A DNA stretch of 64,000 nucleotides, taken from the IMG/VR virus record IMGVR_UViG_3300045988_130114, positions 1 through 64,000 of that record; one strand, given 5' to 3'. Of this stretch, positions 1 through 64,000 are shown piece after piece. Both the position numbers and the translations under genes were made by a program. The notes beneath the pieces are model-generated. The model was not told the origin of the DNA and did no database searches. It saw nothing but the letters and a program-made list of their open reading frames with translations. Each line of letters starts with the position of its first letter. The stretch's first letter is position 1. Source of the stretch: a virus.

Positions 1-2
1 CC

Positions 3-350
3 GGTAATCCCAACACTCCGGTCGATACCCTTGTCGAACTGTCGAAAGATAGCGAATGTGATGTCCGCCGCAGTGCCGCTGGCAATCCCAACACCCCGGG
101 GTATACGCCATCCGATGAAGAGTTCATAATCACAGAGACCTATGTAGTCATCAAGGGTACAAATCATTTATGGTACAAGCATAATTACCCAAACGTTGCT
201 CCGTTTTATACATGCGGTTGTTTCTGCGGTTCTCGTGAGCAACTGATTTCAAGAATTTACTCAATTGATAATCTTTCCATCGATCCTGCTGTAAGAATGA
301 GGATTTTGAACGTTTTAGACCGTAAATTTGAAGAAATATTCGGAAGATGA
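3..350 (+). CDS. 3' end of a gene truncated by the window edge; LRV (leucine-rich-repeat-variant)-like repeats
   Basis: Open frame from nt 3 to TGA 348-350 (absent from ORF track because it has no start in the window). The translation carries two GNPNTP..VRRSAA-type units typical of LRV/HEAT-like repeats. Confidence 0.45.
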   Translation, partial: GNPNTPVDTLVELSKDSECDVRRSAAGNPNTPGYTPSDEEFIITETYVVIKGTNHLWYKHNYPNVAPFYTCGCFCGSREQLISRIYSIDNLSIDPAVRMRILNVLDRKFEEIFGR

Positions 351-414
351 TTTATTGCTAACAGAGCTCTTGTTAATCCTTGAAAAACAGGGATTAACGT
401 AAAACAAAATAGAT

Positions 415-630
415 ATGAAAAAGATAGTTGGAAAAATACATATTTATAAGGTATTACCACCTTATAAGAATTGGTATAGCATCATGACTGATGATGGGTT
501 AAATCGTAGTAATATCATAGTTGTTGGCAAAAAGCAATTATTGAAAGTCGCTTTAGCATTAATTATCATGGTGCTATTTAATAAAGGGGCTATTTTGAAC
601 AAATTCAAAACAAAATCAAGAAATGAATAA
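415..630 (+). CDS. hypothetical small protein
   Basis: ORF track; 8-nt overlap (ATGAATAA) with the next ORF suggests coupling; no motif recognised. Confidence 0.35.
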   Translation: MKKIVGKIHIYKVLPPYKNWYSIMTDDGLNRSNIIVVGKKQLLKVALALIIMVLFNKGAILNKFKTKSRNE

Positions 631-820
631 GATTAAGATAAAAGGATTATCCGATAAACGGTATGCAATGTCTGAATTGGTTGCCGATGCTTATCGGCTC
701 AATTCTAACAAAATCTCCATTTTGGCTGCAACTGTTGAACTTTTAGCAAAAGGTACTCAACATCAAAAGGATGCAGAAGAGATTATAAAAGGGTGTTATC
801 CACAATATTACAATGATTAG
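623..820 (+). CDS. hypothetical protein
   Basis: ORF track, ATG start, co-oriented with neighbours. Confidence 0.4.
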   Translation: MNKIKIKGLSDKRYAMSELVADAYRLNSNKISILAATVELLAKGTQHQKDAEEIIKGCYPQYYND

Positions 821-905
821 TAACAGTCAGAAACGGAATATTATAACTTTGGTCCCTTTTCAAATCTTGCAGAACAAGCGGTAAAACGGTCTGACGCACT
901 TCTGA

Positions 906-1088
906 ATGAGTTGTCAACGAATAAATAATCAAAACAAAGTGATGAAGAAAAGAAATACAAAAAAAGGAGAGTTTATATGTCGTAGACAAAAGCCCTCTGA
1001 TAAGTCTTTTTCTCTCAAAGAATGCTACCGGCTTAACGGCTGGAAATATGAAGAACCTGGGAAGAGAAAAAATAACCTCAAATATTAA
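906..1088 (+). CDS. hypothetical basic protein
   Basis: ORF track only; K/R-rich; fills an otherwise empty 290-nt gap. Confidence 0.25.
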   Translation: MSCQRINNQNKVMKKRNTKKGEFICRRQKPSDKSFSLKECYRLNGWKYEEPGKRKNNLKY

Positions 1089-1108
1089 TAATTTAATTTT
1101 TTTACATT

Positions 1109-1483
1109 ATGAATGAAATTTATTGGATGACCGTAGTTGGTAACCTGTCCACTGCGTTTATGGTCGTATGGATTGTAGCTTTGATAGTTATCGTTACCAT
1201 GCTGTTTGCTCTGCTGGTAACGGAAGGTGATATGATAGAAGATGAGGGTGGAAAACACAATTTTTTTAAATGGTTGAAACGCTTTGTTGTCTGTGGTGTA
1301 ATAGCAGCGATGGCGAGTATTTTCATTCCATCGACTAAAGAAATGCTTCTTATCTATGGTGTCGGTGGCACGATTGACTATATCAAGACGAATGATACGG
1401 CAAAGCAGCTTCCGGACAAGTGTATCAAAGCGCTTGACCGTTTTGCAGATAAATATATTGACGAACCTGAAAAAGACAAATAA
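1109..1483 (+). CDS. membrane protein (two predicted TM helices)
   Basis: Hydrophobic segments VVGNLSTAFMVVWIVALIVIVTMLFALLV and FVVCGVIAAMASIFI. Confidence 0.55.
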   Translation: MNEIYWMTVVGNLSTAFMVVWIVALIVIVTMLFALLVTEGDMIEDEGGKHNFFKWLKRFVVCGVIAAMASIFIPSTKEMLLIYGVGGTIDYIKTNDTAKQLPDKCIKALDRFADKYIDEPEKDK

Positions 1484-1485
1484 TT

Positions 1486-2103
1486 ATGGGAATGCACACA
1501 TGGTTTGAATGTAAAATCCGTTACGAGAAAGTAATGGAAAACGGAATGCAGAAGAAAGTGACGGAACCTTATCTGGTAGATGCACTCAGCTTTACAGAAG
1601 CAGAAGCACGTATTATCGAGGAGATGACTCCATTTATCACAGGAGAATTTACAGTATCGGACATCAAACGTGCCAACTATAGCGAACTTTTCCCCAGCGA
1701 TGAAGAAAGCGCTGACCGCTGGTTTAAGTGCAAACTGATCTTTATCACCCTTGACGAGAAAAGCGGTGCCGAGAAAAAGACTTCTACCCAAGTGTTGGTT
1801 CAGGCTTCCGACTTGCGCGACGCAGTGAAGAAACTGGACGAGGGCATGAAAGGAACCATGGCAGATTATCAGATCGGCATGGTAGCTGAAACTCCTATTG
1901 TAGACGTATTCCCTTATGAAGTCAAAGGGGAAAGTAATGTAACAGAAGATAAAGAGGTAGTTCGTTTTATTAATAAGTTCCCTGAAGGGCAATGTACCGA
2001 AACTACAGTAGGTGGCAAACCGATTATTGTTGATAAAACTGGTGGTAAAACAAAAGTAATCCCTAACAATAAATCAGATACTAATGAAGGAGATCAACAG
2101 TGA
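1486..2103 (+). CDS. conserved Bacteroidota phage protein, DUF4494-like
   Basis: N-terminus HTWFECKIRYEKVMENGMQKKVTEPYLVDALSFTEAEARIIEEM recalled as the DUF4494 signature; family assignment from memory only. Confidence 0.55.
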   Translation: MGMHTWFECKIRYEKVMENGMQKKVTEPYLVDALSFTEAEARIIEEMTPFITGEFTVSDIKRANYSELFPSDEESADRWFKCKLIFITLDEKSGAEKKTSTQVLVQASDLRDAVKKLDEGMKGTMADYQIGMVAETPIVDVFPYEVKGESNVTEDKEVVRFINKFPEGQCTETTVGGKPIIVDKTGGKTKVIPNNKSDTNEGDQQ

Positions 2104-2201
2104 AGAATATTTGCCAGATTGGGAGATAATTGAAGGTTGATACAACAGAGAGGAAGGATGAATATTACTCGTTCCTCTCTATAATAGTTAAAGTAAAATA
2201 T

Positions 2202-3029
2202 ATGGCAACAGATTTAATCTTATCTAAAGAAAGTAGCGAAAGCGAAATCAATGCGTATTTCAATGTAGTGTTAAAGTTATCACAATCTGATAACGAGTTC
2301 CCAATCAACCTTGATGAGGTGTGGCCTTTGGTTTACTCTGAAAAGAGTAAGGCGGTAAGAGCTTTAAAGGAAACATATATTGAGAATGTGGATTATATTC
2401 CACTCGCCCAAAATGGCGAACGGTGTGAGGATGGTAAATTCAATGGAAGTAACAGAATTGACTACAAACTTACTGTATCTTGTATGGAGTTCTTCATCGC
2501 CCGCAAGGTCAGACCGGTATTTGAGGTTTATCGCCAAGTATTTCACCAAAGCGTCTGGAAAGTAATCGAAAACCAGAACAAACCCAAACGTGAACCATCA
2601 CTAACAACTAAAGTCCGCGTTGGTCTTGAATGGGTAAAAGGTGTAAGTGAAGTGCTTAACTTGAATGATTCTTCCAAACTATCTCTAATTAGCAAGGTTG
2701 CTGCACCTCTTGGACTTCCTACTCCGGATTATATCCAGTCACATGGTATCCTCAAATCCGCTACTGAATTACTCAAAGAAGCGGGTTTGTCCATCAGCGC
2801 ACAGGCATTTAATCAAAGAGCGATTCAGAAAGGTATCTTGTGTGATATGAAAAGGAAATCATCAAAAGGTAAAGATAAGCATTTCAAATCCATAACCGAA
2901 TCCGGGCTTGCGTATGGTGAGAACCAAGTCAACCCTAATAATACCAAAGAAACACAGCCGCTTTGGTATGAAGAGAAATTCAATGAGTTATTGATGTTGC
3001 TTGATTTTAAACTTGCTAGGGTATTATGA
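2202..3029 (+). CDS. AntA/AntB-like antirepressor-type DNA-binding protein
   Basis: ATG at 2202 preferred over the TTG at 2130. The pattern NLDEVW..(x)..DYKLTVSCMEFFIARKVRPVFEVYRQVF resembles the AntA domain. Confidence 0.5.
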   Translation: MATDLILSKESSESEINAYFNVVLKLSQSDNEFPINLDEVWPLVYSEKSKAVRALKETYIENVDYIPLAQNGERCEDGKFNGSNRIDYKLTVSCMEFFIARKVRPVFEVYRQVFHQSVWKVIENQNKPKREPSLTTKVRVGLEWVKGVSEVLNLNDSSKLSLISKVAAPLGLPTPDYIQSHGILKSATELLKEAGLSISAQAFNQRAIQKGILCDMKRKSSKGKDKHFKSITESGLAYGENQVNPNNTKETQPLWYEEKFNELLMLLDFKLARVL

Positions 3030-3433
3030 CATACGAAGAAATGAAAGCTAAATATTGCGGAACCAATATTCGCAGAAAGCCAAAAAGTGAAGAACATAAT
3101 ATACAAGCATCTTGTGTTAAATGGTTTCGCAACCAATACCCCCAATTAAGAAACATCTTATTTGCTGTTCCTAACGCAGCAAGAAGAAGTGCTAGAAACG
3201 GGGAATACATGAAAGAAGAAGGGATGCTTTCGGGAGTTGCAGATCTGATACTTCTTAAAAGTAATCGTTTCTACGGTGCTTTGTGTATAGAAATGAAAAA
3301 GCCAGGTGAGTACCAAAGACCGGTACAAAAAGAATGGCAAAAGGAATGCGAGGCGGCTGGAAACAAATATGTCGTTGTCCGGTCTTTGGAGGAATTTATA
3401 GAAGTTGTGAATGGTTACTTAGCAGAAATATAA
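3026..3433 (+). CDS. VRR-NUC domain nuclease
   Basis: PD-(D/E)xK signature GVADLILL...ALCIEMKKPG..QKEW, about 135 aa, typical VRR-NUC size; 4-nt overlap with the upstream gene. Confidence 0.85.
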   Translation: MTYEEMKAKYCGTNIRRKPKSEEHNIQASCVKWFRNQYPQLRNILFAVPNAARRSARNGEYMKEEGMLSGVADLILLKSNRFYGALCIEMKKPGEYQRPVQKEWQKECEAAGNKYVVVRSLEEFIEVVNGYLAEI

Positions 3434-3438
3434 ATATT

Positions 3439-4092
3439 ATGGAAACGGAATTATTTAAAAACAAGACAATGAGTTCGCTTGAGATTGCCGAACTTACAAG
3501 CAAACAACACGCCCATGTTATGCGTGATATTCGCAATCTATTATCACAAGGAGTAGCCGAATCCAATTTTGGATTGGCGGAATATTCGGATAATCAAGGG
3601 AAACCAAGACCATGTTTCAATCTCACCAAGAAAGGTTGTCTGATCCTCGCATCCGGCTACGACGCAGTACTCCGTGAAAAAATTATTGATCGCTGGGAAT
3701 CCCTCGAAACAGGTAAGGCTGAACCTATGGCTAAACAGTCTCTTACTCCTTCCGAGCTTATTCTCCAACTTGCGCAATTCAACGTTGAGAATGAACGTAA
3801 GATGAAGGCTTTGGAAAGCAAGCAGGAACAAATGCAAGCGGAGATTGAGGAAATCAAGCAGCGTACTACCACGGACCTGCACCAATCCACAATCGTAGCC
3901 TACATATCAAGAAACAGTATCAAACTGGATGTCTCACGCTACGGAGCGATGGGACGGAAAGCGTCAGCTCTCTGCAAGAAACGCGGTGTTGAGCCGACAA
4001 AAATCCATGATGTCCGTTGGGGAACAGTGAAAGTTTACCCCGATGAGATACTTGATGTTGTTTTTGGAATGGGGATTTCAAATATAAACTAA
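3439..4092 (+). CDS. Rha-family phage regulatory protein
   Basis: ATG 3439. MSSLEIAELTSKQHAHVMRDIRNLL matches the Phage_pRha N-terminal motif. The C-terminal module is shared with 8511-8915. Confidence 0.75.
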   Translation: METELFKNKTMSSLEIAELTSKQHAHVMRDIRNLLSQGVAESNFGLAEYSDNQGKPRPCFNLTKKGCLILASGYDAVLREKIIDRWESLETGKAEPMAKQSLTPSELILQLAQFNVENERKMKALESKQEQMQAEIEEIKQRTTTDLHQSTIVAYISRNSIKLDVSRYGAMGRKASALCKKRGVEPTKIHDVRWGTVKVYPDEILDVVFGMGISNIN

Positions 4093-4103
4093 TAAATAGA
4101 AAA

Positions 4104-4364
4104 ATGAAGAAATACGAATATAGAACATTTCTACTTCGTCCTATGGACGATGGTTATAGGCATAATTATCAAGAATACACTACTGATAAACTCAATGTTT
4201 TAGGTAGCCAAGGTTGGGAAGTTGTATCAGAACTATCGTCAAGTTATGATGGCATAATGCTATTGTTGAAAAAAGAAATATTGGATGAAAGAATAGAATC
4301 GAATATCGTTCCTCGTTCCTTTTCTGGGTTTCATAAGTCTTCTGATAATGATGAAACCGAATGA
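4104..4364 (+). CDS. DUF4177-like small protein
   Basis: KYEYRTF...LNVLGSQGWEVVS...LLLKKE pattern. Confidence 0.4.
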   Translation: MKKYEYRTFLLRPMDDGYRHNYQEYTTDKLNVLGSQGWEVVSELSSSYDGIMLLLKKEILDERIESNIVPRSFSGFHKSSDNDETE

Positions 4365-4510
4365 GTTGCAAGAATGGCATAAGCTATCAGAAAAGCTTGT
4401 TGCATTTACGAGTAATTGTAGTGAAGATATAAAACCTTACATCGTTGGACAATTGCAGGCTTTGTTAGAAATATTGTCTGCGCAAATTGATTTTGAAAAA
4501 TAATCATATC

Positions 4511-5269
4511 ATGAGAAAGAAAGCAGAAATTAAAAAGTACGATGCTAACGTATTAGATACGATTGGCAAGGACGGTGATCTGTTGTCACTTACTGATTTG
4601 TGGAAAATTGCAGGCTCACCAAAAAGCAAAAATCCCAACGATTGGCTTAGACAAGATATTGCATCTGAATTAGTTAATACGGTATCCGGGATTTTAAATA
4701 CGGTTTCAAACCGTATTATAAAAACAAAGCGCGGTAAATTAGGTGGTTCGTATGCCCATAGACAAATAGCTCTTGCTTATGCAAAATATCTTGACCCTGC
4801 GCTTCATGTATTAGTCAATGAGGTTTTCTTTCAAAGAATAGAAGAAGAAAAGAACCCCGATTTGATAGGTCAACGATATATTAAAGCTTATAAGAAAAGA
4901 GGCAAAGACAACAAATGGATTTCTGAAAGACTAAAATCAATAGATTCACGTAACGAATTTACCAAGACGCTTGCCGCTCATGGAGTGACAGGAGAAGGTT
5001 ACAGAAATTGCACAAACGCAATATACGAGCCCTTGTACGGTGGTACGGCATCGGTCGTTCGTGAAAAGAAAGGTTTAATCAAAGGTCAAAGCGTTCGTGA
5101 TAATATGTCTCGTGTAGAACTTGCCGCTGTTGGACTTGCTGAAGCGCTCGCTTCCGATGAAATAGACAAAAAAGATATACGAGGTAATGGTAAGTGTGAA
5201 GTTGCTAGCAGAAGGGCATCACGCTCTGTTGCAAATGCTCTGATAGATCATAAGAAATATATTATATGA
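4511..5269 (+). CDS. KilA-N domain DNA-binding protein
   Basis: ATG 4511. LSLTDLWKIAGSP..NDWLRQD...GGSYAHRQIALAYAKYLDPALHVLV fits the KilA-N fold motif. Confidence 0.65.
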   Translation: MRKKAEIKKYDANVLDTIGKDGDLLSLTDLWKIAGSPKSKNPNDWLRQDIASELVNTVSGILNTVSNRIIKTKRGKLGGSYAHRQIALAYAKYLDPALHVLVNEVFFQRIEEEKNPDLIGQRYIKAYKKRGKDNKWISERLKSIDSRNEFTKTLAAHGVTGEGYRNCTNAIYEPLYGGTASVVREKKGLIKGQSVRDNMSRVELAAVGLAEALASDEIDKKDIRGNGKCEVASRRASRSVANALIDHKKYII

Positions 5270-5406
5270 TTATCATCCACAAAACCATGTACGAATATTA
5301 AACTAATAATAAGCCTGTGTCGATTGGCTCAACTCCTATTATCGGCAAATCGTTCTTTGACATTTTGTTTTCAGCTTTTAATCTTCCTTATATTGCATAA
5401 CTGCAA

Positions 5407-5437
5407 TAAAAAAGCGTCACTCTACATGACGCTTTTC
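5407..5437. terminator. bidirectional intrinsic terminator between convergent operons
   Basis: 7-bp stem AGCGTCA/TGACGCT (5413-5419 / 5427-5433) flanked by an A-run on the left and a T-run on the right. Confidence 0.55.
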
Positions 5438-5463
5438 TATTACAAATTTAGTATTATTGATTA

Positions 5464-5568
5464 TCAAAGGCTGTTAAGCCATTTTTTACCAGACTTGGTA
5501 TTAAGCCAAATAGCTATTCCAGCCCCTACGGCGCTAGTAAACATGAATATTATCGTTAATCCGTTCAT
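5464..5568 (-). CDS. 34-aa single-TM micro-protein (paralogue B)
   Basis: Hand translation MNGLTIIFMFTSAVGAGIAIWLNTKSGKKWLNSL*; below the ORF-track size cut-off; paralogous to 5575-5679. Confidence 0.45.
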   Translation of the reverse strand: MNGLTIIFMFTSAVGAGIAIWLNTKSGKKWLNSL

Positions 5569-5574
5569 AATATT

Positions 5575-5679
5575 CTATAAATTCTTGATCCATTTCTTCC
5601 CGGATGGAGTTTCGGTATAAATCAAGAATAGCACCGCTATAACAGCCAACACAACAAATACAAATATTCCTGCATTCAT
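5575..5679 (-). CDS. 34-aa single-TM micro-protein (paralogue A)
   Basis: Hand translation MNAGIFVFVVLAVIAVLFLIYTETPSGKKWIKNL*; starts 7 nt after the stop of 5686-5931. Confidence 0.45.
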   Translation of the reverse strand: MNAGIFVFVVLAVIAVLFLIYTETPSGKKWIKNL

Positions 5680-5685
5680 ATCAAT

Positions 5686-5931
5686 TCATTTTAATAAGTT
5701 GTTTCCAATTTTCGCCCATGAATAAGCTAATATACAACCAACAAGTAACATGATTAAAAGTTTTAAGTTTATAACGCTACCTTGAAAAAATAGCACCATA
5801 CCACCAAGAACCAAAGCTGTATATGTTAATTGTGAAAGATTAAAGAAATACCCTGCAAGCTTTTCCCGCCTGGTCTTGTCTTTCTCCTTTCCTTCTCTTT
5901 TTTCTTCTTGTCTTTCGCTCCAGCTACCCAT
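5686..5931 (-). CDS. small membrane protein (charged N-terminus, two TM helices)
   Basis: ORF track; EEKREGKEKDKTRREK followed by two hydrophobic helices. Confidence 0.55.
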   Translation of the reverse strand: MGSWSERQEEKREGKEKDKTRREKLAGYFFNLSQLTYTALVLGGMVLFFQGSVINLKLLIMLLVGCILAYSWAKIGNNLLK

Positions 5932-6052
5932 GTTATACTGTTATATGTGTATCACAATGCAAAGTTAGCAATTCCATTTGAGAATTAAGTCACAAAATAG
6001 TTAAAAGAAAATGTTAGGTGTTGGTTGTATAGTCACTTTTAAAAATTATTAT

Positions 6053-6060
6053 TATATTTG
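6053..6060 (+). promoter_or_regulatory. Bacteroides-type -7 box TATATTTG
   Basis: Matches TAnnTTTG in the divergent intergenic region upstream of the Bro-N gene. Confidence 0.35.
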
Positions 6061-6209
6061 CCATGCGTTGGGTTGTACTTATTAAAATTAGAATTAATCA
6101 GAGGATTAAGATATAGAAAGCTGTGTAGGTCACAACCCCCTGCATGGCTTTCGCCTTTTTATCTCCGCATGAAGAAGTGCGGTACGTCCTCGAACGAAAA
6201 GACATTATT

Positions 6210-6911
6210 ATGGACAACATTCAGATTTTTAAGAATGAATCGTTTGGTGAAGTGCGAGTAGCCGGAACAAGTGAAGAACCATTATTCTGCTTGGCAGATG
6301 TTTGTAAAGTGCTTGAGTTAGGAAATCCCAGTCAAGTAAAAACAAGACTTTGTGGTGAGGTCATTACTAATGAGGTCATCCCGGACTCTCTTGGTAGACA
6401 ACAAGAAATGATTTTTATTAATGAAGACGGTTTGTATGACGTAATACTTGATAGTCGTAAGCCACAGGCTAAAACTTTCCGTAAATGGGTAACTAGTGAA
6501 ATCCTTCCTTCAATCCGCAAGCATGGCATATATGCTACCGACAATGTTATTGACCAGATATTGAATAATCCGGATTTCGGCATTGAACTTCTCACTAAGC
6601 TAAAAGAAGAACGGTCGGCACGCATTGAAGCAGAGAAACAGGTAGCAGTACTAACTCATGTCAATAAAACCTATACATGTACGGAAGTTGCTAAAGAATT
6701 GGGGCTTAAATCGGCAATTGAACTTAACAACCGTTTAAAAGAACTTGGCGTACAATACAAAGTTAATCAGACGTGGGTGCCATATACTAAATACGCTACT
6801 CTTGGCTGGTTTGATATAAAGCAAGAGGTTGCTGACAATGGGCATATTATCTACCATAGAAAGATTACCGGAATTGGTAGACAAGGTATCATTAATCTTA
6901 TTAATTCTTAG
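6210..6911 (+). CDS. BRO-N / KilAC (ANT) antirepressor
   Basis: ATG 6210. IQIFKNESFGEVRV...PLFCLADVCKVLEL..(Bro-N) and QAKTFRKWVTSEILPSIRKHGIY, then a KilAC-like C-terminus. Confidence 0.8.
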   Translation: MDNIQIFKNESFGEVRVAGTSEEPLFCLADVCKVLELGNPSQVKTRLCGEVITNEVIPDSLGRQQEMIFINEDGLYDVILDSRKPQAKTFRKWVTSEILPSIRKHGIYATDNVIDQILNNPDFGIELLTKLKEERSARIEAEKQVAVLTHVNKTYTCTEVAKELGLKSAIELNNRLKELGVQYKVNQTWVPYTKYATLGWFDIKQEVADNGHIIYHRKITGIGRQGIINLINS

Positions 6912-6949
6912 CTGATATAAATAAAGGGATGCATTTGCATCCCTTATAT

Positions 6950-7279
6950 TCATCTATACATCGCGGTGCAGCTTATAAATAAGGCTATAATAGACACGAT
7001 AAGAGAAAGTATCCCGGCTATTACTCCGATAACAGTCCAGTTGATAGGGTTTCGTAAATTGGGATTCTCACAAAGGTAGTGTTTTCCTTCATCGGTGGTT
7101 TTGGCATCTTCTACTGCTCCACCTTCCAGATATGCGGCTTTTACTAGTCCTTTCCTTTCAAGTGATCGTACGGACAAGTTGTAGACGTGCAAAGGAAATA
7201 CACAAGGGCACTGACCGTTGAACTTATCAACGATCCTAAGTGTCTCTTTTTCCTCCTTAGTGAGTTTTATTCGTTTCAT
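6950..7279 (-). CDS. tail-anchored membrane protein, last gene of the repressor operon
   Basis: C-terminal TM INWTVIGVIAGILSLIVSIIALFI; 4-nt overlap with the upstream gene. Confidence 0.55.
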   Translation of the reverse strand: MKRIKLTKEEKETLRIVDKFNGQCPCVFPLHVYNLSVRSLERKGLVKAAYLEGGAVEDAKTTDEGKHYLCENPNLRNPINWTVIGVIAGILSLIVSIIALFISCTAMYR

Positions 7280-7701
7280 AGATTTACTTTTAATTCTATT
7301 CCTGCTAAATCAAAATATATGTTCTGAAGTTGATTCAGATATTCTATTTGCTTAAAAACTCTGTTAGAGCGCATTACTCCATAGAAGTTAGTACGAGTAT
7401 TATATAATATCCAGAAATCTTCTATAGTCAATAATCGTTGTTCTTTTATTTGGAATTCATAATACTCGACATTAAATCCGCACTTTAACAGCAATCCTTC
7501 TGTGAGAGAAATAGGTTCTACCGTAGAAATAGGAACTTCGCCGTAAAAAGTCCCACCATTTACATGACATTCCAGGTACAAGGAATTAAGACTAATGGCA
7601 TGTACTTTGCATATAGTACCTGCAGGTATTTCAACTCCTACGTACTGGTAATCTTTCGATAGCTTTACATAGTTGCCTAACCTTAGTTCTTTTGTATCCA
7701 T
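7276..7701 (-). CDS. hypothetical soluble protein, second gene of the repressor operon
   Basis: ORF track; starts 14 nt downstream of the repressor stop; no motif recognised. Confidence 0.55.
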   Translation of the reverse strand: MDTKELRLGNYVKLSKDYQYVGVEIPAGTICKVHAISLNSLYLECHVNGGTFYGEVPISTVEPISLTEGLLLKCGFNVEYYEFQIKEQRLLTIEDFWILYNTRTNFYGVMRSNRVFKQIEYLNQLQNIYFDLAGIELKVNL

Positions 7702-7715
7702 AGCTTGCTATTGTC

Positions 7716-8000
7716 CTATCTGGTTTCTGGCTTTAGTTCAACATTCACGCTAACAGGGAACTCGTTTCCGCAGTGTGGGCATTTTACAGAATGGGCGTTT
7801 GAGGGAAGCTGCACTTCTTCTGGGGACGCGAATAGCTGCCACATGGGGACGTTGAGGGCGGTGGCTATTTTTTCAAGTGTAGCAGTTGTCAATGATTCAG
7901 CTGCAACCATTTGTCTAACAGCAGATAGGCTTACATTCATTTTATCTGCCAATTCTTGTTGTGTGTAATGTTTCTCTTTTAAAAGTTCCTTTATTCTCAT
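7716..8000 (-). CDS. XRE-family HTH repressor (CI/Cro-like) with C-terminal CxxC zinc-ribbon-like tail
   Basis: YTQQELADKMNVSLSAVRQMV..ATLEKIATALNVP is a classic HTH_3 motif; CPHCGNEF at the C-terminus; divergent from the 8172 operon. Confidence 0.8.
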   Translation of the reverse strand: MRIKELLKEKHYTQQELADKMNVSLSAVRQMVAAESLTTATLEKIATALNVPMWQLFASPEEVQLPSNAHSVKCPHCGNEFPVSVNVELKPETR

Positions 8001-8044
8001 AATTATCTTTTTGATTTCAAAAATACAGATTATTTATGAAGAAT

Positions 8045-8058
8045 ACAGTATATACTGT
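8045..8058. promoter_or_regulatory. operator-like perfect palindrome ACAGTATATACTGT
   Basis: 14-bp perfect inverted repeat in the divergent repressor / early intergenic region. Confidence 0.5.
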
Positions 8059-8108
8059 GTTAATTTATGCAAAAGAAATGGTATATTATGACTGTTTTAT
8101 TTGGTGAT

Positions 8109-8126
8109 ATGCAGTAAATACTGCAT
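8109..8126. promoter_or_regulatory. operator-like palindrome ATGCAGTAaaTACTGCAT
   Basis: 8+8-bp inverted repeat sharing the CAGTA-N2-TACTG core with 8045-8058; abuts a TCTTTG -7-like box. Confidence 0.5.
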
Positions 8127-8171
8127 CTTTGCATCAAATAAAAGAACTAATAATAATTAACTCCTAAATAT

Positions 8172-8483
8172 ATGAAACGCTACAATTTATCAGAGATAAT
8201 GAAAAACGCTCACAGATCGTATAAGTATTCAGGCAAGAAGCAAGGCAAGACCTTCGGTGAATGTTTAAAGTCAGCATGGAGACTTGCCAAACTTCAATCT
8301 AACTTCACGGTAGAAGCGGTAAAAGAAAGAACTGATAAATACCTAGCAGAAAGACACGAAGCGATGAGCAAAACAGCTAAAGCTGCAATGCACGAAGGAT
8401 ACAATAACAAGAACATACCGGTATCGGCTTATTACAATGTAAATAGTACTGGTAGATTCGGTTCGCGCTACGTAGGTGATTGA
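8172..8483 (+). CDS. hypothetical protein
   Basis: ORF track; first gene of the rightward early operon. Confidence 0.5.
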   Translation: MKRYNLSEIMKNAHRSYKYSGKKQGKTFGECLKSAWRLAKLQSNFTVEAVKERTDKYLAERHEAMSKTAKAAMHEGYNNKNIPVSAYYNVNSTGRFGSRYVGD

Positions 8484-8510
8484 TTATTTGAATATTAAAT
8501 ATATAGAGTA

Positions 8511-8915
8511 ATGGACAATATTTTGAACTCAACCGTTGAAATGAGTCAAGCCGAGCTGATTCTTCAGTTGGCCAAGACAAATGTAGAACAGGAGAAAAGG
8601 CTTAAATTGACAGAACAAAGATTAGCTGCACTTGAAGATAGCGTAAAGAAATTATCTTCAAAGTGTATCGGTAACTATGGATGTTCAACGATGTCATCGT
8701 ATATCCAGAGGTACAAATTGCCGATCTATGTGAGTGACATTTCGAAGCTTAGTAATGATGCTGCACGCTTATGTAGGAAAAGGGGGTATCCTGTCAACAA
8801 GGTAAATATTGAGCGTTTCGGTACAATCAATGTTTATCCGGACTTCATTCTCCACGAACTACTGGATGACTATATAAGAACTACACAGCGTCTAAATGGA
8901 AGTATAATGGGATAA
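8511..8915 (+). CDS. hypothetical protein sharing the C-terminal module of the Rha protein
   Basis: ELILQLAKTNVEQEKRL and CRKRGYPVNKVNIERFGTINVYPDFIL parallel ELILQLAQFNVENERKM and CKKRGVEPTKIHDVRWGTVKVYPDEIL of 3439-4092. Confidence 0.55.
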   Translation: MDNILNSTVEMSQAELILQLAKTNVEQEKRLKLTEQRLAALEDSVKKLSSKCIGNYGCSTMSSYIQRYKLPIYVSDISKLSNDAARLCRKRGYPVNKVNIERFGTINVYPDFILHELLDDYIRTTQRLNGSIMG

Positions 8916-8934
8916 TAATATAAACTATAGAGCA

Positions 8935-9135
8935 ATGATTAAGGTAGATATAAAACAGTACATGGCTATGTTAAGCTCATTCACCGAATGTGCGCAATAT
9001 AGATCCGAATGTTACCGGTTAGAAGCTGAAAACGAAAAGTTGAGATCCAAGCTGTTAGATAGCTTAAAGGTTTCTCGTTCTCCCCGTAATCAGGTCGACT
9101 ACTTTGATTATGGTAGCCGAATGGGAGCTAACTAA
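8935..9135 (+). CDS. hypothetical protein
   Basis: ORF track. Confidence 0.4.
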   Translation: MIKVDIKQYMAMLSSFTECAQYRSECYRLEAENEKLRSKLLDSLKVSRSPRNQVDYFDYGSRMGAN

Positions 9136-9191
9136 GTATGAAAGTTGTGTCAGGGATTCGTCCTAGCACTTTAAGTTGATGCCAATCGACG

Positions 9192-9225
9192 CAGTGACAA
9201 TCTGAAAAATGGTTGTCACTGTTTT
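9192..9225 (+). terminator. intrinsic terminator
   Basis: 9-bp stem CAGTGACAA/TTGTCACTG (9192-9200 / 9213-9221) followed by TTTT. Confidence 0.5.
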
Positions 9226-9341
9226 ACCGGTTTTAAGTAGTTCTAAGTGAATCATGCAATTTAAAATAACAATATCATCCTTGATTATTCAAGGTAATAT
9301 AGAGTTGAAAATAGTATATAAAACAATTTAATGAAGTAGTA

Positions 9342-9569
9342 ATGAATGGAATATTAATAAATGGAGTTTTCCATGAAGCCATACAGTCAGATACTGCAAG
9401 TTTTAAATGCGATAAATGTTCGTTGAAAGATTTTTGCGAAGAAATTGGTACGTCTACCTTATCTTATTTTCCTCTTTGCGAACATTTGACAAATGATAAA
9501 TTAATGGTATTTGTCAATCGTGGAAATGTTAATATAAAAACAGAAGATGTTACGCAAAGCAAAGTTTAG
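9342..9569 (+). CDS. hypothetical Cys-containing protein
   Basis: ORF track; CDKCSLKDFC motif. Confidence 0.4.
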   Translation: MNGILINGVFHEAIQSDTASFKCDKCSLKDFCEEIGTSTLSYFPLCEHLTNDKLMVFVNRGNVNIKTEDVTQSKV

Positions 9570-9777
9570 AATTGATTTCAAGGCATGGCAGTATGGTGGA
9601 AAAATGATAAAGATGTCTGAGGACTTAACTTTACCATACCGCACTGAAGAAACCAATATGCATAGCTCATCAACTGTATATCGTGCTGCAATGAATGAAA
9701 TACAGGGAATACTTGAAACTGCGATAGAAATAAAACATATCTATTTGCTTACAGAATATGAAGAGATTAATCAATAA
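9547..9777 (+). CDS. hypothetical protein
   Basis: ORF track; start uncertain (alternative ATG near 9601). Confidence 0.35.
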   Translation: MLRKAKFRIDFKAWQYGGKMIKMSEDLTLPYRTEETNMHSSSTVYRAAMNEIQGILETAIEIKHIYLLTEYEEINQ

Positions 9778-9945
9778 TAACGAAGTTATGATGGAAAAAC
9801 TATTAGTATGGAGAATATACTCAACAGCAGATGTATTTGGAGTTAAATTTTTTTTTCTGAAGATGGCAGGAAAAGATTTTCTTCTGCCATGTTGTTCAGG
9901 GGATTGATGGGAAATTATTTGGAATAGCTAATAACTAGAATAGAG

Positions 9946-10422
9946 ATGAGTAAGATTATATTTCTCGACTTTGACGGTGTGATAACCACGGTGAAAAGTA
10001 ACTGGAATCTTGATAAGGAAAAGATGGAACTGGTTAAGCAAATATGTGATGCGACTGGAGCGAAGATAGTAATATCTTCTTCTTGGAGAAGATATACTTT
10101 GGAGCAGACATTAGAACTTATCACAACTAAACAGATTGAGAATGGATTCCAATCTTTTTTATATCCTGAAGATGTTATGGGTATTACTGCAAGAATGTAT
10201 GCTTTTAAGTCCGGTAATAGAGAAACTCATTATGGATTATACCGAGGAGTTGAGATAGAACAATGGTTGTCAGAGCATAAGGATGTAACCAATTATGTAA
10301 TCCTTGATGATGATTCAGATATGTTGCTTTCTCAAAAGAAGCATTTCATAAAAACTCATGCTTTACGTGGAATATCCAAGCGTGATGTAAAAAGGGCTAT
10401 TAATATATTAACTAAAACATGA
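9946..10422 (+). CDS. HAD-superfamily phosphatase-like protein
   Basis: Motif I FLDFDGVI and motif IV VILDDDSD. Confidence 0.6.
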   Translation: MSKIIFLDFDGVITTVKSNWNLDKEKMELVKQICDATGAKIVISSSWRRYTLEQTLELITTKQIENGFQSFLYPEDVMGITARMYAFKSGNRETHYGLYRGVEIEQWLSEHKDVTNYVILDDDSDMLLSQKKHFIKTHALRGISKRDVKRAINILTKT

Positions 10423-10428
10423 ATAGGT

Positions 10429-10713
10429 ATGAAAGAACCTTTTACTGTAGAACAAGTCAAGAAGATGTATTTTTCGCAATTTGATGAAATTTCTTGGTAT
10501 ATAGAGCATGATAAATTTAAAGTTAATTCTATTCGTCGATGCCTTAAGGAAAATGAGAAATGTTATTTGGGCAATTTATTAGAGACAGCTAAACGTTATT
10601 TTTCTGGCAGTTTGCGAGATTTCCAAAAATGTGGGATTAATACTGTTGAGATAAAAAAAGAATGGGAGAAAGTGATTGATGAAATCCAAAAAGAAATTGT
10701 CAACAATTTGTAA
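10429..10713 (+). CDS. hypothetical protein
   Basis: ORF track. Confidence 0.45.
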   Translation: MKEPFTVEQVKKMYFSQFDEISWYIEHDKFKVNSIRRCLKENEKCYLGNLLETAKRYFSGSLRDFQKCGINTVEIKKEWEKVIDEIQKEIVNNL

Positions 10714-10723
10714 TTATTTAGAA

Positions 10724-10864
10724 ATGAGTAAATTAAAACGCCTACAATACGGTTACTTTCTGATAAAAGGGATAAACCTAAAGGAAGTAATGATAGAGAA
10801 TAGATTTTATAGAAGATATATCGACCATTTAGGAAGACTATCTAAAAATCACTTACCTTTTTAA
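10724..10864 (+). CDS. hypothetical small protein
   Basis: Internal ATG of ORF 10676-10864, lying just after the upstream stop. Confidence 0.25.
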   Translation: MSKLKRLQYGYFLIKGINLKEVMIENRFYRRYIDHLGRLSKNHLPF

Positions 10865-10886
10865 TTAATTAGTAACCAGAATAGAT

Positions 10887-11210
10887 ATGAAGAAAATTGA
10901 ATTTTACCCAGGAATCAATCTTGATAAAGCATATCAAGAATTGCAGGACAATGCACCATGTTATGGTGAATTTAACGAGAAAACGTTGTATTCTACTGAT
11001 TCTCTCGATGACGTGTATGTCAAAGTGACTGGCAAGTCAAAAGTAGAGCATGATGAATATATTCGCAAAATACGCGAAGAGTATGAACGTAAAGAGGCGG
11101 AATTTAAGGCTAAGATTCCGAAATTAACCGAAGATTATAAAAACGTGCAAGAGGTATTATTCCGGAAGAGTATTTGGAGTTATGGAATGAAATACTTCCT
11201 ATCAGACTGA
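10887..11210 (+). CDS. hypothetical protein, N-terminal part of an apparently split gene
   Basis: ORF track; the tail after the A5 run at 11139-11143 looks like out-of-frame sequence. Confidence 0.45.
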   Translation: MKKIEFYPGINLDKAYQELQDNAPCYGEFNEKTLYSTDSLDDVYVKVTGKSKVEHDEYIRKIREEYERKEAEFKAKIPKLTEDYKNVQEVLFRKSIWSYGMKYFLSD

Positions 11211-11434
11211 ATGATCTCTATCATGGCATGGAACTTGACTGCTGGTTAGAATTAGTCGCAGTATTGAATGATACCTCTAAGAAAGAACTGGAAAGATTTG
11301 AAATATGCCGGTCTTTATTCACCAGGCAAGGTCATAGCGGAATGAGTGCAGGTCTTGTTTTTAATGGCCTGAAGTGTTTTCATCCATTAGGGGAAGCGTT
11401 AGTATCATATATTAAAGATCCTATAAAAGTATAA
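11174..11434 (+). CDS. hypothetical protein, C-terminal part of an apparently split gene
   Basis: This frame is open from 11141; it reads KRARGIIPEEYLELWNEILP and continues naturally from ...TEDYK. Confidence 0.45.
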   Translation: MELWNEILPIRLNDLYHGMELDCWLELVAVLNDTSKKELERFEICRSLFTRQGHSGMSAGLVFNGLKCFHPLGEALVSYIKDPIKV

Positions 11435-11441
11435 TGCCAGT

Positions 11442-11783
11442 ATGGAAGAAAGCAAAAGAATTGGCGAAATCACTCTCGGATATGGAAGTGAATCCGCAAG
11501 AAAGGTAGAAATCAAAGATATGGTCCGGTGTGAATTTGCAGATCACAGACTTGTTACCATTGCACATACAGATGAAGATGCTTACTTATTATCGGTAGAA
11601 GATCCTCAAAGTACCGGCCGTGCTTCCCAAACTAATATGTATTTGACAGAAGGTAGTGCTGTTGCCCTTCTTTATACTCATATCCTATATCTGGAACATA
11701 ACGGAATAGATGTAAATGAGTTATTCAAGAAATACATACTTGATGACCAAGAAATCAAATACGAATTTTCACCTAAAGATTAA
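11442..11783 (+). CDS. hypothetical protein
   Basis: ORF track. Confidence 0.5.
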   Translation: MEESKRIGEITLGYGSESARKVEIKDMVRCEFADHRLVTIAHTDEDAYLLSVEDPQSTGRASQTNMYLTEGSAVALLYTHILYLEHNGIDVNELFKKYILDDQEIKYEFSPKD

Positions 11784-11795
11784 TATTATATCATT

Positions 11796-12239
11796 ATGGA
11801 AATAAACTGTAAATACTGCCCTAAAAATGATGGTACAGGTGCGTGCAATATAGACAATTGTCCTCTGCCTCCTATTATACAGGAAATAGAAGAAATGCAG
11901 TCGTTTCTTGAAACAACAGCTAGTGACAATCCTAAAGAACTTATAGATCGATTGACTGATATAAATGTATACCTTGCAAGAAGTGGAAAACTTCTAGCTG
12001 ATGCAAAAGCGTACCAAGATCAAGTGACTGCAAATGTATATTCACAGCACATGGAATTCATATCACGGGTTCCGGCTACTGTTGCAATTAAGTTTGTTTC
12101 AGCTCAAAGTGTGACTGCTAATCAGTTAGTTGTATGGCTAGATCGCATAAATCGAACTCTTGTTCACGCTGGAGATAACATACGTACTCAGATATCTTTT
12201 GCAAAGCAGGATTTGGCATTACAAAGGAAAGGATATTAG
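11796..12239 (+). CDS. hypothetical protein (N-terminal Cys cluster)
   Basis: ORF track; CKYCPKNDGTGACNIDNC. Confidence 0.5.
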   Translation: MEINCKYCPKNDGTGACNIDNCPLPPIIQEIEEMQSFLETTASDNPKELIDRLTDINVYLARSGKLLADAKAYQDQVTANVYSQHMEFISRVPATVAIKFVSAQSVTANQLVVWLDRINRTLVHAGDNIRTQISFAKQDLALQRKGY

Positions 12240-12289
12240 AAAAAATGTTAATCACGGAAAAATAACTGTTCAAAAGTGACATTAGAAAT

Positions 12290-12309
12290 GTTATTTATTT
12301 GTAGCTTTA
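12290..12309 (+). promoter_or_regulatory. phage promoter motif, early/middle variant (..TTTGTAGCTTTA + CACC)
   Basis: Related to the 19-nt GTCAYTTTTnnTAnnTTTG motif; upstream AAAAGTGACA box at 12272-12281. Confidence 0.4.
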
Positions 12310-12467
12310 CACCGTGAAAAGAATAGATGCGATTGGTGGAACTCTCGTATAACAAAGATATAGGTCAGCTCTGTATGAGTAGTTGTTTCCGAGTTCCACA
12401 AATAGAAACAATGAAAATATAGAGCTTCTTTTATAACCAACCATGAATGGGGTAAATGTAGCTATAA

Positions 12468-12809
12468 ATGAGTATGATACAATCTAAAAAGCAGAACATT
12501 GATTATTTCCCTAAATGGAAACCTCAAATGGGAACATTGGGAATGCTTTCTAACATTTCAGAAAAAGTTAGATATAAAGCCTTAAGAAATTCATCAAGTG
12601 CCTTTATAAAGCGAATGGATGTAAGAAGTATGATATTCTCAAGAGATGGATATAAATGTGTCATCTGCGGTTCTTCTGATGACTTACAAATTGACCATAT
12701 ACATTCTGTATATTCCGTGATTAAAGGAAAATTTCCGATTGAAAAATTAAACACAATAGAAAATTTGAGGACATTATGTAGGCATTGTAACGCATCAAAA
12801 ATACCTTAA
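12468..12809 (+). CDS. HNH endonuclease
   Basis: CVICGSSDDLQIDHIHS....NLRTLCRHCNASK. Confidence 0.85.
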   Translation: MSMIQSKKQNIDYFPKWKPQMGTLGMLSNISEKVRYKALRNSSSAFIKRMDVRSMIFSRDGYKCVICGSSDDLQIDHIHSVYSVIKGKFPIEKLNTIENLRTLCRHCNASKIP

Positions 12810-12810
12810 A

Positions 12811-13845
12811 ATGGGAAGGAATAAGAAGATCGGTCTTGATTATTTCCCTTTTGATGTTGACTTTTTTCAGGACATAAAAATAAGAAAACTAATCAAGTAC
12901 CAGCGTGGCAAGGCCGTCACTGTATATGCTCTCCTGCTTTGTCTTATCTATAAGAATGGGTATTACATGTTGTGGGACGAAGAGTTGCCCTTCATATTAT
13001 CGGAACAAACCGGTTTTGAAGAAGCGTATATACAGGAGGTCGTCAGATGTTGCCTGGCACTAGGGTTGTTTTCTAAAGAACTCTTTGATAAGGAAAAAGT
13101 TCTCACTTCAATCGGAATACAAGAACGCTATAAACGAATATGTGATGATTGCAGAAGAAAGTGTGAATTTTCAGAGTTTAACCTTATTTCTTCCGAAGAA
13201 AAGCGTATTTCTTCCGAAGAAAAGCCGATAACTTCCGAAGAAAGTACACAAAGTAAAGTAAAGGAAAGTAAAGAGAATATTATTATTCCCCCCACACCCC
13301 CCAAGGGGGTTGAGGATTTAGAAAAAGTTATTTCTGAAAAAGATCATGCTTTGAATGAGGCTTTAGCTAAGATCAAGGAACTTGAAAAACAAAGTTCTCA
13401 AAACAAACCTGCAAAGCCCAAGCGGTCCAATGGACTAAATGCTAACGCTCGCAAAGCCTTTGAGGAGCATTTCAGAAACACTTTTGGCGAAGAATATTAC
13501 TGGACTGCCAAAGATGCCGGCAATATGTCCCAGTTACTTCGTAAGCTAACATTTTCACGGGAACAAAGACAGATGCCCGTTGATGATGCCTCTGTGTTGT
13601 ACGCTCTCCAAGTATTCCTCACGTCCGTCAAGGATAGTTGGTTGCTGGATAACTTTAGCGTAGCTAATATTAACTCGAAGTATAACGAAATCGTTTCTAA
13701 AGCAAAAAATGGAAATTCTGGAACAGGAGCTATCGGATCGTCTACAACAGGTTCAACAGAAAAATTCGTTTGCAGCAAAGCTGAAAAAGGAGCAGATCGG
13801 GAATCTGATAGAGCGCCACAGAAAGACTATTCTTCAAGATTTTGA
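12811..13845 (+). CDS. replisome organizer / DnaD-like initiator (DUF4373-type N-terminus)
   Basis: GLDYFPFDVDFFQDIKIRKLIKYQRGKAVTVYALLLCLIYKNGYY matches the Lin1244/DUF4373 N-terminal pattern; followed by the helicase-loader gene. Confidence 0.7.
   Translation: MGRNKKIGLDYFPFDVDFFQDIKIRKLIKYQRGKAVTVYALLLCLIYKNGYYMLWDEELPFILSEQTGFEEAYIQEVVRCCLALGLFSKELFDKEKVLTSIGIQERYKRICDDCRRKCEFSEFNLISSEEKRISSEEKPITSEESTQSKVKESKENIIIPPTPPKGVEDLEKVISEKDHALNEALAKIKELEKQSSQNKPAKPKRSNGLNANARKAFEEHFRNTFGEEYYWTAKDAGNMSQLLRKLTFSREQRQMPVDDASVLYALQVFLTSVKDSWLLDNFSVANINSKYNEIVSKAKNGNSGTGAIGSSTTGSTEKFVCSKAEKGADRESDRAPQKDYSSRF
13186..13245. repeat. 2.9 x 21-bp tandem repeat (ATTTCTTCCGAAGAAAAGCGT) inside the initiator gene
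   Basis: Direct reading: units at 13186-13206, 13207-13227 and 13228-13245; they encode ISSEEKR/ISSEEKP/ITSEES. Confidence 0.85.
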
Positions 13846-14497
13846 ATATGATTTGACGAATCCCAATGAGTTTTATGCCCATCGTGATTTTATCAAGTAT
13901 ATCGGGAATAACTATATGGGGCGTGAGTTCAGAGAGTTTGAAGTAGACGAAAACAACTCGAAAGTGTTGTCTTTCCTGCTTTACTACTTCAATGGATGCC
14001 GATATGCAGAACAGGTTTTCCCAGATGAAGATTATAAAATCCATAAAAACCTGCTACTTGTCGGAGAACCCGGTACTGGTAAAACGATGCTGATGCAGAT
14101 TTTTTCTGATTATTTACGATTGACTCATAATCCGAATACTTTTGAAAATCTATCGGTTACTCAAATGATGAACTATTACAAGATGAATGGTCATATTGAC
14201 CGACATACGTTCAATGAAGGACAATCGAAAGGATTTAAACCGGAACCGTTTAATATCTGTTTAAACGATATTGGGCTGGAAACAGAGAATCAGAAAAGTT
14301 ATGGCACTAGTCTTAACAGTGTGATAGATGAATTTTTATATGCAAGATATGAGATTTATCAGCAATTTGGTAAAATGTACCACATAACGAGTAATCTTGA
14401 TGCAGAAGAATTTAAAAAACGTTTTGCTGATCGACTTGTTGACCGGTTTAAGAGTTTTAATCTCATTCCCCTTACAGGGAATAGTAGAAGGAAGTAA
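13709..14497 (+). CDS. DnaC/IstB-like AAA+ helicase loader
   Basis: Walker A LLLVGEPGTGKTML; follows the initiator gene; overlaps its 3' end by 137 nt. Confidence 0.7.
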   Translation: MEILEQELSDRLQQVQQKNSFAAKLKKEQIGNLIERHRKTILQDFEYDLTNPNEFYAHRDFIKYIGNNYMGREFREFEVDENNSKVLSFLLYYFNGCRYAEQVFPDEDYKIHKNLLLVGEPGTGKTMLMQIFSDYLRLTHNPNTFENLSVTQMMNYYKMNGHIDRHTFNEGQSKGFKPEPFNICLNDIGLETENQKSYGTSLNSVIDEFLYARYEIYQQFGKMYHITSNLDAEEFKKRFADRLVDRFKSFNLIPLTGNSRRK

Positions 14498-14611
14498 TTG
14501 ATTATTAACAGGTTAATTAATTATAATGCCTTGCAAATAAGGAAAGTAACGTTTGTTTACAAGCTGCAAAATAAGTAACTTTATACCTGTAAATCAAAAA
14601 TTATATAAGTT

Positions 14612-14962
14612 ATGAAATCAAGCAACATTAAACGTTTAAAAAACTGTTCTTATTTTAAGGGATTTATTTATAAAGTTTATAGCCCCAATAAACCAAAAAG
14701 TTTTGATGACGAACTGTCGGCTATGGATTTTGCTAGTAAATTAAATGCTCCTTGTCGAGTAATTATTGCAGTCCAATTAACTTTTGATTCTATAAGTCAA
14801 AAAGAAGCATTCCTTATCGCTAATCAAGATTTAAGAAGTGATATTGTAAAGTCATCTAATTCTAGTCTTGAAGTCGATTGTTCCAACGCTTTATTTCTTT
14901 ATGGGAAAATAGTAAATGCAATGTCTGGATTTAAGACTAAGTCAATGTTTGTAAATAAATAA
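14612..14962 (+). CDS. hypothetical protein
   Basis: ORF track; TAACTTTA -7-like box at 14574-14581. Confidence 0.45.
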   Translation: MKSSNIKRLKNCSYFKGFIYKVYSPNKPKSFDDELSAMDFASKLNAPCRVIIAVQLTFDSISQKEAFLIANQDLRSDIVKSSNSSLEVDCSNALFLYGKIVNAMSGFKTKSMFVNK

Positions 14963-14975
14963 AAACATAAGAGCA

Positions 14976-15119
14976 ATGAAAACAATTAGAAAATTAACAA
15001 AAAAAGAAGTGGTACTCAACAGGCTTACTCAATCTATTCTTATGCCTGTTATCTACCTACTAAATCACAAAACCAATAACCGAACAGATGATGATCCAAG
15101 GTTATCCAGTAATTTGTAA
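14976..15119 (+). CDS. hypothetical 47-aa protein (possibly the N-terminal part of a split gene)
   Basis: Hand translation MKTIRKLTKKEVVLNRL...; the AGAGCAATG start context is shared with several other genes here. Confidence 0.3.
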   Translation: MKTIRKLTKKEVVLNRLTQSILMPVIYLLNHKTNNRTDDDPRLSSNL

Positions 15120-15270
15120 CGGTATTCATTATCAGGGAAGATACCTGAAACCAATATGTAAACGCTGCGAGTTATATACAAAAGCAAAGCAGCCATTTCA
15201 TAAGTCATGGCGCATAAGTGGAATTGAAAAATGTATAATCAACTATGTTAGTAGGAACAACAAATCTTAA
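15088..15270 (+). CDS. hypothetical Cys-containing protein
   Basis: ORF track; the frame is open from 15064. Confidence 0.3.
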   Translation: MMIQGYPVICNGIHYQGRYLKPICKRCELYTKAKQPFHKSWRISGIEKCIINYVSRNNKS

Positions 15271-15631
15271 TACGACTCTCAACCTGACGTATGTGTTGAC
15301 AGATGTCGTAGAAACTCTTCTCCTTGACATGAGAAGTGAAATGAAAAAACAGGGCTATGATTTGCGTTACGATGCCAAGCACAATTTCAACACGGCGATA
15401 GCAGCTATACGCCGGCTGAAGCAAGATGTAGACAAGACCCAGCTTTCTACTCAGGAGAACTTCGGAAACGACTCAGACTGTCTCCTTGCCTTCATCAAGC
15501 TGCTGATAGATCGCTGCGGTGACGACGACAAGAAGATGTTCGCGTTCTACAACTACATCAAAAGTTATCCTTCGCAGCTAGAGCTTGAGCTGTCTGACGA
15601 GAAGAGTGTATTTGCGCATATTTTTAATTGA
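15245..15631 (+). CDS. hypothetical protein
   Basis: ORF track. Confidence 0.5.
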   Translation: MLVGTTNLNTTLNLTYVLTDVVETLLLDMRSEMKKQGYDLRYDAKHNFNTAIAAIRRLKQDVDKTQLSTQENFGNDSDCLLAFIKLLIDRCGDDDKKMFAFYNYIKSYPSQLELELSDEKSVFAHIFN

Positions 15632-15644
15632 TAACAAATCAATA

Positions 15645-16130
15645 ATGAACAAAAAAATAATACTTGACGCTTGTTGTGGAAGCCGAATGTTTTGGTTTGA
15701 CAAGAAGAATCCATACGTTCTCTTTCAAGATATTCGTGATGCCGAATATGTTTTATGTGATGGTCGTAAGTTGGAAGTTCATCCTGATGTGGTTGCCGAC
15801 TTTACAGCAATGCCATATTCGGACAGTTCTTTTAAACTTGTAGTCTTTGATCCTCCACACCTTGATAATGCAAATGAGGGTGCATATATGGCTCAAAAAT
15901 ATGGAACGCTTCGACGGTTTAAATGGCAGGAAGATATAAAGAGGGGATTCAGCGAATGTATGCGAGTGCTTGAACCGAACGGAATACTGATTTTTAAATG
16001 GAACGAAACTCGTATTCCTGTAAGACGGATATTGGAGATAATCAATGAGCGGCCGTTATTCGGGCATAAGTCTGGAAAGGCATCTAAAACTCATTGGATG
16101 TGCTTTATGAAATTACCAATTAACGAATAA
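15645..16130 (+). CDS. SAM-dependent DNA methyltransferase (N6A/N4C type)
   Basis: ATG 15645; motif I ILDACCGSRMF and motif IV VVFDPPH. Confidence 0.7.
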   Translation: MNKKIILDACCGSRMFWFDKKNPYVLFQDIRDAEYVLCDGRKLEVHPDVVADFTAMPYSDSSFKLVVFDPPHLDNANEGAYMAQKYGTLRRFKWQEDIKRGFSECMRVLEPNGILIFKWNETRIPVRRILEIINERPLFGHKSGKASKTHWMCFMKLPINE

Positions 16131-16140
16131 CACTATAGAT

Positions 16141-16476
16141 ATGAGTGAAACCGAAATTTTGAAAGATCGAATAGAGAGCTTACAAGCTGCTCTTGTTGCA
16201 AAGGAAGAAACTCACAAAATAGAGATCTGTAAGCTAATAGAAATAGATTTGAATGATACTGTGAGTGTAGAATTAACAGAATGGGGAGCCACATATCTTA
16301 ATGCGACGAATGCATTTAAGAAAATTGCTACTCCGCAGAAATGCCATTATAAGACTGACTATAAAGCGGGTGATTGTTTACAAAACCAACTTTGGCAGTT
16401 AATATTGGAGTTTAAAGATGGGATTAGGTTTGATAAAGAGAAGGCTTTTAATAAGTTGACAAAAGTAATTAATTAA
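16141..16476 (+). CDS. hypothetical protein
   Basis: ORF track. Confidence 0.5.
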   Translation: MSETEILKDRIESLQAALVAKEETHKIEICKLIEIDLNDTVSVELTEWGATYLNATNAFKKIATPQKCHYKTDYKAGDCLQNQLWQLILEFKDGIRFDKEKAFNKLTKVIN

Positions 16477-16489
16477 TAACAATTAAAGT

Positions 16490-16645
16490 ATGAGCGAAAT
16501 AGAATATATAGAACAACCAAAAGCGATAGCTAAACTTGTTCATAAGTCGACCAAATCTATTATTCCAGTTTACAAACCATTAAATTGGTTTCAAAGACTA
16601 ATGATAAGATGGTGTTTTGGGTTTAAATATGAAAGGATTAACTAA
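16490..16645 (+). CDS. hypothetical 51-aa protein
   Basis: Hand translation MSEIEYIEQPKAIAKLVHK...; below the ORF-track cut-off. Confidence 0.3.
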   Translation: MSEIEYIEQPKAIAKLVHKSTKSIIPVYKPLNWFQRLMIRWCFGFKYERIN

Positions 16646-16841
16646 TAACAATAGAGGTATGAATAAAATAAAGAACCGTAGGCTTGCTCTACGAGCCTAT
16701 AAAATCAGAGTCAAACAATACCCTTACAATAAGCCATTGATTGATAGAAACAATCTAGCTTTTGTTCGTAAGGAAAATGACGGAAACCGATGTGATTGTT
16801 TCGGGCATTGGCGTAACTATTGGAATACAAGACCATTTTAA
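16617..16841 (+). CDS. hypothetical basic protein
   Basis: ORF track; start uncertain. Confidence 0.3.
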   Translation: MGLNMKGLTNNNRGMNKIKNRRLALRAYKIRVKQYPYNKPLIDRNNLAFVRKENDGNRCDCFGHWRNYWNTRPF

Positions 16842-16866
16842 TCATAACTAACTAGAAAGAAATCAA

Positions 16867-17343
16867 ATGAAAATATTAGTAAGTTTTTCCGGTGGTAAGG
16901 ATTCGCAAGCCTGCTTGATCCAAGCTGCCAAACAATACGGAACCGATAAGATAGAAGCGGTATTCTGCGATACAGGCTGGGAACATCCCGATACCTATCA
17001 GCATATAACAGACGTTTGCACACAGATGGGCGTTAAATTGACAACGCTAAAATCAAAGTATGACTTCGTTTCTTTAGCAGTCTATAAAAAGCGGTTTCCC
17101 TCTACAAAAGCGAGATTTTGCACAGAAGAATTAAAGATGAAACCTATGATTGATTATGTGCTATCCCTAAAGGATAGTTGCATTATCATTCAAGGGATCA
17201 GGGCGTCTGAAAGTGCATCACGAGCAAAGATGGAGCCTGAATGTATGTACTTTAAAGAGTATTTCAAGAGAGTTCAGTATGTAGATAAAAAAGGGAGAGT
17301 TAAAGAGAAATGGGCGCAAGCTACCGTAGAAAAGAGGTCTTAG
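16867..17343 (+). CDS. PAPS-reductase/DndC-like PP-loop protein, N-terminal part (gene split)
   Basis: PP-loop SFSGGKDSQ, RFCTEELK, GIRASESASR. Confidence 0.7.
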   Translation: MKILVSFSGGKDSQACLIQAAKQYGTDKIEAVFCDTGWEHPDTYQHITDVCTQMGVKLTTLKSKYDFVSLAVYKKRFPSTKARFCTEELKMKPMIDYVLSLKDSCIIIQGIRASESASRAKMEPECMYFKEYFKRVQYVDKKGRVKEKWAQATVEKRS

Positions 17344-17747
17344 AGTGGTGTAAACAATTTGATGCGTCTGTTAGTCGTCCCATTTTTGATAAATCGGCTC
17401 AATGGGTGATTGATTGCATACTCGATGCTGGGCAGCAACCAAATCCATTATACAGAAAGGGGTGTTCCCGCGTTGGCTGTTATCCTTGCATCATGTGTCG
17501 GCAAATGGAAGTTGTCATATTGATGAAAGACGAACCAATGAAAATACGGCTGTTAGATGCTGAACATAAAATTGGAAGATCTTTTTTCTCTCCTGACTAC
17601 ATCCCTAAATATGCTTGTGCAAATGGTAAATATCCAATGGTTGAAGATGTGTTTAGGTATATAAGTGATAAAAATGCGACATTGGATATGTTCGAGCCTG
17701 AAGGCGGTTATGCTTGTATGAGCCTATTTCATGGGCTTTGCGAATAG
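17310..17747 (+). CDS. PAPS-reductase/DndC-like protein, C-terminal part (gene split)
   Basis: RPIFDKSAQWVIDCI...NPLYRKGCSRVGCYPC is the C-terminal PAPS_reduct signature; 34-nt overlap in the -1 frame relative to 16867-17343. Confidence 0.65.
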   Translation: MGASYRRKEVLEWCKQFDASVSRPIFDKSAQWVIDCILDAGQQPNPLYRKGCSRVGCYPCIMCRQMEVVILMKDEPMKIRLLDAEHKIGRSFFSPDYIPKYACANGKYPMVEDVFRYISDKNATLDMFEPEGGYACMSLFHGLCE

Positions 17748-17781
17748 AAGTTTAATTCAAAACAAAACAGAAAGGAATTAA

Positions 17782-18627
17782 ATGAAGATGCAATCTAAGA
17801 TAGATTATTCCATAGCCTTACTTCGTAAATGCGAACAGATGGCACTTGATTATGACCCGGAGGATGGCTTTTACTTAGCGTTCTCCGGTGGCAAGGATAG
17901 CCAAGTCCTTTATCACCTTGCGAAGATGGCAGGAGTAAAATTTAAGGCTCACATGAACCTTACGAGCATCGATCCACCCGAAGTTATCCGCTTTGTAAAA
18001 CGGAACTACCCGGATGTGGAATTGATTAAACCAAAGATGTCTATCTATGATATGGCTTTAAAAAAACACTTATTACCTACAAGAACAATCCGTTGGTGTT
18101 GCGCTGAATATAAAGAGATGTCCGGTGCTGGCAAGGTTACCTTGATTGGCATTAGAAAAGCAGAAAGCGTCCGGCGCTCTAAGCGTGAAGAGATTGAAAT
18201 AAGCGGTCACAAATTTAGCGGCAACTTCGACCAATTCTCTGAACACAAAGAAAAGATGGTTACTTGCGTGGGAGGAAAGGATAAGATACTTGTTTCTCCG
18301 ATAATTCACTGGACTGATAGGGACGTATGGCAGTTTTTGAATGGGAATAGCATAGAGCATTGCTCGTTGTATGATGAAGGCTATAAGCGCATCGGATGTA
18401 TTCTCTGCCCAATGTCTAACTATAAGCAGAAGTTAAAAGATTATCAGCGCTTCCCCCATGTGAAACGTAAATGGATTCAGACCATACAAAAGTTGATTGA
18501 TGCCGAATATGTCAACCACAACTTTACCGATGCAGAGTTTGGCTTTTATTGGTGGATAAGCGATAAAGGTTTTGACCAATATTATGCAGACGAAGTACTG
18601 CAACAGAAAATAGAGTTTAACGTATAA
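17782..18627 (+). CDS. PAPS-reductase/DndC-like PP-loop protein (intact paralogue)
   Basis: AFSGGKDSQ, RWCCAEYK, GIRKAESVRR, SPIIHWTDRDVWQFL, YKRIGCILCP. Confidence 0.85.
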   Translation: MKMQSKIDYSIALLRKCEQMALDYDPEDGFYLAFSGGKDSQVLYHLAKMAGVKFKAHMNLTSIDPPEVIRFVKRNYPDVELIKPKMSIYDMALKKHLLPTRTIRWCCAEYKEMSGAGKVTLIGIRKAESVRRSKREEIEISGHKFSGNFDQFSEHKEKMVTCVGGKDKILVSPIIHWTDRDVWQFLNGNSIEHCSLYDEGYKRIGCILCPMSNYKQKLKDYQRFPHVKRKWIQTIQKLIDAEYVNHNFTDAEFGFYWWISDKGFDQYYADEVLQQKIEFNV

Positions 18628-18638
18628 CTAATTAAGAA

Positions 18639-18857
18639 ATGAACAAAATAACAATTGAGATAACCGCTACAGGATGGACAACTACTGTAAGCATCAACGG
18701 TGAAACTTTTAGTGAGAAGTTTGAACGAACTTTCACAGGTGCAAAAAGCGTAGAAGGTAATTTGGAAGGAGTAGAACAGATTCCTGATGAAGTGATAGAT
18801 GCCATTCAATCAAGTGCTTATTATGATTGCATGGCTGCTCTTAGAGATATCGAATAA
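18639..18857 (+). CDS. hypothetical protein
   Basis: ORF track. Confidence 0.45.
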   Translation: MNKITIEITATGWTTTVSINGETFSEKFERTFTGAKSVEGNLEGVEQIPDEVIDAIQSSAYYDCMAALRDIE

Positions 18858-18886
18858 CTATCAAAAATTAAGAAAGGAACTAAAGT

Positions 18887-19096
18887 ATGACACAAGAAAA
18901 ATTCATTGCATTGTCAAAGGAAAAGGTTGCAAAATTGAATAAAGGTTCAAAAGAAGCGGAAGAAGCATGGAGAGCCGGATATCTGTATTTAGCAGAACAG
19001 CTACGCATCAGTTTCAATAACAAGACACAACTTTACTTTTTAGAAGAAGTAGAAGAAATCGTCGAGGATTCTTACGAACTTGATGAATTTGAATAA
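18887..19096 (+). CDS. hypothetical acidic protein
   Basis: ORF track; C-terminus EEVEEIVEDSYELDEFE. Confidence 0.45.
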   Translation: MTQEKFIALSKEKVAKLNKGSKEAEEAWRAGYLYLAEQLRISFNNKTQLYFLEEVEEIVEDSYELDEFE

Positions 19097-19113
19097 CGTA
19101 TAATAATACGGAT

Positions 19114-19488
19114 ATGGACAAAAAAAAAGATATAACAAAGAGATATACAAAAATGGCATCAACCATTGAAGATGCTAAAATATACGATGGTCGCGGAACG
19201 TATGATTTATATGAGTGTGAAAAATGTGGTCGTAATAAAATTACCACATACGCAGACAAAGGTGTTACTCCCTTTATTATTGGATGTAGTTGTGGTGGGT
19301 TAATGCAACATACAAGGTCCTTTAAGAATGTGCCGGATTACATTCGAGTATTTAGGTGGAAAAGACCTACACTTGAACAGACAATGAAGCTATCTAAAGG
19401 GATGATGGAACATGTTCTTAATGGAGGGCTGGTATTAGATATAGATGATGAAGATTTAGAAGAAAGGAGGAAATATGAAGAATATTAA
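19114..19488 (+). CDS. zinc-ribbon protein
   Basis: CEKCG...GCSCGG. Confidence 0.5.
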   Translation: MDKKKDITKRYTKMASTIEDAKIYDGRGTYDLYECEKCGRNKITTYADKGVTPFIIGCSCGGLMQHTRSFKNVPDYIRVFRWKRPTLEQTMKLSKGMMEHVLNGGLVLDIDDEDLEERRKYEEY

Positions 19489-19705
19489 AGATTTAACAAT
19501 CAAAGTAACTTATCGAGTTGGACTTGGAAATGTTGAAGTCCCTGATGAAGTTTATAATGAATTAGCTAAAGCCTATGATGAAGGTGGTGATGTACCTGAA
19601 TGGGATGATGAGCTTGAAAACGCAAAAGAATGGCTTAGTGATAATATTCGAGAAGCGGATGCAATGGAATGGGAATATGAGATTGATGATTTTCAAAATG
19701 AATAA
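19475..19705 (+). CDS. hypothetical strongly acidic 76-aa protein
   Basis: ORF track; D/E-rich throughout. Confidence 0.5.
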   Translation: MKNIKDLTIKVTYRVGLGNVEVPDEVYNELAKAYDEGGDVPEWDDELENAKEWLSDNIREADAMEWEYEIDDFQNE

Positions 19706-19720
19706 TTAAAAAAATAAATT

Positions 19721-19816
19721 ATGAAACAGACATTAGAAGAAGCAGCTATACAAGGAGCTCAAGGATATAATATAGTTAAAAGAATATTTATAAATCCGGA
19801 TGGAGGAACAGCATGA
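19721..19816 (+). CDS. hypothetical 31-aa protein
   Basis: Hand translation MKQTLEEAAIQGAQGYNIVKRIFINPDGGTA*; ATGA overlap with the DUF551 gene. Confidence 0.3.
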   Translation: MKQTLEEAAIQGAQGYNIVKRIFINPDGGTA

Positions 19817-20166
19817 GAATAAAGAATAAACGAACAGGTGCTATGTATCAATCTGACACACTTGTAAAATCGTCAAGCGGATTTTTCTGGGATAAGAAAA
19901 ACCAGATGGGGGCTATAAATTTACTTTTTACCGAAGATGATAGTTGGGAGGAAGAATCAGTGACTCCGTGGATCAGCGTAAAGAACAGGTTACCGCAAAC
20001 AGATGATGACCTGTACATAGTGCTTGATGTTAGGATGAATCCTCCCGGATGTGGAGTGTGTGATTTTAATCCTAAGACAGAGACTTGGATTGACTATGGT
20101 GGCAATATTGTGCGCCCTACCCATTGGATGCCAATTCCTCCTCTTGAATCAAATGATAACGAATAA
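19813..20166 (+). CDS. DUF551-domain protein
   Basis: WISVKNRLPQTDDDLYIVL....THWMPIPP. Confidence 0.6.
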   Translation: MRIKNKRTGAMYQSDTLVKSSSGFFWDKKNQMGAINLLFTEDDSWEEESVTPWISVKNRLPQTDDDLYIVLDVRMNPPGCGVCDFNPKTETWIDYGGNIVRPTHWMPIPPLESNDNE

Positions 20167-20187
20167 CAATAGAGAAAGGAACTAACT

Positions 20188-20481
20188 ATGGGATTTACAA
20201 CACCATGTTTTATTAGAAAAAACACTGAAAGATTAAGAGAGTCTTTGAAACGTTTAGGGATTAGACCACTTCTTTCTAATGAAAGATTAAATGCTATTGG
20301 AGACAACATTAAAGTATATCATGGGAGAGAAGCCGTTTTCTCTTGCTCCTATTCGCAGGAATTATATGGACATTTTCTTGATTGCGGGACAAATGAAAAT
20401 TTATTTCTTGCTATTGCCGCATTAAGAGATGACACAGACCATAAAATACCTTCAACATGTGGCACGAGACAGACCATATGA
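20188..20481 (+). CDS. hypothetical protein
   Basis: ORF track. Confidence 0.45.
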   Translation: MGFTTPCFIRKNTERLRESLKRLGIRPLLSNERLNAIGDNIKVYHGREAVFSCSYSQELYGHFLDCGTNENLFLAIAALRDDTDHKIPSTCGTRQTI

Positions 20482-20554
20482 TGAAATGTAACAAGGTTGA
20501 GACAATAAAATCATCAAATTAGATAAATTTATGACTAAAAGTGACACTTTATAT

Positions 20555-20573
20555 GTCATATTTTGTATCTTTA
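20555..20573 (+). promoter_or_regulatory. phage promoter motif GTCATATTTTGTATCTTTA (+CACC)
   Basis: Same 19-nt register as the late motif; AAAAGTGACA box at 20537-20546. Confidence 0.45.
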
Positions 20574-20597
20574 CACCATAAAAATAAAAAAAGAGCA

Positions 20598-21002
20598 ATG
20601 AAAATTTACACAAGTTATTTCGGTAATAGCCGAAAATTAAAAGAAGCAGGAATTAAAATTATTTGCGTAGCTATTGGACGGCCAAGATTTATTAGTGGAG
20701 TACCACAAATGGTTAATGTGGCTCCAACAAGGTATATGATAAGTGCCGCATGTTCCCATGATGAGTATCTTAGATTATACAACAATATTCTTGAAAGTCA
20801 AGATGCGAAGAAGGTGGTGGAGCAAATAAAGACATTAAGTGATGGCCAAGATGTTGCTCTATGCTGCTATGAGAAACCAGGTGATTTCTGCCATCGCCAC
20901 ATACTTGCAAAATGGCTTACCGAAAAGACTGGCATTGAAATCAAAGAGTTTGGAGTTGTTGAAAAGAAAGAACCTAAGTATGAACAAGCAAGTTTGTTCT
21001 AA
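20598..21002 (+). CDS. DUF488-like protein
   Basis: ATG 20598; C-terminal ALCCYEKPGDFCHRHILAKWL resembles the DUF488 C..CHR motif. Confidence 0.4.
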   Translation: MKIYTSYFGNSRKLKEAGIKIICVAIGRPRFISGVPQMVNVAPTRYMISAACSHDEYLRLYNNILESQDAKKVVEQIKTLSDGQDVALCCYEKPGDFCHRHILAKWLTEKTGIEIKEFGVVEKKEPKYEQASLF

Positions 21003-21088
21003 AGATATGTGTGAGGCTTTTTATGGTTATGGATACACACGTCAATTGAAAACGGAAACCATTGGCAGCTTGGAATAGACAAGCAAAA

Positions 21089-21161
21089 GGTTGAATGGCG
21101 AAGTGATTAACGCAACGGTCCGCAAAACCGTTATTCGTGGGTTTGAATCCCACTTCAACCT
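21089..21161 (+). tRNA. tRNA-Cys(GCA)-like, deviant
   Basis: Hand-folded cloverleaf: acceptor GGTTGAA/TTCAACC, anticodon stem ACGGT/ACCGT, loop CCGCAAA, T arm GTGGG-TTTGAAT-CCCAC, discriminator U73. Deviations: C33, no GG in the D loop, T at position 56. Confidence 0.65.
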
Positions 21162-21237
21162 CAAAGATAGAAATAACAACCGAAGTACAAGGCGATACTG
21201 TGGATTTTCTAATAAACGTTTTACAGACAGCCATATT

Positions 21238-21308
21238 GCGGAAATAGCTCATTGGTCAGAGCGTTGGCATTCCAGCCAAAGAGTGGGGTTCGATTCCCTG
21301 TTTCCGCT
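21238..21308 (+). tRNA. tRNA-Gly(UCC)-like with a 6-nt anticodon loop
   Basis: Acceptor GCGGAAA/TTTCCGC (C2:G71, G3:C70, U73), D arm GCTC-ATTGGTCA-GAGC, T loop TTCGATT. The anticodon stem TTGGC/GCCAA encloses only ATTCCA. Confidence 0.65.
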
Positions 21309-21425
21309 CGAATGTCGTTCAAGCTGGCTGGTTGATTGGTATTATGGTAGATGTGCATAGTTCGATTTTATGCGTTACTCTGGTATCGGTCAATCTTACA
21401 GCGTGGGAAGACATGCAAATTTGTT

Positions 21426-21592
21426 GGTGGTATGGCGTAATTGGTATACGCTAATCAAGATGTAAGGTGCAAAATTCCAGGATAACCGTTAATAACCAAA
21501 CCGGAAACCTGCGAGACATCTTAGGAATGACTGAATTAAAAATCAGAAAGCCGCAAAAACTCCACCTGCAGGTTCGAATCCTGCTGCCACCA
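21426..21592 (+). ncRNA. 167-nt RNA closed by tRNA acceptor, D and T arms with about 95 nt of extra internal sequence
   Basis: Acceptor GGTGGTA/TGCCACC, TG, D arm GCGT-AATTGGTAT-ACGC, T arm GCAGG-TTCGAAT-CCTGC; internal 7-bp helix AAGATGT/ACATCTT (21457-63 / 21516-22). Confidence 0.5.
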
Positions 21593-21596
21593 CTAA

Positions 21597-21785
21597 GAGA
21601 TAAAATGGTCATAGGGCGCTAAGACTAAATGAACGGAAATTCTAAGTGTACATAAGAATGGATGTCATCAAGACCGGTGCTGTTAGTAACAGGTTGAGTA
21701 GTTTAAAGATCGTAGGATAGCCAATCTACGGACGAAAGCGAGAAAGCAGACGATACTTGTGCAGGTTCGACTCCTGCTTATCTCT
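21597..21785 (+). ncRNA. 189-nt RNA closed by a tRNA-like acceptor stem and canonical T arm
   Basis: GAGATAA/TTATCTC (7/7 bp) next to T arm GCAGG-TTCGACT-CCTGC; internal hairpins at 21607-26, 21680-92 and 21711-30; no normal-length tRNA fits. Confidence 0.4.
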
Positions 21786-21894
21786 CAATGAAGAAATGGT
21801 TGATTTTGTATTTAAGCCTTCCTGGAATACGCCAGGAGGGCATTAAATCTAAATTAGTGTATGAAGTCATACATAACTTGTAAAATATACTGAT

Positions 21895-23196
21895 ATGTTC
21901 CAAGGAACGACACCACCTGAAGTAAAACTGCTCCTTCAAGATATAATGAAAGGCGTAGAAAAGAAAGATGTTTTTATCGGATGTTCCGGTAATTTCACGA
22001 CCGACAAAATTATGTCCAACATGGGATATACTGTACATTCCAATGATGTAAGCCTATATTCTAAGCTAATTTCTGATCTGCTGCTTGACACAAATACAGA
22101 TATTGAAGTTGTAAATCCTGAATTACGTCTGGTTTTTGATACTTGGAAAGATACAAGATATAAAAATCTTGTTCAGGTAATGTTTGCCATGAGAGTATCA
22201 GGCTTTCATCAAAGAAAGAATGATTATCAGGAGGAAATGTTCAATTCGTTTATAGAGCAGGCTGACATTTATTATCACAATACCATATCGAAATTAGAAA
22301 AGGGTGCTTTGAATTTTAATATAAGCAGTTTCTTTTATGGCGATTTTTTTGACTTCCTAAAAAGTAAAAAAGGTAAGGGGATAGGTATTGCTTTTCCTCC
22401 CACTTATAAAGGAGGATATGAGAAGATGTTTAGCTATGTAGAAGATAGTTTTAGATATGTTCATGCTCCCTATAATGTATTTGACCCCAAAGAAGGTGGG
22501 GTGATGTTTAAATGTCTTCTTGAGAATGATGAAAACATCATCTATTCTGATAGATATTTCCAGGAAATAAACGACTTCCTTGTTGGTAAGATAAACTTGG
22601 GGCCTGGTAAGAATCCGATATACACTTATTCTAGTGTAAAGCGGGATAAGCATTATTACATTGAACGTGATAAAAATATAAAGCCATCATGTATTCATAT
22701 TTTGCCAATGGATTATGAATTTACAGATAGCACAGAAATATCAGCAAAGATATGCCCAGTTAGTGATGTGAACTACTATAAAGCATTTTACATGGCAAAT
22801 AAGGTTAACTATACAACTGGTGGGGACTTGGGATTGGTATTCATGGCTGATGGAAAAGCGTTCGGTTTTTCTTCTTTTAGCAAAAAACTTTCTACTCTTG
22901 AGCAGATTTTTATGCGAAGCGATTTTGTTGTAAACTCAAATACTCAGAGATTGAGTAAATTATTGATCATGCTTGTTAAGTCTCATAATGTAAGAATGCT
23001 GATTGCCCGAAAAATGGCTAACTACTACGATGGAGTGAAGACTACCGTGTACACAACAAGCCCAATTTCAATGAAATATAGAGGAGTATTTGATTTAGAA
23101 CGCCGAGATGAAGGCAAGCTAATGTATTCTGCTAATTTTTTAGATGATTCATTAAAGGATTTATATAGATTATGGTTGAAAAAATACAAGAAGTGA
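21895..23196 (+). CDS. methyltransferase-like protein (weak call)
   Basis: 433 aa; VFIGCSGNF (motif I-like) and AFPPTYKGGYE (DPPY-like); overlaps the ParB-like gene. Confidence 0.4.
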   Translation: MFQGTTPPEVKLLLQDIMKGVEKKDVFIGCSGNFTTDKIMSNMGYTVHSNDVSLYSKLISDLLLDTNTDIEVVNPELRLVFDTWKDTRYKNLVQVMFAMRVSGFHQRKNDYQEEMFNSFIEQADIYYHNTISKLEKGALNFNISSFFYGDFFDFLKSKKGKGIGIAFPPTYKGGYEKMFSYVEDSFRYVHAPYNVFDPKEGGVMFKCLLENDENIIYSDRYFQEINDFLVGKINLGPGKNPIYTYSSVKRDKHYYIERDKNIKPSCIHILPMDYEFTDSTEISAKICPVSDVNYYKAFYMANKVNYTTGGDLGLVFMADGKAFGFSSFSKKLSTLEQIFMRSDFVVNSNTQRLSKLLIMLVKSHNVRMLIARKMANYYDGVKTTVYTTSPISMKYRGVFDLERRDEGKLMYSANFLDDSLKDLYRLWLKKYKK

Positions 23197-23936
23197 AAGA
23201 TGTTCATCTTATTCAGGGGAAACTGGATGATGTAAACAAGTTGATTGCTCCATATAAGTTAGCATATGTAAGCCCTATAAACGATTGTGTTCCGTTGGAG
23301 AAGAATGCTCACTATATGGAAAAAAGCACACTAGATAGACTAACAGCAAATGTGGCTGAAGACGGTTTTTTATCTCAGCTCCCGTTTGCAATGAAACGAA
23401 ATGACGGTAAATATCTCATTTTGTCGGGAAATCATCGCTTAAAAGCTGCTATTAAAGCTAAGTTGGAATATATTCTAATCTTGTATATTGAAGAGGTTGA
23501 TAAAGATAAGCAGATTGCCTATGTGCTTAGTCATAATGCTTTAGTAGGCAAAGATGATGCTCAGATGCTTAAGGAGATTTATAGCGAGATGCGCACTATT
23601 GAAGCAAGAGAGTTTCCTGGTCTTAACGGCATTCAATTTATTGATACGGATAAGATTCCCACGGTCTCTATTAATGATGGGGATATAGAGCTTACCGAAA
23701 TGAAGTTCTTGTTTACTGAAAGCAGGAGCAATGATGTCAAAGCTGTTCTAGCGGAACTAGAAAAACAGAAAATATCTGCAAATAGTTCGATAGTTGTCGG
23801 CTCCTATGAAGAATTTATTAAGGTAGCTACAGAGGTTAAGAAAAAATTTAATATAAAAAGTAATACGGTGGCTTTTGCACGTATGATTGATATTTGCAAA
23901 GCCTTTTTGCTTGAACTGAAAGAAGAGGAGGTATAA
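23172..23936 (+). CDS. ParB/Srx-fold nuclease-like protein
   Basis: YLILSGNHRLKAAIKA (GxHR motif). Confidence 0.7.
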   Translation: MVEKIQEVKDVHLIQGKLDDVNKLIAPYKLAYVSPINDCVPLEKNAHYMEKSTLDRLTANVAEDGFLSQLPFAMKRNDGKYLILSGNHRLKAAIKAKLEYILILYIEEVDKDKQIAYVLSHNALVGKDDAQMLKEIYSEMRTIEAREFPGLNGIQFIDTDKIPTVSINDGDIELTEMKFLFTESRSNDVKAVLAELEKQKISANSSIVVGSYEEFIKVATEVKKKFNIKSNTVAFARMIDICKAFLLELKEEEV

Positions 23937-23937
23937 T

Positions 23938-24429
23938 ATGGCAGGGAGAGGTAGGCCCAAAATGGAGATTTCTCTTTATGATAAATATATAAAAGGGAAG
24001 GAAGATCTTATTATAGCAGACTGTAGGAATGGGGCTGACAATAAAGGTTTATGTGTGCGTCTTGGAATAGGACTTACTACGTTCAAAAGTATACTAAAGA
24101 AACATCCTGAAGTTATAGATTTGTTGAAGGAAGGTAAAGACGAAGCCGACATGAAGGTAGAGAGTGCTCTATATAAACGAGCTATTGGCTATGATATTGA
24201 GGAAACTACAACTGAGGTGAAAATAGGAGAGGATGGATCTGGTCAAACGACTGTGGTAAAGAAAACGAAAAAGCATGTCGCGGGAGATACAACAGCACAA
24301 ATATTTTGGTTAAAAAATCGTAGACCAAATGAATGGAAAGATAAACAAGATGTAAATGTTACTAATGATGATTGGGTAGATGCTTTAAAATCATTAACCA
24401 GTTCATATAAGAATGGTGACAAAGGATGA
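23938..24429 (+). CDS. terS: terminase small subunit
   Basis: ALYKRAIGY...TTAQIFWLKNRRPNEWKDKQ; immediately upstream of, and overlapping, the large subunit. Confidence 0.8.
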   Translation: MAGRGRPKMEISLYDKYIKGKEDLIIADCRNGADNKGLCVRLGIGLTTFKSILKKHPEVIDLLKEGKDEADMKVESALYKRAIGYDIEETTTEVKIGEDGSGQTTVVKKTKKHVAGDTTAQIFWLKNRRPNEWKDKQDVNVTNDDWVDALKSLTSSYKNGDKG

Positions 24430-25954
24430 AAAAAAGAAACTCATAAGTGAAATTATAGCGTATTGGTCGAAGGATTGGAATAAATTTGTCCGTGATGCAT
24501 TATGCGCAAGATTAGATCGTGAGCAGCAAGCTATTATTGAGTCTGTCCAACATAACCCCATGACTGCTGTTGCAAGTGGAACTGCTCGTGGAAAAGATTT
24601 TGTTGCGGCCTGTGCTTCGTTGTGTTTTATGTATCTTACTCCTAGATTTAATGAAAAAGGTGTGCTTGTTGGGAATACCAAGGTGGCCATGACAGCACCA
24701 ACAGGGAGGCAAGTGAAAAATATTATGACTCCTGAAATCAGAAGGTTGATTCGTGCAGCAAGGGCAAAGTTTCCTTTTTGTTGTCCAGGCAGATTGGTTG
24801 CTGATGACATAAGAACGGATTATGAAGAATGGTTTTTGACAGGATTTAAAGCAAATGACAACGCAACTGAATCATGGTCGGGATTTCATGCAGCAAATAC
24901 CATGTTTGTTATCACGGAGGCATCAGGTATATCCGAAATTGTTTATAATGCGATAGAAGGTAACTTACAGGGAAATTCTCGGATGCTCATAGTGTTTAAT
25001 CCTAATATTACTACTGGATATGCATCTAGAGCCATGAAATCAGAACGTTTTGCTAAGTTTAGGCTTAGTTCTCTTAATGCGGAGAATGTGGTAAAAAAAC
25101 AAGTTATAATTCCAGGTCAAGTAGATTATGAATGGGTAAAAGACAAAGTAATAAATTGGTGCTCTCCCATTCAGCAAACGGACTTTAATGAGGGAGAAGG
25201 CGATTTCAAATGGGAAGGTAGCCTATACCGACCTAATGATTTATTTCGAGTTAAGGTACTTGGTATGTTCCCAAAAGTTTCTGAAGATGTACTTATACCT
25301 TATGAATGGATAGAGATAGCAAACAGGAATTGGCAAGAATTACAAGCAAACGGTTTCATTCCTGTTAAATCTTGCAAGTTAGGGGTTGACGTTGCCGGTA
25401 TGGGACGAGACAATAGTGTGCTTTGTCCGAGATATGGAAACTATATTACTCAATTTGAAGTGCATCAATCTGCTGGACGTGCGGATCACATGCATGTAGT
25501 AGGTATGACAATACCATATTTAAAGAAGAAGGGAGCAAAAGCATTTATTGATACGATAGGAGAGGGTGCAGGTGTCTATTCTCGTTTGTTGGAGGAAGAA
25601 TTTACAAATGCTTTTTCATGTAAATATTCAGAAGGTGCGGATGGATTGCATGATATTACCGGAGAATATGAATTTGCCAATATGCGAGCATATTTGTATT
25701 GGGCTTTGCGTGATTGGCTCAATCCTAAAAATGGATTTGGTGCAGCTTTACCCCCATGTGATCAGTTGATGGAAGAAGCGACTGAAACTAAATGGAAGTT
25801 TCTTAGTAATGGAAAGATTATCATTGAGGCTAAAGAAGACATCAAAAAACGTATCAAGCGTTCTCCTGACTATATGGATGCATTAGCGAATACATTCTAT
25901 CCTAGGGATTACAGCTTTATTAGCGATGAAGAGCTGCTCAAAGATTTTTTGTAG
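24413..25954 (+). CDS. terL: terminase large subunit
   Basis: 513 aa; ATPase-like ASGTARGKDF and nuclease-half motifs LGVDVAGMGRD / IDTIGEGAG; position before the portal. Confidence 0.85.
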   Translation: MVTKDEKKKLISEIIAYWSKDWNKFVRDALCARLDREQQAIIESVQHNPMTAVASGTARGKDFVAACASLCFMYLTPRFNEKGVLVGNTKVAMTAPTGRQVKNIMTPEIRRLIRAARAKFPFCCPGRLVADDIRTDYEEWFLTGFKANDNATESWSGFHAANTMFVITEASGISEIVYNAIEGNLQGNSRMLIVFNPNITTGYASRAMKSERFAKFRLSSLNAENVVKKQVIIPGQVDYEWVKDKVINWCSPIQQTDFNEGEGDFKWEGSLYRPNDLFRVKVLGMFPKVSEDVLIPYEWIEIANRNWQELQANGFIPVKSCKLGVDVAGMGRDNSVLCPRYGNYITQFEVHQSAGRADHMHVVGMTIPYLKKKGAKAFIDTIGEGAGVYSRLLEEEFTNAFSCKYSEGADGLHDITGEYEFANMRAYLYWALRDWLNPKNGFGAALPPCDQLMEEATETKWKFLSNGKIIIEAKEDIKKRIKRSPDYMDALANTFYPRDYSFISDEELLKDFL

Positions 25955-25958
25955 TTGT

Positions 25959-25977
25959 GTTTCTTTTAGTACCTTTG
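25959..25977 (+). promoter_or_regulatory. phage promoter motif GTTTCTTTTAGTACCTTTG
   Basis: Same 19-nt register as the late motif, ending in TAccTTTG. Confidence 0.4.
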
Positions 25978-25982
25978 TAGCC

Positions 25983-26005
25983 GAAAACACTTCTTTTGTG
26001 TTTTC
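25983..26005 (+). other. RNA hairpin (8-bp stem GAAAACAC/GTGTTTTC)
   Basis: Direct reading; lies right after the promoter-like box and the terL stop. Confidence 0.45.
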
Positions 26006-26191
26006 ATTGCTCTTATGTGTGCTGGCTTGTGAAAGTCGGCACCATTTTTGTTTATAGCAAAAGTTAAATCTTTGGTTATGAGTGTTTTATGACTAAAATA
26101 ATTGTGTAAATATTTGGCTAATCCATTGATAATGAGTATCTTTACAATACTAAAAGAAACCAATATTACTAACAATTAAAATATAAGAGCA

Positions 26192-26476
26192 ATGAAAGCA
26201 ACAGACCTCTTCAATTATAGAAAAGAAGATTTTGAAACTATTGAATCATTCTCAAAGAGAGTATATGAGACAGCAAAGAGATATAGAAGTTCTTTGCACT
26301 TTACACCACAAGAAAGCTATCACGTACTAACTATACTTGCGAAATATTATAATGAGAACGTGTCTGACATCCTTTCTGCTATAAGAGACATTGAATTTAG
26401 ATGTGCTTCAAAGAAATACAGAATACAGTGGGTAAAGTGTTTAGCAGACCATTATTTGGTAATAGATAAAAGATAA
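26192..26476 (+). CDS. hypothetical protein
   Basis: ORF track; AGAGCAATG start context. Confidence 0.5.
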   Translation: MKATDLFNYRKEDFETIESFSKRVYETAKRYRSSLHFTPQESYHVLTILAKYYNENVSDILSAIRDIEFRCASKKYRIQWVKCLADHYLVIDKR

Positions 26477-26485
26477 GTTTAACCA

Positions 26486-26503
26486 GCAGGGCGAAAGCCC
26501 TGC
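26486..26503 (+). terminator. GC-rich GNRA-tetraloop hairpin (GCAGGGC-GAAA-GCCCTGC)
   Basis: 7-bp perfect stem; no T tract, so terminator function is uncertain. Confidence 0.3.
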
Positions 26504-26518
26504 GCAATATACACAATT

Positions 26519-26683
26519 ATGAAAACAGATTGGACAATAACAGTGATGAATCCCAAAACAAGACGTGTAACAACTGAACGAATCCTCGGAACAGAGGAAA
26601 ACCTTGCAGAATATGTGAGAACAATGGCTGAATCAGAATGGTTGATAATATCAATAAACAATACATTTGTTGAACTAAAATAA
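26519..26683 (+). CDS. hypothetical 54-aa protein
   Basis: Hand translation MKTDWTITVMNPKTRRVTTERILGTEENLAEYVRTMAESEWLIISINNTFVELK*. Confidence 0.35.
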   Translation: MKTDWTITVMNPKTRRVTTERILGTEENLAEYVRTMAESEWLIISINNTFVELK

Positions 26684-26801
26684 TAAGATTATGGACAAGA
26701 AAGAAATACAAGCAGCCTTTTGTCAAAGGGTAAACGACATCTATATGAAGCTAACAAGCGACTATAATAAAAATAGATATTGACAAAGAATACTAATATT
26801 T

Positions 26802-26825
26802 ACACCTAGGTGTACACCTGGGTGT
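26802..26825. repeat. two abutting 12-bp palindromes ACACCTAGGTGT / ACACCTGGGTGT
   Basis: Direct reading; the first is a perfect palindrome, the second differs at one position. Confidence 0.8.
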
Positions 26826-26934
26826 AGGCTTGTTTTGTTTATTCTTTTGCACCTTTATCTCATTCGAGGTAGCGGTTTTCTTTTTCTATCATGGCAGGAA
26901 TCGAAAACCTAAATGAAGCCAGTAGTTATGTATA

Positions 26935-27066
26935 ATGAAGGAAGAGATAACCTTTGAAGCTATGCCTAAAGCAATAGCATACCTCATCACCAAAGTAGAG
27001 GATTTAGAGAAAGTTCTATTAGAAAAGAATGAAGCACCATCTGCACCAGTAGATAAATGGCGATAA
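26935..27066 (+). pseudogene. truncated N-terminal fragment of a Bacteroides excisionase-type HTH_17 protein
   Basis: MKEEITFEAMPKAIAYLITKVEDLEKVLLEK...DKWR* stops exactly where the HTH normally begins in this family (recalled architecture). Confidence 0.4.
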
Positions 27067-27135
27067 ATTTACATCTGATGAAATAGTGGGTATTAAAGCT
27101 AAATTACAAAATTAGATACTCTTAAAGCGGCATTT

Positions 27136-27185
27136 AATAGCACTTAGTAGACACAAATAAAGTGGCTATTAAGTGCTATTTTTTT
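27136..27185 (+). terminator. intrinsic terminator
   Basis: 11-bp stem AATAGCACTTA/TAAGTGCTATT followed by a T7 run. Confidence 0.6.
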
Positions 27186-27326
27186 GTTTGATATTAGGTT
27201 AATTTTCTTGTTTATGTTTGCATTGTTCTTACAACGGTGATAGTTGGTAACACCGTTTTGAATGAGCAAATAGGCAGAACCGACCAACGTTCTGCATTAA
27301 GGCTCTTCCATATAAAAACAAGAACA

Positions 27327-27602
27327 ATGGAAGAAAAGATTAATCAGATTTTAGTTTATACCTTATTGGCAGCAAAGAACGTGCTGACATTGGATGATGT
27401 ATCGCTATTAACTGGGCTTAGTAAAAGTCATTTGTATAAACTTACCTGTAATCGTCAAATACCGCACTACAAACCTAATGGAAAACAGTTGTACTTTGAT
27501 CGTACTGAAATAGAAGCATGGATGAAGCAGGGGAAAGTGAATACTATTGATGAAAGTGAACAGATGGCAGCTGTTTATTTAGCAAAGGCTTCAAGGAAGT
27601 AA
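27327..27602 (+). CDS. excisionase/AlpA-like HTH_17 DNA-binding protein
   Basis: ATG 27327; LTLDDVSLLTGLSKSHLYKLTCNRQIPHYKPNGKQLYFDRTEIEAWM. Confidence 0.7.
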   Translation: MEEKINQILVYTLLAAKNVLTLDDVSLLTGLSKSHLYKLTCNRQIPHYKPNGKQLYFDRTEIEAWMKQGKVNTIDESEQMAAVYLAKASRK

Positions 27603-27701
27603 GGAGGTAGGCTATGGAAAAAAAGAAAAAGGGCAGTCTCCACAACCACCCAATTCCATGATGATGAGGCAAAGATAGAAAAAGAAAATGGAATAAACAA
27701 G

Positions 27702-27920
27702 GTGTACAATAATAAAGACGATTATTATTTTGATAGTTGTTCTTTTCATCCGATTGGTACATTAGTGGACAGACAAGGACAAGAGATACTAACAGATAGG
27801 TACATTATAAGAGGTAGATATAATGATTTCGTCAAAGAGTTTGATCACAATCCTACCGATCGAGAGATAAACAACGCTTTAGTTTTTAGATTTGGTCTCA
27901 ATTCAGGTTTTTTAATGTAA
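27702..27920 (+). CDS. hypothetical protein
   Basis: ORF track; GTG start. Confidence 0.3.
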   Translation: MYNNKDDYYFDSCSFHPIGTLVDRQGQEILTDRYIIRGRYNDFVKEFDHNPTDREINNALVFRFGLNSGFLM

Positions 27921-28273
27921 TTAATCCAACAGATTTCTGGATATCATAATATACACGATTATGAAAGCAGATTTAGTTTTAATGATTAGCCCCGAATCCC
28001 CACTGATGAAGCAACTGGCAAAGTGTTGGGTAAGTTATGTACTATGTACGACTTCTATACCATAGACAAAAGGTATGTCACGATACGGTATGATAAAACA
28101 AGTCTTGCAGTAGCTTATACGAGTGAAGAAAGATTGAATTTATCCAAGAAATGATAAAAAAATAATCGTAAATACTTTGTCAATCCAAATAATATTACTA
28201 TATTTACATATATAAAAGAACTAATTAATACCCATCGCACGGGCGTGAGACACACGTAGAAACTGTTTTTATT

Positions 28274-28582
28274 ATGGCAACTTACAGAATCATCGCAAAA
28301 ACAAATGGCTACATTGCCAACAGAGACATCCAATTTAATGGTAGGACAGAAATAATCGTTGAAAGAGAATTGACTCTAAAAGAGGCTTATAAGATGCTTC
28401 TTGATATGTTCAATGAAAAGTATGCCGACAACGAAGAAGTAGGATACGCCGCCAACTGGGGTATTGCCGTTATCCGTTCACGCAAGTATGTGGATGGTGC
28501 TACACCTACATTCAGTGATGGTACCCGATCTTTCGATTGGGATGGAAGAAGCTATGTGATTGAAGCAGAAGAAGTAGAATAA
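28274..28582 (+). CDS. hypothetical protein
   Basis: ORF track. Confidence 0.5.
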   Translation: MATYRIIAKTNGYIANRDIQFNGRTEIIVERELTLKEAYKMLLDMFNEKYADNEEVGYAANWGIAVIRSRKYVDGATPTFSDGTRSFDWDGRSYVIEAEEVE

Positions 28583-28627
28583 TAATTAATCTTATAAGCT
28601 GTGCTATCGGCATGACGGGCAAAGAAT

Positions 28628-28810
28628 ATGAAAATATTATATTGCAATAACAGTGAATTACTTGAGATATTTGAAAGTAACAGTATTGAAATGATTTGTA
28701 ATGAAGATATGCAAATTGAAATCTCAGATGAAGATGCTTTAAGAATTGGAACAATCGTAGATAAGTTTGCGCCTGCTGCAAGTGGCGATTATTCAATAGA
28801 AGATAAATAA
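28628..28810 (+). CDS. hypothetical protein
   Basis: ORF track. Confidence 0.4.
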   Translation: MKILYCNNSELLEIFESNSIEMICNEDMQIEISDEDALRIGTIVDKFAPAASGDYSIEDK

Positions 28811-28811
28811 T

Positions 28812-29219
28812 ATGACCAACAGATTTAAATTAGAACATAGTCAAGACCTGCCAAACTGGTGGGTCTTGACTGATATAGAGAACTTGATAGTATGTAAGTT
28901 TAAAGAACACGAGTTCAACGAAACTCAAAGGATTACCATTCTTGATGATAGCAAGTATGCGAACAACTCGAATTGTGCCAACGAAATAGCGCACATCATG
29001 GCAGAGATGGGCGACTATATGTTTTCCCATTGGTATTCGATAGCTTTGCCTACACCAGTATTTGAGTTTCGGCAAGATGATAAAAATGATAGATTATTGC
29101 TTATTCGTAATAAATTTCCAAAGTATACTATTGAGATACAAGATGATTATGATTTAAAGCAATTATCTGATGCCTTAAAAGCATGTGGTGAGTTTGTGAA
29201 AAAGGTATCTAAGCATTAG
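28812..29219 (+). CDS. hypothetical protein
   Basis: ORF track. Confidence 0.5.
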   Translation: MTNRFKLEHSQDLPNWWVLTDIENLIVCKFKEHEFNETQRITILDDSKYANNSNCANEIAHIMAEMGDYMFSHWYSIALPTPVFEFRQDDKNDRLLLIRNKFPKYTIEIQDDYDLKQLSDALKACGEFVKKVSKH

Positions 29220-29255
29220 ATAAAAATAAAGTTACTTAAAAGTCGCATTATTATA

Positions 29256-29274
29256 GTCACTTTTATTATATTTG
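29256..29274 (+). promoter_or_regulatory. late promoter motif GTCACTTTTATTATATTTG
   Basis: One of four copies in an identical 19-nt register, ending in the Bacteroides -7 box TAnnTTTG; AAAAGTCGCA box at 29238-29247. Confidence 0.55.
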
Positions 29275-29312
29275 CACCGTAGCATTTGATGCTAACGTGC
29301 TCCTTCACGTTT

Positions 29313-29343
29313 CCGGATAGTGCGTATTGTGCTATCCGGTTTT
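29313..29343 (+). terminator. terminator/attenuator-like hairpin in the portal leader
   Basis: 8-bp stem CCGGATAG/CTATCCGG followed by TTTT, between the promoter motif and the portal ATG. Confidence 0.45.
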
Positions 29344-29375
29344 GGGGGGAGTATTTATATATGTTCAACTAATCA

Positions 29376-29393
29376 CCGTATGAAGAAGTACGG
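29376..29393 (+). promoter_or_regulatory. conserved leader hairpin CCGTA-TGAAGAAG-TACGG(AAC)
   Basis: Same hairpin type as at 33198, 41129 and 45753. Confidence 0.5.
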
Positions 29394-29401
29394 AACAGCC
29401 T

Positions 29402-30802
29402 ATGGACGAAATTACCGCTATCTTAGACAATACCCGGCCCGTTGATAATATTATCAACGATTTAAAAGAAAAGTCTGTAACAGTCCCATCATGGGATAAA
29501 CTTCTCAAAGACTACGAACCTACAGAGCATGAGATTGTATCTGACACAGTTACTCGTAAAGACAAAGTCCGTTCTAATGGAGATACAGAGAGAGCTTCGC
29601 GTATCTATATAGGGCTTGAAAAACTTCTCACCAAGCGAATGACTGAATTCATGTTCGCTATTCCGGTTAAACGTGTATATCATAACATAGAAGATAATGA
29701 AACCCGCCAAAGTATTGTGAAAGCAATTGAAGCGATATATAAGTATGCTCGTATTGATAGTGAAAATATTAAGCGAGGCAATGCTTACTTTGCTTCATGT
29801 GAAGTGTTCACCATTTGGTACACGGTCGAGAGTCCCAACACTCTATATGGCTTTAAAAGTAAATATAAGCTAAAATGCAAAACTTATTCACCAATGGACG
29901 GTGTTAGGTTATATCCTTTACTTGATGAACTTGGTGATATGATCGCAATGTCTTTTGAGTACACTAGAAAGGTGAAAAATGAAGAAGTTACTTTCTTTGA
30001 AACATACACGTCAAACATCCATTATAAATGGAAACAACAGGGAAACGGCTGGGAATTAGTAAAATTAGAACCGGTCGTTATTATGAAAATCCCTGGAGTC
30101 TACACCTATCGTCCTGTTCCCATTTATCACGGTCTTTCCTATATCAGAAAAGAAATCGAATATACTCTGTCACGTAATAGCGATGTCATCGCATATAATT
30201 CCGCTCCTATCTTAAAAATAGCTGGTGGCATGAAAGGAGGAGAAGATAAAGGAGAAAGCCGTAGAGTTTACCGCGTAGAACAAAACGGGGATGTGTCTTA
30301 TGTTTCATGGGCGCAATCTATCGAGGCGTTAAAATACCATGTAGACACCCTTGTTAAACTGTTCTGGTCACAATCCCAAATGCCGGATATTTCCTTTGAA
30401 AACATGAAGTCTCTTGGCAATATTGGATTTGATGCAAGGCAGACTTTACTTACTGACGCTCATTTAAAGGTTGGAGATGAAAGTGGTGCATGGATAGAAA
30501 CGTTTGAACGTGAATGTAGCGTAATCAGAGCTTTCTTGAAAATGATGAATGTTTCTTGGAAAGATGAAGTAGATAATGTTGAGGTTGAGCATGTCATAAC
30601 TCCGTTTATTCAAAATGATGAAAAGTCAGAAATAGAAAAGTGGGTTACGGCAAGTGGCGGAAAGGCAGTTGTCAGCCAATTAGAAGCCATCAAAAACTTA
30701 GGTATCTCTACTGATCCACAAGAAACTCTTTCCCAAATTCAAAAAGAAGATGCAGAGGCTTCCAAAAGCAGGATAAGCAATATATTCGAACAATCGGAAT
30801 AA
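29402..30802 (+). CDS. portal protein
   Basis: 466 aa; first large gene of the head module after the terminase; call based on size and position, no sharp motif. Confidence 0.6.
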   Translation: MDEITAILDNTRPVDNIINDLKEKSVTVPSWDKLLKDYEPTEHEIVSDTVTRKDKVRSNGDTERASRIYIGLEKLLTKRMTEFMFAIPVKRVYHNIEDNETRQSIVKAIEAIYKYARIDSENIKRGNAYFASCEVFTIWYTVESPNTLYGFKSKYKLKCKTYSPMDGVRLYPLLDELGDMIAMSFEYTRKVKNEEVTFFETYTSNIHYKWKQQGNGWELVKLEPVVIMKIPGVYTYRPVPIYHGLSYIRKEIEYTLSRNSDVIAYNSAPILKIAGGMKGGEDKGESRRVYRVEQNGDVSYVSWAQSIEALKYHVDTLVKLFWSQSQMPDISFENMKSLGNIGFDARQTLLTDAHLKVGDESGAWIETFERECSVIRAFLKMMNVSWKDEVDNVEVEHVITPFIQNDEKSEIEKWVTASGGKAVVSQLEAIKNLGISTDPQETLSQIQKEDAEASKSRISNIFEQSE

Positions 30803-30822
30803 CAATCTAAAATATAAATATT

Positions 30823-31113
30823 ATGGCAAAAACTGATGTACTAAAATTTAGTAAAGAAAAACAGGGTTATTCCTGTGAATTTATTTCTGTTGGTAAATGT
30901 GCAATACAGATAGACAGAGAAAAAAATGGGACGCTTATTATATACGCAAAGATAGAAGGAATGGAGTATGCACTATTGTACCAATACTCTTCCACTCAAT
31001 TTAATGACAATGTTATTTTTGAGCTTGACGTACAAAAGGGGCTGTCCGTCAAAATAGTAAGTGAGGTAGGCGTCATGAGTGCAAAAATGGCTTATGAAGA
31101 TGAAGGTTTATAG
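30823..31113 (+). CDS. hypothetical protein
   Basis: ORF track. Confidence 0.5.
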   Translation: MAKTDVLKFSKEKQGYSCEFISVGKCAIQIDREKNGTLIIYAKIEGMEYALLYQYSSTQFNDNVIFELDVQKGLSVKIVSEVGVMSAKMAYEDEGL

Positions 31114-31187
31114 CCTATCTGCCAAGTTGTAGAAAAGGTTTAGACTGCGTAAGTATATGTTTGTGCAGCTGGCTTAAATTAAATATA

Positions 31188-31535
31188 ATGAAGAAAAGAA
31201 TATCAAATTGGCTTATTAGATTGGCAGAGAAGATCAATCCACAAGAACGATTGAGGAGTATTGAAAGGATTGATAATTACGAAGCCAAGAAGTTAGGCAT
31301 CTGTCTTGTCCGTACTAAAAAAGAAATCAAGGATTATCGTAAGAAGATGAAACTTGACGAAGGTTGGTCTAATCGGGAATCAGATGAAATGCTTATCAAA
31401 GAAGTAAAAAATGAAGTCCGCCAATCGATTATAAACTCTATCATTCAAAGAGGGTTGATAGAATATTATGTTGAAAAAGTCGGTGACGCACTTCATGTTA
31501 CCGGTGAAATCAAAGTATATATCAAGAAAGAATAG
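31188..31535 (+). CDS. hypothetical protein
   Basis: ATG 31188 within ORF 31161-31535. Confidence 0.45.
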   Translation: MKKRISNWLIRLAEKINPQERLRSIERIDNYEAKKLGICLVRTKKEIKDYRKKMKLDEGWSNRESDEMLIKEVKNEVRQSIINSIIQRGLIEYYVEKVGDALHVTGEIKVYIKKE

Positions 31536-31536
31536 T

Positions 31537-31899
31537 ATGAAAGTTCCAATAGATAATATAACTTTTGCTGAAAGTGAATATCATCGTGGAAATAAGATTT
31601 GGAAAGCCCAAACACTCTACGACTTTGCAAAAGCAAAAGAATACCCAGTGCTTAATATGCCACTATGGAATATAGACCTTACCGCTGAGCCATTTGAGTG
31701 TAATCAGCTTCATAGTTTCATTTTCCAATGCAAAAGAGTGAATCAATGTTCTCTTAAATACCCTATTATTCTTGATGAAGTAGGTCAAATTGCTGATGGC
31801 TATCATCGTTTATGCAAAGCTATATTAGAGGGTAAGGAAACAATTAAAGCTATTCGGTTATTGGAAATGCCGGCACCTGATAGAATTTTGGAGGAATAA
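31537..31899 (+). CDS. ParB/Srx-like domain protein
   Basis: ATG 31537; ILDEVGQIADGYHRLCKAI (DGxHR motif). Confidence 0.55.
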   Translation: MKVPIDNITFAESEYHRGNKIWKAQTLYDFAKAKEYPVLNMPLWNIDLTAEPFECNQLHSFIFQCKRVNQCSLKYPIILDEVGQIADGYHRLCKAILEGKETIKAIRLLEMPAPDRILEE

Positions 31900-32025
31900 A
31901 TATGAAAAAACATGCAAAAGTCATTACAGTGGAATATGTGGTTCAAGATTGTCCGATCTATGGTAAGATTATTGTAAAACATCATCTATATCCACAGACA
32001 GCAAAGATAAAAAGTATATGAAATA

Positions 32026-33063
32026 ATGGCAAAGCCTAAGATTCCAAATCAGAAAAAGAAGTATCAAGAACTCAACGAGAGATTAAGCAGATATGTATCC
32101 CTCGTTGAGCAAATATACGATACACTGAATTTGGAAGCAGCCAAGGCTGTTTCACGCACTCAATATTCCTCCGATAGTGATAAACCGTTTAAATGGTCTG
32201 ACTATCCTCAAACTAAAAAACAAATTGACGACATACAAAGACATTTCGTAGAAGATATAAACGCAATTATCTATCGCGGTACGACCGAAGAATGGAAAAA
32301 TAGTAATGAAGCACAGGATTTGATAGCAAACAGAGTATTAAAAGCATATAACGCACAAGTTGATAGAGAGAAATATAAAGTCTTGTATCAAACAAATTCA
32401 GATGCTCTGAAAGCATTCCAGAGTCGAAAAGATAAAGGGCTCAATATATCTGCAAAACTTTGGCAGCAATCTATGATCTACAAAGAAGAATTGGAGGCTG
32501 CAATCTCATGCGCTATTAAAAAAGGAACTAGTGCTGTTACGTTGAGTAAGCAAATAAGCAAGTATTTACTTAATTTTCCATCACTGCAAAAAGATTATAA
32601 AAGCAAATATGGAAGTGCGGAACATATACAAGATTGTGAGTACAGATCTATTCGTTTAGCCCGTTCAGAAATAAACATGGCTTATAGAACAGCCGAAAAT
32701 GAACGTTGGAAGCAGATGGATTTTGTCGTAGGATACGAAATAAAATTGAGCTCATCACATCATAGTCGTATGCCTCATGGAGACATTTGTGATACTCTTG
32801 CAGGTAAATATCCAAAAGATTTCACATGGACAGGATGGCACCCGAATGACTTATGTTATAAAGTTCCTATCCTCAAAACAGAAGAAGAATTCTGGGAATG
32901 GGATGGGCGTAGTGATTCCACAACTGAAAGCGTGAATGAAGTCAAGGATGTGCCGGATGCATTCAAACAGTGGGTTGGCACAAATTCGAAACGCATAGTA
33001 GACGCAAAGAAGAAAGGCACTTTGCCATATTTTTTAAAGGATAACCCGTTATATCTTAAATAA
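32026..33063 (+). CDS. head morphogenesis protein (Mu F / SPP1 gp7-like)
   Basis: 345 aa downstream of the portal; SSHHSRMPHGDICD..GWHPNDLC Cys/His cluster typical of the family. Confidence 0.5.
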   Translation: MAKPKIPNQKKKYQELNERLSRYVSLVEQIYDTLNLEAAKAVSRTQYSSDSDKPFKWSDYPQTKKQIDDIQRHFVEDINAIIYRGTTEEWKNSNEAQDLIANRVLKAYNAQVDREKYKVLYQTNSDALKAFQSRKDKGLNISAKLWQQSMIYKEELEAAISCAIKKGTSAVTLSKQISKYLLNFPSLQKDYKSKYGSAEHIQDCEYRSIRLARSEINMAYRTAENERWKQMDFVVGYEIKLSSSHHSRMPHGDICDTLAGKYPKDFTWTGWHPNDLCYKVPILKTEEEFWEWDGRSDSTTESVNEVKDVPDAFKQWVGTNSKRIVDAKKKGTLPYFLKDNPLYLK

Positions 33064-33170
33064 TAACCACTGAGATGCAATTACACTTAGTTTCACGGCA
33101 CAAGGTACAAGATTACTGCTGTTCGTGAGTTTATTATGATAGTTTAACATGAAAAGTGGCATTTTTTAAT

Positions 33171-33189
33171 GTCACTTTTATTACCTTTG
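33171..33189 (+). promoter_or_regulatory. late promoter motif GTCACTTTTATTACCTTTG
   Basis: Identical register to 29256; forms the palindrome AAAAGTGGCA-N8-TGTCACTTTT with 33152-33161. Confidence 0.55.
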
Positions 33190-33197
33190 TATCAGAT

Positions 33198-33215
33198 GCG
33201 TATGAAGACGTACGC
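33198..33215 (+). promoter_or_regulatory. conserved leader hairpin GCGTA-TGAAGACG-TACGC
   Basis: Direct reading, 9 nt after the -7 box. Confidence 0.5.
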
Positions 33216-33325
33216 CACAGAACTTGTCGTAAAGACTCATTGCTCTAATGTTTAGTAAAGTTCTAGCGAATAGTCTGCTGGTATACGTGCTATGCAGGCT
33301 ATTTTAGTAACTAAAACATTGTACA

Positions 33326-34045
33326 ATGGACAGAAAACAGCAAGTTTTTTTGAAACTGAAACCTAAAACGAAGGCGTTGGGGTTCAGTCAAAAGGAGCTA
33401 AAGGGTATCGCTGCTCAGATTGCCGATAACCTTACCTCCGCAGAAGATGCCTCAGATGAAGACGTAAATGCCGAAATCGATAAAGAGATTGAAGCTGCAC
33501 TACGTTACTTACCTTTCGGCCAGTCACAGGCCAATCGCTTGCTTGATGAATGGAAGAAAAATCACCCTGAAACAGATGACGACGACAACGATGACGATGA
33601 TGACGACGACGGATCTTCGAACAATCAAAGACGTCAAACTGGTTCAAATACCAAAAATCCCAAAAACAGAGGAAAGAATGATGATACTCCGGAATGGGCT
33701 AAAGGTTTGGTTCAGACAGTACAAACACTGAATGACGAAATCGCAGCATTGAAAGGTGAAAAAGTTACCACTACACGTAAAGAAAAGCTTGAATCCTTAT
33801 TGAAAGACGCTGGTACATTCGGCACTCGTACCTTGAAATCCTTCAATAAGATGAAGTTTGAGAACGATGAAGAGTTTGAAGAATTCTATTCCGAAGTTGA
33901 GGAAGATTTGAGATCTTACAACCAGGAGCGTGCCGACGCGGGACTTTCTAGTTTAGGTAATCCTCCAGGTGCAGGAAGTAAGAAGCAAAAAAAAGATGAA
34001 TTATTAACCGATGAAGAGGTCATAGCAATAGCTAATGGTCTTTAA
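33326..34045 (+). CDS. scaffolding protein (putative)
   Basis: Coiled, highly charged 239-aa protein with a poly-Asp run, upstream of the capsid gene. Confidence 0.5.
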   Translation: MDRKQQVFLKLKPKTKALGFSQKELKGIAAQIADNLTSAEDASDEDVNAEIDKEIEAALRYLPFGQSQANRLLDEWKKNHPETDDDDNDDDDDDDGSSNNQRRQTGSNTKNPKNRGKNDDTPEWAKGLVQTVQTLNDEIAALKGEKVTTTRKEKLESLLKDAGTFGTRTLKSFNKMKFENDEEFEEFYSEVEEDLRSYNQERADAGLSSLGNPPGAGSKKQKKDELLTDEEVIAIANGL

Positions 34046-34062
34046 TCAAAAGCAAATTAAAA

Positions 34063-34464
34063 ATGGGCGCAAAAGCTGATTTAGTAAACGAACAAGAAAC
34101 AATCTTAACCGGAATGGATTCGATTGTTATTCGTAACTATTTAGGCGGAATTATGAATGGTCGGACGCTAGATATGACTGGATTTAAACAGTCTGTGATC
34201 AAAGCTGGGCACATTGTTATCCGCAATACAGAAAACGATACTTATAAGCCAATGCCTGTTAATTCAGCAGGTACAGCCTACGAATCATTGCCAGGAAATC
34301 ATGAATATGTTGGTGTTGTTGTTTGTTCCAAGCCTGCCGACAAACCATTCGTTGGTATCATGTATGCTGGCGAAGTGAATGACGTGGCAAGTCCTTATCC
34401 TATTGACAGCATCAAGGCTGCATTAAAAACGGCATTGCCACAACTAACTTTTTTACACGATTAA
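34063..34464 (+). CDS. head decoration or accessory protein (putative)
   Basis: Position between the scaffold and the major capsid gene. Confidence 0.35.
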   Translation: MGAKADLVNEQETILTGMDSIVIRNYLGGIMNGRTLDMTGFKQSVIKAGHIVIRNTENDTYKPMPVNSAGTAYESLPGNHEYVGVVVCSKPADKPFVGIMYAGEVNDVASPYPIDSIKAALKTALPQLTFLHD

Positions 34465-34477
34465 AAGGAGGTGAAAG

Positions 34478-35815
34478 ATGAATGAATCATTATTTATTGA
34501 ATTTGTAAGAAGAATATGGCCTAAATTGAGTCTATATGTGAAAGAAAAGATCAATGGAACAAACAAGAATTTGACCTATCTTCACAAAACGATGCTTACT
34601 AAGGTATATTCTCCTGATCAAAAATGGGAAGGCACATCTGCTAATACTACATATGTAGCTGCTGATATGGTAGCTATGGACTCTCCGCTTTCACCTAAAA
34701 AGCGAGATTCTATCGCACGGTCAAACGGGGAATTGCCTAAGATCGGAATTAAAAAGATTCTAAGAGAGACTCAAATTAATGCCATCAACATTATGAGAGC
34801 TCATTTATCCAATGCCAGCACGGATGCAGCTAAGAAATCTGTCCTTAACCGCATAATCACTCGCATGTTAGACGATGGAACGGCTTGCTCTATTGGTATT
34901 GATGAGAGAAATGAAGCAAATTTCCTTACAGGACTCTCCGATGGCATCATCATTGTTGAGGGTGATGATGATAAAAATACTGGTATAGGTCTTCGTATTG
35001 ATTATGGTTATTTGCCAGAACATAGCTTTGGTGTTGTTACTACTGGTGAAGTTACAGGAGATGATATTGAAAGAGTTATAAGTAAAGCTAACGATGATGA
35101 TAACAGTATTTCAGTTATTATGCTGGCTTTATCTACATATAACAAAATGCGTCAGTCTCAATGGGCTAAAGAACTAGCTGCAAATTATCGAGGTCAAACC
35201 TTTGATAATGATACTAAGCTGCCTGTACCTACTTCTACATTATTTGATGAAGCGTTCTCTGACCAATATAACGGTATCTCATTCCTGAAAATTGACCGTT
35301 CAGTAACTTATGAAAAGAACGGTAAAAGGGTATCTTATAAACCGTGGAATGCGAATAAATTGATATTTCTCCCTTCTGCTGATAATGTAGGTTCTTTTGT
35401 ATGGGGAACTTTGGCTGAAGCGACTAATCCTGTTAATGGAGTTGAATATACTACCGTTGATGAATACAAGTTGATTAGCCGTTACTCTAAGACAGATCCG
35501 TTACAGGAATTTACAAACGGACAGGCTATTTGCTTACCGGTTATCGAAAATGTAGATCAAATCTACTCTTTGGATATTCTAGAAGCTCAAGAGGTAAATA
35601 CCACAGAAGAAGAAAAAGATACTTCTGACGTTAAGATTACAATCTGGGGAGCAACTTACAAAAAGCCGGAGTTTGTGACGGAATATAACAAGATTGCAGG
35701 CAAGAATCTGACTTCTACTGTTTCTGATGACAAACTCATTGCAGCAGTCAACAGATTGAACGATGCAGACGAAGAAGCATTGAAAAAGGCCGTTGAATCT
35801 CATAAAGCATCGTAA
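34478..35815 (+). CDS. major capsid protein (putative)
   Basis: 445 aa; position after the scaffold; call based on size and synteny only. Confidence 0.6.
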   Translation: MNESLFIEFVRRIWPKLSLYVKEKINGTNKNLTYLHKTMLTKVYSPDQKWEGTSANTTYVAADMVAMDSPLSPKKRDSIARSNGELPKIGIKKILRETQINAINIMRAHLSNASTDAAKKSVLNRIITRMLDDGTACSIGIDERNEANFLTGLSDGIIIVEGDDDKNTGIGLRIDYGYLPEHSFGVVTTGEVTGDDIERVISKANDDDNSISVIMLALSTYNKMRQSQWAKELAANYRGQTFDNDTKLPVPTSTLFDEAFSDQYNGISFLKIDRSVTYEKNGKRVSYKPWNANKLIFLPSADNVGSFVWGTLAEATNPVNGVEYTTVDEYKLISRYSKTDPLQEFTNGQAICLPVIENVDQIYSLDILEAQEVNTTEEEKDTSDVKITIWGATYKKPEFVTEYNKIAGKNLTSTVSDDKLIAAVNRLNDADEEALKKAVESHKAS

Positions 35816-35818
35816 GCA

Positions 35819-36157
35819 ATGAAGACAATTCAGCAAGCTCTCATAGACGAAATACATTATCCTATTCCAATGGGTTTTGTAGAGAATGTAATGATCAAAC
35901 GTAAACTCAATGGATACGATGAGTTTAGCTGTGATATAGCTCATTCTAACGAATATCAGGGTGCATTGGCTGATTGTCTTTGGTCTTTGATTCAGGCTAT
36001 CAATTTCTCTGAGGCAGACAAGTCCTTTGGGGCTTTGTCCGATAAAGATAAAGAACGTATATTATTACGTGTTAACTCCATCTACAATACTATTGGTGAG
36101 CCTTCGGTAGAACTGGAGGCAAAACCAATGGTATATGTAGGAGATTGTTTGTTGTAG
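35819..36157 (+). CDS. head-tail connector/adaptor (putative)
   Basis: Synteny and size. Confidence 0.4.
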   Translation: MKTIQQALIDEIHYPIPMGFVENVMIKRKLNGYDEFSCDIAHSNEYQGALADCLWSLIQAINFSEADKSFGALSDKDKERILLRVNSIYNTIGEPSVELEAKPMVYVGDCLL

Positions 36158-36158
36158 T

Positions 36159-36485
36159 ATGGCAGTAATAAATAGAAATCCACACCGTTTACAATACTTA
36201 GTAGCTGTTCCTGGCTATGAAGATGAAAATGGAAATTATCATCCAGGTTCATCTGAATGGAAAGGCTCAATTCCTTGTGATGCCGTGCCTTCTGGGAAGG
36301 CGGAAGAAAGAGAGTTTGAGGATGGTGTTGTAAGAAGCTATTCATATACGGTATGTCTTCCAAGCAATTGTCAAACCTTTACTATTGGTGACAGGGTTAA
36401 GATAAGTCTTCTCGGAGGAATTGAAAGGGAATTTGAAGTAAAAGGTTTCCATCGTTACCAACTTCAGTGCAAAATTTGGGTTTAG
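36159..36485 (+). CDS. head closure protein (putative)
   Basis: Synteny and size. Confidence 0.4.
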   Translation: MAVINRNPHRLQYLVAVPGYEDENGNYHPGSSEWKGSIPCDAVPSGKAEEREFEDGVVRSYSYTVCLPSNCQTFTIGDRVKISLLGGIEREFEVKGFHRYQLQCKIWV

Positions 36486-36489
36486 TATT

Positions 36490-36951
36490 ATGGGCATAAG
36501 AATGACTACCAAGCTGGATGAAATTCATAAGGTTCTTATGAAAGAAGCAAATCGGGTTGAAAGGCTAACAATACGCGCTTTGTCTTACCTTGGGGAACAA
36601 TGCGTTTCAAGAGTACGTAATAGAGGTGGTAATAAAAGTTGGTACGACCAGTCCGGTAACCTGCGCAGCTCAGTTGGCTATGTAATAGCTTATAACGGTA
36701 GTATTATCCAATACTCAGACTTTAATCAGATAAAGCAAGGCTCGGAAGGCGTAACTGTAGGTAAAAAGTTGGCAGAGGAACTTGTTAAGAGGTATTCCAG
36801 TGACTATGTACTTGTTATAGTTGCTGGAATGAACTATGCTGAATATGTGGAAAGGAAGGATAATAAGGACGTACTTGCATCAACGGAATTATGGGCAATA
36901 GACCAGGTTCCCAAGATGCTTGAGAAACTAAAAAGACAGATTGCTAAATGA
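36490..36951 (+). CDS. HK97 gp10-like neck/tail component
   Basis: GNLRSSVGY ... MNYAEYVE pattern. Confidence 0.5.
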   Translation: MGIRMTTKLDEIHKVLMKEANRVERLTIRALSYLGEQCVSRVRNRGGNKSWYDQSGNLRSSVGYVIAYNGSIIQYSDFNQIKQGSEGVTVGKKLAEELVKRYSSDYVLVIVAGMNYAEYVERKDNKDVLASTELWAIDQVPKMLEKLKRQIAK

Positions 36952-37370
36952 AATCGGACATTGAAATAGCTAAGTTTGTCTATCACAAAATTAAGGGCAC
37001 AGACCTTGAAAGGAATGTTACCGGCAAATTAAGTGATAGAGGAAGACCAAACAAGTCAGACAAAGAGGATATTGTTATATCTGTACTTGCCAATGAAGGA
37101 TGTGGCCAAATCCAAAGAGCTTATGTTAATGTCAATGTGTATGTCCGTGATCTATGGAATTCGGAAACAAAGGCGTGGGAAAAAGATACTCTACGCGTAG
37201 GTAAGCTGTGTGAATTATGCAAATTCCTTATCTCCATACGAAAAGATGAATACCACACAACCCCATCAAAATGTAGCCAAAAAACCAGTCCTACAAATAC
37301 ACCTTTTGAGGACGGACATACAGAACATTTCATTAATAACAAACTGTACATTGAGATAAATAACGAATAA
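36948..37370 (+). CDS. tail completion/terminator protein (putative)
   Basis: Synteny; 4-nt overlap with the upstream gene. Confidence 0.4.
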   Translation: MKSDIEIAKFVYHKIKGTDLERNVTGKLSDRGRPNKSDKEDIVISVLANEGCGQIQRAYVNVNVYVRDLWNSETKAWEKDTLRVGKLCELCKFLISIRKDEYHTTPSKCSQKTSPTNTPFEDGHTEHFINNKLYIEINNE

Positions 37371-37399
37371 GTATTAACTATATTAAGTGATATAGAACT

Positions 37400-37951
37400 A
37401 TGGCAGTAATCGGATGGGGTAAACCCCGAATTTTCGTAAAAGACTTGGATGCTTCTTCGCCCAAATGGGAAGAGCTTCCTACACCCGTGGAAGATTCCAC
37501 ACAGTTGACAACAACAAAAGGCGACAAACAAGAAGCCAAAATTGAAGGTGGAGAAAATGAAGATGTCAAGTATGGTAAAAACACCTATGCCCTTGTACTC
37601 AACATACGTGCAGCAAAAGGCCGCAAAAGACCTATCAACGACAGTGATGGCGTAGTTGCTCACAATTATGCTGTTGCACTACAACCGGAAGATCCCGAAG
37701 TTCCTGGATTTTGTATGGAAAAGACAACAGTGTCAGTTGAAGATACGTTTACTAGTGCAGATGGTGGTGTGTGGGCATATACATTTGACGCTTTAAAATA
37801 TGCCGCTGAAAAGAAACAAGTTCAATGGGGTAAAATTATTGTTACTCCTACAACAGGATCATCTATTACAAAAATAGAGTGTGACCCGGACGACGAAGAT
37901 GGTGATGGAGATAAGTTTGAAGTCGCCCCCAATTCCGGCTTAGGCGGATAA
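37400..37951 (+). CDS. major tail protein (putative)
   Basis: Synteny: last gene before the chaperone / tape-measure block; followed by a strong hairpin at 37979-38001. Confidence 0.5.
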   Translation: MAVIGWGKPRIFVKDLDASSPKWEELPTPVEDSTQLTTTKGDKQEAKIEGGENEDVKYGKNTYALVLNIRAAKGRKRPINDSDGVVAHNYAVALQPEDPEVPGFCMEKTTVSVEDTFTSADGGVWAYTFDALKYAAEKKQVQWGKIIVTPTTGSSITKIECDPDDEDGDGDKFEVAPNSGLGG

Positions 37952-38005
37952 TTTACAATAGATATAGTTTAAACCTTTGTGCATCTGCTTTATAGATGCA
38001 CACTT

Positions 38006-38077
38006 GCGGATTAAGCACACACAGGCGTGCGTCGCTCTACCAGAGTGAAGGGGATGGTGCAGGTCCATCAGTCCGCT
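38006..38077 (+). ncRNA. tRNA-like cloverleaf (nominal anticodon ACC) with a degenerate T loop
   Basis: Hand fold, all four stems paired: acceptor GCGGATT/AGTCCGC, D GCAC/GTGC (loop ACACAGGC), anticodon TCGCT/AGTGA (loop CTACCAG), T GATGG/CCATC (loop TGCAGGT). Confidence 0.55.
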
Positions 38078-38151
38078 CTAGGCTTTTTGTTCGAATCTGA
38101 AATAGGTGGTCTGTGAAGATAGCCAATTTGTTTTCTAAAAGGTAATAGTAT

Positions 38152-38868
38152 ATGATTGAAGATCGAAAAATAATAGAAATGAATATTGCTGATACCATAA
38201 TGGAAAGGCCATACGGTTTTCGGGTTAATAAGCGACATTTTTATCTATATCCAATAACATTAGGTAAAACATATCTACTTTCAAGGCTCATTGAAAGCCT
38301 TGATATGAAGGCTGATATTATTAAAGCAAACCCATATATGGAAGCATTAAGATTATGCCAAGAAAAAAAAGAGACTGTTTGCCAGCTATTATCTTACCAT
38401 ACGCTCAACAAGAAAGAAGAACTATTTAATAACAGAATTGTAAATAGTAGATGCCAGTTTTTGAGGAAAAATCTTTCAAATGAGGAAATGGCGCAACTTC
38501 TCGTTATGGTTCTTACTAAAGATAACACGGATGAGTTTATCAAATATTTCGGAATTGACCGGGAACGTAAAGAACTAGCTAAAGTTTCAATGATAAAAAA
38601 CAAGAAAGGCAATTCCATCACTTTTTGCGGTAAAAGCGTATTTGGTTCTCTAATATTACCAGCATGTGAAAAACTCAACATGACTCCACAGCAGATTGTA
38701 TGGGAAATTAGTTTTTCATTTCTTCAAATGTTGATGGCAGATGCTATTACTTCCGTATATCTTACTGACGAAGAAAAGAAAGAAGCCCGTATTTCCAATG
38801 ACAGGACATTTGTCAATGCAGACGACCCGAAAAATATGGAAAAGATAAAAGCTATGAGATGGGACTAA
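38152..38868 (+). CDS. tail assembly chaperone (putative)
   Basis: Position between the major tail gene and the tape measure; no motif recognised. Confidence 0.35.
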   Translation: MIEDRKIIEMNIADTIMERPYGFRVNKRHFYLYPITLGKTYLLSRLIESLDMKADIIKANPYMEALRLCQEKKETVCQLLSYHTLNKKEELFNNRIVNSRCQFLRKNLSNEEMAQLLVMVLTKDNTDEFIKYFGIDRERKELAKVSMIKNKKGNSITFCGKSVFGSLILPACEKLNMTPQQIVWEISFSFLQMLMADAITSVYLTDEEKKEARISNDRTFVNADDPKNMEKIKAMRWD

Positions 38869-38977
38869 ATACGACAAATAGAACAAAAGCTAGAAATAAA
38901 AGGTAAAAAAATCACGAGGGTTATACAAAAACTCCCGTGATTTATCGGTGAAATAGAACAATTATATAATCATCTAA

Positions 38978-39850
38978 TTAGGAAACTATTTCTCCAGTAT
39001 CCTTATTTAATATCAGATGGTATTTCTTTTTTTCTCCTATTTTAGTAGTGGCTTCAATGTCTAATATTACGTTATCTCCATCTAATGAATATGTGGATTT
39101 GTTGACTCTTATCTCTTCATCGGTGATGGGGACCTGCCAAATTAGATATTTATCATATCTATACATTGAAATGTCAACACACACAACCATATTGTCATAG
39201 ATGTATACCATATTATTGTAAGATATAGGTATGTAATTATTCCTTTCAATTTCTTTAACCCATCTTTCAGCGCCTGGATCATTATTCCCAATCGTCTGCT
39301 TTAAATCACTATCCAATACTCCAATTTCATAAATTCCTGTTCTTGCAGTTTTATAAATGGCAATGTATTCTCCATACCAATCTGCTATTGCTTCCGGATA
39401 GAAGATCGTTTCTTCAAAACCAGAATAATATTCTTTGTCAAAATATTCTTTTTCAACAACCTTCCCATCTTTTATTTTCAAGATAAATTTATGTGGGTGA
39501 TAAGCTATATCTGCGTATAAACTTACCAATATATAGAGATAATCATCCTTTTTCAAGGCACTTTGAAGGAAACACCCTTTGACTATGTATTCTCTCTTAT
39601 CTCCAAACCCAAGATCATGGGTATAATTTTCTGCTTTATCTTTGATGGTAAACACCTTGTTCCCTGATTCATCAATAGCCTCTATATAGTAATCTCCTTC
39701 AAAGATATAAGCTTGTAGTTTTAGATCATCTATCGGGATAGCACTATCGATTTGGTATTTTGGAAGATCTGGTTCATCTATAGGACTTTCATTTGAACTA
39801 CAACTTGTTAATAGAATTATTGCTATGATAAAAAATGAAATCTTCTTCAT
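38978..39850 (-). CDS. lipoprotein
   Basis: Signal peptide plus lipobox MKKISFFIIAIILLTSC; counter-oriented and AT-rich. Confidence 0.7.
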   Translation of the reverse strand: MKKISFFIIAIILLTSCSSNESPIDEPDLPKYQIDSAIPIDDLKLQAYIFEGDYYIEAIDESGNKVFTIKDKAENYTHDLGFGDKREYIVKGCFLQSALKKDDYLYILVSLYADIAYHPHKFILKIKDGKVVEKEYFDKEYYSGFEETIFYPEAIADWYGEYIAIYKTARTGIYEIGVLDSDLKQTIGNNDPGAERWVKEIERNNYIPISYNNMVYIYDNMVVCVDISMYRYDKYLIWQVPITDEEIRVNKSTYSLDGDNVILDIEATTKIGEKKKYHLILNKDTGEIVS

Positions 39851-39863
39851 AATTTGTTGGTTA

Positions 39864-40985
39864 TTATTCTCTCATTGCTATTTTAAGCGATTCTTCAAGT
39901 CTATCCGCATATTTGAATATGTCATCTATGCTATCAATTTGAATCCAGTCGCAACTTTTGTAGTTATCTACTGGTATTCCTATTTGCTTCTTCCTAGTTC
40001 CAATAGAAATACGACATATCCAATACCATTGGCTGTTGTCTAAGCTTATAACGAAGTAACTTTTATAGTCTGTATAGGTGATTCGTGAAGCATCTACATT
40101 ACGTCTAAGTATGCTTCTCACAATGTTATAAGCATCCATTTCCTCTTGTGTAGTGACTATCCCTGCTTCCTTGTCCATATAAACTACTCCTTCAGGTAGT
40201 TTGTTTTCTGCATTTTCTTTGGGGAGATTAGCTAAATTACTAGAAAAATTAGTTGTGTCTTCGACCTGTTCGTCATTTTTCATTGCTGTATTAAGCCTTT
40301 CAGCTATGATATCATTTATTACAATAGACATTGACTTTTTTACAAGTGGGGTAAACATTTCAACTACCTTTTGTGTGATTTGCCCAGTTGTATATATTTG
40401 TTTTGCAAAGAATCTAACAAAATCAGATGTAGGAGATTGTATTTCTTTGTTGAAAATTTCCTTTATTTCCGTTGTGTATTTTAATTCATTTGCTGTGCTA
40501 AGAACATTGTCTTCATTGTAATAAGATTTGTGGAACTTTTTTAGTTGTTCTATGTCTGCATCAGATAGATCTAGCATATTTACAACTAAGAATGGCCTTT
40601 CATCCATGATATTAACCTTCTCCAAATCAGTATAGAAACGGTATTCTATGCCATTGGTGAGAACTCCAAAGCGAGACTTAGAAGCTACGAAATATTTTTG
40701 TAGTTGGGTGTCATGCAGATTCAAGTCCTGCTTGCAATGCTTACACTCTATAAGAAGTATCGGGTTTTCGTCCTTCATTATAGCATAGTCAATCTTTTCT
40801 CCCTTTTTTCTGATTAAGTCACAGTCCATTTCCGGAACAACTTCGAAAGGATTAAAGACGTCATACCCTAAAGAAGCTATCAATGGCATTATGAAAGCAT
40901 TTTTTGTGGCTTCTTCTGTAGATATGCTATCTTTTTGTTTTTTTATGCGGTCTGACAGTTGTAAAATTTGATCCTTGAAATCCAT
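39864..40985 (-). CDS. HsdR-N-type (type I restriction R-subunit N-terminal domain) PD-(D/E)xK nuclease-like protein
   Basis: TEEATKNAFIMPLIASLGYDVF...KIDYAIMKDENPILLIECK....FGVLTNGIEYRFY. Confidence 0.75.
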   Translation of the reverse strand: MDFKDQILQLSDRIKKQKDSISTEEATKNAFIMPLIASLGYDVFNPFEVVPEMDCDLIRKKGEKIDYAIMKDENPILLIECKHCKQDLNLHDTQLQKYFVASKSRFGVLTNGIEYRFYTDLEKVNIMDERPFLVVNMLDLSDADIEQLKKFHKSYYNEDNVLSTANELKYTTEIKEIFNKEIQSPTSDFVRFFAKQIYTTGQITQKVVEMFTPLVKKSMSIVINDIIAERLNTAMKNDEQVEDTTNFSSNLANLPKENAENKLPEGVVYMDKEAGIVTTQEEMDAYNIVRSILRRNVDASRITYTDYKSYFVISLDNSQWYWICRISIGTRKKQIGIPVDNYKSCDWIQIDSIDDIFKYADRLEESLKIAMRE

Positions 40986-41104
40986 ATTTTTACAGTTTTA
41001 CAATAACGTTTGTACAAATGTATTTTATATAACAATACAAACAAAATTAAAGATAAAAAAATAATGTATTAAATATGTTTTTCTTATAATGGTGGACTAA
41101 CTGC

Positions 41105-41123
41105 GTCATTTTTGTTATCTTTG
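41105..41123 (+). promoter_or_regulatory. late promoter motif GTCATTTTTGTTATCTTTG
   Basis: Identical 19-nt register; restarts rightward transcription after the counter-oriented cassette. Confidence 0.55.
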
Positions 41124-41128
41124 TATTG

Positions 41129-41146
41129 CCGTGTAATGTTGCACGG
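41129..41146 (+). promoter_or_regulatory. leader hairpin CCGTG-N8-CACGG(AAC)
   Basis: Direct reading. Confidence 0.45.
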
Positions 41147-41169
41147 AACTATTTCTATCGAAAAGACTT

Positions 41170-44100
41170 ATGGCTGGATTACACTTTGATATCACTGGCG
41201 ATAACTCCAACTTCATACGCAAATTACATGAATGTGAGAATGGAGTAAGAAACACTTCTAAACAAATAGAACAAAGTGGGTTAAGTATTGAAGATCTATT
41301 TAACCGTATGACTAAAGCTGCTGCTGCTTTTGGAGCGGGATTTACAGCGAAAGAGTTGATTTCAAATATTGCTCAAGTTCGCGGTGAGTTTCAACAATTG
41401 GAAGTTGCATTTAAGACAATGCTTGGCAGTGAGGATAAGGCGAATGCCCTCATGCAGCAATTAGTAAAAACGGCTGCTACCACTCCTTTTGACCTTCAAG
41501 GCGTAGCAAATGGAGCTAAACAACTCCTTGCTTATGGGGAAAATGTAGAAAATGTCAATGACGATTTGATACGTTTGGGTAATATTGCTGCTGGTTTATC
41601 CCAACCTCTTGGAGATATCGTTTATCTTTATGGTACTACAATGACCCAAGGTCGTTTATATACACAAGACCTCAATCAGTTCACTGGTCGTGGTATACCT
41701 ATGATTCGCGAACTAGCAAAGCAATTTAATGTTGCGGAAAATAAAGTTAAGGGACTTGTTGAAGCCGGAAAGGTTGGTTTCCCGGAAGTTCAAAAGGTTA
41801 TCATGTCACTTACTAATGAGGGCGGAACGTTCTACAACCTTATGCAAGAACAGTCAAAGACGATTACTGGACAAATCTCTAACATAGAAGATGCTATTGC
41901 TACCATGTTCAACGAGATAGGCAAGGCTAACGAGGGCATCATTAACGATGCTTTATCTGGAGTTTCCTACCTAGTTGAAAACTATGAGAAAGTGGGAAGA
42001 GTACTGTTAGAAATCGTAGGAACCTATGGAGCATATCGCACCGCCCTAATGGTTACAAGTTCTTTGCAAGCTTTACAAGCATCAGGGATTATGGCTTTGA
42101 CAGCAAAAGAAGCTGCTCACTATGGATGGTTAGTCTTAACTAAAAAGGCTCAAGATGCTTTGAATTTATCAATGCTAAAGAACCCGTATGTATTAGCTGC
42201 AGCTGCTGTTGCTGGATTGGCTTATGGCATTTATAAACTTGCTACAGCAGAGACTGAAACAGAAAGAGCCGTTCGCAAAACAAACGAAGCACTTGAAGCA
42301 CAAAAGAATCATTATGAAAGTATAAAGAACAAAGCAAGTGAGCTATCAAATACTTTAAGTAATGAATCCAAATCCACAGAAGAACGTTTCATTGCATATC
42401 GCCAATTACAGCGTTTAATGCCTGAAGTATTCCAAAATATGGATTGGGAAACTGCAAAACGAAAGACAAATGCGGAGCTTATTAAACTTGAGACCGATGA
42501 ACTTTTAAGGCGGCAACGTATTGGCTTAAAGACTAAGGTTGTAATGTCTCAACAAAAAATACAAGGTCTGGAAAACAGTATAATTAAAACTGATAATAGA
42601 GGAGGGTATACGGGGGCATTGAAAGAAGATTTATCTGCTGCAAGAAAAGAACTTGAAATTTATACTAAAGCTTTAGATGATTTTGAGAAAGCAGACGAAC
42701 AAGCTAAAAAGGATGCTAACAAGCCTACTGTCTACAATAAGGAATATTGGGAAGGGAAGAAGAAAGAAGCTGAAGATGCCCGAAATACTTTGGACGTTTC
42801 TAAAAAGAATTCCGATGAATGGAATAAATATACTAAACAAATACAAGAAGCGCAAAAACAAATAGATAAGTATTCGGACTCTAAGACAATCAATAATTAT
42901 AACTCCATCATAGACCAGCAAAAGAAAATCTCCGAACTATTAGACAAGCAAACAACCGAAAGGAAGCGCAAGGAACAAGATCTGGAGAATCAACTTACCC
43001 AGTCTCGTATTGACGCTATGGCAGAGGGAGAAGCCAAGATTCGTGCACAACGTGAATTGGATAACAAGAAGGAGATACAAGACTTAGAACGTCAACGGGA
43101 AGATTATATCCGAACGGAGATCGAGCTTCAGCGAAAGGCTTTTGATGAACAGGAAAATTTGCGGGCGAAGCAGACTAAGTACTATAAGAAGAGAACGTTT
43201 GATCCGTCTACAGTGAAAGTAGATACGGCCGCTTTTGATAAAATTTTGAATAATACTATTCTACGACAAGATATTTATCCTTATCAGGAAGAAATGAAAT
43301 ACTGGAATGAATATCTTAAAGAATATGGTACATTTCAACAAAAAAAAGCTGCCATAAACGAAGAATATAACTTTAAAATCAGTGAAGCTACCACCAAGGG
43401 CGCTAAGAAGTCCTTGGAAAAAGAGAAAGAAAATAAACTGAAGGAAGTTAGCTTTGAAGAACTAAAATCATCTATCAATTTTGCAAACATATTCGGAAAC
43501 CTTGATGCTCAGTCTACCGAGGCACTGGTTAAGATGCGTGATAACCTGAAAGAGGTTATAAATAAAGCAGCTAAAGATATAAAACCTACTGATCTTAAAG
43601 CGTTGCAAGATGCCTTCAAAGAAATTGATCTAAAAATAACAGTACGTAATCCCTTGGGAGAACTGAAAAATAGTGCAGATAATTATCGTAATGCTACATC
43701 TGCGGTAATCAAGGCTCAAGAGGATTTAAATACTGTTATTCAGGGAGGAGAGGTAATAACTAAAGTATATACCGATGAGAACGGAAAATTAACTACTAGA
43801 TTACTGACTCTTACCCAAGCAGAAAATAACTTGGCCGCTGCTCAATCTAACAGACAACAAGCCTTGTCTAAGTTAACTCAAGCGGCAAATTCTATCGGGC
43901 AAAAAGGTATGGAGGTTGTAAATGCTGGCAATGACGTTGTTGGAATGCTTGAAAACTTTGGGGTAAAGGTTCCAGAAGCCATAAGTAAGACTTTGGATGG
44001 TATAGGGCAGGTAATGAGTGGGCTGGAACGAATAGACTTAACCAAACCTTTTAGTGCTATCACAGGTGCAGTTAGCGTTTTGGCAGGCGTTGGGAATACT

Positions 44101-45258
44101 ATTGCCGGATTATTCGGTTTTGGTGGTGCTGACTATTCTCGTTACAATGAAATGGTTGATGAGTATAACAAGTTAAATGAAATATGGGATGAGTTAATTG
44201 ATAAGAAAAAAGAATACATAGATATGTCTTATGGTGATGAAGCGCGTAAAGCAGGAGAGGAAGCCATAGACCTAATTGGAAAGAAACTACAAAGCAATAT
44301 AGAACTAGGTATAGAAAGGCTAAATAGTGGTGCTTCTGCAGGTTCTCATTCTATTGGAGTGAGAATTCGTAAAAGTATGAGCAATGAGGGGTGGAGACAA
44401 TGGGATGAATTTGCTCAATCAATAGGGATAGATCCAGATGCCATTGGCGGAAGGTTAACAGGTTTGTTCAGTTTGACGGCAGAACAATTATCTAAATTGC
44501 AAGAGGATGCTCCTACTTTCTGGGCTAAATTGGATGACGATGTAAAGGGATATTTGCAGGATATAATCGACTGCAACGATGAAATTGAAAATATGAAAGA
44601 GCAACTGAAAGAAACTATGACCGGTGTCTCTTTTGATTCTTTTTATGACAATTTCGTGTCTACTTTATCCGACATGGATAAGGATAGTAAGGATTTTGCA
44701 GATGATTTTGAGAATTATCTTAAAAATGCAATACTTTCTAATCTTATAGCTAATAAGTATAGAAATAAGATAGAGGCCTTGTATGATGACTGGGCGAATA
44801 AATCTGACAGCAATGGAGATGGTATTTTTGATTTAACATCTTCAGAAGCGGATGAGTTGAGAAAAGCGCAACAAGCGTTGGCTGAAGAGATGATCGCAGA
44901 ACGTGATGCTATGGCAGAAGTTTTTGGGTGGACATCTTCTGCTTCTTCTCAGGAATCTTCCAAGAAAGGATTTGCTACAATGTCGCAAGATTCTGCAGAT
45001 GAGTTGAATGGTCGTTTCACAGCCCTTCAGATCGCTGGTGAAGAAATCAAGAATCAAATGATAGCTGTCGTTATGGGGATAAACTCTCTCACAAGTATAT
45101 CGTCTGTTGGAAATGAAGTGCTCAACAACATTTTAACCCAGCATGTCATAACAAATAGTTATTTAGATGATATTGCCAAATATACGAAATTGCTAAATGA
45201 TATAAAGACTGATATATCCGAAGTAAGAATTAATACTAAAGGACTCTCTACTCGCTAA
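41170..45258 (+). CDS. tail tape measure protein
   Basis: 1362 aa; N-terminal TMP core (TTPFDLQGVANGAKQLLAYG...GRLYTQDLNQFTGRGIPM), long coiled-coil centre, hydrophobic segments. Confidence 0.95.
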   Translation: MAGLHFDITGDNSNFIRKLHECENGVRNTSKQIEQSGLSIEDLFNRMTKAAAAFGAGFTAKELISNIAQVRGEFQQLEVAFKTMLGSEDKANALMQQLVKTAATTPFDLQGVANGAKQLLAYGENVENVNDDLIRLGNIAAGLSQPLGDIVYLYGTTMTQGRLYTQDLNQFTGRGIPMIRELAKQFNVAENKVKGLVEAGKVGFPEVQKVIMSLTNEGGTFYNLMQEQSKTITGQISNIEDAIATMFNEIGKANEGIINDALSGVSYLVENYEKVGRVLLEIVGTYGAYRTALMVTSSLQALQASGIMALTAKEAAHYGWLVLTKKAQDALNLSMLKNPYVLAAAAVAGLAYGIYKLATAETETERAVRKTNEALEAQKNHYESIKNKASELSNTLSNESKSTEERFIAYRQLQRLMPEVFQNMDWETAKRKTNAELIKLETDELLRRQRIGLKTKVVMSQQKIQGLENSIIKTDNRGGYTGALKEDLSAARKELEIYTKALDDFEKADEQAKKDANKPTVYNKEYWEGKKKEAEDARNTLDVSKKNSDEWNKYTKQIQEAQKQIDKYSDSKTINNYNSIIDQQKKISELLDKQTTERKRKEQDLENQLTQSRIDAMAEGEAKIRAQRELDNKKEIQDLERQREDYIRTEIELQRKAFDEQENLRAKQTKYYKKRTFDPSTVKVDTAAFDKILNNTILRQDIYPYQEEMKYWNEYLKEYGTFQQKKAAINEEYNFKISEATTKGAKKSLEKEKENKLKEVSFEELKSSINFANIFGNLDAQSTEALVKMRDNLKEVINKAAKDIKPTDLKALQDAFKEIDLKITVRNPLGELKNSADNYRNATSAVIKAQEDLNTVIQGGEVITKVYTDENGKLTTRLLTLTQAENNLAAAQSNRQQALSKLTQAANSIGQKGMEVVNAGNDVVGMLENFGVKVPEAISKTLDGIGQVMSGLERIDLTKPFSAITGAVSVLAGVGNTIAGLFGFGGADYSRYNEMVDEYNKLNEIWDELIDKKKEYIDMSYGDEARKAGEEAIDLIGKKLQSNIELGIERLNSGASAGSHSIGVRIRKSMSNEGWRQWDEFAQSIGIDPDAIGGRLTGLFSLTAEQLSKLQEDAPTFWAKLDDDVKGYLQDIIDCNDEIENMKEQLKETMTGVSFDSFYDNFVSTLSDMDKDSKDFADDFENYLKNAILSNLIANKYRNKIEALYDDWANKSDSNGDGIFDLTSSEADELRKAQQALAEEMIAERDAMAEVFGWTSSASSQESSKKGFATMSQDSADELNGRFTALQIAGEEIKNQMIAVVMGINSLTSISSVGNEVLNNILTQHVITNSYLDDIAKYTKLLNDIKTDISEVRINTKGLSTR

Positions 45259-45283
45259 TTCTAAACTGTAAAATATATATAAT

Positions 45284-45709
45284 ATGCCCAAAGGTGAACT
45301 TTTTATAAACAATAAAGATTCCTATGATAATTGGGGAATCAGTATGGATACATCTTCTTTATCAGCATTGATGACTCCTCCTCCTAATAAAGAGTTTATA
45401 GAGAATAAATCAAGACTAGAACATGGCAAGCGTGTAATAGCCGCTACCCCAAAAGTAGATGAGCGTAGTCTCACCTTAACCATTAATCTCACTGCTAAAA
45501 ATGAAGATGAGTTTTTTGAAAAGTATGATAGCTTCTGTCAGGAATTGGCTACTGGTGTATTAAATATTAGGTCTAAATATCAGCCTAATATAGTTTATCG
45601 CACAATATATCTTTCATGCAATCAATTTACTCAGTTTATGAGGGGAATCGCCCACTTTTCATTAAAGATAGTAGAACCTAATCCTATGGATAGAAATATT
45701 AACGATTAG
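45284..45709 (+). CDS. distal tail protein-like
   Basis: Position immediately after the TMP. Confidence 0.4.
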   Translation: MPKGELFINNKDSYDNWGISMDTSSLSALMTPPPNKEFIENKSRLEHGKRVIAATPKVDERSLTLTINLTAKNEDEFFEKYDSFCQELATGVLNIRSKYQPNIVYRTIYLSCNQFTQFMRGIAHFSLKIVEPNPMDRNIND

Positions 45710-45724
45710 AATAACACTTTTAAT

Positions 45725-45743
45725 GTCATTTTTTGTATTTTTG
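45725..45743 (+). promoter_or_regulatory. late promoter motif GTCATTTTTTGTATTTTTG
   Basis: Identical 19-nt register. Confidence 0.5.
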
Positions 45744-45752
45744 TATCAAACA

Positions 45753-45770
45753 TCGTATGAAGGTATACGA
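45753..45770 (+). promoter_or_regulatory. conserved leader hairpin TCGTAT-GAAGGT-ATACGA(AAC)
   Basis: Direct reading, 5 nt before the ATG at 45776. Confidence 0.5.
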
Positions 45771-45775
45771 AACTT

Positions 45776-48415
45776 ATGATAGACATCAAAGACATATCCG
45801 GCAACATTCGTTTTTCTACTTCTATCAACGAAGGATCAAAGCGGCACTTTCTTCTGATGAAGGAAGACTATATAACTTTGAAGTTTTCTCTTGCAGATCC
45901 TATCTACTTTCAACTAGGAGATGGTATAGATAACGAAATTGGCATGTTTGAGCTTGTAGATTTGTACAAGCCCACCTATAATTCTACGAGCGGTGGTTAT
46001 GATTACGAACTCCGGCTGGACGCCTACTACTGGAAGTGGAAAAACAAGAAGTTTTTCTATACTCCGGAGAGTACCGGTCGCGAGGCGAGCTGGAACCTGA
46101 CAGCCACTCTTGACGTTCATCTTAAAGTCTTCCTTGATAACCTGAAATCACTCGGATACAAATATAGAGAAGAGGATTTTAAATATGAGATTGATACTAC
46201 AGTTGAAAACACCTCCAAGCTCGTTTCATATGATAGCGTAAACCTGATTGATGCTCTTACCCAAATGGCGGAGACATGGGAGTGTGAATGGTGGATAACT
46301 GATAAGACAATTCATTTCGGACGTTGCGAATACAGCTCTCCCGTAGATTTCAAGGCCGGAGATTTGACAGATACTGAGGATGTAAACGTAAGCTCCATGC
46401 AATGTAGCGATAGTCAGACGGTTTTCGCTACTCGTGTTTATGCCTTTGGTTCAACGCGAAACATTCCTTCTACTTACCGTAAGAATCTTATTTTTGATGT
46501 CAAGCAGGCAAACGGTAGGGAAATATCCGATACGGCAAGACCGCTTGATGTAAAGTATTTCCCAAGTCGCGTCGTTCACAAAGAAGAGTATTCGGTAAAG
46601 GAAAGTATAGGTAGTGGCAGTTTTACTGCTTCTTATGTAGAATGGACGCATGACACTGATATCGTAGCTTCGTTACCTGCAGGGGATTATAAGGTTTCAT
46701 CAGGAGATGGCATATCAATTAATGTATCCACAGTTATTCCTTCAATCGGATCAGGACGTTCTTTTCTTCCTGCCGGTGATTATGTTTTGAGGGCATCTTA
46801 TGTCTATAAATTATCTGGTGTAACTAAAGAAGTTTCTATAGGTAATCAAACGGTTACCTTATCCCAAGAGCAGCAGTACGAAGTCTCTGCTGTGTTTGCT
46901 GTCGCTTCTTCTTTGCAGATTGAAGGAAATGCTACTGATTTAAAGATCAGGATATACGCACATGTCCCATCCCGTGAATCCTCTATTCTGAATGATTCTT
47001 TCTCGGCTTATGTTTCGTATGATATAACTCTATTCAAAGGATCGTCAGCAGATGCTACAGTGACCTTTCTTTCCGGACTAAATTCGGGCAAGACATTCTC
47101 CTGTGTATATAATCCGGACCATTTAATCGGTGATTCCGCTAACGTAATACAATTACCTAGCGGAGTAACGGCCTCGCTCGGTGATAGATATACAATTGAC
47201 AACATCATTAAGGGAAAGGTGCCTGACAGCTACTTTAGTAAAGATGACAAGGAGCTTACTTTAAATGGTGTGGTCCAGAAACGTCTTATGCTCCCGGAGG
47301 AAGTTCCTTATGTGGATGCTTACCGTTATAGTCCTATAGGAGAACGTATATACATTGGTGAAACTCATTATGATGACAATAATAATGTGGAGATGTCGCA
47401 GGAAGAAGCTGTAGAGGGAATTGTCATCTTTGAAGATGAACATCCCAAATATGTCGGCACATTATCAAATGTAACATACCGGGAGGAAGATGAACTTGAC
47501 GAGGACGACAATCCAACCGGAGACAAGTATCGTATCTATACGTTCAAGGATGCAGGGTTGAAGAATTTTACAAATGACTTCCGGCTGGACGGAGAAAGTT
47601 TCCGCTTGACCTTTCAGACGGGCAAACTCGCCGGCCTGGACTTTGAGTTACTTCTGCAGGAGAGTGATGATTCCGGTGCCACTTTCGAAATTGTGCGTAA
47701 TGAGGATTACGGCCGTTACCTTCCTGATGACATTTTGTTTCCTGCTGATTCTGACACATATGTTCTTTATGGTTTTGATACGGCTTATGTCTCAGAAGAA
47801 TTGATTCCGGAGGCCGAAGATGAGTTATTGAAAAAGGCAAAAGACTATGTAAAGAAGTCTATGATTGATCCTTCCACCTACGACTGTGATATGGACCCTG
47901 AGTTCATCTATAATAATGGGAATGTTATCACCTATGAGGTGGGAGACAAAGTAAACTTGATCAATAAGGCTTTCTTTCCTAAAAGCAGACAATCCAGAAT
48001 AATTGGTTTTGAGTGGCCGCTGGATATTCCTTACGATCATCCAATTTATACGGTTGGAGAGACTGCCTCATATTCGCGTATAGGCGAGATAGAGAGCAAA
48101 CTTGATTCTCTTACATACAAGGGACAGGCATATACCGGTTCTGTGTCAGGAAGTGGAGGAACGAGTATATATCTCATTGGTTTGAATGACAAGACTGTTC
48201 CTACGGATCGCAATACATTTTCGGCAAAAAGAATTATTGATGAGATTGAACGTCGCTCCCTTAGCAGCATTGAAGATGACAAAGCAGAAGGATTGATAAC
48301 TTTCGGTAAGGGATTTGTGTCGGAAGGATTTTCTGCAGCTAACGGTGGCCTTGTAGTTCGTGGCGGAGAATTGATAGAAGAAGTTGAAGATTCATTGATT
48401 GAAGAATTAGAATAA
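45776..48415 (+). CDS. tail tip / baseplate hub protein (Tal-like, putative)
   Basis: 879 aa, second gene after the TMP. Confidence 0.5.
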   Translation: MIDIKDISGNIRFSTSINEGSKRHFLLMKEDYITLKFSLADPIYFQLGDGIDNEIGMFELVDLYKPTYNSTSGGYDYELRLDAYYWKWKNKKFFYTPESTGREASWNLTATLDVHLKVFLDNLKSLGYKYREEDFKYEIDTTVENTSKLVSYDSVNLIDALTQMAETWECEWWITDKTIHFGRCEYSSPVDFKAGDLTDTEDVNVSSMQCSDSQTVFATRVYAFGSTRNIPSTYRKNLIFDVKQANGREISDTARPLDVKYFPSRVVHKEEYSVKESIGSGSFTASYVEWTHDTDIVASLPAGDYKVSSGDGISINVSTVIPSIGSGRSFLPAGDYVLRASYVYKLSGVTKEVSIGNQTVTLSQEQQYEVSAVFAVASSLQIEGNATDLKIRIYAHVPSRESSILNDSFSAYVSYDITLFKGSSADATVTFLSGLNSGKTFSCVYNPDHLIGDSANVIQLPSGVTASLGDRYTIDNIIKGKVPDSYFSKDDKELTLNGVVQKRLMLPEEVPYVDAYRYSPIGERIYIGETHYDDNNNVEMSQEEAVEGIVIFEDEHPKYVGTLSNVTYREEDELDEDDNPTGDKYRIYTFKDAGLKNFTNDFRLDGESFRLTFQTGKLAGLDFELLLQESDDSGATFEIVRNEDYGRYLPDDILFPADSDTYVLYGFDTAYVSEELIPEAEDELLKKAKDYVKKSMIDPSTYDCDMDPEFIYNNGNVITYEVGDKVNLINKAFFPKSRQSRIIGFEWPLDIPYDHPIYTVGETASYSRIGEIESKLDSLTYKGQAYTGSVSGSGGTSIYLIGLNDKTVPTDRNTFSAKRIIDEIERRSLSSIEDDKAEGLITFGKGFVSEGFSAANGGLVVRGGELIEEVEDSLIEELE

Positions 48416-48416
48416 T

Positions 48417-51400
48417 ATGGCAATACTAAGTAACGGTAAGTTCTACGGATTTCTTTGTTCTGTGAAAGCGACAGGACGTAAGTTGTCGAACGGCGTAAAG
48501 GAATACGTCGAAGACTTCGTGTCCGGATTTGCCGGTCATGGATGGAAGCTGTGGGAGTATATCAAGGGCAAATGGAAGCTGGAGATAGACAGTCTTGTTG
48601 TTCGCGAGACAATGGTCGTTTTTGAGCTTCTTATTCAGAAGATCCGCGCGGTGAAGGGTGCACTGGGTATCACTCAGGCATGCGGCCGTATAAAGACTGC
48701 CACGCTGGATGAGTCCGGACAAAACTGGCTGGTCACCATAGAGGATGAGATGTCTTTTGTCGCACACGATTTCATCCGGTGCCAGGATTGGACGAATGGT
48801 ACCCTTAAAGGCTATTGGGTCGAGATATCCGAAATACGCAAGATTGACGGTGTTGATACAATCGTCATACCTGTCAGTGAGTTCACCGGCGGTATAGGTT
48901 ACACAGACGGCATGGAGGCTGTTGATCCGGCATTGTCGGGTATGACTACTCCGGCTGTCAGTGATGAGATTGTCCAGTTCGGTAACTCGAAGGATGTAAA
49001 TCGTCAGAGTGCGATCTATCTGCATGCCGATGAAGGTGGACAGCCTGCAATCGATATTCTGTTTGGTATCAACAGCAAAAGTTTTGCCGGTTGTACGAAA
49101 ATCCGTATGGGCGGTGATATTCCCGGAACAGACGGGCTTAAGGGTTTCTATTGCGAAAATGGTATGATCAAAGGTACAGACTCTAAAGGGCATGTCGTTT
49201 ACTGTATCTATCCGGACGGTACTGCTGAGTTTGGAGACGGATCAGCCCGATTTGCTACAGATAGATCAGGTCACATAGCCGGAGGTGCCATTTCGTGGTA
49301 TTGGGACGCATCGAAAAAAAAATATGTGTGCTCCATGAAGGGAGTGGTTCTAACGTGGGATAATCTGGACGAGGAAGCAAAGGAGAATCTAAAGGGCGAA
49401 CCGGGTAAAGATGGACAGCCCGGTACGGATGGCAAACCGGGTACTGACGGTAAAGACGGTACAAGCCTCATTTTTATGGGGGAATTCTCTTCTGCTCCGG
49501 CAAATCCTCAGAACGGATACTGGTATCGTAATACTACCGACAAGAAATGCTACGTATACCAGGATGGCGCATGGTATGTGATGACTGAGGATGGAAAGAA
49601 TGGTCTTGACGGCGAAGGAAGTATTTCTGCTGATCTTGACGATGAAATGCAGTCTGTAGCTTGCTCTCTGGACGGGACAGTGGTATTCGGTTTGCCCATC
49701 ACAACAACATTCTCTATGTTCTACGGAACAACCGAGCTTCCTCTTGATTCTCTTTCTGTAGGTAGCATTACAGGCGTGACAGCAACGGCTGATCGTAGCA
49801 CGGGGATAGTTAAGGTTACAGCTATTACTGCTACGGTGGCTGATGTAATTCGTATACCCATAACGGGACGGGTAACATACAAAGGTTCTCAATATGAACG
49901 TACCCTGCATTTATCGATAAACAAAGTGAAGCCGGGGGAGAATGGAGAGAATGGGACCGACGGAACAAATGGTCAGAACGCGGTCATTTACTCGCTTCAG
50001 CCATCGACCAATATCATAAAGAGAGATGCTGACGGGAACAGTGATGTCTCGAATATATCCTGCCGGGTAATGAAGACCGACGGAGCTTCTACTGTCGTAT
50101 CCTCTCTGCCGGTTGGCTACTCAATGGATTATATTATAGACTCAGGGAATGCGACTAGCTATACTCCGGATAAGCAAATATCCGTCTCCGGGATAACAGA
50201 TAAGATACAGTTCCGGCTTTACAATGAAACATCGGGAGTAGTACTGATCGACCGCGAAACGATTGCTGTTGTCTCAGACGGGAAGAAGGGGCTTGACGGT
50301 ATAAATGGTGAAGATGGTAAAGACGGGCTCAGTATTACGTGGAAAGGGGATTTATCAAGCGCTCCTGCCAATCCTCAAAAAAACTGGGCTTATCGCAATA
50401 CCAGTAATGGTATCGTCTATATCTATAACGGCACCGCTTGGGAGTTGATGGTTGCGGACGGTCAGGACGGAACAGATGGTACTGACGGCACGGATGGCCT
50501 GAGTGTTTTCATTACATACCATGACAGCGAAGATGAGCCATCCCGTCCGACCGGAAGCGGGACAAGCGGAGGATGGCATACTAACGCTACAAAAGATGTT
50601 GTCTGGATTTCTCAGAAGGTCGCTTCAAGCGCTTCTTCCGGCACATGGGGTGATCCTATACGATTCAAGGGATTGCCGGGAAAATATACGGAACTACGGT
50701 ATAAGTATGCTTTCGGAAAGCCTGCTACGCCTACCGGTACAAATCCGGCAGGATGGTCCCTTTCTCCGGATCGGGAGGATATTACCTTCTCGTATTCGGG
50801 TAACTTTACAAAAGACGGTGATTACTATGTCTCTCCATCTCCTACATCTCATTCCTCGACATACAAGCAAAGGGTGTCATTTACGACAAGAAGAGCTAAT
50901 CAGATGATACATATAGAGATTGATGTATCATCCGAGCAGAACTACGACAAAGGTATCGTAGAAGCCCTTGATACATCATATAGCAGTTCCAACGAACATG
51001 CCTGGGAGGGAAGTGGAGTAACCAATGCGGTGGTGGATATTGCAGTGCCTACAGCCGGCAGTCACTTTGTTGAAATTGTATACACGAAAGACAGCAGCAC
51101 AAGTAATAACGAGGACAGAGTCAAGTTCCGTATGCTCGATCCTACTACCTGTTGGTATTCCACCGCAGTGATTGATAGTAAAACAACTCCTTCCTGGAGC
51201 GAACCTGTCATATTCCCAACGGACTCCAAGACCGAGGAGCAGGTTTACCTGCTTGCAAAGTCTAAGCGTAATGTTATTGACCTCCCGACATCCAACGAAT
51301 ACGTTAACGAATACATTGGTGATGCTTCTGAATACAGTAGCTCAAAATTCTATTCGGCAGGTAACATAGTAAAATACAATAATGTATACAAGGTAGCTAT

Positions 51401-52631
51401 TCAGGCGCATTCGGGGATTGCTCCGACCAATGAAGCATACTGGGAAGATGTGCTATGGTGGGTGGATAATCCTCGTGGCGCATCGGAAACTTATCCTTAT
51501 GAGTACACTTGTGAACGTACTCTACAGGATGGAAAGTGGGGAGAGTATAAGAATTATCACCTGTTTGGGCATTACGGGAAGGACGGCGAACCGGGAGAGG
51601 ATGCAAATCTCCTTCCCTGGGTAGAAGATTGGAACAATAATAAAACAGAAATAGGTGGAGAATACCTTATTTCACCTAAGATATTTTCTGGAACCAAGGA
51701 TAGCAGTGGGAAACTGACCGGTATTGCATTAGGAAGAGATTGTATTACAGTCGATGGAGAGAAAAGAACGGGAATCTTTGCTCTTGTGGGTGGAAATATT
51801 GTATTTAAACTTGACCCAATATCCGAAGAGTATGAGTTTCAGGGTAGTGTGGTGGCAGATTCAATTACAATGAAAGATTTTGCACATCTTTCACAGGCTA
51901 TATTTAAAGGAGACTTTATGTTCTCTCAACAAGGAATAGATGCTGATGGGAATCCAACCTCCAATTATCAAGAATTTAATCAGGAAAATCCGCAGGGTGG
52001 GAATTTTAAACCTAATCTGGCATTCAATCTTAAAACAGGGGATCAATATTCGAATGGGGGACATGTATATGGATTTGCGACCAATACTCCTATACAAGCT
52101 AATGGTACTTCAGTAGATCCCGACAAGGTTGCTTACAGTAAAGTGAACATATTATTTAGCGGAACTTCTTCCTTGCGTTTGCCTAATGATAAGAAGTTTG
52201 ATGGAGTTGAATTCACAATTGTAAGTACTGCTTCCCGATCATTTGATGGTAGTGCAAATATTTATAGGGAAGGTGGAGGAGATACTAATTACTCAGCTAC
52301 AGGTATACACTACAAAGGTGTAGAAATTAGGACGTGCTATATGAGATCGGAAGGGTCATTTATAAGGTTGATCGCTCATTGGAACGGTTCTAAATTAAAA
52401 TATTACGTAGTCGGTCATAGTGATAATTTTGTCATGATTGAGCCTATTTTAAACACTCAAGGAGCAAGTGCAACACTGGGTATATGGTTTGTAGATCGAG
52501 TTTATACATCAAGTACTAGCATGCGAGTCTATTATAACGATATTAATTTATTCTTATTTATGCTCAACGTGTATAGTGGAAAAGACGCTCCTAATACTGG
52601 TGGTTTAAACTTTACTTCTCCAAGTAGTTGA
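48417..52631 (+). CDS. large tail fibre with collagen-like G-X-Y segments
   Basis: 1404 aa; five G-X-Y runs; repeated SAPANPQ..W.YRNT..Y.Y.G..W module. Confidence 0.85.
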   Translation: MAILSNGKFYGFLCSVKATGRKLSNGVKEYVEDFVSGFAGHGWKLWEYIKGKWKLEIDSLVVRETMVVFELLIQKIRAVKGALGITQACGRIKTATLDESGQNWLVTIEDEMSFVAHDFIRCQDWTNGTLKGYWVEISEIRKIDGVDTIVIPVSEFTGGIGYTDGMEAVDPALSGMTTPAVSDEIVQFGNSKDVNRQSAIYLHADEGGQPAIDILFGINSKSFAGCTKIRMGGDIPGTDGLKGFYCENGMIKGTDSKGHVVYCIYPDGTAEFGDGSARFATDRSGHIAGGAISWYWDASKKKYVCSMKGVVLTWDNLDEEAKENLKGEPGKDGQPGTDGKPGTDGKDGTSLIFMGEFSSAPANPQNGYWYRNTTDKKCYVYQDGAWYVMTEDGKNGLDGEGSISADLDDEMQSVACSLDGTVVFGLPITTTFSMFYGTTELPLDSLSVGSITGVTATADRSTGIVKVTAITATVADVIRIPITGRVTYKGSQYERTLHLSINKVKPGENGENGTDGTNGQNAVIYSLQPSTNIIKRDADGNSDVSNISCRVMKTDGASTVVSSLPVGYSMDYIIDSGNATSYTPDKQISVSGITDKIQFRLYNETSGVVLIDRETIAVVSDGKKGLDGINGEDGKDGLSITWKGDLSSAPANPQKNWAYRNTSNGIVYIYNGTAWELMVADGQDGTDGTDGTDGLSVFITYHDSEDEPSRPTGSGTSGGWHTNATKDVVWISQKVASSASSGTWGDPIRFKGLPGKYTELRYKYAFGKPATPTGTNPAGWSLSPDREDITFSYSGNFTKDGDYYVSPSPTSHSSTYKQRVSFTTRRANQMIHIEIDVSSEQNYDKGIVEALDTSYSSSNEHAWEGSGVTNAVVDIAVPTAGSHFVEIVYTKDSSTSNNEDRVKFRMLDPTTCWYSTAVIDSKTTPSWSEPVIFPTDSKTEEQVYLLAKSKRNVIDLPTSNEYVNEYIGDASEYSSSKFYSAGNIVKYNNVYKVAIQAHSGIAPTNEAYWEDVLWWVDNPRGASETYPYEYTCERTLQDGKWGEYKNYHLFGHYGKDGEPGEDANLLPWVEDWNNNKTEIGGEYLISPKIFSGTKDSSGKLTGIALGRDCITVDGEKRTGIFALVGGNIVFKLDPISEEYEFQGSVVADSITMKDFAHLSQAIFKGDFMFSQQGIDADGNPTSNYQEFNQENPQGGNFKPNLAFNLKTGDQYSNGGHVYGFATNTPIQANGTSVDPDKVAYSKVNILFSGTSSLRLPNDKKFDGVEFTIVSTASRSFDGSANIYREGGGDTNYSATGIHYKGVEIRTCYMRSEGSFIRLIAHWNGSKLKYYVVGHSDNFVMIEPILNTQGASATLGIWFVDRVYTSSTSMRVYYNDINLFLFMLNVYSGKDAPNTGGLNFTSPSS
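49395..49463 (+). repeat. collagen-like G-X-Y run (GEPGKDGQPGTDGKPGTDGKDGT)
   Basis: Direct translation. Confidence 0.9.
49935..49979 (+). repeat. collagen-like G-X-Y run (GENGENGTDGTNGQN)
   Basis: Direct translation. Confidence 0.85.
50289..50327 (+). repeat. collagen-like G-X-Y run (GLDGINGEDGKDG)
   Basis: Direct translation. Confidence 0.85.
50460..50498 (+). repeat. collagen-like G-X-Y run (GQDGTDGTDGTDG)
   Basis: Direct translation. Confidence 0.85.
51576..51599 (+). repeat. short collagen-like run (GKDGEPGE) at the composition break
   Basis: Direct translation. Confidence 0.7.
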
Positions 52632-52673
52632 GTTTTGTTCAATGTATAACAACAAAGAATCAAGATAATATAT

Positions 52674-52970
52674 ATGCGAGCAAAAGGTACAATAATCAAG
52701 TTGGCAATCTCCATCGACCTCCCTTCAGGACTGACGATGGATGATGTGGACTTCCAATGCCGCTTCTTTGTCTTCTCCGCCTCACAGGTGATAGAGAAGT
52801 CTCAGATGGTACGCATTAATGAGAACAGCTACAGCTGCTATGTTGACACTAAGATTATCGGATCGGGGGAAATCTGGCTGGAGACTACGGCTTACCTTCC
52901 TGATTCCGACTATGAAGGCGGAACAAGAGTAGAGGTAGATAAGATGAATACCGGTATAAAGACAGTGTAA
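52674..52970 (+). CDS. hypothetical tail-associated protein
   Basis: ORF track. Confidence 0.5.
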   Translation: MRAKGTIIKLAISIDLPSGLTMDDVDFQCRFFVFSASQVIEKSQMVRINENSYSCYVDTKIIGSGEIWLETTAYLPDSDYEGGTRVEVDKMNTGIKTV

Positions 52971-52971
52971 A

Positions 52972-53220
52972 ATGGGATGTATATCTGTACATATCGAGGC
53001 TGTCAAGGGCATTGGAAATGTCTCGGCCAAAGCTGATGAGATGAAGGTTTCCGCTTCGGCAACGGGCATGAAGGTGTCGATAGGGGTTGTCTGTGATGTT
53101 GGTAAACAGGCTTATCTAAAAGTTGACCCTGATTACATATGGCTGGTGCCTTCGAACAACTTTGAGGATAACGTCGATGTGTTGTCCAATGTGGTATGGC
53201 ATGCTGTGCAGGAAGAATGA
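52972..53220 (+). CDS. hypothetical tail-associated protein
   Basis: ORF track. Confidence 0.45.
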   Translation: MGCISVHIEAVKGIGNVSAKADEMKVSASATGMKVSIGVVCDVGKQAYLKVDPDYIWLVPSNNFEDNVDVLSNVVWHAVQEE

Positions 53221-53260
53221 TATAGTTAATTGATTTGTTTTATTTAAATTTTGTATTATT

Positions 53261-53869
53261 ATGGCAAAACCTAGTTGGTTAAAATTAAATCCGTCTACCG
53301 GATCAGGTAACGGGACAATTGCAAATAGCGCAGACGCTCACACTGGGCGTACTGCTCGTACAGGAACAGTAACGGTGACCGGTGTCGGTGTATCCACTCC
53401 TTCGACCTATAAGGTAACTCAGTCACCGAAGTCTGAGTTTGCTTCCTTTGATAATGGTTCTGAGATGTCTGCTCCTAAAACAGCAGGAACAGTGACCGTC
53501 GAGGGTAAAACAAACTCTTCGAAATTGACGTTTGCGTGGGCGGGAAGCGTAACAGATGTTACCTTGCCTGCAAAGTATAGCGCGAATGGAACGCAGATTA
53601 ACAATGCGGCTACTATTACCGGTGACCCGGGAGCTACTGCGGAATTTCCTTTCTCTATCGAGTTGGAGTTTCCTAAAAACGATACTATCGAAGAGGTCGT
53701 TAGAACCTTAAAGGTGACGGCCAATGGCGGACAGGCTGCTCAGATTGCTATCAAACAGGCTGCCGGTGATGCTACATTGTCTGTTTCTCCGGCGGAAATT
53801 ACTATTCCTCAGAGTGGATCTGCTGTATCCGTCAATGTTACGTCTAACACTTCTTGGACTGCCGCATAA
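53261..53869 (+). CDS. BACON-like Ig-domain protein (two domains)
   Basis: SWLKLNPSTGSGNGTIANSADAHTGRTARTGTVTVTG....YKVTQ and a second LSVSPAEITIPQSGSAVSVNVTSNTSW unit. Confidence 0.6.
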   Translation: MAKPSWLKLNPSTGSGNGTIANSADAHTGRTARTGTVTVTGVGVSTPSTYKVTQSPKSEFASFDNGSEMSAPKTAGTVTVEGKTNSSKLTFAWAGSVTDVTLPAKYSANGTQINNAATITGDPGATAEFPFSIELEFPKNDTIEEVVRTLKVTANGGQAAQIAIKQAAGDATLSVSPAEITIPQSGSAVSVNVTSNTSWTAA

Positions 53870-54141
53870 TGAGCATGCAAATTCCTTGGAAAGAAGGAGA
53901 AGGCAACATCGTTATCACTCCCGGTTCAAATGGAACCGCAAGCGTGTCAAGCGATGTTGCCAACGAAGGACTTGACAGGGAGCAGACTGTTGTGTTTAGG
54001 ACAACTAATAGTGGAGTACAGGCATCTGTCTCCACTACCATCTCCCAAATAGGCAAGAGACAGGCATTTGCTGTTGCTGAAGGACGTTTCTTGTTGTCAG
54101 ATGGAAGTACGTTTAATGTGATTAAAAAAGAGTTTGCATGA
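53869..54141 (+). CDS. BACON-like Ig-domain protein
   Basis: TAATG overlap start; WKEGEGNIVIT...SSDVANEGLDREQTVVFRT....ISQIG. Confidence 0.5.
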   Translation: MSMQIPWKEGEGNIVITPGSNGTASVSSDVANEGLDREQTVVFRTTNSGVQASVSTTISQIGKRQAFAVAEGRFLLSDGSTFNVIKKEFA

Positions 54142-54539
54142 GTGATTATAATAGCGGATTTACAGGGGATAGAGTTGTAGAATTGCTGAACATGATTCCC
54201 GACTTGGCAAAGGCAGACTTGTCTAACGCTATGACTGTATCCTTGGGCATGAACGGATATGCTAAGTTTAATAATGGTTTATTGATTCAGTGGGGATACA
54301 AGTCAAGCTCAAGCAACGACACCTATGTGTATTTACCACTATCATTTTATAATACCAGTTATGTTCCTGTGATTACCTACTACGAACCGGGCAGCGGTAT
54401 GAATGTTGTTTCTGGTTTTATAATATCGGTAGGTACAAACCTTTTTAGAATGCGTAGTAGATATACCGTTGGGGATAGTAATGGTACTGGCGCGGGAACT
54501 AATCCTTTTTATTGGATAGCCGTTGGGCGTTGGAAATAA
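54138..54539 (+). CDS. tail-fibre tip domain protein (gp53-like C-terminal domain)
   Basis: NGLLIQWGY....VYLPLSF pattern. Confidence 0.5.
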   Translation: MSDYNSGFTGDRVVELLNMIPDLAKADLSNAMTVSLGMNGYAKFNNGLLIQWGYKSSSSNDTYVYLPLSFYNTSYVPVITYYEPGSGMNVVSGFIISVGTNLFRMRSRYTVGDSNGTGAGTNPFYWIAVGRWK

Positions 54540-54547
54540 ATAATATT

Positions 54548-55081
54548 ATGGCAAAATATTGGAAACAAGGATTCTACGATGAGCCACAAGAAGGTTCAGT
54601 AGAGATAACGGAAGAATACTGGCAGGAGTTGCTGGACGGTCAGTCATCCGGAAAGGAAATAAGGGAGAACGAAAGCGGCTATCCCGTATTGGTTGATCAT
54701 GAGTATACCCTTGATGAACTAAAAGAGATGAAGATAGCGGATATTAATGCTTATGACAAGTCAGACGCTGTGAATTCATTCACTCTCTCCGGAAAGAGAA
54801 TGTGGCTTACCAAAGAGGACCGCGTAGGTCTTGTTAACTCAATCAATATTGAGAAGCAGGCCGGAAGACTGGATACCGTTTTATGGTTTGATGCGGTAAA
54901 GTATACGATACCTGTTTCAAGTGCTCTCCTTATGCTGAACTCATTAGAGTTATATGCTCTTGATTGCTATAATGTGACGCAGCAGCATATTGCTTTCGTT
55001 CGGGGATTGCAGACGGGAGAGGAAGTCGAGTCTTACAACTACAAGACCGGTTATCCGAATAAACTAGAGTTTTCATTATAA
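54548..55081 (+). CDS. DUF4376-like tail-fibre assembly/chaperone-like protein
   Basis: ATG 54548; LDELKEMKIADINAYDKSDAVNSFTLSGKRMWL pattern. Confidence 0.5.
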   Translation: MAKYWKQGFYDEPQEGSVEITEEYWQELLDGQSSGKEIRENESGYPVLVDHEYTLDELKEMKIADINAYDKSDAVNSFTLSGKRMWLTKEDRVGLVNSINIEKQAGRLDTVLWFDAVKYTIPVSSALLMLNSLELYALDCYNVTQQHIAFVRGLQTGEEVESYNYKTGYPNKLEFSL

Positions 55082-55093
55082 ACAGATAAAACT

Positions 55094-55591
55094 ATGATTT
55101 TGGCAATACTATCATTATTGGTTTTCGCATCTTATGTTGGTGTGATGATTTACAAGACAAAGGGTATCCCTTATTCTATTTCCGATACCTATTACATTCT
55201 GAGTAACAGGTATTGGTTCGGTATATGCATGATTCTCCCGTCTTTGTTGTTGCTTCCGGCCGCATTGGATGCAAGTACAGAAAACAGTCAGTTCCTGATC
55301 TTTCTTTCTGTAGCCGGAATGATTGTATTGGGAGTATCCCCGAATTTTAAAGGAGCACACAAGAAAGCTCATATAGCCGGCGCGGTGATGTCGCTTGTAT
55401 TCTCCCAAATATGGGTAGGATGCAATTCGTGGTATTGGCTGCTGCTATGGGCTGCATTTCTGATCTACGCGATAACGTTTGTAGTCAAGAATTGGTCCGG
55501 AAACCTTATATGGGACCTGACGGCATGCAAATCGATGTTCTGGATTGAGTTAATTTCATTGCTAACCGTTTACTTGACTTGTTTGCTATGA
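55094..55591 (+). CDS. polytopic membrane protein (4-5 TM)
   Basis: Hydrophobicity; upstream of the holin with an ATGA overlap. Confidence 0.5.
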   Translation: MILAILSLLVFASYVGVMIYKTKGIPYSISDTYYILSNRYWFGICMILPSLLLLPAALDASTENSQFLIFLSVAGMIVLGVSPNFKGAHKKAHIAGAVMSLVFSQIWVGCNSWYWLLLWAAFLIYAITFVVKNWSGNLIWDLTACKSMFWIELISLLTVYLTCLL

Positions 55592-56040
55592 AGGAAGCTA
55601 TAGTACATACAACTACAGGCGGATTTGCGGCAATCGCTACCGCATTTGTTTCCGAGTCATTGCAGAATATGATTCCGTGGCTGATTGTATCATGCGCGGT
55701 AATCCTTTGTGATCTTCTCTTCGGTGTCAGAAAAAGTATGCTAATGGGTGAAAAAGTCAGATTCTCTCGTGCAATTCGCGCTACTATGGGAAAGATGGTT
55801 ACTTATTTTGCTTTTGTCTGCATGGTCTGCATGATCACTGTGGCAAGTCATAGCGAATATCCTATCGATGTATATTCCTGCTTATTGGTATGCTTTATTG
55901 AAGGGTGTTCGATTGTCGGCAATATATTGAAACCAAAGGGGATCAATATAAATGTAATTGGAGCTTTGGGAGTCTTTGGAAAGAAGGTGTTCAAGGTTGA
56001 TAAAGAAGATGTGAAGGAGATTATAGAAAAGGAGAAGTAA
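55588..56040 (+). CDS. holin (phage_holin_4_1-like)
   Basis: ATG 55588; multi-TM; LCDLLFGVRKS and FIEGCSIVGNILK motifs. Confidence 0.65.
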   Translation: MKEAIVHTTTGGFAAIATAFVSESLQNMIPWLIVSCAVILCDLLFGVRKSMLMGEKVRFSRAIRATMGKMVTYFAFVCMVCMITVASHSEYPIDVYSCLLVCFIEGCSIVGNILKPKGININVIGALGVFGKKVFKVDKEDVKEIIEKEK

Positions 56041-56048
56041 GTATGAAT

Positions 56049-56501
56049 TTATACACTATTATTTATGTTCTTCCCTTTTTGCTTTTTATCATACTCTATG
56101 CATTTGCGGAGAATAAGCCCAAAAATGGCAAAAGGAGTGTAAAGAATCGCAGAAGCTTGAAGAAACGTAGTTAAAGCATGTTCATATCCTAGGATGTAAT
56201 CTGAAGGAGATATAAGTAATTTAGACGATGTCACTAATATGGGAAGAATTAGTATAAAGGCTTCTAGTTTGTATCTTCTTTTTGATATAGAAGAACATAG
56301 ACATAACCATATAAAAGAAAAGTAAATGGATAATATAGAAGAAGTTGCCGTAAATATGATTTGCAAATATACATCGAGAGATTTAAACTCTGGTATATAT
56401 AAATACAAAATAGAAAAGCATAGTGGCAGTTGTATGCAAAATCCTGTAAATACATTCTTTTGTTCAGCGTTATAGCTTTTTATTAATTCTGAAATATCCA
56501 T
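56049..56501 (-). CDS. counter-oriented polytopic membrane protein
   Basis: ORF track; about 4 TM; very AT-rich; inserted between the holin and the endolysin. Confidence 0.55.
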   Translation of the reverse strand: MDISELIKSYNAEQKNVFTGFCIQLPLCFSILYLYIPEFKSLDVYLQIIFTATSSILSIYFSFIWLCLCSSISKRRYKLEAFILILPILVTSSKLLISPSDYILGYEHALTTFLQASAILYTPFAIFGLILRKCIEYDKKQKGKNINNSV

Positions 56502-56545
56502 AGGTGTATCATTTTTTGCAAAAGTAATAAATTATAAAATAGAAA

Positions 56546-56815
56546 ATGAATATGATAAATAAAATCAGCGCACTAGCCGGCAAGCTTCTATCCATGATAG
56601 GCATAGACGGCATGGTCCACATTATAGTATGCCAGAATTTGGTTATGTGGCTATCAAAATATATTCCGCTATGGTTAGCGGTCGCTATAACCGTTGCGAT
56701 CTTTATTCTGAAGGAAATATACGACAAGTATTGTAAGAAAAGCGAGTTTTCCATCAAGGATATTATCTGTGATTGCGGAGGTTTGGCGTTGGGAGTATTA
56801 ACATTAATTTTATAG
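56546..56815 (+). CDS. small membrane protein (lysis-associated?)
   Basis: Three hydrophobic segments; directly upstream of the endolysin. Confidence 0.45.
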   Translation: MNMINKISALAGKLLSMIGIDGMVHIIVCQNLVMWLSKYIPLWLAVAITVAIFILKEIYDKYCKKSEFSIKDIICDCGGLALGVLTLIL

Positions 56816-56827
56816 GAGGAAACATAT

Positions 56828-57346
56828 ATGGCAGATGTGAAGAAATTGGCACCGTTTATTCTAAAATGGGAAGGCGGTTTCGTTAATGATCCGGATGATT
56901 TGGGAGGTGCTACTAATATGGGTGTAACAATCGCTACCTATGAGGCGTATTGTAGAAAGAAAGGCTATCCTAAACCGACTATAGAGAGACTAAAGAATCT
57001 TTCCAAGGAGGAATGGACAGAGATATTGAAAACTATGTACTGGGATAGATGGAAGGCAGACGAGATCAAGTCTCAGTCGGTCGCTAATATTTTAGTTGAT
57101 TGGATATGGGCCTCCGGTATTCATGGTATCAAGATTCCGCAGGAATTGGTTGGTGTAATGCCGGACGGAATTGTCGGACCAAAAACTATAGCGGCAGTTA
57201 ATTCTAAGAATCCACGCGAGTTATTCGATCGTATCAAGATTGCCCGCTTCGATTTTATAGAAGATATCTGCCGGAAGCGTCCCGCAAACAACAAGTTCAA
57301 ACGCGGATGGTTGAACAGAGTTAACGATATCAAATTTGAATCATAA
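56828..57346 (+). CDS. endolysin, GH108 muramidase with PG-binding domain
   Basis: [24 protein letters not shown] is the GH108 signature; C-terminal DGIVGPKT is PG_binding_3-like. Confidence 0.9.
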
Positions 57347-57363
57347 TAAGAGGAGGAACAATC

Positions 57364-57645
57364 ATGAAATCAACAGTTATAACCTTCACAAAGGGTGAGA
57401 AGAATTATGTAAGCGATGCCGTTCAGGTAAATTCTGCGGAAGTAGGATTGCAGATTACATTTGAAAAAGGCGGTAAACTTTGGGTGTATATAAGCTATGA
57501 CGGGCAGAATTACTCTTCAGTGGACAGCAGAAACTACACAAAAGACTTTGCTCGTTCGATTGTCGGTTGTATCCCTGGACAGTATCTCAAAATCGAATGT
57601 GAAACAGAACCGGTAAAGGCTTCTATCTTTGAATCGGAAGAATAA
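57364..57645 (+). CDS. hypothetical protein
   Basis: ORF track; overlaps the next start. Confidence 0.5.
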   Translation: MKSTVITFTKGEKNYVSDAVQVNSAEVGLQITFEKGGKLWVYISYDGQNYSSVDSRNYTKDFARSIVGCIPGQYLKIECETEPVKASIFESEE

Positions 57646-60182
57646 TGGACGCAATAGGATTAAATCCAATTAAGCTTGATGCGATAGGGCTTGATCCTAT
57701 TCGCATGAATGCGATACGCTTAGGAGTTCCGGGAGCTTCTTCCGGTTCCGCCCGTCCCTACATCGACCCCGACTTGCTCAAGCACGTCAAGATGGCCATC
57801 TCCACCTGGGGCAAGTCCAACGACGACCCCGACCGGGCAATCTTGAAGGACTTGTCCGGCAACGGGAACGACATGCGCCTGCTGAACTTCGGATTTGCAG
57901 AGGGCAGTGGATATGGGCTGTATGGAACTGATTTTACTACTTATCAAACTGTTCCTGCCTCTGTAGAAGTTGTTAGAACACATAATAAACTATCTGCTAC
58001 AAATCATGGCATTATAGGTCATATGATTATCTATAAAACCATTGAAGATTCTTCTAGTTATCCGGATACTCCTGCTTTTAAAATAAAAGTTACTAATTTA
58101 ACTAGCGAATTAAGATACTTTTATGTTAGTGAGACCAATACGGCTATCAGAACTTCAATTGCTATTACTTCTGATGGAGTGTATGATTTGCCTGAATCTA
58201 AGAATACATTATTTAATGGCACAGAACCTATTAATATTGGATTCTCAACATCCGCCGGCGGTTCTGTTACTATCGAGCAACTCCCCGACTTCGAAGGCTG
58301 GCTATGTACAGACGGAGTAGACGACATAATCGAGTCCGTCAAGCCCGTCTCTGAGATGTTGGAGGGTAGCAATGAGATTACGGTGGTGAGTATTATTCAT
58401 CAGATATCAACTCCAAATACCAATAATTATACTAATGTAATTAGAACTAAAGCTGATTCTTATGGTGTTTCTATCGCAGTAGGGAAAGATGTAAGCAATG
58501 GTAAAACAGGAATATATGGATATACGGTAAAAGAAGGTAGTGCTACTATTATTAATTCAATATTAGGAGATAAAGCTGATTATACCCTTAGATACAACAA
58601 TATTAATGCAAATATTGATTCTAAATTTTTTGTACAGGGTTGGTATCTTAATGGAAGTTACAGAGAATTATCTCAGATCGCTTACGCCGGAGGCTTCATC
58701 GCCAACAAAGTCCTGACCACCGACGAAATCAATCAGATCATCTCCTATTTCAACTTGGACCGTCCGGGACAGATTATCAAGCCTCAGTTGTACTACAACA
58801 TCAAGAAGCAGGGTATCACAAACGAGAACCACGCAGAGTTCAACGATCAGTTGATTGACTTTGTAGGAGGTCACAACATTCAGCTAAACAATATCGGCTG
58901 GGAAGGAGAGAGTGGTATCAATAGCTATCCTGTAATTTTCGGTGTTAATAAGACTTGGAATGCTCAAGGTAGTAAAGAGGATGATAAATATTATATTTAT
59001 ACTAGTAGTGCTAATAAGTATAATATTACACAAATTAAAATTAGTAGTTCTTTATTTTATAGTTATATAAAAAGGAATGGAGAGTTAACTAGTGATAATA
59101 AAGATATACCATCTTTTAAACTTAAAGTAACTGGATTAGACTATGATAAATTTTACTTAGCTTATTATTATTTAAAATCATCAGATGTAGAAGTTAAGAA
59201 TGTTACTAATATTACTTCTGATGGAATTTATGAATTGCCTAAATCGTTTGCTAGTGACGGAAGTTTAACTGAAACTAATTCTTACATAGGATTAAGTTTT
59301 ATTAGAAAATCAGCTAATATTCCTGATGTAGTAAAAAATGTAAATGTTACCATCGAAGTCCTCCCCACCATCGAACACGCTCTCAGCCTAGACGGAATCA
59401 ACGACTTCGGCAAGGTAACCGGTCTCCCTGTTTTGAAGGACTATACGGTAGTGGCTCTTCGTAAATGGTTATATGGTGATTCTGTAACAAGTACTGAAAC
59501 TGGCTCTATTGTTTCTAAATGTAAAGTTGGTAATAACGGTGCTTTTATTTTAGAACAGACGTTTAATCGAAATCCTTCTCGCTCTAGCACCTTTTCTTTT
59601 GGCACAATTAACTCGTTGATGAGTAACGATAAGTTGAACGAAGAATCATTTACTTATCAAACTAAATATAGTTATAACGGGGAGACTATAGTATCTGGTT
59701 CCGGTGTTGATGGTGACTCCATGTGGCTAGGAACGATTAGAGACGGTGATGCTCGTTTCTCTAAACTTGCATTATGGTCTCTCATGCTCTTCCCCTACAG
59801 TCTCTCCGAGTTCCTGTTGGAACGCCAACTGAGAAAGTACAAGGCAGGAACGCTATATCCGGATATGATTGAGTTCAGACCGATTGTAAAGAGTAACATC
59901 CCTTACTCTTCAATCTCCTACTCAGTTAATCCAGGAGAATACATTGTCGAAGGTAGCGCAGTAACTATCACCATAACCTTGTCAAATGCTTCTGATAAAC
60001 TGGTCGGTGTATCATCCAACGCCATCAGCGACATATCCACCTCTGGAGACAATGGTGTCTATGAAGTAACCGGAAAGGTCGCCAAGTCTCCTCAGAAGAT
60101 CAGCATAGTTATCTCCAGCTACTTGACAATGTTAGGTAACGAGACTTTAATTTCGAATAAAAAATTAATTAAAAACGAATAA
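57645..60182 (+). CDS. internally duplicated LamG/ConA-like lectin-fold protein (receptor-binding candidate)
   Basis: Two homologous halves (PAFKIKVTNL/PSFKLKVTGL; ITSDGVYDLPESK/ITSDGIYELPKSF; VTIEQLPDFEGWLCTDGVDD/VTIEVLPTIEHALSLDGIND). Confidence 0.75.
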   Translation: MDAIGLNPIKLDAIGLDPIRMNAIRLGVPGASSGSARPYIDPDLLKHVKMAISTWGKSNDDPDRAILKDLSGNGNDMRLLNFGFAEGSGYGLYGTDFTTYQTVPASVEVVRTHNKLSATNHGIIGHMIIYKTIEDSSSYPDTPAFKIKVTNLTSELRYFYVSETNTAIRTSIAITSDGVYDLPESKNTLFNGTEPINIGFSTSAGGSVTIEQLPDFEGWLCTDGVDDIIESVKPVSEMLEGSNEITVVSIIHQISTPNTNNYTNVIRTKADSYGVSIAVGKDVSNGKTGIYGYTVKEGSATIINSILGDKADYTLRYNNINANIDSKFFVQGWYLNGSYRELSQIAYAGGFIANKVLTTDEINQIISYFNLDRPGQIIKPQLYYNIKKQGITNENHAEFNDQLIDFVGGHNIQLNNIGWEGESGINSYPVIFGVNKTWNAQGSKEDDKYYIYTSSANKYNITQIKISSSLFYSYIKRNGELTSDNKDIPSFKLKVTGLDYDKFYLAYYYLKSSDVEVKNVTNITSDGIYELPKSFASDGSLTETNSYIGLSFIRKSANIPDVVKNVNVTIEVLPTIEHALSLDGINDFGKVTGLPVLKDYTVVALRKWLYGDSVTSTETGSIVSKCKVGNNGAFILEQTFNRNPSRSSTFSFGTINSLMSNDKLNEESFTYQTKYSYNGETIVSGSGVDGDSMWLGTIRDGDARFSKLALWSLMLFPYSLSEFLLERQLRKYKAGTLYPDMIEFRPIVKSNIPYSSISYSVNPGEYIVEGSAVTITITLSNASDKLVGVSSNAISDISTSGDNGVYEVTGKVAKSPQKISIVISSYLTMLGNETLISNKKLIKNE
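57648..57731 (+). repeat. 2.8 x 30-nt tandem repeat encoding DAIGLNPIKL/DAIGLDPIRM/NAIRLGVPG
   Basis: Direct reading at the 5' end of the gene. Confidence 0.75.
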
Positions 60183-60183
60183 T

Positions 60184-61824
60184 ATGGAAAAGATATTTGA
60201 TATAGCAAAGGACTCCGAAAAGTCGTGGGGAGTCATTGCGCAAGGGATAGATGGGAATTTTGAGGAGTTAAGCCTCAAAGTGGACGGAACGCGGAGGATT
60301 ACTGGTAAGGATTTCTATAATGGACTGTATGAGTATGGAACCGGTATCAAGGATAGCAGGTATAATGTTGTATGTGGCCCATTGAAAATTTCTGTAGGAG
60401 AAAAAATAAACATTGTTCCTTCTGGTACAACAAAAATGGGAGCAAGAATATTCGACAGCGAGAATCTCACCAATGCGACTACGTTGAAGAATACAATTGA
60501 TATATTATCAGAATACGAATATATTTCAGAATTTGACGGATATATTCTTTTTAGCGCAAACGACACAAGAGGTGTTGTTATTTCTGCTGAAACATGCACA
60601 GTTTCAATTTCGCTTGTCAACAATTTAACAGATAAGATAAACGACAAGATTGAAAAGTTAGAAGAAGAAGTTTCAAATTTAGATATTAATATATGTTGCA
60701 CTCCATTTTCTCACGTAAATACGACGATAGTAAACGATTGCCAGCATAGCGATTCGTATGAATTGTCAAACGGAGAAATTGACGCAACAAACAAACTGCT
60801 TTGGAATCATTCGTTGCATATAAACAACGGAAATGTTGTGTTTAAGATAAATCCTATTAACCTTGTTGACAATGTTTTATCGTTAAAGATGATGATAAAT
60901 AGCATTGCATCAAGCGAAAAAAGCGTAGAGGTTAAGATATATAACAACACAGAGTCAAACAATTACTATGTTTATGAATTGATGCGGGCAAACGTCAACA
61001 CTGTATATGGCACATGGCGTGAATACACAATACCATCACTTGCGTATTGGTATAAAAATGGAAATTCTGTCAATCTAGAGAGTATCGACAGAATATCTAT
61101 CAGTGGAGTTAATTGCGATTTTAATGTACAGTATGTAGGAATTAAGTCAAATAGACTGAAAAAAGGTATTGTGACATTTACATTTGACGACGGCTATAAG
61201 TCACAAGCTCTTGCTATGAAGGCTCTCGCAGAAAGAGGATTGAGCGGAACTATCTTTGCAATAAAGGATACTTTTAGCTATGGCGATGATAGTGAATACC
61301 TCAACTTAAATGGATTTAGAGAAGTTGTTGATAAATATAACGCTGATATAGAGTGTCACGGAGCATCATCATTTGATGATATGTCAGACGATAATGAATT
61401 GGCTACGTATATGCAGCAAACGAAACAAATGCTTATTGATAACGGACTTGGAAAGGGAGACTATATGGCATATCCAAATGGATTCCACTCTGATCGAGTT
61501 GTCAACATTGCGAAAAGATTCTTTAAGGCATGCCGAACAATCCAGAATTATATACCGATGGAAACCTATCCCCCGTATGATTTGTATCGAATAAGAGCGT
61601 ACAGTAATATCAAGTCATCAAGTACAGACAAGATTAAACAGCTTATTGACAGGTCTGTAGCTTCTGGGGCATGGCTTATTTTAGTATATCATAAAATTGA
61701 AGATGGAGAAACGGGGATGTATTGCAGCCTTGAGTCATTAGAGGAAGTAATTGACTATGCTGTCAATTCGGGTATTAGGATTATGAACTTTAAGGATGTC
61801 TTTGAATCTGGAGTCGTTATTTAA
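60184..61824 (+). CDS. tail-associated protein with C-terminal NodB/CE4 polysaccharide deacetylase domain
   Basis: GIVTFTFDDGYKSQ (TFDDG motif) and IECHGASSFDD, YPNGFHSDR in the C-terminal 220 aa. Confidence 0.75.
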   Translation: MEKIFDIAKDSEKSWGVIAQGIDGNFEELSLKVDGTRRITGKDFYNGLYEYGTGIKDSRYNVVCGPLKISVGEKINIVPSGTTKMGARIFDSENLTNATTLKNTIDILSEYEYISEFDGYILFSANDTRGVVISAETCTVSISLVNNLTDKINDKIEKLEEEVSNLDINICCTPFSHVNTTIVNDCQHSDSYELSNGEIDATNKLLWNHSLHINNGNVVFKINPINLVDNVLSLKMMINSIASSEKSVEVKIYNNTESNNYYVYELMRANVNTVYGTWREYTIPSLAYWYKNGNSVNLESIDRISISGVNCDFNVQYVGIKSNRLKKGIVTFTFDDGYKSQALAMKALAERGLSGTIFAIKDTFSYGDDSEYLNLNGFREVVDKYNADIECHGASSFDDMSDDNELATYMQQTKQMLIDNGLGKGDYMAYPNGFHSDRVVNIAKRFFKACRTIQNYIPMETYPPYDLYRIRAYSNIKSSSTDKIKQLIDRSVASGAWLILVYHKIEDGETGMYCSLESLEEVIDYAVNSGIRIMNFKDVFESGVVI

Positions 61825-61881
61825 CGTAAGTCAACTACTTAAGATAACTCAATATTAACTGACTTGTTATAAAAAGCAATT

Positions 61882-62154
61882 ATGAAATACACTGTATTCC
61901 CAACAATTGACTTGCAAGAGGTTCCTCAAGAGGAGATAGACAAGCGTAACCTTGTACCTCGCAAGAGCGTAAATGAAAGTAAAACTTTGATGAAATGCCA
62001 GCACTATGCTGAGTTATTTCCTCATAAGATGATTAAGACTATTGCTGATGACGGAACGGAAGAGCTATCTTTTCCTTATCCTACCTATGAAGGCGAAGAG
62101 TTGAATACTTTATTATCCGGTCCGGAGTGGTCATCAAGTGAAAGTATCATATGA
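61882..62154 (+). CDS. hypothetical protein
   Basis: ORF track. Confidence 0.45.
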   Translation: MKYTVFPTIDLQEVPQEEIDKRNLVPRKSVNESKTLMKCQHYAELFPHKMIKTIADDGTEELSFPYPTYEGEELNTLLSGPEWSSSESII

Positions 62155-62615
62155 AATCTCTCCCTTGGATATTAGTCTGCCTGCTTGTATGCGTGGTCGT
62201 GTGGATGCGTTGTAATCCGCACGATCCATCAACGGTGTACATTAAGGGAGATACTGTACGTATCCGGGATACGATAAGAGACACCATTCCCATACCGGTA
62301 AAGGAAACTCTGAAGCGTACCGATACGGTGTATTTGCCGATTATAGTAGATACCACTACCGACAGAACCGTAGAAGGCGATTCGGTTCCGGTACTTATAC
62401 CGATAACAAGCAAGGAGTATAAGACTGATGATTACCGGGCAGTGGTTAGCGGTTATAAGCCCAGCCTTGACTTTATGGAAGTCTACAGAGAAAAGGAAAT
62501 CATTACTCTAAAACCAAAGCAAAAACACTGGGGGCTTGGCCTGCAAGTAGGCTACGGTTATCCAGGTGGATTGTATGTCGGTGGTGGAGTAAGTTATAAT
62601 TTATTTATGTGGTAA
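62151..62615 (+). CDS. N-terminally anchored envelope protein (Gly-rich C-terminus)
   Basis: MKSLPWILVCLLVCVVVW anchor; GLGLQVGYGYPGGLYVGGGVSYN tail; ATGA overlap with the upstream gene. Confidence 0.45.
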   Translation: MKSLPWILVCLLVCVVVWMRCNPHDPSTVYIKGDTVRIRDTIRDTIPIPVKETLKRTDTVYLPIIVDTTTDRTVEGDSVPVLIPITSKEYKTDDYRAVVSGYKPSLDFMEVYREKEIITLKPKQKHWGLGLQVGYGYPGGLYVGGGVSYNLFMW

Positions 62616-62983
62616 TACCGGCACTATCTTCACAGACCGTTTCCGGTATGAAAAGTTTAAGTTGTATTTATATAACAATTTCCATTGGAAAAAGGTTTAT
62701 TAAGAAAGGAGGACAAAATGAGACATTAATTGATTATTAAGCACTAAGTTATCCGGTAAAGTAGAAGGCCGGTTATCATAACAAATGTAACTCTTTTGGG
62801 GGATAGAGTAAAAAAGAACCCCCAACACTGAAAGTTGACGCCAATCGAACTTTTTAGCATACCAAAAGCATACATAGGTAGTGTCGGGGGTATAATATCC
62901 TTAACATTCCTATATATGCTTTTGTTTATTTGGTACTGAGTACGATTGGCAAAGGCAAAAGTACAACAAAAAATTAAATTACT

Positions 62984-63280
62984 ATGTGTAAGTCAGAGAT
63001 TTTTGCCGAGATTCTAAATATTGTTGGGAAAGAAACTGAAGTTTCTACTGAATTGATCCTTTCATCAAGTAAAGTTACTGAAGTTGTTGACGCCCGTTCT
63101 ATTGTAGTATTCTTCCTCACTGAATACGGGCTATATCCTGAACAAATAGCGACTTTGCTTCACAAGACATCCGCTAGTATCCGTTATCTTATATCTACTT
63201 TTGAAAGCCGTAAACTGGCAAACAAAATGATTGCAATATATCTGCAAAATATTCGCAAATCGCTTGAAAATGAGCTCTGA
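62984..63280 (+). CDS. DnaA-C-terminal-like HTH domain protein
   Basis: SSKVTEVVDARSIVVFFLTEYGLYPEQIATLLHKTSASIRYLI resembles the Bac_DnaA_C helix-turn-helix. Confidence 0.45.
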   Translation: MCKSEIFAEILNIVGKETEVSTELILSSSKVTEVVDARSIVVFFLTEYGLYPEQIATLLHKTSASIRYLISTFESRKLANKMIAIYLQNIRKSLENEL

Positions 63281-63349
63281 TTTACCGTATTTCTATTATA
63301 TACTTTTGTGATGCGGTTAATATTGACCGTGTTATAATTGTATATCAAT

Positions 63350-64000
63350 ATGAGTGAAACAAAGACTTACGTTTTCCCGGAGTCAGGCGGGAACGGTGGC
63401 GGTAGTGGAATGATGGCCATGCTGGCTCCTCTATTGCAGCAGAAAGGAATTGATCCGAACTTGTTGGTAGCTATGAATGGCAAGAACAACAATAGCGGCT
63501 TCGGTGGGGAAGGATCATGGTTTATATGGGTGATTTTTTTGTTTTTCCTTATGGGATGGGGAAACAATGGAAATGGATGGGGAAACAATGGCGGCGGCAA
63601 CAACGCAGGCGGAATCCCTAATCTTATCAACAACGATGCAGGAAGGGAGTTGCTTATGAGTGCTATCCAGGGAAATGGTCAGGCTATCAATACGCTGGCT
63701 ACCAATTTGAATTGCTCTGTAGGGCAAATTCAACAGTCTATCAACAGCGTCATGACGCAGATTCAGGGAGTAGGCAACCAAATCGGGATGTCTTCACAGC
63801 AGATTATCAACTCCGTGCAAGCTGGTAACTGTCAAATAGCACAAGCAATCGCAGACTGTTGCTGCAAGACGCAGAATGCTATTACTACGCAAGGCTATGA
63901 AAGTCAGTTGGCTATCTGCAACCAGACTAATACCTTGGTGAACACGGCCAACCAGAACACCCTGTCATTACGTGACGGAGCAACCGCAAATACAAATGCT
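63350..64000 (+). CDS. 5' part of a Gly/Asn-rich membrane protein with Q/N/C-rich coiled C-terminal region (runs off the window)
   Basis: ATG 63350, open to nt 64000 (hand translation); TM SWFIWVIFLFFLMGW; 21-nt duplication GGATGGGGAAACAATGG.. encoding GWGNNGN/GWGNNGG. Confidence 0.55.
   Translation, partial: MSETKTYVFPESGGNGGGSGMMAMLAPLLQQKGIDPNLLVAMNGKNNNSGFGGEGSWFIWVIFLFFLMGWGNNGNGWGNNGGGNNAGGIPNLINNDAGRELLMSAIQGNGQAINTLATNLNCSVGQIQQSINSVMTQIQGVGNQIGMSSQQIINSVQAGNCQIAQAIADCCCKTQNAITTQGYESQLAICNQTNTLVNTANQNTLSLRDGATANTNA

Follow-up and report, generated by a model that had tools for sequence, protein, structure and literature searches.

Do the two small genes that stand behind an XRE/CI-type repressor gene in an uncultured viral genome work together as a pair, or are they separate genes that share a position? 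The window that we analysed is a stretch of 64,000 nucleotides (positions 1 to 64,000 of IMG/VR record IMGVR_UViG_3300045988_130114). A sequence-only reading had described a repressor gene followed by genes for a soluble and a tail-anchored membrane protein, and proposed the latter two as a two-component sensor plus membrane-effector defence system. ORF calling on the window recovered the three ORFs, here called A, B and C, all on the minus strand and at the positions claimed (Table 1), and bore out both the 14-nt spacing from A to B (7702-7715) and the 4-nt overlap of B and C (ATGA, 7276-7279). Conservation indicates that A, B and C are genuine genes rather than chance ORFs, because B and C have homologues (34 and 26, respectively, in the first searches) and are each clearly conserved over the full length. 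Another ORF, 6735-6953 on the minus strand, overlaps the stop codon of C and was dropped; it lies antisense within the ANT gene and runs across the terminator. A megablast comparison of the locus with deposited phages gave a single irrelevant match of 119 nt, and an Rfam scan of the locus found nothing. Among named relatives, the best portal match was a Porphyromonas prophage at 32% identity, which leaves the phage without a closely related cultured one.

Table 1. Coordinates of the features at the repressor locus, numbered from the first position of the window.
Feature	Position	Strand	Remarks
Bro-N + ANT (KilAC) antirepressor-type gene	6144..6911	+	convergent; conserved right-hand flank of the cargo slot
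Intrinsic-terminator-like hairpin + T-run	6945-6924	-	directly 3' of the C stop; 9-bp stem, 5 G-C pairs
C	6950..7279	-	109 aa, tail-anchored membrane protein
B	7276..7701	-	141 aa, soluble; phrog_10066
A	7716..8000	-	94 aa, XRE/CI-type; HTH_3 + ~35-aa C-terminal tail with CPHCG
Bacteroidetes-type -7 element TATTTTTG	8018..8025	-	fits TAnnTTTG; ends 17 nt 5' of the A ATG
Proximal operator-like palindrome, core ATACAGTATATACTGT	8042..8061		just 5' of the A promoter element
Distal operator-like palindrome ATGCAGTAAATACTGCAT	8109..8126		adjoins the divergent early genes
103-aa ORF without family match	8172..8483	+	first gene of the divergent, lytic-direction transcription unit

A matched Pfam HTH_3 (PF01381) at E=2e-11, above the gathering score, and its PHROG matches are transcriptional repressors or regulators. 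Pfam gave no match to Peptidase_S24, the domain of LexA-like autocleavage; at 94 aa and without this domain, A therefore appears to be a short repressor and not of the lambda CI subtype. Many Rha, KilA-N, Bro-N and ANT genes lie nearby, from which we infer that A is under antirepressor control. The divergent control region is 171 nt long and contains two related palindromes with a CAGTA half-site, 66 nt apart. Sibling phages carry four HTH variants, each with a palindrome pair of its own; the positions are kept (about -58..-44 and -126..-108 relative to the A ATG in the four variants) and the sequences differ. The C-terminal tail of A is conserved over the different immunity types. Because the palindromes co-vary with the HTH variant and a sibling phage encodes an integrase, A is very probably the phage immunity repressor; together with the HTH_3 match, this upholds the XRE/CI-like repressor proposed for 7716-8000. 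Judging from the HTH/palindrome covariation, A would bind the two palindromic operators of the control region, and its binding would shut off the rightward lytic genes and autoregulate the leftward promoter of A.

Regex scans detected no integrase or recombinase signatures in the window, and the temperate status of the phage therefore rests on sibling genomes. A sibling of 69 kb, UViG 3300014543_000137, contains A-B-C and, at the far end, a tyrosine integrase gene. Relatives were also found within a B. fragilis assembly and within a complete Parabacteroides chromosome. The B. fragilis isolate of GCA_044874945.1 has A-B with the immunity type of the window. The phage carrying the locus appears to be an uncultured temperate Bacteroides siphovirus, with A-B-C as its putative immunity (lysogeny-maintenance) operon.

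The promoter consensus of Bacteroidetes at the -7 position is TAnnTTTG. One element of this type precedes A, and a TAnnTTTG scan found none in the A-B interval or ahead of C. At a density of 1.4 per kb in the window, a single occurrence of the motif is weak by itself; two further immunity variants have a -7-type element at a similar place (TACCTTTG and TACATTTG). A sigma-70 promoter scan, whose model is the wrong one for Bacteroidetes, gave 13 elements against 12.9 expected from shuffles. The hairpin that follows C is the probable end of the operon. Given one promoter-like element upstream, one terminator after C and the tight spacing of the genes, A-B-C look like one transcription unit, consistent with the co-transcribed layout proposed previously. 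Genes in the slot behind A would ride on the repressor transcript and so would probably be made in lysogens.

What occupies this slot differs among sibling phages. It is bounded by A and the operator-like palindromes on one side and by the convergent Bro-N/ANT gene on the other. The operons containing B are A-B, A-B-C, A-B-C'-C, A-B-SP220, A-B-Fic(-Panacea-x139) and A-B-2TM, and those lacking B are A-x58-C, A-Fic-C and A-x94-C. Comparison of the siblings thus shows at least nine combinations of cargo in the slot, and cargo reassorts freely relative to immunity type. The Fic cargo matched PADLOC PDC-S04 (E=2e-95), which is a candidate and not a validated system; a SocA_Panacea antitoxin-domain gene in the slot is followed by a 139-aa ORF, and further cargo includes a signal-peptide protein (SP220), 2-TM proteins and tandem C paralogues. 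By its contents in the siblings, the slot is an accessory/defence hotspot linked to the repressor, a known kind of locus; the Fic gene, the Panacea-domain pair and the membrane or lipoprotein-like genes support the accessory or defence position that had been claimed for it. There is precedent in BstA and rexAB, whose genes follow cI within a mosaic hotspot already described; lysogens express bstA at a high level (PMC8585504). In its conserved flanks and reassorting cargo the slot also resembles the P2/P4 antiviral hotspots (Rousset et al. 2022, PMC9122126) and the immunity cassettes of mycobacteriophage cluster N, with which it shares defence or toxin cargo, here the Fic (PDC-S04) gene and the Panacea-domain pair. 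Unlike these, it belongs to another phage lineage with a Bacteroides/Parabacteroides host, and most of its cargo families have no assigned function.

In lambda cI-rexA-rexB, Sbash gp30/31, Butters gp30/31 and CarolAnn gp43/44, a soluble and a membrane gene likewise lie side by side with the lysogeny repressor and are presumably expressed in the lysogen, as we presume for B and C. B and C might by analogy form a RexAB-like two-component abortive-infection system on the repressor transcript, in which B is the soluble sensor and C the membrane effector. Their place behind the repressor, the 4-nt overlap, the combination of a soluble with a membrane protein and the recurrence of the B-C order in several sibling phages are in line with this, as are the analogous soluble and membrane pairs of the four phages named (PMC7542560). 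The comparative data, however, already largely refute it. C is located downstream of B in 6 of 54 distinct B contexts, and B upstream of C in 5 of 79 distinct C contexts, so that each gene stands mostly alone elsewhere; six viral contigs contain both, 22-24 kb apart. C alleles of 100% identity occur with B in L090 and without it in L091, B alleles of 95-96% identity are next to C or to SP220, and C of 90% identity accompanies B of just 50% identity. The partner of C is often its own paralogue C' instead. Strict synteny is kept by the Butters RexAB-like pair in the case examined, and the membrane partners of RexAB-like pairs all have four TM helices (PMC7542560), whereas B-C synteny is not kept and C combines a single tail anchor with a predicted winged helix. 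B has no similarity to RexA or DUF4747, nor C to RexB, and neither gene matched a PADLOC defence model. A RexAB-like system of B and C thus seems to us very improbable, and the sensor-effector proposal fails on the exchange of partners between identical or near-identical alleles. B and C appear separable and not co-adapted, assorting independently rather than as a matched pair. The 4-nt overlap also fits translational coupling, and there may be a local, facultative B-C interaction.

B is a small, acidic and soluble protein. It matched phrog_10066 (function unknown) at E=3e-18 and had no match at E<=1 in Pfam, NCBIfam or PADLOC; a B profile against PDB sequences gave nothing significant (best E=0.23). 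AlphaFold predicts an SH3-like beta-barrel at about residues 1-63 followed by an alpha/beta domain, and conserved motifs of the family include ELRxGN, EPIPLTEELLxKCGF and LHQLQNIYFxLTGxEL. The Foldseek matches of B in PDB were limited to SH3/KOW barrels of a generic kind and to SH3-SH2 superpositions that are spurious (rmsd >10 Å), and the matches in BFVD were uncharacterised phage proteins only. The earlier statement that B shows no motif needs amending for the PHROG match and the predicted fold, and stands with respect to defence models. An ImmA-like protease was considered for B and dropped, the HEXXH motif being absent.

In 37 of the 50 distinct viral contexts where a gene precedes B, this gene is of the HTH or antitoxin kind and B follows it immediately, the spacing often ranging from a 4-nt overlap to 14-39 nt. 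Four unrelated lineages supply these upstream genes (the A family, a 69-aa XRE protein, HigA and HicB), and the order HigB-HigA-B was seen again in L167. Genes other than HTH genes also precede B, namely ORFs of 67 aa, 125-136 aa, 512 aa and 349 aa; the 512-aa ORF, 5' of B in L071, had been labelled by eye as a terminase, and this label was withdrawn when Pfam gave no confirmation. Cellulophaga phi19:1 and Tenacibaculum JQ have B homologues in their early regions, with no adjacent HTH gene. Outside phages, distant homologues cluster with response regulators on chromosomes. Both settings, early lytic and chromosomal, speak against B being specific to lysogen protection. A type II toxin-antitoxin relation of A and B was also rejected, because A is present without B (A-x58-C, A-Fic-C) and B is found behind complete HigBA pairs and non-HTH genes.

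With such neighbours, B could be a functional partner of the DNA-binding regulator upstream, acting as a co-regulator, a modulator or the third component of a repressor or antitoxin module. Tripartite TA-chaperone systems exist and provide a precedent, and both the 37 of 50 contexts behind four unrelated lineages and the conservation of the A tail between immunity types would agree with it. On the other hand, the operons A-x58-C and A-Fic-C have a same-tailed A without B, B also follows unrelated genes or lies in early regions with no neighbouring HTH gene, and repressor and TA operons are the active transcription units of a prophage, so that accumulation of morons behind them is expected. We consider a regulator partnership unlikely. 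The homologues among the small early genes of the cultured Cellulophaga and Tenacibaculum phages raise a different explanation, in which B is an anti-defence or host-takeover protein of the early genes that is carried in the repressor operon in this lineage. Its small, acidic and soluble nature, its highly mobile position and a fold common only to uncharacterised phage proteins could all be read this way, but a lysogeny transcript would give constitutive expression in the host, the distant homologues are chromosomal and near response regulators, and the searched libraries revealed no resemblance of B to known anti-defence proteins; we rate such a role as distinctly improbable. In the reading that we prefer, B would be a mobile soluble module that has landed repeatedly 3' of autoregulated repressor or antitoxin genes and most likely works without a partner, as an accessory factor in defence, anti-defence or host modulation.

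C belongs to a large family. An exhaustive profile search yielded 420 cluster representatives (50% identity) with a fixed architecture throughout. AlphaFold places the only TM helix of C at residues 81-108 (pLDDT 87), in agreement with the single C-terminal helix noted before. The cytoplasmic domain (residues 1-72; 1-75 in the fold comparison) is predicted to be a winged helix, and a juxtamembrane motif, NPxLxNPxxW, is present. The top Foldseek matches of C in PDB are all wHTH proteins of the MarR/PadR/ScpB type (probability <=0.99, E>=0.0096, TM 0.4-0.55), and a C profile against PDB sequences weakly matched a MarR protein (E=0.027). No match was obtained with C in Pfam, NCBIfam or PADLOC or by tblastn against deposited phages, and the literature searched yielded nothing relevant on a prophage protein that joins a winged helix to a tail anchor. 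The absence of a recognisable motif in C thus holds for library matches and has to be qualified for the N-terminal domain. C ends in a sequence of lipobox form, LFISC (residues 100-104, with Cys104), and a 5-residue tail. The lipobox motif [LVI][ASTVI][GAS]C follows the hydrophobic helix in 117 of 143 family members; position -1 is A, S or G in 109 of the 124 that bear the Cys, which is missing in 13-18% of members, and 1-8 residues (median 4) follow it. The median pI of the cytoplasmic domain over the family is 8.7 (basic). Across the family, conservation is poor at the recognition-helix residues and best in the juxtamembrane motif and at the TM end. C often pairs with its paralogue in C'-C tandems, which suggest dimers. 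Elsewhere it follows Bro-N/Rha/KilA-N-ANT genes in a tail-region accessory island that also has HEPN/SecB and Gp49 genes.

The predicted topology of C, an N-terminal cytoplasmic domain of putative winged-helix fold and then one TM helix, is that of ToxR, CadC and TcpP. C might accordingly be no defence protein at all and instead a membrane-tethered transcription regulator, ToxR-like or proteolytically released, that controls prophage or host genes; release could possibly be gated by the lipoprotein-processing machinery through the C-terminal lipobox-like motif. The wHTH fold matches and the MarR profile match, the basic cytoplasmic domain, the architecture constant over the 420 representatives, a lipobox-form Cys kept in 82-87% of members and the dimers suggested by C'-C tandems are all compatible with such a regulator. 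Yet the recognition-helix residues vary across the family, the fold matches carry little statistical weight (E>=0.0096) and 13-18% of members have no Cys. Unlike ToxR, CadC and TcpP, moreover, C lacks a periplasmic sensor domain and the OmpR-type Trans_reg_C signature in Pfam, and it is phage-borne and only ~105 aa. We regard this regulator as a minority possibility, to be kept in mind rather than favoured.

The TM end of C has the form of a bacterial lipoprotein signal peptide, a lipobox behind a hydrophobic helix and a positively charged juxtamembrane segment. Unlike in lipoproteins, this lipobox stands at ~104 of ~109 residues, behind a folded cytoplasmic domain of ~80 residues, and leaves almost no 'mature' protein. 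C could conceivably represent a new class of prophage-borne single-gene membrane protein, in which a winged helix is tethered by an N-terminally extended lipoprotein signal peptide and processed by Lgt/LspA, a suggestion that we put forward as speculative and on balance unlikely. Action of Lgt/LspA on C could lock the protein by lipid, prime it for intramembrane proteolysis that would free the winged helix, or set free a hydrophobic fragment of the signal peptide.

Overall, the locus is probably best explained as an immunity operon with A as the repressor and a hypervariable cargo slot that holds B and C as independent modules. On sequence grounds, B and C are two new single-gene families; each would act as a single-gene module, the tight spacing reflecting operon packing and not an obligate partnership. 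C would act at the inner membrane, alone or with C', presenting a winged helix of nucleic-acid-binding type on the cytoplasmic face, and we tentatively see in it a superinfection-exclusion or defence-type protein, an assignment that could well be wrong. B and C match no known defence model, so a defence or exclusion role is suggested for them by location only. The best model for their organisation as independent single genes, by analogy, is BstA of the Salmonella prophage BTP1, a single abortive-infection gene downstream of cI that is presumably on the promoter of the repressor. BstA differs from them: it is large and soluble, contains a KilA-N-type domain, has a cognate aba element and shows no sequence or fold similarity to B or C.

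Adjacency and overlap were thus tempting but wrong ground for a two-component reading, and B and C are each worth testing singly. The C family is large, fixed in architecture, unannotated and absent from Pfam, and its odd C-terminal lipobox-like motif is directly testable; if the proposed processing is true, C would link the processing of envelope lipoproteins with superinfection exclusion or with control of prophage and host genes. Among the dominant bacteria of the gut are Bacteroides and Parabacteroides, whose phage-defence repertoire has seen very little experimental testing. The hotspot described here has conserved flanks and is cleanly delimited, independent of immunity type and cargo, and it could be mined like the P2/P4 hotspots for new lysogen-expressed genes.

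The three minus-strand ORFs read from the sequence, A (a 94-aa XRE-type regulator), B (141 aa) and C (109 aa), were confirmed by the ORF list and by the sequence itself. Between A and B lie 14 nt, and B and C share 4 nt within an ATGA. Since nearly all the remaining transcription in the window is on the plus strand, A, B and C stand out as a small antisense island. An intrinsic-terminator-like hairpin (9-bp stem), followed by a T-run, lies directly 3′ of the C stop codon. A further ORF overlapping this stop was rejected as a gene; it is antisense within the convergent Bro-N/ANT gene and spans the terminator. The Bacteroidetes −7 promoter consensus is TAnnTTTG. An element of this type, TATTTTTG, was found 17 nt 5′ of the A start codon, a motif so frequent (1.4 per kb) that it is weak alone, and the same scan gave none ahead of B or C. 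The cargo genes behind A would be transcribed with A in lysogens. Precedents for such expression are bstA of phage BTP1, which lies 3′ of cI and is strongly expressed in lysogeny, and lambda rexAB, which occupies the same mosaic hotspot (PMC8585504).

Positions of the features in the window and in homologous loci fetched for comparison (L-numbers)
Feature	Locus	Position	Strand
A, XRE HTH	window	7716-8000	-
A C-terminal tail (residues about 58-94)	window	7716-7890	-
B	window	7276-7701	-
C	window	6950-7279	-
Terminator-like hairpin	window	6945-6924	-
Rejected ORF	window	6735-6953	-
Palindrome ATACAGTATATACTGT (core), A/divergent-gene control region	window	within 8042-8061	
Palindrome ATGCAGTAAATACTGCAT, A/divergent-gene control region	window	8109-8126	
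Probable prophage end or attachment site	window	1-1150	
81-aa protein gene	window	5686-5931	-
PAPS-reductase-domain protein; DAM-like methylase fusion	window	17782-18627, 21895-23196	
tRNA-Cys(GCA) and adjacent tRNA-like gene	window	21089-21309	+
Antisense gene pair	window	38978-40985	-
C′-C tandem	L004-L007	5666-6318	
C′-C tandem	L014	6423-7088	
C′-C tandem	L099	5665-6330	
HEPN/127-aa/SecB triplet	L199 (CP173709.1)	6389-7601	
HECGH-motif protein	L214	13897-14331	
HigB-HigA-B	L058, L060-L070, L082, L167		
HicB-B	L081		
Chitinophagaceae B clusters	L168, L169, L171, L177-L180, L187, L188		

Pfam gave an XRE-type HTH in A (PF01381, E=2e-11) and no S24 domain. Two related palindromes, 66 nt apart, lie in the 171 nt that separate A from the divergent plus-strand genes. 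Sibling phages carry four main N-terminal HTH variants of A on a common C-terminal tail, each with its own palindrome pair at the same two positions, about −58 to −44 and −126 to −108 from the ATG. The window's type, MRIKELL, goes with CAGTA half-sites, MRIREAI with ACAAGTTATAACTTGT, MELRVKE with ACGATATTATAATATCGT, and MERIISL with AATATT(A/G)TAATATT. Heteroimmune relatives whose operators change together with the repressor classically mark that protein as the immunity repressor, and comparative analysis shows A, at the level of sequence, to be the specificity determinant of the divergent control region. The tail of about 35 residues, VPMWQLFASPEEVQLPSNAHSVKCPHCGNEFPVSVNVELK, holds a CPHCG half zinc-ribbon and is near-invariant across the four immunity variants (homologues in L008-L100), which places a recombination breakpoint inside the repressor gene; dimerisation and an antirepressor target are candidate roles. 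Since A has no S24 domain, and since Rha, KilA-N and Bro-N/ANT genes are crowded around it, control by antirepressors may reasonably be inferred.

No recombinase signature was found anywhere in the 64-kb window. Several A-B-C contigs have the cassette ~6 kb from one end and, 3.5-8.5 kb from the opposite end, the gene that stands at the right end of the window; the terminal gene of a 69.4-kb contig among them encodes a tyrosine integrase (Arm-DNA-bind_5 and Phage_int_SAM_5 above threshold; Phage_integrase at 26.3 bits, cut-off 27.1). The integrase thus lies a few kb beyond where the window ends. Relatives are embedded in a B. fragilis assembly and, in Parabacteroides, in a complete chromosome at 3.44 Mb. 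Close to the integrase end of the 69-kb sibling lies a gene for a 144-aa protein that Pfam did not match but that contains an HECGH (HExxH-type) motif; it is a possible metalloprotease that might bear on control of the repressor. The left edge of the window cuts into an ORF with NPNTP-type repeats, whose end is at ~345, and the next ~760 nt hold no long ORF; a number of independent viral contigs, differing in length, terminate at about window position 1150.

The sequence-only reading had put B and C forward as a candidate RexAB-like defence pair, a sensor with a membrane effector. The co-occurrence check did not bear this out. Viral loci were fetched for B (79) and C (80), and the A, B and C families were called in all of them. 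C lay 3′ of B in only 6 of 54 distinct B contexts, B lay 5′ of C in only 5 of 79 distinct C contexts, and both genes were found 22-24 kb apart in six viral contigs. Alleles also swap partners: 100% identical C alleles occur with B in L090 and without it in L091, B alleles 95-96% identical are followed by C or by SP220 (a 220-aa protein with a signal peptide), and C can be 90% identical while the companion B is only 50% identical. Such differing partners of identical or near-identical alleles argue that B and C are not co-adapted, and the comparison shows the two genes to be separable on sequence grounds. RexAB-like pairs are marked by RexA/RexB homology, a 4-TM partner and kept synteny (PMC7542560); membership in that family was rejected, there being no RexA/RexB homology, no 4-TM partner and no kept B-C synteny. 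The initial interpretation is partly supported: what survives is A as the phage repressor, an apparent single transcription unit and an accessory slot behind A.

The operons found in this slot were A-B, A-B-C, A-B-C′-C (C′ being a paralogue subfamily of C), A-B-SP220, A-B-Fic, A-B-Fic-Panacea-x139, A-B-2TM (a ~210-aa protein with two TM helices), A-x58-C, A-Fic-C and A-x94-C (x94 being lipoprotein-like). The four immunity types and the cargo sets occur in free combination, and comparative analysis shows the slot to be a position of reassorting cargo. PADLOC matches the Fic cargo to its candidate defence family PDC-S04 (E=2e-95), and a SocA_Panacea antitoxin-domain gene is also carried, with a partner gene downstream. 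In its workings the A-cargo locus is comparable to two known arrangements, the cI-linked hotspot of lambdoid phages and mycobacteriophage immunity cassettes.

First searches returned 34 homologues of B and 26 of C, naming only Bacteroides fragilis and Parabacteroides; both proteins are conserved over their full length and are real. The remark that neither has a recognised motif held for Pfam, NCBIfam and PADLOC, which gave no match to either, and failed for B in that it matches the uncharacterised family phrog_10066. The AlphaFold model of B, built with the family alignment (pLDDT 84), shows an N-terminal SH3-like barrel followed by an alpha/beta domain. The PDB fold search gave generic SH3/KOW barrels only; the whole two-domain fold recurs among viral models of uncharacterised phage proteins (TM up to 0.72-0.83). 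Time and again B came third, after a complete type II toxin-antitoxin module, and it often shared 4 nt with the antitoxin gene. Its Pfam-confirmed upstream partners include complete HigB-HigA pairs, a HicB antitoxin and a separate 69-aa XRE protein, and a Bacteroidales MAG has the same arrangement. A DNA-binding regulator or antitoxin gene is directly 5′ of B in 37 of 50 distinct viral contexts, which represent only about four of some ten independent lineages, and several unrelated ORFs also occupy that place; a functional link of B to these upstream genes is quite improbable. The simplest reading is that repressor and toxin-antitoxin operons are units that stay active in a prophage, which would account for the placement of B. 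B is also among the small early-region genes of cultured Cellulophaga phi19:1 and Tenacibaculum JQ. Distant homologues (25-36% identity) lie on Chitinophagaceae chromosomes, Flavisolibacter included, in a conserved cluster with stand-alone receiver-domain proteins. The cluster comprises two small uncharacterised families, one or two copies of B, a stand-alone Response_reg protein and a small TM protein; receiver domains make up 9 of 108 neighbour proteins, and small soluble winged-helix proteins occur nearby in L171, L179 and L190. We infer that B is an autonomous soluble accessory factor.

The AlphaFold model of C (pLDDT 87) comprises a probable winged helix (residues 1-72) and a single long helix (residues 81-108). 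Its top PDB fold matches were all MarR/PadR/ScpB-type winged helices, weak at E >= 0.0096, and the profile matched a MarR protein among PDB sequences at E=0.027. An exhaustive profile search (E<=0.001) gave 420 cluster representatives at 50% identity; among the matches listed nearly all are 100-115 aa and align end to end, pointing to a fixed architecture without fusions. The best-conserved parts are a juxtamembrane Y..NPxLxNPxxW and a Cys at the extreme end of the TM helix. This Cys stands in lipobox form, L-[FLI]-[VI]-[ASG]-C (residues 100-104 of the window's C), in 117 of 143 members, followed by only 1-8 residues (median 4). With the −1 position left unforced, A, S or G occupies it in 109 of 124 Cys-containing members (background in the rest of the helix 0.37), a bias whose binomial figure is only indicative because the members are related. 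The Cys is missing in 13-18% of members and the motif present in 82-87%. C looks like a lipoprotein signal peptide bearing an 80-residue cytoplasmic winged helix N-terminally; the likeness to lipoprotein precursors is in motif form only. C would act at the cytoplasmic face of the inner membrane. Its fold and topology could suit a membrane-tethered regulator, but ToxR-type regulators resemble it in topology only; the recognition helix was not among the best-conserved elements of the family-wide alignment, and we consider such a role unlikely.

In a second phage lineage (61% identity), C is always behind a Bro-N, Rha or KilA-N protein with an ANT domain, singly or as a C′-C tandem of the two subfamilies, in a tail-region accessory island with HEPN/SecB, Gp49 (HigB-like), SNIPE nuclease and LRR genes. 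C′ (110-117 aa, with an '...NY-DEVL...LTxKGxAY' motif) comes first, and the frequency of the tandem suggests that C′ and C may form hetero-oligomers. In such an island on a Parabacteroides chromosome, which also contains the C homologue, a HEPN/127-aa/SecB triplet is reminiscent of toxin-antitoxin-chaperone systems. A role of C in exclusion or defence is tenable, at somewhat short of even chances.

Other parts of the window may also hold accessory genes. The 81-aa protein has a charged N-terminus and two hydrophobic segments, an 80-81-aa DUF6722 gene lies at a comparable antisense position in relatives (L005-L007), and the window's gene may be another lysogen-expressed membrane moron. Just ahead of the gene for a 1362-aa tail protein, two antisense genes probably form a second accessory/defence island; the 373-aa product matched HSDR_N, a restriction-endonuclease-like domain (E=2e-14), and, weakly, PADLOC mad2 (E=5.5e-5), and the 290-aa product had no match. 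The tRNA-like gene beside tRNA-Cys has an aberrant anticodon loop. The PAPS-reductase-domain protein and the DAM-like methylase fused to a phage GNAT-like domain may serve DNA modification or anti-restriction.

The kind of locus is already known, and the B and C cargo families are new. For the C family, the C-terminal lipobox-form motif is the unusual, testable feature.

Follow-up and report, generated by a model that had tools for sequence, protein, structure and literature searches.

Why should a phage encode, between two protein genes, a pair of tRNA genes with altered anticodon loops together with two longer RNAs that are closed by tRNA-like acceptor and T arms, and what could such RNAs do if they do not decode? 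The island that raises these questions lies in the window, i.e., the whole 64,000-nt stretch of phage DNA that was analyzed. It is non-coding and is bordered by a DUF488-N3a gene (20541–21002, + strand), which is the conserved upstream neighbor of the DAM-like/GNAT gene, and by the DAM-like/GNAT gene itself (21895–23196, + strand), encoding a 433-aa protein with DAM-like (PF22555) and phage GNAT-like (PF22559) domains. All tRNA-type genes in the island are on the + strand. The four objects of a preliminary description of this DNA, a tRNA-Cys, a Gly-like tRNA and two oversized RNAs, were all found where it had placed them. Of its interpretations, a new tRNA-like ncRNA class stands, while intron-containing tRNAs and frameshift suppression by the Gly-like tRNA do not, as discussed below.

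Matches in genomes are limited to two "uncultured Bacteroides sp." MAG contigs, and the host of this gut phage is probably Bacteroides. No Bacteroides-type -7 box (TAnnTTTG) is present within 20400–22000, and sigma-70-like promoter matches do not exceed chance level. The genes are probably matured jointly by tRNA-processing enzymes of the host; RNase P would generate the 5′ ends, followed by 3′ trimming and then CCA addition. Spacers are short (RNA_A and RNA_B, for instance, are 4 nt apart), and CCA is not encoded.

Two deviant tRNA genes and the neighboring hairpins

The tRNA-Cys(GCA) gene (21089–21161) scores 61.1 bits with the Rfam tRNA model and is called Cys(gca) by ARAGORN. It carries C33 in the anticodon loop (CCGCAAA), U56 in the T loop (UUUGAAU), U73, and a D loop, AGUGAUUAA, without GG. 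The Rfam alignment and ARAGORN thereby confirm the three deviations described earlier (C33, no G18G19, and T at position 56). The slot is variable and is occupied in relatives by tRNA-Phe(GAA) or tRNA-Ser(GCU), or is empty. The tRNA-Cys may serve as an accessory decoder, its anticodon loop being altered by C33.

The Gly-type tRNA (21238–21308), the constant member of the island, scores 54.0 bits and is thus above the gathering score of RF00005 (29 bits), yet it has no 7-nt anticodon loop. Its anticodon arm, UUGGC-AUUCCA-GCCAA (21264–21279), closes a 6-nt loop or, alternatively, forms 4 bp with an 8-nt loop; ARAGORN reports the 6-nt form as "tRNA-??? anticodon (tc)". All six GlyRS identity elements (G1:C72, C2:G71, G3:C70, U73, C35, and C36) are present. 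Hence, Rfam and ARAGORN agree with the preliminary description on the Gly identity and the 6-nt loop, and it was right that the gene deserved attention. The deviant loop is found in 55 of 58 upstream sequences (the window and 57 related IMG/VR loci) and is therefore not a sequencing error; its closing pair is C-G in 42 of the 55, U-G in 11, and C-A in two. The Gly-type tRNA probably cannot decode. In this phage, GGA accounts for 38% of the Gly codons and TTA together with TTG for 46% of the Leu codons, so codon supply is a possible reason for the presence of Gly(UCC)- and Leu(UAA)-type genes.

Downstream of the Gly-type tRNA, a "mid" module (21309–21425, + strand) comprises two hairpins with T-loop-like loops, GUCG-UUCAAGC-UGGC (21314–21328) and CAUAG-UUCGAUU-UUAUG (21356–21372), and a leader hairpin, GCGUG-GGAAGA-CAUGC (21401–21416), that ends 9 nt 5′ of RNA_A. 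A search of the module for acceptor-type closure found none; its T-like stem covaries among relatives (AAAGG/CCUUU, CAAGG/CCUUG, and CAUGG/CCAUG). At the other end of the island, the leader of the DAM-like/GNAT gene (21786–21894, + strand) has two conserved hairpins (21816–21841 and 21857–21874), and both stems show compensating changes in relatives.

Structure, covariation, and spread of the long RNAs

RNA_A (family V1; 167 nt, 21426–21592, + strand) has the acceptor stem GGUGGUA/UGCCACC (21426–21432 with 21585–21591), paired at seven of seven positions, followed by U8 and a Leu-type D arm, GCGU-AAUUGGUAU-ACGC (21435–21451). Its interior holds a long arm with the 7-bp helix P1 (AAGAUGU/ACAUCUU, 21457–21463 with 21516–21522) and P2 (21475–21481 with 21508–21515). 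An anticodon-like hairpin, CUGA-AUUAAAAA-UCAG (21531–21546), with a 4-bp stem and an 8-nt loop leads to the T arm (21568–21584) and the discriminator A73 (21592), without an encoded CCA. All elements noted earlier, i.e., tRNA 5′ and 3′ halves with a 7-bp long-range helix between them, are thus present. RNA_B (189 nt, 21597–21785, + strand) likewise pairs at seven of seven positions in its acceptor, GAGAUAA/UUAUCUC (21597–21603 with 21778–21784), which had been described as an acceptor-like stem beside a T arm with internal hairpins; this organization is confirmed. It has AA in place of U8, a D-like arm (21606–21627), a covarying hairpin arm (21629–21668), a long-range helix (21669–21682 with 21747–21759), the hairpin CGUAGG-AUAGCCAA-UCUACG (21711–21730), and a T arm (21761–21777). 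The discriminator varies in these RNAs, being U in RNA_B (21785) and in one V2 copy.

One sequence alone is weak evidence for such structures. By our estimate (0.375^7 x 400), a 7/7 closure with G-U pairs admitted would turn up somewhere in the roughly 400 nt preceding a T-arm-like hairpin with a chance of about 0.4, which is not rare, and the single-sequence folding z-scores are modest (-2.78 for RNA_A and -0.32 for RNA_B). The comparative data are decisive. The RNA_A homologues have eight different acceptor stems, all complementary. Among 23 distinct RNA_A sequences, 95.5% of cells are paired, double changes occur at 15 pairs, and the covariation score is 0.351 compared with 0.088 in shuffles (reached in none of 500) and about 0.05 in slid controls. 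P1 is invariant in 23 of the 23, P2 contains an invariant U-G, with G-U pairs valid only on the + strand, and A73 is present in all 23 V1 sequences in the model alignment. For RNA_B, double changes are found at eight pairs, compared with none or one in slid controls. The anticodon-like stems also covary (CUGA/UCAG, AUGA/UCAU, AUAA/UUAU, and CUGGU/ACCAG), closing loops that across the family read CUUAAAA or UUUAAAA, 8-nt variants, or AUAGCCAA, the last also in RNA_B. The covariation analysis in related phages, which the preliminary description had called for, thus extends to acceptor, T and internal helices of both long RNAs. Two further pairings in RNA_A fared differently: a pseudoknot GGUG/CACC between an internal loop and the 3′ linker shows no covariation by eye and is broken in one sequence, and pairing of UUGGU in the D loop with an apical ACCAA was dropped, being uncompensated in variants.

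The window RNA_A scores 193.6 bits against its family model. Against Rfam, by contrast, neither RNA_A nor RNA_B matches tRNA or any other family at the gathering threshold or at E<=10, so that this search, likewise proposed earlier, returned matches on the Cys and Gly-like genes and none above threshold on the two long RNAs. The intron and tmRNA options of ARAGORN, proposed along with it, gave nothing on the long RNAs at default thresholds. At relaxed thresholds ARAGORN reports RNA_A as a "tRNA-Leu(taa)" with a 79-nt intron; this model is rejected because its anticodon stem fails in relatives with 7-nt loops, while the competing local hairpin covaries. The idea of intron-containing tRNAs also meets the observations that no group I intron or other Rfam family is matched at E<=10, that the insert (79–95 nt in RNA_A) is located between the D arm and the anticodon-like hairpin, 5′ of the latter and outside the anticodon loop, and that it is more conserved than the tRNA-like ends. 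The long RNAs do resemble tmRNA in being large and in having an acceptor stem and a T arm that close a structured interior. However, a tmRNA identity is rejected: RNA_A and RNA_B have no tag reading frame, and, in place of G3:U70, the 3:70 pair of RNA_A is U-A and that of RNA_B is G-C. The ARAGORN tmRNA search (-m) yielded 0 genes, and the Rfam tmRNA model matched only a 17-nt T arm at 9–10 bits against a threshold of 47.

Exact-word scans of IMG/VR identified about 66 homologues of RNA_A and 68 of RNA_B, many in unrelated gut-phage contigs. For RNA_A, a copy with 88% identity lies between non-matching flanks in an unrelated phage contig, and in this comparison the insert is more conserved than the ends. 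A Leu-type scaffold is common to at least seven cargo types; one of these, V3 (L004), has a 65-nt insert and reaches 40 bits with the Rfam tRNA model. A different phage lineage has one slot, with identical flanks, that holds either RNA_A or RNA_B, and a chimera that arose by deletion between T arms is found in some relatives. The cassettes are exchanged through recombination. Most homologues are found in other phages among NinB/NinG/VRR-NUC/replication genes, without a nearby GNAT or tRNA enzyme, and no conserved protein partner was found there among the neighbors (NinB, NinG with or without an intein, VRR-NUC, DUF3268, DUF4494, and replication genes). In the window, candidate antisense targets of the RNAs are limited to chance-level 11–13-mers. 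We found no description of these RNAs in the literature, although the 10,006 viral candidate RNAs of PMC10690425 may include them.

Collectively, both long RNAs are conserved and covarying and have no match in Rfam 15, in keeping with the earlier suggestion of a new tRNA-like ncRNA class. Judged from sequence comparison, RNA_A and RNA_B are two related, previously undescribed families of "expanded tRNA-like RNAs". Each would combine a tRNA top half (a 7-bp acceptor stem, a D arm containing GG, UUCGAnU in the T arm and, in most cases, A73) with a conserved multi-helix cargo that replaces the anticodon and variable arms and appears to display an anticodon-stem-loop look-alike, with loops of the Leu UAA type or AUAGCCAA.

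The closest precedent is RNA C of phage T4 (species 1), with 139 nt. Together with the 119-nt RNA D (species 2), a second stable RNA, it is encoded at the end of the T4 tRNA cluster; as in the present island, two RNAs longer than a tRNA stand in tandem beside phage tRNA genes. RNA C has a canonical T arm (CCGGG-UUCGAAU-CCCGG) beside its closing stem and long internal hairpins, as do RNA_A and RNA_B. Unlike these, T4 RNA C lacks a D arm and has an interrupted closing stem, while T4 RNA D has no T arm; the analogy lies in position and architecture, with no sequence similarity. Moreover, the families described here are large, swap their cargos and keep a full Leu-type top half. To our knowledge, no function has been assigned to T4 RNA C or RNA D.

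Linkage of tRNA-Gly to the DAM-like/GNAT gene

As discussed above, the Gly-type tRNA had been put forward as a candidate frameshift suppressor. Its distribution points elsewhere. In five lineages, at 49–100% protein identity, a tRNA-Gly immediately precedes the DAM-like/GNAT gene: the window clade, L256 (64%), L258-260 (62%), L262 (60%), and L273 (49%). This holds whether the loop is canonical or deviant and whatever the anticodon (UCC or CCC), and all six GlyRS identity elements are also present in the tRNA-Gly of L256, L258, L262, and L273. In L262, the same 6-nt loop as in the window, C-AUUCCA-G, is carried on a different tRNA-Gly backbone. One loop on two backbones, together with the synteny in five lineages, therefore argues for a link to the DAM-like/GNAT enzyme and not for recoding. 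The gene of phages that lack the tRNA is colinear with that of phages that have it, and many DAM-like/GNAT homologues have no adjacent tRNA; the phage tRNA-Gly is therefore at most facultative.

The C-terminal domain of the protein has a GNAT fold, with generic GNATs as the only Foldseek matches, and the DAM-like domain has FPPTY in place of a DPPY-type motif. A glycine-containing motif was looked for in the GNAT β4-α3 loop and is absent; the loop reads ...FVVNSNTQRLSKL. Tests for homology of the GNAT domain to the Mom family came back negative: hhalign with a 20-sequence profile gives a probability of 0.06 for Mu Mom, phmmer against PDB sequences returns no match, and the top 50 Foldseek matches do not include Mu Mom.

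Dedicated tRNAGly species that are kept out of translation are known from cell-wall synthesis by the Fem transferases of Staphylococcus. Such non-proteinogenic tRNAGly has been named as a precedent in work on Mu Mom, itself a GNAT, which moves glycine from Gly-tRNAGly onto adenine N6 in dsDNA, taking every tRNAGly isoacceptor and refusing Gly-tRNAAla (PMC13219725). Since a GNAT is thus able to use Gly-tRNAGly on DNA adenine, and given the tRNA-Gly synteny, we propose by analogy that the DAM-like/GNAT protein uses Gly-tRNAGly on adenine in dsDNA. Indirect support comes from the five-lineage synteny, from the DAM-like domain to which the GNAT is fused and from the absence of a glycine-containing β4-α3 loop in its fold. 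In this scenario, the Gly-type tRNA, with its full acceptor and anticodon identity set, would be charged by host GlyRS, while its 6-nt loop should bar normal decoding; it would thereby become a dedicated glycyl donor for the neighboring enzyme, which would aminoacylate adenine N6 in phage DNA with the chemistry of Mu Mom. The likeness to Mu Mom consists of a GNAT-fold enzyme that is predicted to act on DNA adenine, here next to a tRNA-Gly with GlyRS identity elements. In contrast to Mom, the present GNAT belongs to PF22559, is without detectable homology to Mom and is fused to a DAM-like domain; and unlike in both the Mom and Fem cases, the tRNA is phage-encoded with a 6-nt anticodon loop.

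Possible roles of the island

The explanation that we consider best, at about an even chance, is a joint one: an accessory Cys decoder, a Gly-tRNA that serves as glycyl donor, and RNA_A and RNA_B as tRNA mimics. In the mimics, the top half would provide processing, stable ends, and tRNA-like recognition, and the body would probably be unable to decode. They would engage a tRNA-directed host factor, and the most plausible such role would be that of decoys for anticodon-targeting defense nucleases; tRNA mimic or decoy is the reading of the large RNAs that we prefer and infer from their architecture. T5 tRNAs act against PARIS and retrons (PMC11464382, PMC11555353), and phage tRNAs with altered anticodon loops are known to escape anticodon nucleases (PMC10264068). 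The island likewise has tRNA genes with non-canonical anticodon loops, i.e., C33 in the Cys gene and, in the Gly gene, A33 or a loop of 6 nt. It differs in that nuclease-evading phage tRNAs still decode, while here the changes, 6- and 8-nt loops and a replaced arm, are more extensive. RNA_A might also be leucylated by LeuRS. LeuRS does not read the anticodon, and its identity rules (A73, a Leu-type D arm and elbow, anticodon not needed) derive from E. coli; by these rules RNA_A has A73, A14, G18G19, and a D arm of the tRNA-Leu type. A wider, more tentative version, which we regard as possible and clearly short of probable, is a non-decoding toolkit of Bacteroides phages that would combine a private glycyl-donor tRNA-Gly with Leu-top-half RNAs of 120–220 nt as amino-acid carriers or decoys. 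In its details, the 6-nt Gly loop would be under selection, the Leu top half aminoacylatable, and the cargos, including anticodon-loop mimics, interchangeable.

RNA_A might instead be a working, five-armed tRNA-Leu(UAA) that LeuRS charges and that decodes UUA/UUG on the ribosome, its extra arm leaving the core near position 26, next to the exit of the type II variable arm. Such a tRNA would supply a codon heavily used by an AT-rich phage (the 46% given above for TTA and TTG) or resist a nuclease that cuts host tRNA-Leu. The RNA_A scaffold indeed resembles type II tRNA-Leu in its 7-bp acceptor, U8, D arm (GCGG-AAUUGGUAG-ACGC), T arm and A73; several lineages have canonical 7-nt loops, Y-U-UAA-A-A (CUUAAAA or UUUAAAA), on covarying stems; V3 keeps a variable-arm-like hairpin and is above the Rfam tRNA threshold; and the relaxed ARAGORN call is tRNA-Leu(taa). 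We nevertheless hold this reading to be improbable. About 80 nt of conserved structure separate the D stem from the anticodon-like hairpin, the stem of which is only 4 bp; RNA_A has no variable-arm hairpin and stays below the Rfam tRNA threshold; and the loop is 8 nt in the window copy and in two other lineages. Moreover, loops found on the same scaffold include CUUGAAA, with a Ser anticodon, and AUAGCCAA, both of which would lead to misreading, and RNA_B and V2–V7 have no usable anticodon arm. Programmed recoding of phage genes, in which the 6- or 8-nt loop of the Gly-like tRNA and the 8-nt loop of RNA_A would promote frameshifting or decode quadruplets, is very improbable. Altered anticodon-loop size can shift the reading frame, the 8-nt loops fit N-N-[NNNN]-A-N (UUCC, UAAA, UAGA, and AGCC), and ARAGORN reports a 2-base anticodon. 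However, the large genes of the window are all intact ORFs, the same RNAs have 7-nt loops in relatives, and tRNA-Gly is tied to one gene, with UCC or CCC alike, that is colinear with or without it.

The tRNA-like ends could also be a handle for processing and stability only, as in engineered "tRNA scaffolds", T4 RNA C and herpesvirus TMERs, with regulatory RNAs or aptamers as cargos whose targets lie outside tRNA biology. One scaffold with many unrelated, exchanged cargos, the higher conservation of cargo than of ends and the absence of a nearby conserved protein partner are in keeping with this model. Yet conservation extends over the entire D arm and elbow, beyond what end protection should require, anticodon-like loops recur, and complementarity to the phage genome is not above chance, and we consider the handle model unlikely. 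Finally, the long elements might be functionless, i.e., decaying pseudo-tRNAs, attP or recombination leftovers, or tRNAs interrupted by introns or insertions. The L002-type chimeras between T arms, in which acceptor pairing is broken, and the loss of cassettes in many genomes would fit decay. Every helix, however, shows compensatory changes, P1 is invariant over the 23 distinct sequences, and RNA_A is retained at 88% identity between non-matching flanks; the inserts match no group I/II intron, are too short and lie outside the anticodon loop. This reading is disfavored, and we assign it a very low probability.

With tRNA mimicry as the preferred reading of the long RNAs, the island adds two widespread structured RNA families of human-gut phages, with well over 100 contigs already found by exact-word scans, that are outside Rfam and invisible to tRNA finders. 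They represent a natural case of a tRNA top half used as a scaffold for swapped RNA cargos and provide T4 RNA C with a large comparable set of relatives in concept. Through the linkage between tRNA-Gly and GNAT, the recently discovered tRNA-dependent DNA hypermodification of Mom becomes a prediction that can be tested on another enzyme family, one unrelated to Mom. The linkage may also account for the lone, odd tRNA gene of some phages.

Genomic setting and composition of the RNA island

The window belongs to a tailed phage genome (terminase, portal, major head, and tape-measure genes are present) with a GC content of ~37% and almost all genes on the + strand; no close isolated phage was found for it. 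The island (21003-21894) occupies a gene-free gap between a DUF488-N3a ORF (20541-21002) and a 433-aa ORF that combines a DAM-like domain (PF22555) with a phage GNAT-like domain (PF22559; 21895-23196), hereafter the DAM-like/GNAT gene. The gene order DUF488-N3a, DAM-like/GNAT, ParB_N-like, small ORF, and large terminase (window 20541-25954; IMG/VR loci L283, L284, and L286) is kept down to ~50% identity. A PAPS-reductase-domain protein (17782-18627) and a weak ParB_N-domain protein (23172-23936) border the region; this domain pairing is usually tied to phage DNA modification. A specific pattern for RNA_A, one of the two long tRNA-like RNAs in the island, has as its sole matches among 185,579 reference genomes two "uncultured Bacteroides sp." MAG contigs, and homologues of the DAM-like/GNAT protein bear names from Barnesiella, Paludibacter, and Chlorobiaceae. 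The host of the phage is therefore probably a member of Bacteroidales.

The tRNA-Cys(GCA) gene (21089-21161) scores 61.1 bits with Rfam, in agreement with ARAGORN, and has the loop CCGCAAA (C33), a D loop without GG, and the T loop UUUGAAU (U56). The Gly-like tRNA (21238-21308; 54.0 bits) carries G1:C72, C2:G71, G3:C70, and U73; its anticodon arm is UUGGC-AUUCCA-GCCAA, and ARAGORN returns the two-base anticodon "tc", which corresponds to a 6-nt loop. The deviations that the preliminary description listed for both genes are all borne out by Rfam, ARAGORN, and the sequence. Comparison of 57 IMG/VR loci retrieved with the downstream DAM-like/GNAT protein shows that the island has a mosaic make-up. 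Its first slot is occupied by tRNA-Cys, tRNA-Phe(GAA), or tRNA-Ser(GCU), or is empty; the Gly-like tRNA is found in nearly all loci, and zero to five further modules lie between it and the DAM-like/GNAT gene. Since the odd size of the Gly-like arm is kept in independent assemblies (closing pair C-G in 42 loci, U-G in 11, and C-A in 2), sequencing error is ruled out as the cause of the 6-nt loop.

Smaller structured elements accompany these genes. A "mid" module (21309-21425) consists of two hairpins with T-loop-like loops (UUCAAGC and UUCGAUU) and, immediately upstream of RNA_A, a hairpin with the loop GGAAGA; the T-like stem of the module covaries in relatives, and an acceptor closure was looked for and not found. 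A hairpin 5-9 nt upstream of RNA_A genes is also seen in unrelated phages. The DAM-like/GNAT leader contains two conserved hairpins (21816-21841 and 21857-21874) with compensating changes in relatives (GCCUUCCUGG...CCAGGAGGGC vs GCCUGUCGGG...CUCGGCAGGC); they may terminate the RNA array or act as a regulatory 5′ UTR. In most relatives, the last tRNA-like gene is followed, ahead of the DAM-like/GNAT gene, by "Element X" (L023 3778-3915, L043, L014, and others), a conserved, structured non-coding element of ~135 nt (CAACCCUUAUAGUAGCGAUAAGC...GCAAGUAGCUUG, long-range pairing GCAAGAACA/UGUUCUUGC) that is absent from the window and has no Rfam match. No promoter could be assigned to the island.

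Structure and spread of the long tRNA-like RNAs

RNA_A (21426-21592) and RNA_B (21597-21785) each have a 7/7 acceptor-type closing stem abutting a canonical T arm, which confirms the two long RNAs closed by acceptor and T arms of the preliminary description; RNA_A additionally has U8 and a GG-bearing D arm. In a single sequence, this closure is not statistically remarkable: the chance of a 7/7 complement within 400 nt is estimated at ~0.4, and the folding z-scores are -2.78 (RNA_A) and -0.32 (RNA_B). Evidence for the two RNAs therefore has to come from relatives, in which the stems of both covary.

An interior 16-mer of RNA_A, designated family V1, retrieves 75 IMG/VR stretches, ~66 of them true homologues, mostly in phages unrelated to that of the window and without a nearby tRNA gene. 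Eight different acceptor stems occur, every one complementary to its partner strand, and the T stems differ too. The best-conserved part is the interior, with 88% identity to GenBank MT838892, the flanks of which do not match. RNAalifold and the covariance model agree on a consensus of acceptor, D arm, long arm, small hairpin, 20-nt A-rich linker, and T arm. The 7-bp helix of the long arm (AAGAUGU/ACAUCUU) is invariant, its 11-nt internal loop is conserved, and covariation is seen in both of its distal helices (CAGG/CCUG, CAUG/CAUG, and CAAG/CUUG in the first; CCG/CGG, CAG/CUG, and CCU/AGG in the second). Across 23 distinct sequences, 95.5% of cells are paired and 15 of the 37 pairs show double changes; the covariation score is 0.351 compared with 0.088 in shuffles (0/500 reach 0.351) and ~0.05 with partners slid. 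Invariant U-G pairs identify the + strand as the transcribed strand. In one RNA_A homologue (L124 10496-10662), the D loop lacks GG (AAUGAAAG), the T loop is UUUAAAU, and the anticodon-like loop is CUUGAAA; in this single case, the G19:C56 elbow pair may have been lost and compensated for, a possible tertiary covariation from G19:C56 to A:U. The tRNA-Cys of the window likewise combines a D loop lacking GG with U56.

A 17-mer of RNA_B occurs in 70 IMG/VR stretches, 68 of which could be extracted in full; with one exception, these are clear homologues. The acceptor stems vary yet pair (GAGAUAA, GGGAUAA, and GGGACAA), and double changes are found in the hairpin arm 21629-21668 and in the T stem, at eight pairs in all compared with 0-1 in slid controls, a comparison favoured by deriving the structure from the same alignment. 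In a 156-nt variant, part of the interior is replaced. RNA_B shares with RNA_A short motifs around the long-range helix (AUCAAGA ... GCGAGA), and its hairpin CGUAGG-AUAGCCAA-UCUACG (21711-21730) has a loop that also occurs in part of the RNA_A family; the score of RNA_B with the RNA_A model is weak (14-25 bits).

Identity, exchange, and proposed role of the long RNAs

ARAGORN and Rfam call the two tRNAs; for the long RNAs, Rfam has no matching family down to E<=10. They are not tmRNAs: G3:U70 and a tag frame are missing, ARAGORN is negative, and the Rfam tmRNA model covers just the 17-nt T arms (9-10 bits, threshold 47). The intron-bearing tRNAs proposed in the preliminary description find no support, as there is no group I match and both size and position are wrong. 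With introns allowed at a 90% threshold, ARAGORN calls RNA_A of the window "tRNA-Leu(taa) with a 79-nt intron", a model rejected because the required anticodon stem cannot form in relatives with 7-nt loops. Coding is rejected as well (overlapping ORFs are short, and substitutions compensate in helices), as is decay into pseudogenes. With covarying homologue families and no Rfam family, the long RNAs form a new tRNA-like class, as the same description had also suggested. The closest precedent is T4 RNA C (139 nt) and RNA D (119 nt), which follow the last tRNA of the T4 cluster. RNA C likewise has a T arm beside the closing stem and long internal hairpins; it lacks a D arm, unlike RNA_A, and the T4 RNAs share no sequence similarity with RNA_A or RNA_B.

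The small hairpin of RNA_A has a covarying stem (CUGA/UCAG, AUGA/UCAU, AUAA/UUAU, CUGGU/ACCAG, and CUGUU/GACAG) and looks like an anticodon arm. Its loop in several lineages is CUUAAAA or UUUAAAA, the canonical Leu UAA anticodon context, and in others CUUGAAA, an 8-nt loop (AUUAAAAA in the window, AUUAGAAA, CUUAAAAA), or AUAGCCAA. This anticodon-like hairpin, the Leu-type D arm, and A73 jointly indicate descent from tRNA-Leu.

At least seven unrelated interiors, 122 to 222 nt long, are found between shared Leu-type ends in the clade of the window, and the RNA_A model gives such variants 29-48 bits. Among these variants, V3 passes the Rfam tRNA model (40 bits) with a 65-nt insert replacing the anticodon arm. 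Variants V5-V7 (L009 3193-3335, L013 3070-3194, and L120 55-276) have the acceptor GAUACAG, the T loop UGCAAGU, a common helix GAUAGG/CCUAUC beside the T arm, and cargos of 125-222 nt. In another phage lineage, RNA_A and RNA_B occupy one slot with identical flanks (...GGCGAACAU and CAUAAAUGUGAGCCACAC), and they behave as alternative cassettes. In some relatives, a deletion has fused a module body to the T loop and 3′ strand belonging to the following module; in L002, L003, L006, L010, and L011 (~3465-3590), the V3 body is linked to the RNA_B T loop and 3′ acceptor strand with the acceptor pairing broken, evidence of recombination between T arms. Moreover, the sequence after the last module is always U|CAACCC..., whichever module is last. 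Because of these chimeras and this constant sequence, cassettes seem to be gained and lost through recombination between T arms. An insertion of ~300 nt in L004, absent from the window, contains a ~66-nt mini tRNA-like element (~3650-3720; GGGCGGUG...UCGGGUUCAAAUCCCGUCCGUCCU) with acceptor, T arm, one 7-bp hairpin, and no D arm.

Spacers between modules are only a few nucleotides long, and CCA is encoded in none of the modules. Each module would be released by RNase P, 3′ trimming, and the CCA-adding enzyme, all of which recognise the acceptor/T-arm half and the elbow. No antisense target of the long RNAs was found above chance in the window, and no conserved protein partner near them in other phages, where NinB-, NinG-, and VRR-NUC-like and replication genes surround them. 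In one RNA_A-bearing phage (L092 3276-4610), a NinG-like protein ~1 kb downstream of RNA_A is split by an intein (Hint/Intein_splicing domains); its cluster spans 39 loci, intein-free copies included.

We suggest, with modest confidence, that the long RNAs would be tRNA mimics aimed at a tRNA-directed host factor. This reading is favoured by the anticodon-loop look-alikes, the swap-in, swap-out accessory behaviour, which is typical of counter-defence loci, and the nearby tRNAs, the anticodon loops of which are altered (compare PMC10264068). There are three main alternatives. RNA_A, with its Leu-type D arm and A73, might be leucylated by LeuRS, or its versions with 7-nt loops might truly decode; plain decoding is made less likely by a stem of 4 bp and by the occurrence of 8-nt and non-Leu loops on one and the same body. 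The third is a pure "handle plus unrelated cargo" design, which would suit the unrelated interiors; the anticodon-loop look-alikes favour mimicry.

The Gly-type tRNA and the DAM-like/GNAT gene

With a 20-sequence profile of the DAM-like/GNAT protein, distant loci were found, and in five lineages the gene is immediately preceded by a tRNA-Gly; all five keep G1:C72, C2:G71, G3:C70, and U73. Besides the window clade, these are L256 (64% protein identity; loop CAUCCAG with A33), L258-260 (62%; canonical Gly CCC), L262 (60%; the C-AUUCCA-G arm of the window on a different D/T backbone, missed by default ARAGORN), and L273 (49%; canonical Gly UCC, which stops ~36 nt short of the start codon). Among distant homologues (49-73% identity), any tRNA within ~0.4 kb upstream of the gene is, at every locus, a tRNA-Gly; many homologues have no upstream tRNA, and DUF488 then abuts the gene. 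Codon supply fits poorly, because the CCC anticodon reads a rare codon (GGG, 11% of Gly codons in the window phage) and the 6-nt loop recurs on two backbones. The preliminary idea of a frameshift suppressor is likewise unsupported.

The model of the DAM-like/GNAT protein (mean pLDDT 85.8) has a methyltransferase-like N-terminal domain and a GNAT fold at the C terminus, where the β4-α3 loop carries no glycine-containing signature. In the family, an invariant FPPTY replaces the usual (D/N/S)PP(Y/F/W) of the DPPY-type motif, and the DAM-like domain may for this reason bind adenine without methylating it. Mu Mom, a GNAT, modifies adenine in dsDNA at N6 with glycine taken from Gly-tRNAGly; it accepts all tRNAGly isoacceptors and rejects Gly-tRNAAla (Silva et al. 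2026, PMC13219725). The phage GNAT domain has no detectable homology to Mom and is therefore not a member of that family; the domain logic and the tRNA-Gly linkage point to the same action, and a Mom-like mode is the best available hypothesis for the enzyme. A loop that blocks decoding would reserve charged tRNA-Gly for it; alternatively, the 6-nt loop might be an escape from an anticodon nuclease. The tRNA-Gly/GNAT pair is the most testable new lead from the island.

Follow-up and report, generated by a model that had tools for sequence, protein, structure and literature searches.

A counter-oriented nuclease and lipoprotein cassette with an exchangeable cargo slot, a candidate accessory operon in the tail module of a putative temperate Bacteroides/Phocaeicola phage

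The stretch of DNA that we analyzed, referred to here as the window, comprises positions 1 to 64,000 of the virus record IMGVR_UViG_3300045988_130114. Its open reading frame (ORF) list contains a minus-strand pair at positions 38978 to 40985, composed of a gene for an HsdR-N/PD-(D/E)xK nuclease-like protein of 373 amino acids (39864..40985) and, downstream of it, a gene for a lipoprotein of 290 amino acids (38978..39850), which occupies a variable cargo slot. All other minus-strand ORFs of at least 90 amino acids between 29 and 55 kb are nested within longer plus-strand ORFs, leaving the cassette pair as the sole credible counter-oriented genes of the structural block, as a preliminary description of this DNA had stated. 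The same description had placed the cassette between a tail chaperone and a tape measure gene. On one side, the adjoining gene (ATG at 41170) indeed encodes a tape measure protein (Pfam TMP_3, 1e-24; phrog_9959, 3e-214). On the other side lies a gene for a 238-amino-acid protein of phrog_11996 (unknown function), for which no Pfam family was matched and which is called chaperone by position only. The cassette had also been reported to be AT rich. With a G+C content of 33.1% (window, 37.9%), it falls at the 3rd percentile of 2-kb windows; however, the adjoining chaperone-position gene is also low (33.9%), and the edges of the cassette are therefore not sharply set by composition. A nucleotide search with the 36- to 46-kb region gave no match among 50,697 GenBank phage records, indicating that this phage is not a deposited isolate. 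The nearest relatives of its capsid protein in the GenBank phage set were found in unannotated gut contigs and Cellulophaga phages.

The cassette appears to carry its own transcription signals. A putative promoter on the minus strand (41015..41045) conforms to the Bacteroidota housekeeping consensus TTTG-N19-TAcaTTTG; the nuclease ATG lies about 29 bp downstream of its end. Five matches to this pattern were found in the window for two expected, the one at 41015..41045 being correctly placed, and its -33 and -7 elements are kept in nine out of nine representative relatives, among them the distant L049 and L051. At the other end, a predicted intrinsic terminator on the minus strand, formed by a hairpin followed by U7 (38904..38943; fold of -13.3 kcal/mol, z of -2.78), is located between the lipoprotein gene and the convergent chaperone-position gene. 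The hairpin is kept at the same place in the relatives, with most stem changes preserving pairing, and a different hairpin is found at this position in L049 and L051. Promoter and terminator are both predictions from consensus matches. Because the gap between the nuclease stop codon and the start of the lipoprotein gene is only 13 bp, the two genes are probably co-transcribed, and this is supported by the L030-type relatives, in which the nuclease stop codon and the slot gene start overlap (ATGA). Hence, at the level of sequence signals, the cassette displays the promoter, terminator, and independent orientation of its own by which morons are recognized.

A second type of signal lies on the plus strand ahead of the tape measure gene, where a copy of the motif GTCAyTTTTnTTAynTTTG is followed by a hairpin at 41129 to 41146 (41105..41146 in total). 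The preliminary description had seen in it a late promoter motif that restarts transcription after the cassette. The motif was recovered in four plus-strand copies (29256, 33171, 41105, and 45725), while 0.05 would be expected, and the aligned copies are each followed by a short hairpin. As for the copy at 41105, the next long plus-strand ORF begins 50 to 155 bp downstream of the three others. Rightward (late) transcription is presumed to restart at the 41105 motif and to enter the tape measure gene. The -33 TTTG is absent at the consensus spacing from all four copies, which assigns them to a class that differs from the cassette promoter.

The proposed affiliation of the larger protein to the HsdR N-terminal nuclease family was borne out. 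The protein matched Pfam HSDR_N (1.6e-14; 54.7 bits for a cutoff of 25.1) and HSDR_N_2 (3e-9; 37.2 bits for a cutoff of 25) and aligned over its full length with phrog_4225, annotated as "endonuclease" (E value of 5.4e-128; residues 1 to 370 on positions 2 to 354 of the 357 of the profile). The catalytic motifs D, (D/E)xK, and QxxxY are all present and conserved, with D66, E80, K82, Q94, and Y98 invariant across 93 diverse homologs of 35 to 60% identity. The AlphaFold model of the protein (pLDDT of 91.8) consists of an N-terminal HsdR-N PD-(D/E)xK domain (about residues 1 to 150), a helical domain (residues 158 to 253), a disordered linker (residues 254 to 273), and a C-terminal alpha/beta domain with no known relative (residues 275 to 373). 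Structure prediction had been suggested as a check, and it recovered a restriction-endonuclease-like fold for the N-terminal domain, for which Foldseek returned DrdV (7lvv_D), BpuSI (3s1s), and HsdR (3h1t) with probabilities of 0.98 to 1.0 but E values of only 6e-3 to 4e-2. The protein thus keeps an intact restriction-type catalytic core and would be able to cleave. Neither ResIII nor Helicase_C, the domains of an SF2 translocase, was matched in the 373 residues or seen in the model.

For the C-terminal domain, Foldseek gave a weak match to the C-terminal domain of T4 MotA (probability of 0.44). No Pfam family was detected in ten C-terminal domains taken on their own, one relative had a SeqA_C match below threshold, and PDB sequence searches with the nuclease, the family profile, or the C-terminal-domain profile returned nothing meaningful. 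In distant relatives, identity amounts to 75 to 77% in the nuclease domain, 49 to 50% in the C-terminal domain, and 32 to 34% in the helical domain. The idea that the C-terminal domain is hypervariable within the lineage was therefore rejected, as it is the helical domain that diverges fastest, the C-terminal domain being intermediate.

To place the cassette in its lineage, we compared 48 related viral contigs, 46 of which were informative at this locus. The nuclease gene was found at the chaperone/tape measure junction, in the same orientation, in 45 of these 46 loci, even where the chaperone was only 48% identical, and its identity (55 to 98%) follows the divergence of the flanking genes. 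Its dN/dS ratio was 0.08 to 0.10, compared to 0.05 to 0.075 for the chaperone gene and 0.18 for the lipoprotein gene. This distribution, together with the co-divergence with its neighbors and the purifying selection, indicates that the nuclease gene is an old resident of the phage lineage. In some relatives, however, the nuclease alleles are more diverged than their flanks (81% identity versus 98% for the chaperone), which suggests recombination. The only locus devoid of the nuclease, L050, is an empty site in which the chaperone gene is followed after 62 bp by the tape measure gene. Since these two genes are directly joined in L050, the cassette is predicted to be dispensable for tail assembly.

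The preliminary description had regarded the cassette as a horizontally acquired moron, a view that it set against conservation in all relatives as part of tail assembly. This view is supported for the lipoprotein, which behaves as if exchanged horizontally, but not for the nuclease, which is resident in 45 of the 46 loci and hence no recent acquisition. With this distribution, the nuclease in fact comes near to such general conservation, although nothing ties it to tail assembly. Likewise, the presence, absence, or replacement among relatives that is expected of morons was clear for the slot (eight families) and weak for the nuclease (absent from 1 of 46 loci).

At its N terminus (MKKISFFIIAIILLTSC), the lipoprotein has a signal peptide that ends in the lipobox LLTSC noticed previously, at residues 13 to 17, and Cys17 is invariant in 31 homologs. 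Pfam LPAM_1 remained below threshold (15.2 versus 20 bits), and one homolog is named [quoted passage not shown] by NCBI. In Bacteroidota, the lipoprotein export signal for surface exposure is made of acidic residues just after the cysteine. The stretch following Cys17 (SSNESPIDEPD) is acidic but presents no clean export-signal consensus, and several other slot proteins carry C-S-K-D-D, C-S-N-D-D, or C-S-S-D-N-D. The AlphaFold model of the lipoprotein (pLDDT of 86.7) is all beta, and its Foldseek matches were generic beta-propellers. Searches of Pfam, PHROG, and PADLOC detected no family, and a PDB sequence search returned nothing meaningful. The protein belongs to a small family (57 clusters) whose named members are all from Bacteroides, and this beta-propeller lipoprotein is present in only three of the relatives. 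Overall, at least eight unrelated families of 87 to 291 amino acids occupy the slot after the nuclease, all with a signal peptide or a lipobox, and Pfam and PHROGs assigned no function to the seven alternative proteins. A homolog of the lipoprotein (51% identity) was found in a different phage, where it belongs to a repressor-side operon and has no nuclease in its vicinity. By these comparisons, the behavior of the lipoprotein is that of a moron exchanged horizontally.

The family of the nuclease is much larger, with at least 1,078 clusters at 50% identity (E value below 1e-30). C-terminal domains vary within this family on a conserved module (residues 1 to 245), and among the 10 longer members that were scanned, 4 had TerD fused to the N terminus. 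phrog_4225 is a catalogued but functionally uncharacterized family, the members of which are named [quoted passage not shown] by NCBI and occur in Porphyromonas gingivalis phages, Fusobacterium phage FNU_1P, Streptococcus phage IPP25/Javan316, and Corynebacterium phage Juicebox. These phage homologs are full length, have the same length as the cassette nuclease, are 33 to 46% identical to it, and were all found in temperate phages. In eight contexts, corresponding to Fusobacterium, Acetoanaerobium, Streptococcus, Corynebacterium, and Clostridium phages and three metagenomic prophage contigs, a repressor-type (HTH/CI) gene, either annotated or Pfam matched, lies upstream of the nuclease gene in the same orientation. 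An annotated integrase or recombinase follows the nuclease on the same strand in five contexts, and ImmA-type proteases are also encoded among its neighbors in phages of other phyla. In Lacticaseibacillus phage P7.1, the gene lies within a co-oriented block of unannotated genes, and in Porphyromonas phages it adjoins HicAB, upstream of the tape measure gene. One homolog adjoins KAP-NTPase and AAA_21 genes, and the family is also found in nonprophage chromosomal settings.

We looked for a conserved partner gene by clustering 632 neighboring ORFs from 78 Bacteroidota genomes; no family was present in more than six loci, and this candidate was rejected. No Type I M or S subunit was among the recurrent neighbor families of the 78 genome loci, and the gene downstream of the nuclease encoded a co-oriented lipoprotein in only 8 out of 77 cases. 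A methyltransferase beside the nuclease was found neither in the window nor in the relatives or the 78 genomes. A Dam-like/GNAT protein is encoded 17 kb from the cassette in the window. A search for described defense systems, which had also been advised, showed that neither cassette protein matches one in PADLOC-DB v2.0.0. The nuclease gave only a weak domain-level match to mad2 (5.5e-5) over its core, and 93 aligned family members gave scattered weak domain-level matches, mostly to restriction-modification (Type IIG, methyltransferase) models. Literature searches on HsdR-N/phrog_4225 prophage nucleases found no paper on the family.

Among known systems, the endonuclease domain of HsdR and of the Type IIG/IIL enzymes (PF04313/PF13588; 3h1t, 2w00, 3s1s, and 7lvv) is similar to the N-terminal 150 residues of the cassette nuclease in its D...ExK...QxxxY motifs and by superposition. 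Unlike these enzymes, however, the cassette nuclease has no SF2 translocase, methyltransferase, or specificity module, either in the protein or adjoining it, and it adds a helical domain and an alpha/beta domain of about 100 amino acids that lacks any Pfam or PDB sequence relative. Membership in Type I HsdR was rejected because of the lack of helicase domains and of linked hsdM or hsdS. Type IV restriction families, such as PvuRts1I/AbaSI, MspJI, and Mrr, combine a nuclease with a reader domain. Like these, the cassette nuclease is solitary, without a cognate methyltransferase, possesses a separate noncatalytic domain, and resides on a mobile element, but no SRA, YTH, or Mrr-N reader was detected in it, and its nuclease is of the HsdR-N subtype and not Mrr_cat or Vsr-like. 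While other phrog_4225 phages have the gene in a repressor/integrase operon or beside HicAB, in the lineage of the window it heads a mini-operon in the tail module. Classical morons and exclusion lipoproteins are represented by lambda bor/lom, T5 Llp, phi80 Cor, and Streptococcus thermophilus TP-J34 Ltp. The cassette resembles these in its autonomous promoter and terminator signals, its counter-orientation inside a late operon, its presence, absence, or replacement among close relatives, and its exported or lipidated product. Nevertheless, the lipoprotein resembles none of them in sequence (no match in PHROG or Pfam), its body is a beta-propeller, and the slot, anchored by a conserved nuclease gene, was refilled with unrelated exported proteins on at least eight occasions.

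Taken together, and with moderate confidence, we favor the view that the cassette is a lysogen-expressed accessory operon of a temperate Bacteroides/Phocaeicola siphophage, combining a candidate stand-alone defense nuclease with an independent envelope cargo. As such, it would be a unit of accessory genes and not a defense system made of two matched proteins. This view builds on the gene structure, signals, conservation, slot variability, catalytic motifs, fold, and contexts that were directly observed, and from these we infer the expression in lysogens, the nuclease activity, and both defense roles. Transcription would proceed leftward from the host-type promoter (41045 to 41015) to the intrinsic terminator (38943 to 38904). 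The nuclease, as the fixed gene, would be made in lysogens and act on the nucleic acid of incoming elements as a solitary restriction enzyme, either modification dependent (Type IV-like) or infection triggered (Abi-like), its C-terminal domain supplying target or trigger recognition. Since this domain has no recognizable reader fold, a Type IV-like mechanism is speculative. The lipoprotein would act independently at the cell envelope, by receptor masking (superinfection exclusion) or by some other lysogenic conversion. A solitary active nuclease needs a means of sparing self DNA; none was identified, and this counts against the defense reading, as does the lack of a matching PADLOC model and of any paper retrieved on the family.

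The near-universal retention of the nuclease and its structural-gene-like purifying selection would likewise agree with a role in the cycle of the phage itself, in which the enzyme would serve lytic growth or induction (degradation of host or competitor DNA, recombination intermediates, excision, or replication) rather than protection of the lysogen. We consider this unlikely. Retention in 45 of 46 relatives with a dN/dS as low as that of a structural gene, invariant catalytic residues, and the generic annotators' label "endonuclease" are in favor of it. However, the gene runs against the late operon, with a host-type promoter that differs from the repeated late motif, and one relative, provided that it is viable, does without a nuclease at the junction. 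Moreover, other temperate phages place the gene in the repressor-integrase operon, the part of a temperate phage that is expressed in lysogens, and not with replication or recombination genes, and the family extends to nonprophage chromosomal settings. It is quite improbable that the protein is inactive as a nuclease in vivo and functions as a DNA-binding regulator or as an anti-defense decoy that mimics the HsdR N terminus against host restriction. Although it resembles the HsdR N-terminal domain without the motor domains, might contact other proteins through its long helical domain, and would benefit the prophage by neutralizing host Type I systems, the strict invariance of D, ExK, and QxxxY in 93 members is hard to explain without catalysis. 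In addition, an anti-restriction gene would be expected among early genes and not in a lysogeny operon.

The preliminary description had also raised the possibility that nuclease and envelope protein form a defense or superinfection exclusion pair. In such a pair, an envelope sensor or blocker would be coupled to an intracellular nuclease effector. This idea was not supported by the comparison, and we judge such a co-functional two-component system very unlikely. The genes are adjacent and probably co-transcribed, and the gene following the nuclease encodes an exported protein in every relative, in eight out of eight unrelated families. This exceeds chance expectation if roughly a third or fewer of the host proteins are exported. 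But unrelated folds, from at least eight families, replace the partner while the nuclease stays 81 to 98% identical, and each protein's family occurs without the other, the lipoprotein family being found in another phage that lacks the nuclease. In the 78 Bacteroidota genomes, only 8 of the 77 downstream genes encode co-oriented lipoproteins and neighbor families are limited to six loci, and it is repressors, ImmA-type proteases, and integrases that adjoin the nuclease in the phages of other phyla. We give hardly any credence to the remaining alternative, a selfish free-standing homing endonuclease inserted between conserved tail genes. The location between conserved structural genes, the empty site in L050, and the recombination suggested by 81% identity for the nuclease versus 98% for the chaperone would agree with it. 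The distribution led us to reject it, since the gene is present in 45 of the 46 informative relatives, that is, near-universal and not sporadic within the lineage. The nuclease also diverges with the backbone, down to 55% identity, has the opposite orientation, its own promoter, a terminator, and a passenger gene, and belongs to a family whose other locations are lysogeny operons and diverse chromosomal sites rather than the interior of conserved genes or gene pairs.

Returning to the accessory operon, we tentatively extend it to a broader proposal that we hold as possible but rather doubtful, namely that phrog_4225 represents a widespread, undescribed single-gene anti-phage/anti-plasmid system located in lysogen-expressed operons of at least four phyla, which anchors the slot in Bacteroides/Phocaeicola phages. 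If so, the nuclease would provide a fixed anchor (promoter and co-transcription) for a repeatedly refilled exported-protein slot, and one small operon would guard the lysogen both inside the cell and at the envelope. The nuclease family is a candidate single-gene defense in that it is large, is consistently located where prophages harbor lysogen-expressed protective genes, and is absent from PADLOC-DB v2.0.0, the one defense catalogue examined. If neither role were true, the locus would be an ordinary moron. The exchangeable slot offers a natural experiment on the surface functions that temperate Bacteroides phages give to their hosts and bears on phage-host range, superinfection exclusion, and the fitness of strains in the gut. 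Close relatives of the phage are common in genomes of Bacteroides thetaiotaomicron, B. fragilis, B. faecis, and Phocaeicola dorei and in gut metagenomes (hundreds of contigs), and the function of the cassette, whatever its nature, should therefore be widespread in the human gut.

The cassette consists of two minus-strand ORFs, a lipoprotein gene (38978-39850; 290 aa) and a nuclease-like gene (39864-40985; 373 aa), separated by 13 bp. All remaining minus-strand ORFs of at least 90 aa between 29 and 55 kb are nested within longer plus-strand ORFs, so that the cassette genes are the sole credible counter-oriented genes of the structural block, as the preliminary description had stated. To the right lies the plus-strand tape measure protein gene (Pfam TMP_3, 1e-24; phrog_9959, 3e-214). 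The left neighbor encodes a 238-aa protein of phrog_11996, a family without annotated function, and is labeled tail chaperone by position only, as it follows a 183-aa protein (37400-37951; phrog_17745, function unannotated) whose own assignment as the tail tube protein is likewise purely positional. The cassette had also been described as more AT rich than its flanks. This holds against the window as a whole (33.1% versus 37.9% G+C; 3rd percentile of 2-kb windows) but not against the chaperone gene (33.9%), and the left edge is therefore not marked by composition.

The cassette appears to carry its own transcription signals. A predicted minus-strand promoter (41045-41015; TTTG-N19-TACATTTG) matches the -33/-7 consensus of Bacteroidota housekeeping promoters, and among five consensus matches in the window (2 expected) it is the only one directly upstream of a same-strand ORF start. 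At the other end, a predicted minus-strand terminator is formed by a hairpin at 38943-38909 followed by U7 (RNA fold, -13.3 kcal/mol; z, -2.78). Both signals are kept in nine representative relatives. Substitutions in the terminator stem mostly leave its pairing intact, and a different hairpin takes its place in the two most distant relatives. Judged from sequence, promoter and terminator are presumably active. The motif previously read as a late promoter is real as a repeat: GTCAyTTTTnTTAynTTTG occurs in four plus-strand copies (29256-29274, 33171-33189, 41105-41123, and 45725-45743) versus 0.05 expected, each preceding a long plus-strand structural ORF and each followed, about 5 to 25 nt downstream, by a conserved short hairpin (CGTATGA..TACG-like; e.g., 41129-41146). 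All four copies have a -7-like TAnnTTTG and none has a -33 TTTG at consensus spacing, indicating that the cassette promoter belongs to a different class. The repeated motif could be a late promoter specific to the phage, with a stem-loop in its 5' leader, or else a site for a regulator or antiterminator.

To compare the junction among relatives, viral contigs were scanned with the chaperone protein, which gave 48 loci (48 to 100% identity), and five local proteins were compared against these loci by tblastn. The nuclease gene was found at the same junction and in the same orientation in 45 of the 46 loci that extend far enough. One related locus, L050, is an empty site, with only 62 bp separating the end of the chaperone gene from the tape measure start codon, which places the cassette outside the conserved tail-gene order. 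Nuclease identity tracks that of the neighbors: about 95% where the chaperone is 95 to 99% identical, about 88% where it is 93%, and 55 to 56% in the most distant loci (chaperone, 48%). One group departs from this trend (chaperone, 98%; nuclease, 81%), and in some relatives the nuclease allele is far more diverged than its flanks, indicating allele exchange by recombination. The dN/dS ratio is 0.08 to 0.10 for the nuclease gene versus 0.05 to 0.075 for the chaperone gene. By these comparisons, the nuclease gene is a long-time resident of the lineage.

The proposed horizontal acquisition of the cassette is therefore not supported as a recent event for the nuclease gene, but it fits the lipoprotein gene, which was found in only three relatives (100%, 68%, and 68% identity). 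In all other loci, the stretch from the end of the nuclease gene to the terminator is filled by a different co-oriented ORF, whose start overlaps the nuclease stop codon (ATGA) in one allele group. Including the window's lipoprotein, the slot is occupied by eight mutually unrelated families of 87 to 291 aa, every one starting with a signal peptide or lipobox and none having a function in Pfam or PHROG. The organization as an autonomous leftward operon, with a long-resident nuclease gene and an exchangeable cargo gene for an exported protein, is solid, the cargo slot being similar to classical moron sites. As all slot proteins are exported, the cargo probably functions at the envelope, for example as a receptor mask, in exclusion, or by conferring a host-fitness trait.

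The N terminus of the window's lipoprotein, MKKISFFIIAIILLTSC, is a lipoprotein signal, and Cys17 of the previously noted lipobox is invariant across 31 homologues. The AlphaFold model is an all-beta propeller (pLDDT, 86.7) with generic Foldseek matches (TM-scores, 0.25 to 0.40). The family is small (57 clusters), all organism-named members are from Bacteroides, and dN/dS between the 68%-identical alleles is 0.18. B. fragilis chromosomes have an 86%-identical copy at the same junction, with an additional gene (161 aa) lying between the lipoprotein and chaperone genes; in these B. fragilis and related chromosomal loci (L053 to L055) the extra gene (locus coordinates 6050-6535) is on the structural-gene strand and has no Pfam match. 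The junction has thus taken further insertions. A 51%-identical copy in a different phage lies downstream of an HTH_3 gene, opposite Rha/ANT genes and with no HsdR-N gene nearby, showing that the lipoprotein moves independently of the nuclease.

The nuclease-like protein matches Pfam HSDR_N (1.6e-14) and HSDR_N_2 (3e-9) over residues 24 to 123 and the phrog_4225 "endonuclease" family over its full length (5e-128). A search of 1.84 billion representative proteins recovered 4958 relatives, at least 1078 of them at an E value of ≤1e-30, most being 340 to 390 aa long and aligning end to end. In an alignment of 93 members (35 to 60% identity), E24, E52, D66, E80, K82, Q94, L95, Y98, T110, G112, and D128 are invariant. 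This set contains the whole D...ExK...QxxxY signature of HsdR-type nucleases, in support of the core recognized earlier. The AlphaFold model (pLDDT, 91.8) comprises a nuclease domain (residues ~1 to 150), a helical domain with one very long helix (158 to 253), a disordered linker (254 to 273), and a compact alpha/beta C-terminal domain (275 to 373). Its top PDB Foldseek matches are the nuclease domains of DrdV, BpuSI, Vibrio vulnificus HsdR, and EcoR124I HsdR. The C-terminal domain has no Pfam match and no PDB sequence relative, and by Foldseek it resembles the DNA-binding domain of T4 MotA only weakly (probability, 0.44).

Members retaining residues 1 to 245 carry at least five kinds of alternative C-terminal domain. 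Two close family members, P0180 and P0181 (66 to 67% identity over residues 1 to 245), have low-complexity ends unlike the family C terminus and are probably frameshifted or decaying copies. Among ten longer members, four have an N-terminal TerD domain fused to a complete HsdR-N protein, and one has a below-threshold C-terminal match to SeqA_C, which binds hemimethylated GATC (proteins P0251, P0264, P0274, P0279, and P0213). These fusions hint at a link to stress, defense, or methylation state.

In eight temperate-phage contexts from other phyla, the family gene is downstream of and co-stranded with an annotated or Pfam-matched repressor-type (HTH/CI) gene, with an ImmA-type metalloprotease gene nearby in some and an annotated integrase/recombinase further along the same strand in five. 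The named phages with this linkage are Fusobacterium FNU_1P, Acetoanaerobium ANDSL2_ph1, Streptococcus IPP25, Corynebacterium Juicebox, and Clostridium CWou-2020a; three metagenomic prophage contigs share the arrangement. In Lacticaseibacillus P7.1, the gene lies in a co-oriented block with unannotated neighbors, and in Porphyromonas gingivalis phages it follows hicAB, a few genes ahead of the tape measure gene. Outside prophages, KAP-NTPase and AAA_21 genes adjoin one homologue, and a PIN-domain gene lies near a second. Across 78 Bacteroidota loci, neighbor families recur in at most 6 loci, the commonest being a tyrosine integrase, no linked methyltransferase was found, and co-oriented lipoproteins account for only 8 of 77 downstream genes. 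The family gene occurs as a unit of its own on DNA that is mobile or variable.

The nuclease and the envelope protein had been proposed to form a matched defense or superinfection-exclusion pair. This idea does not hold, given the turnover of the slot partner and the independent occurrence of both genes. PADLOC v2 recognized no defense system for the nuclease family. The nuclease is a member of a catalogued, uncharacterized family, the lipoprotein is a prophage moron lipoprotein, and the two together do not make up a system.

In a prophage, the part transcribed in lysogens is the repressor-to-integrase operon, where exclusion and defense genes classically reside. Given this placement, the invariant catalytic residues, the lack of a methyltransferase, the modular C termini, and the TerD fusions, phrog_4225-type nucleases would be best explained as solitary restriction-like defense nucleases of the lysogen. 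A role in the phage's own cycle would fit the near-universal retention of the gene in the lineage and the strong purifying selection on it equally well. A solitary defense nuclease could be modification dependent or infection triggered. Two points are worth following: the placement in lysogeny operons seen across phrog_4225, a family with no described function, and the slot that a very common prophage lineage of gut Bacteroides has refilled time and again with genes for exported proteins.

Elsewhere in the window, 6950-8000 (minus) and 3334-6911 (plus) form a probable immunity region. An HTH_3 (Cro/CI-type) gene (7716-8000, minus) is followed by two more minus-strand genes of unassigned function, and the plus strand carries antirepressor-type genes (Phage_pRha, 3334-4092; KilA-N, 4487-5269; Bro-N+ANT, 6144-6911). 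The scanned ORFs of the window included no integrase. A 281-aa protein with a PAPS_reduct match (17782-18627, plus; 2e-23) and a 433-aa protein with "Phage DNA Adenine Methylase-like domain 1" (6e-42) and "Phage GNAT-like domain" (3e-30) matches (21895-23196, plus) may together represent a phage DNA-modification module. After the tail genes, a second counter-oriented gene (56049-56501, minus) is another candidate moron; its 150-aa product matches no Pfam family, has several hydrophobic segments that look membrane spanning, and is possibly an exclusion- or Abi-like membrane protein. The right end of the phage region (57645-61824, plus) encodes an 845-aa protein with no Pfam match and, after it, a 546-aa protein whose polysaccharide deacetylase domain (4e-9) may point to a host-surface-modifying or lysis-related enzyme.
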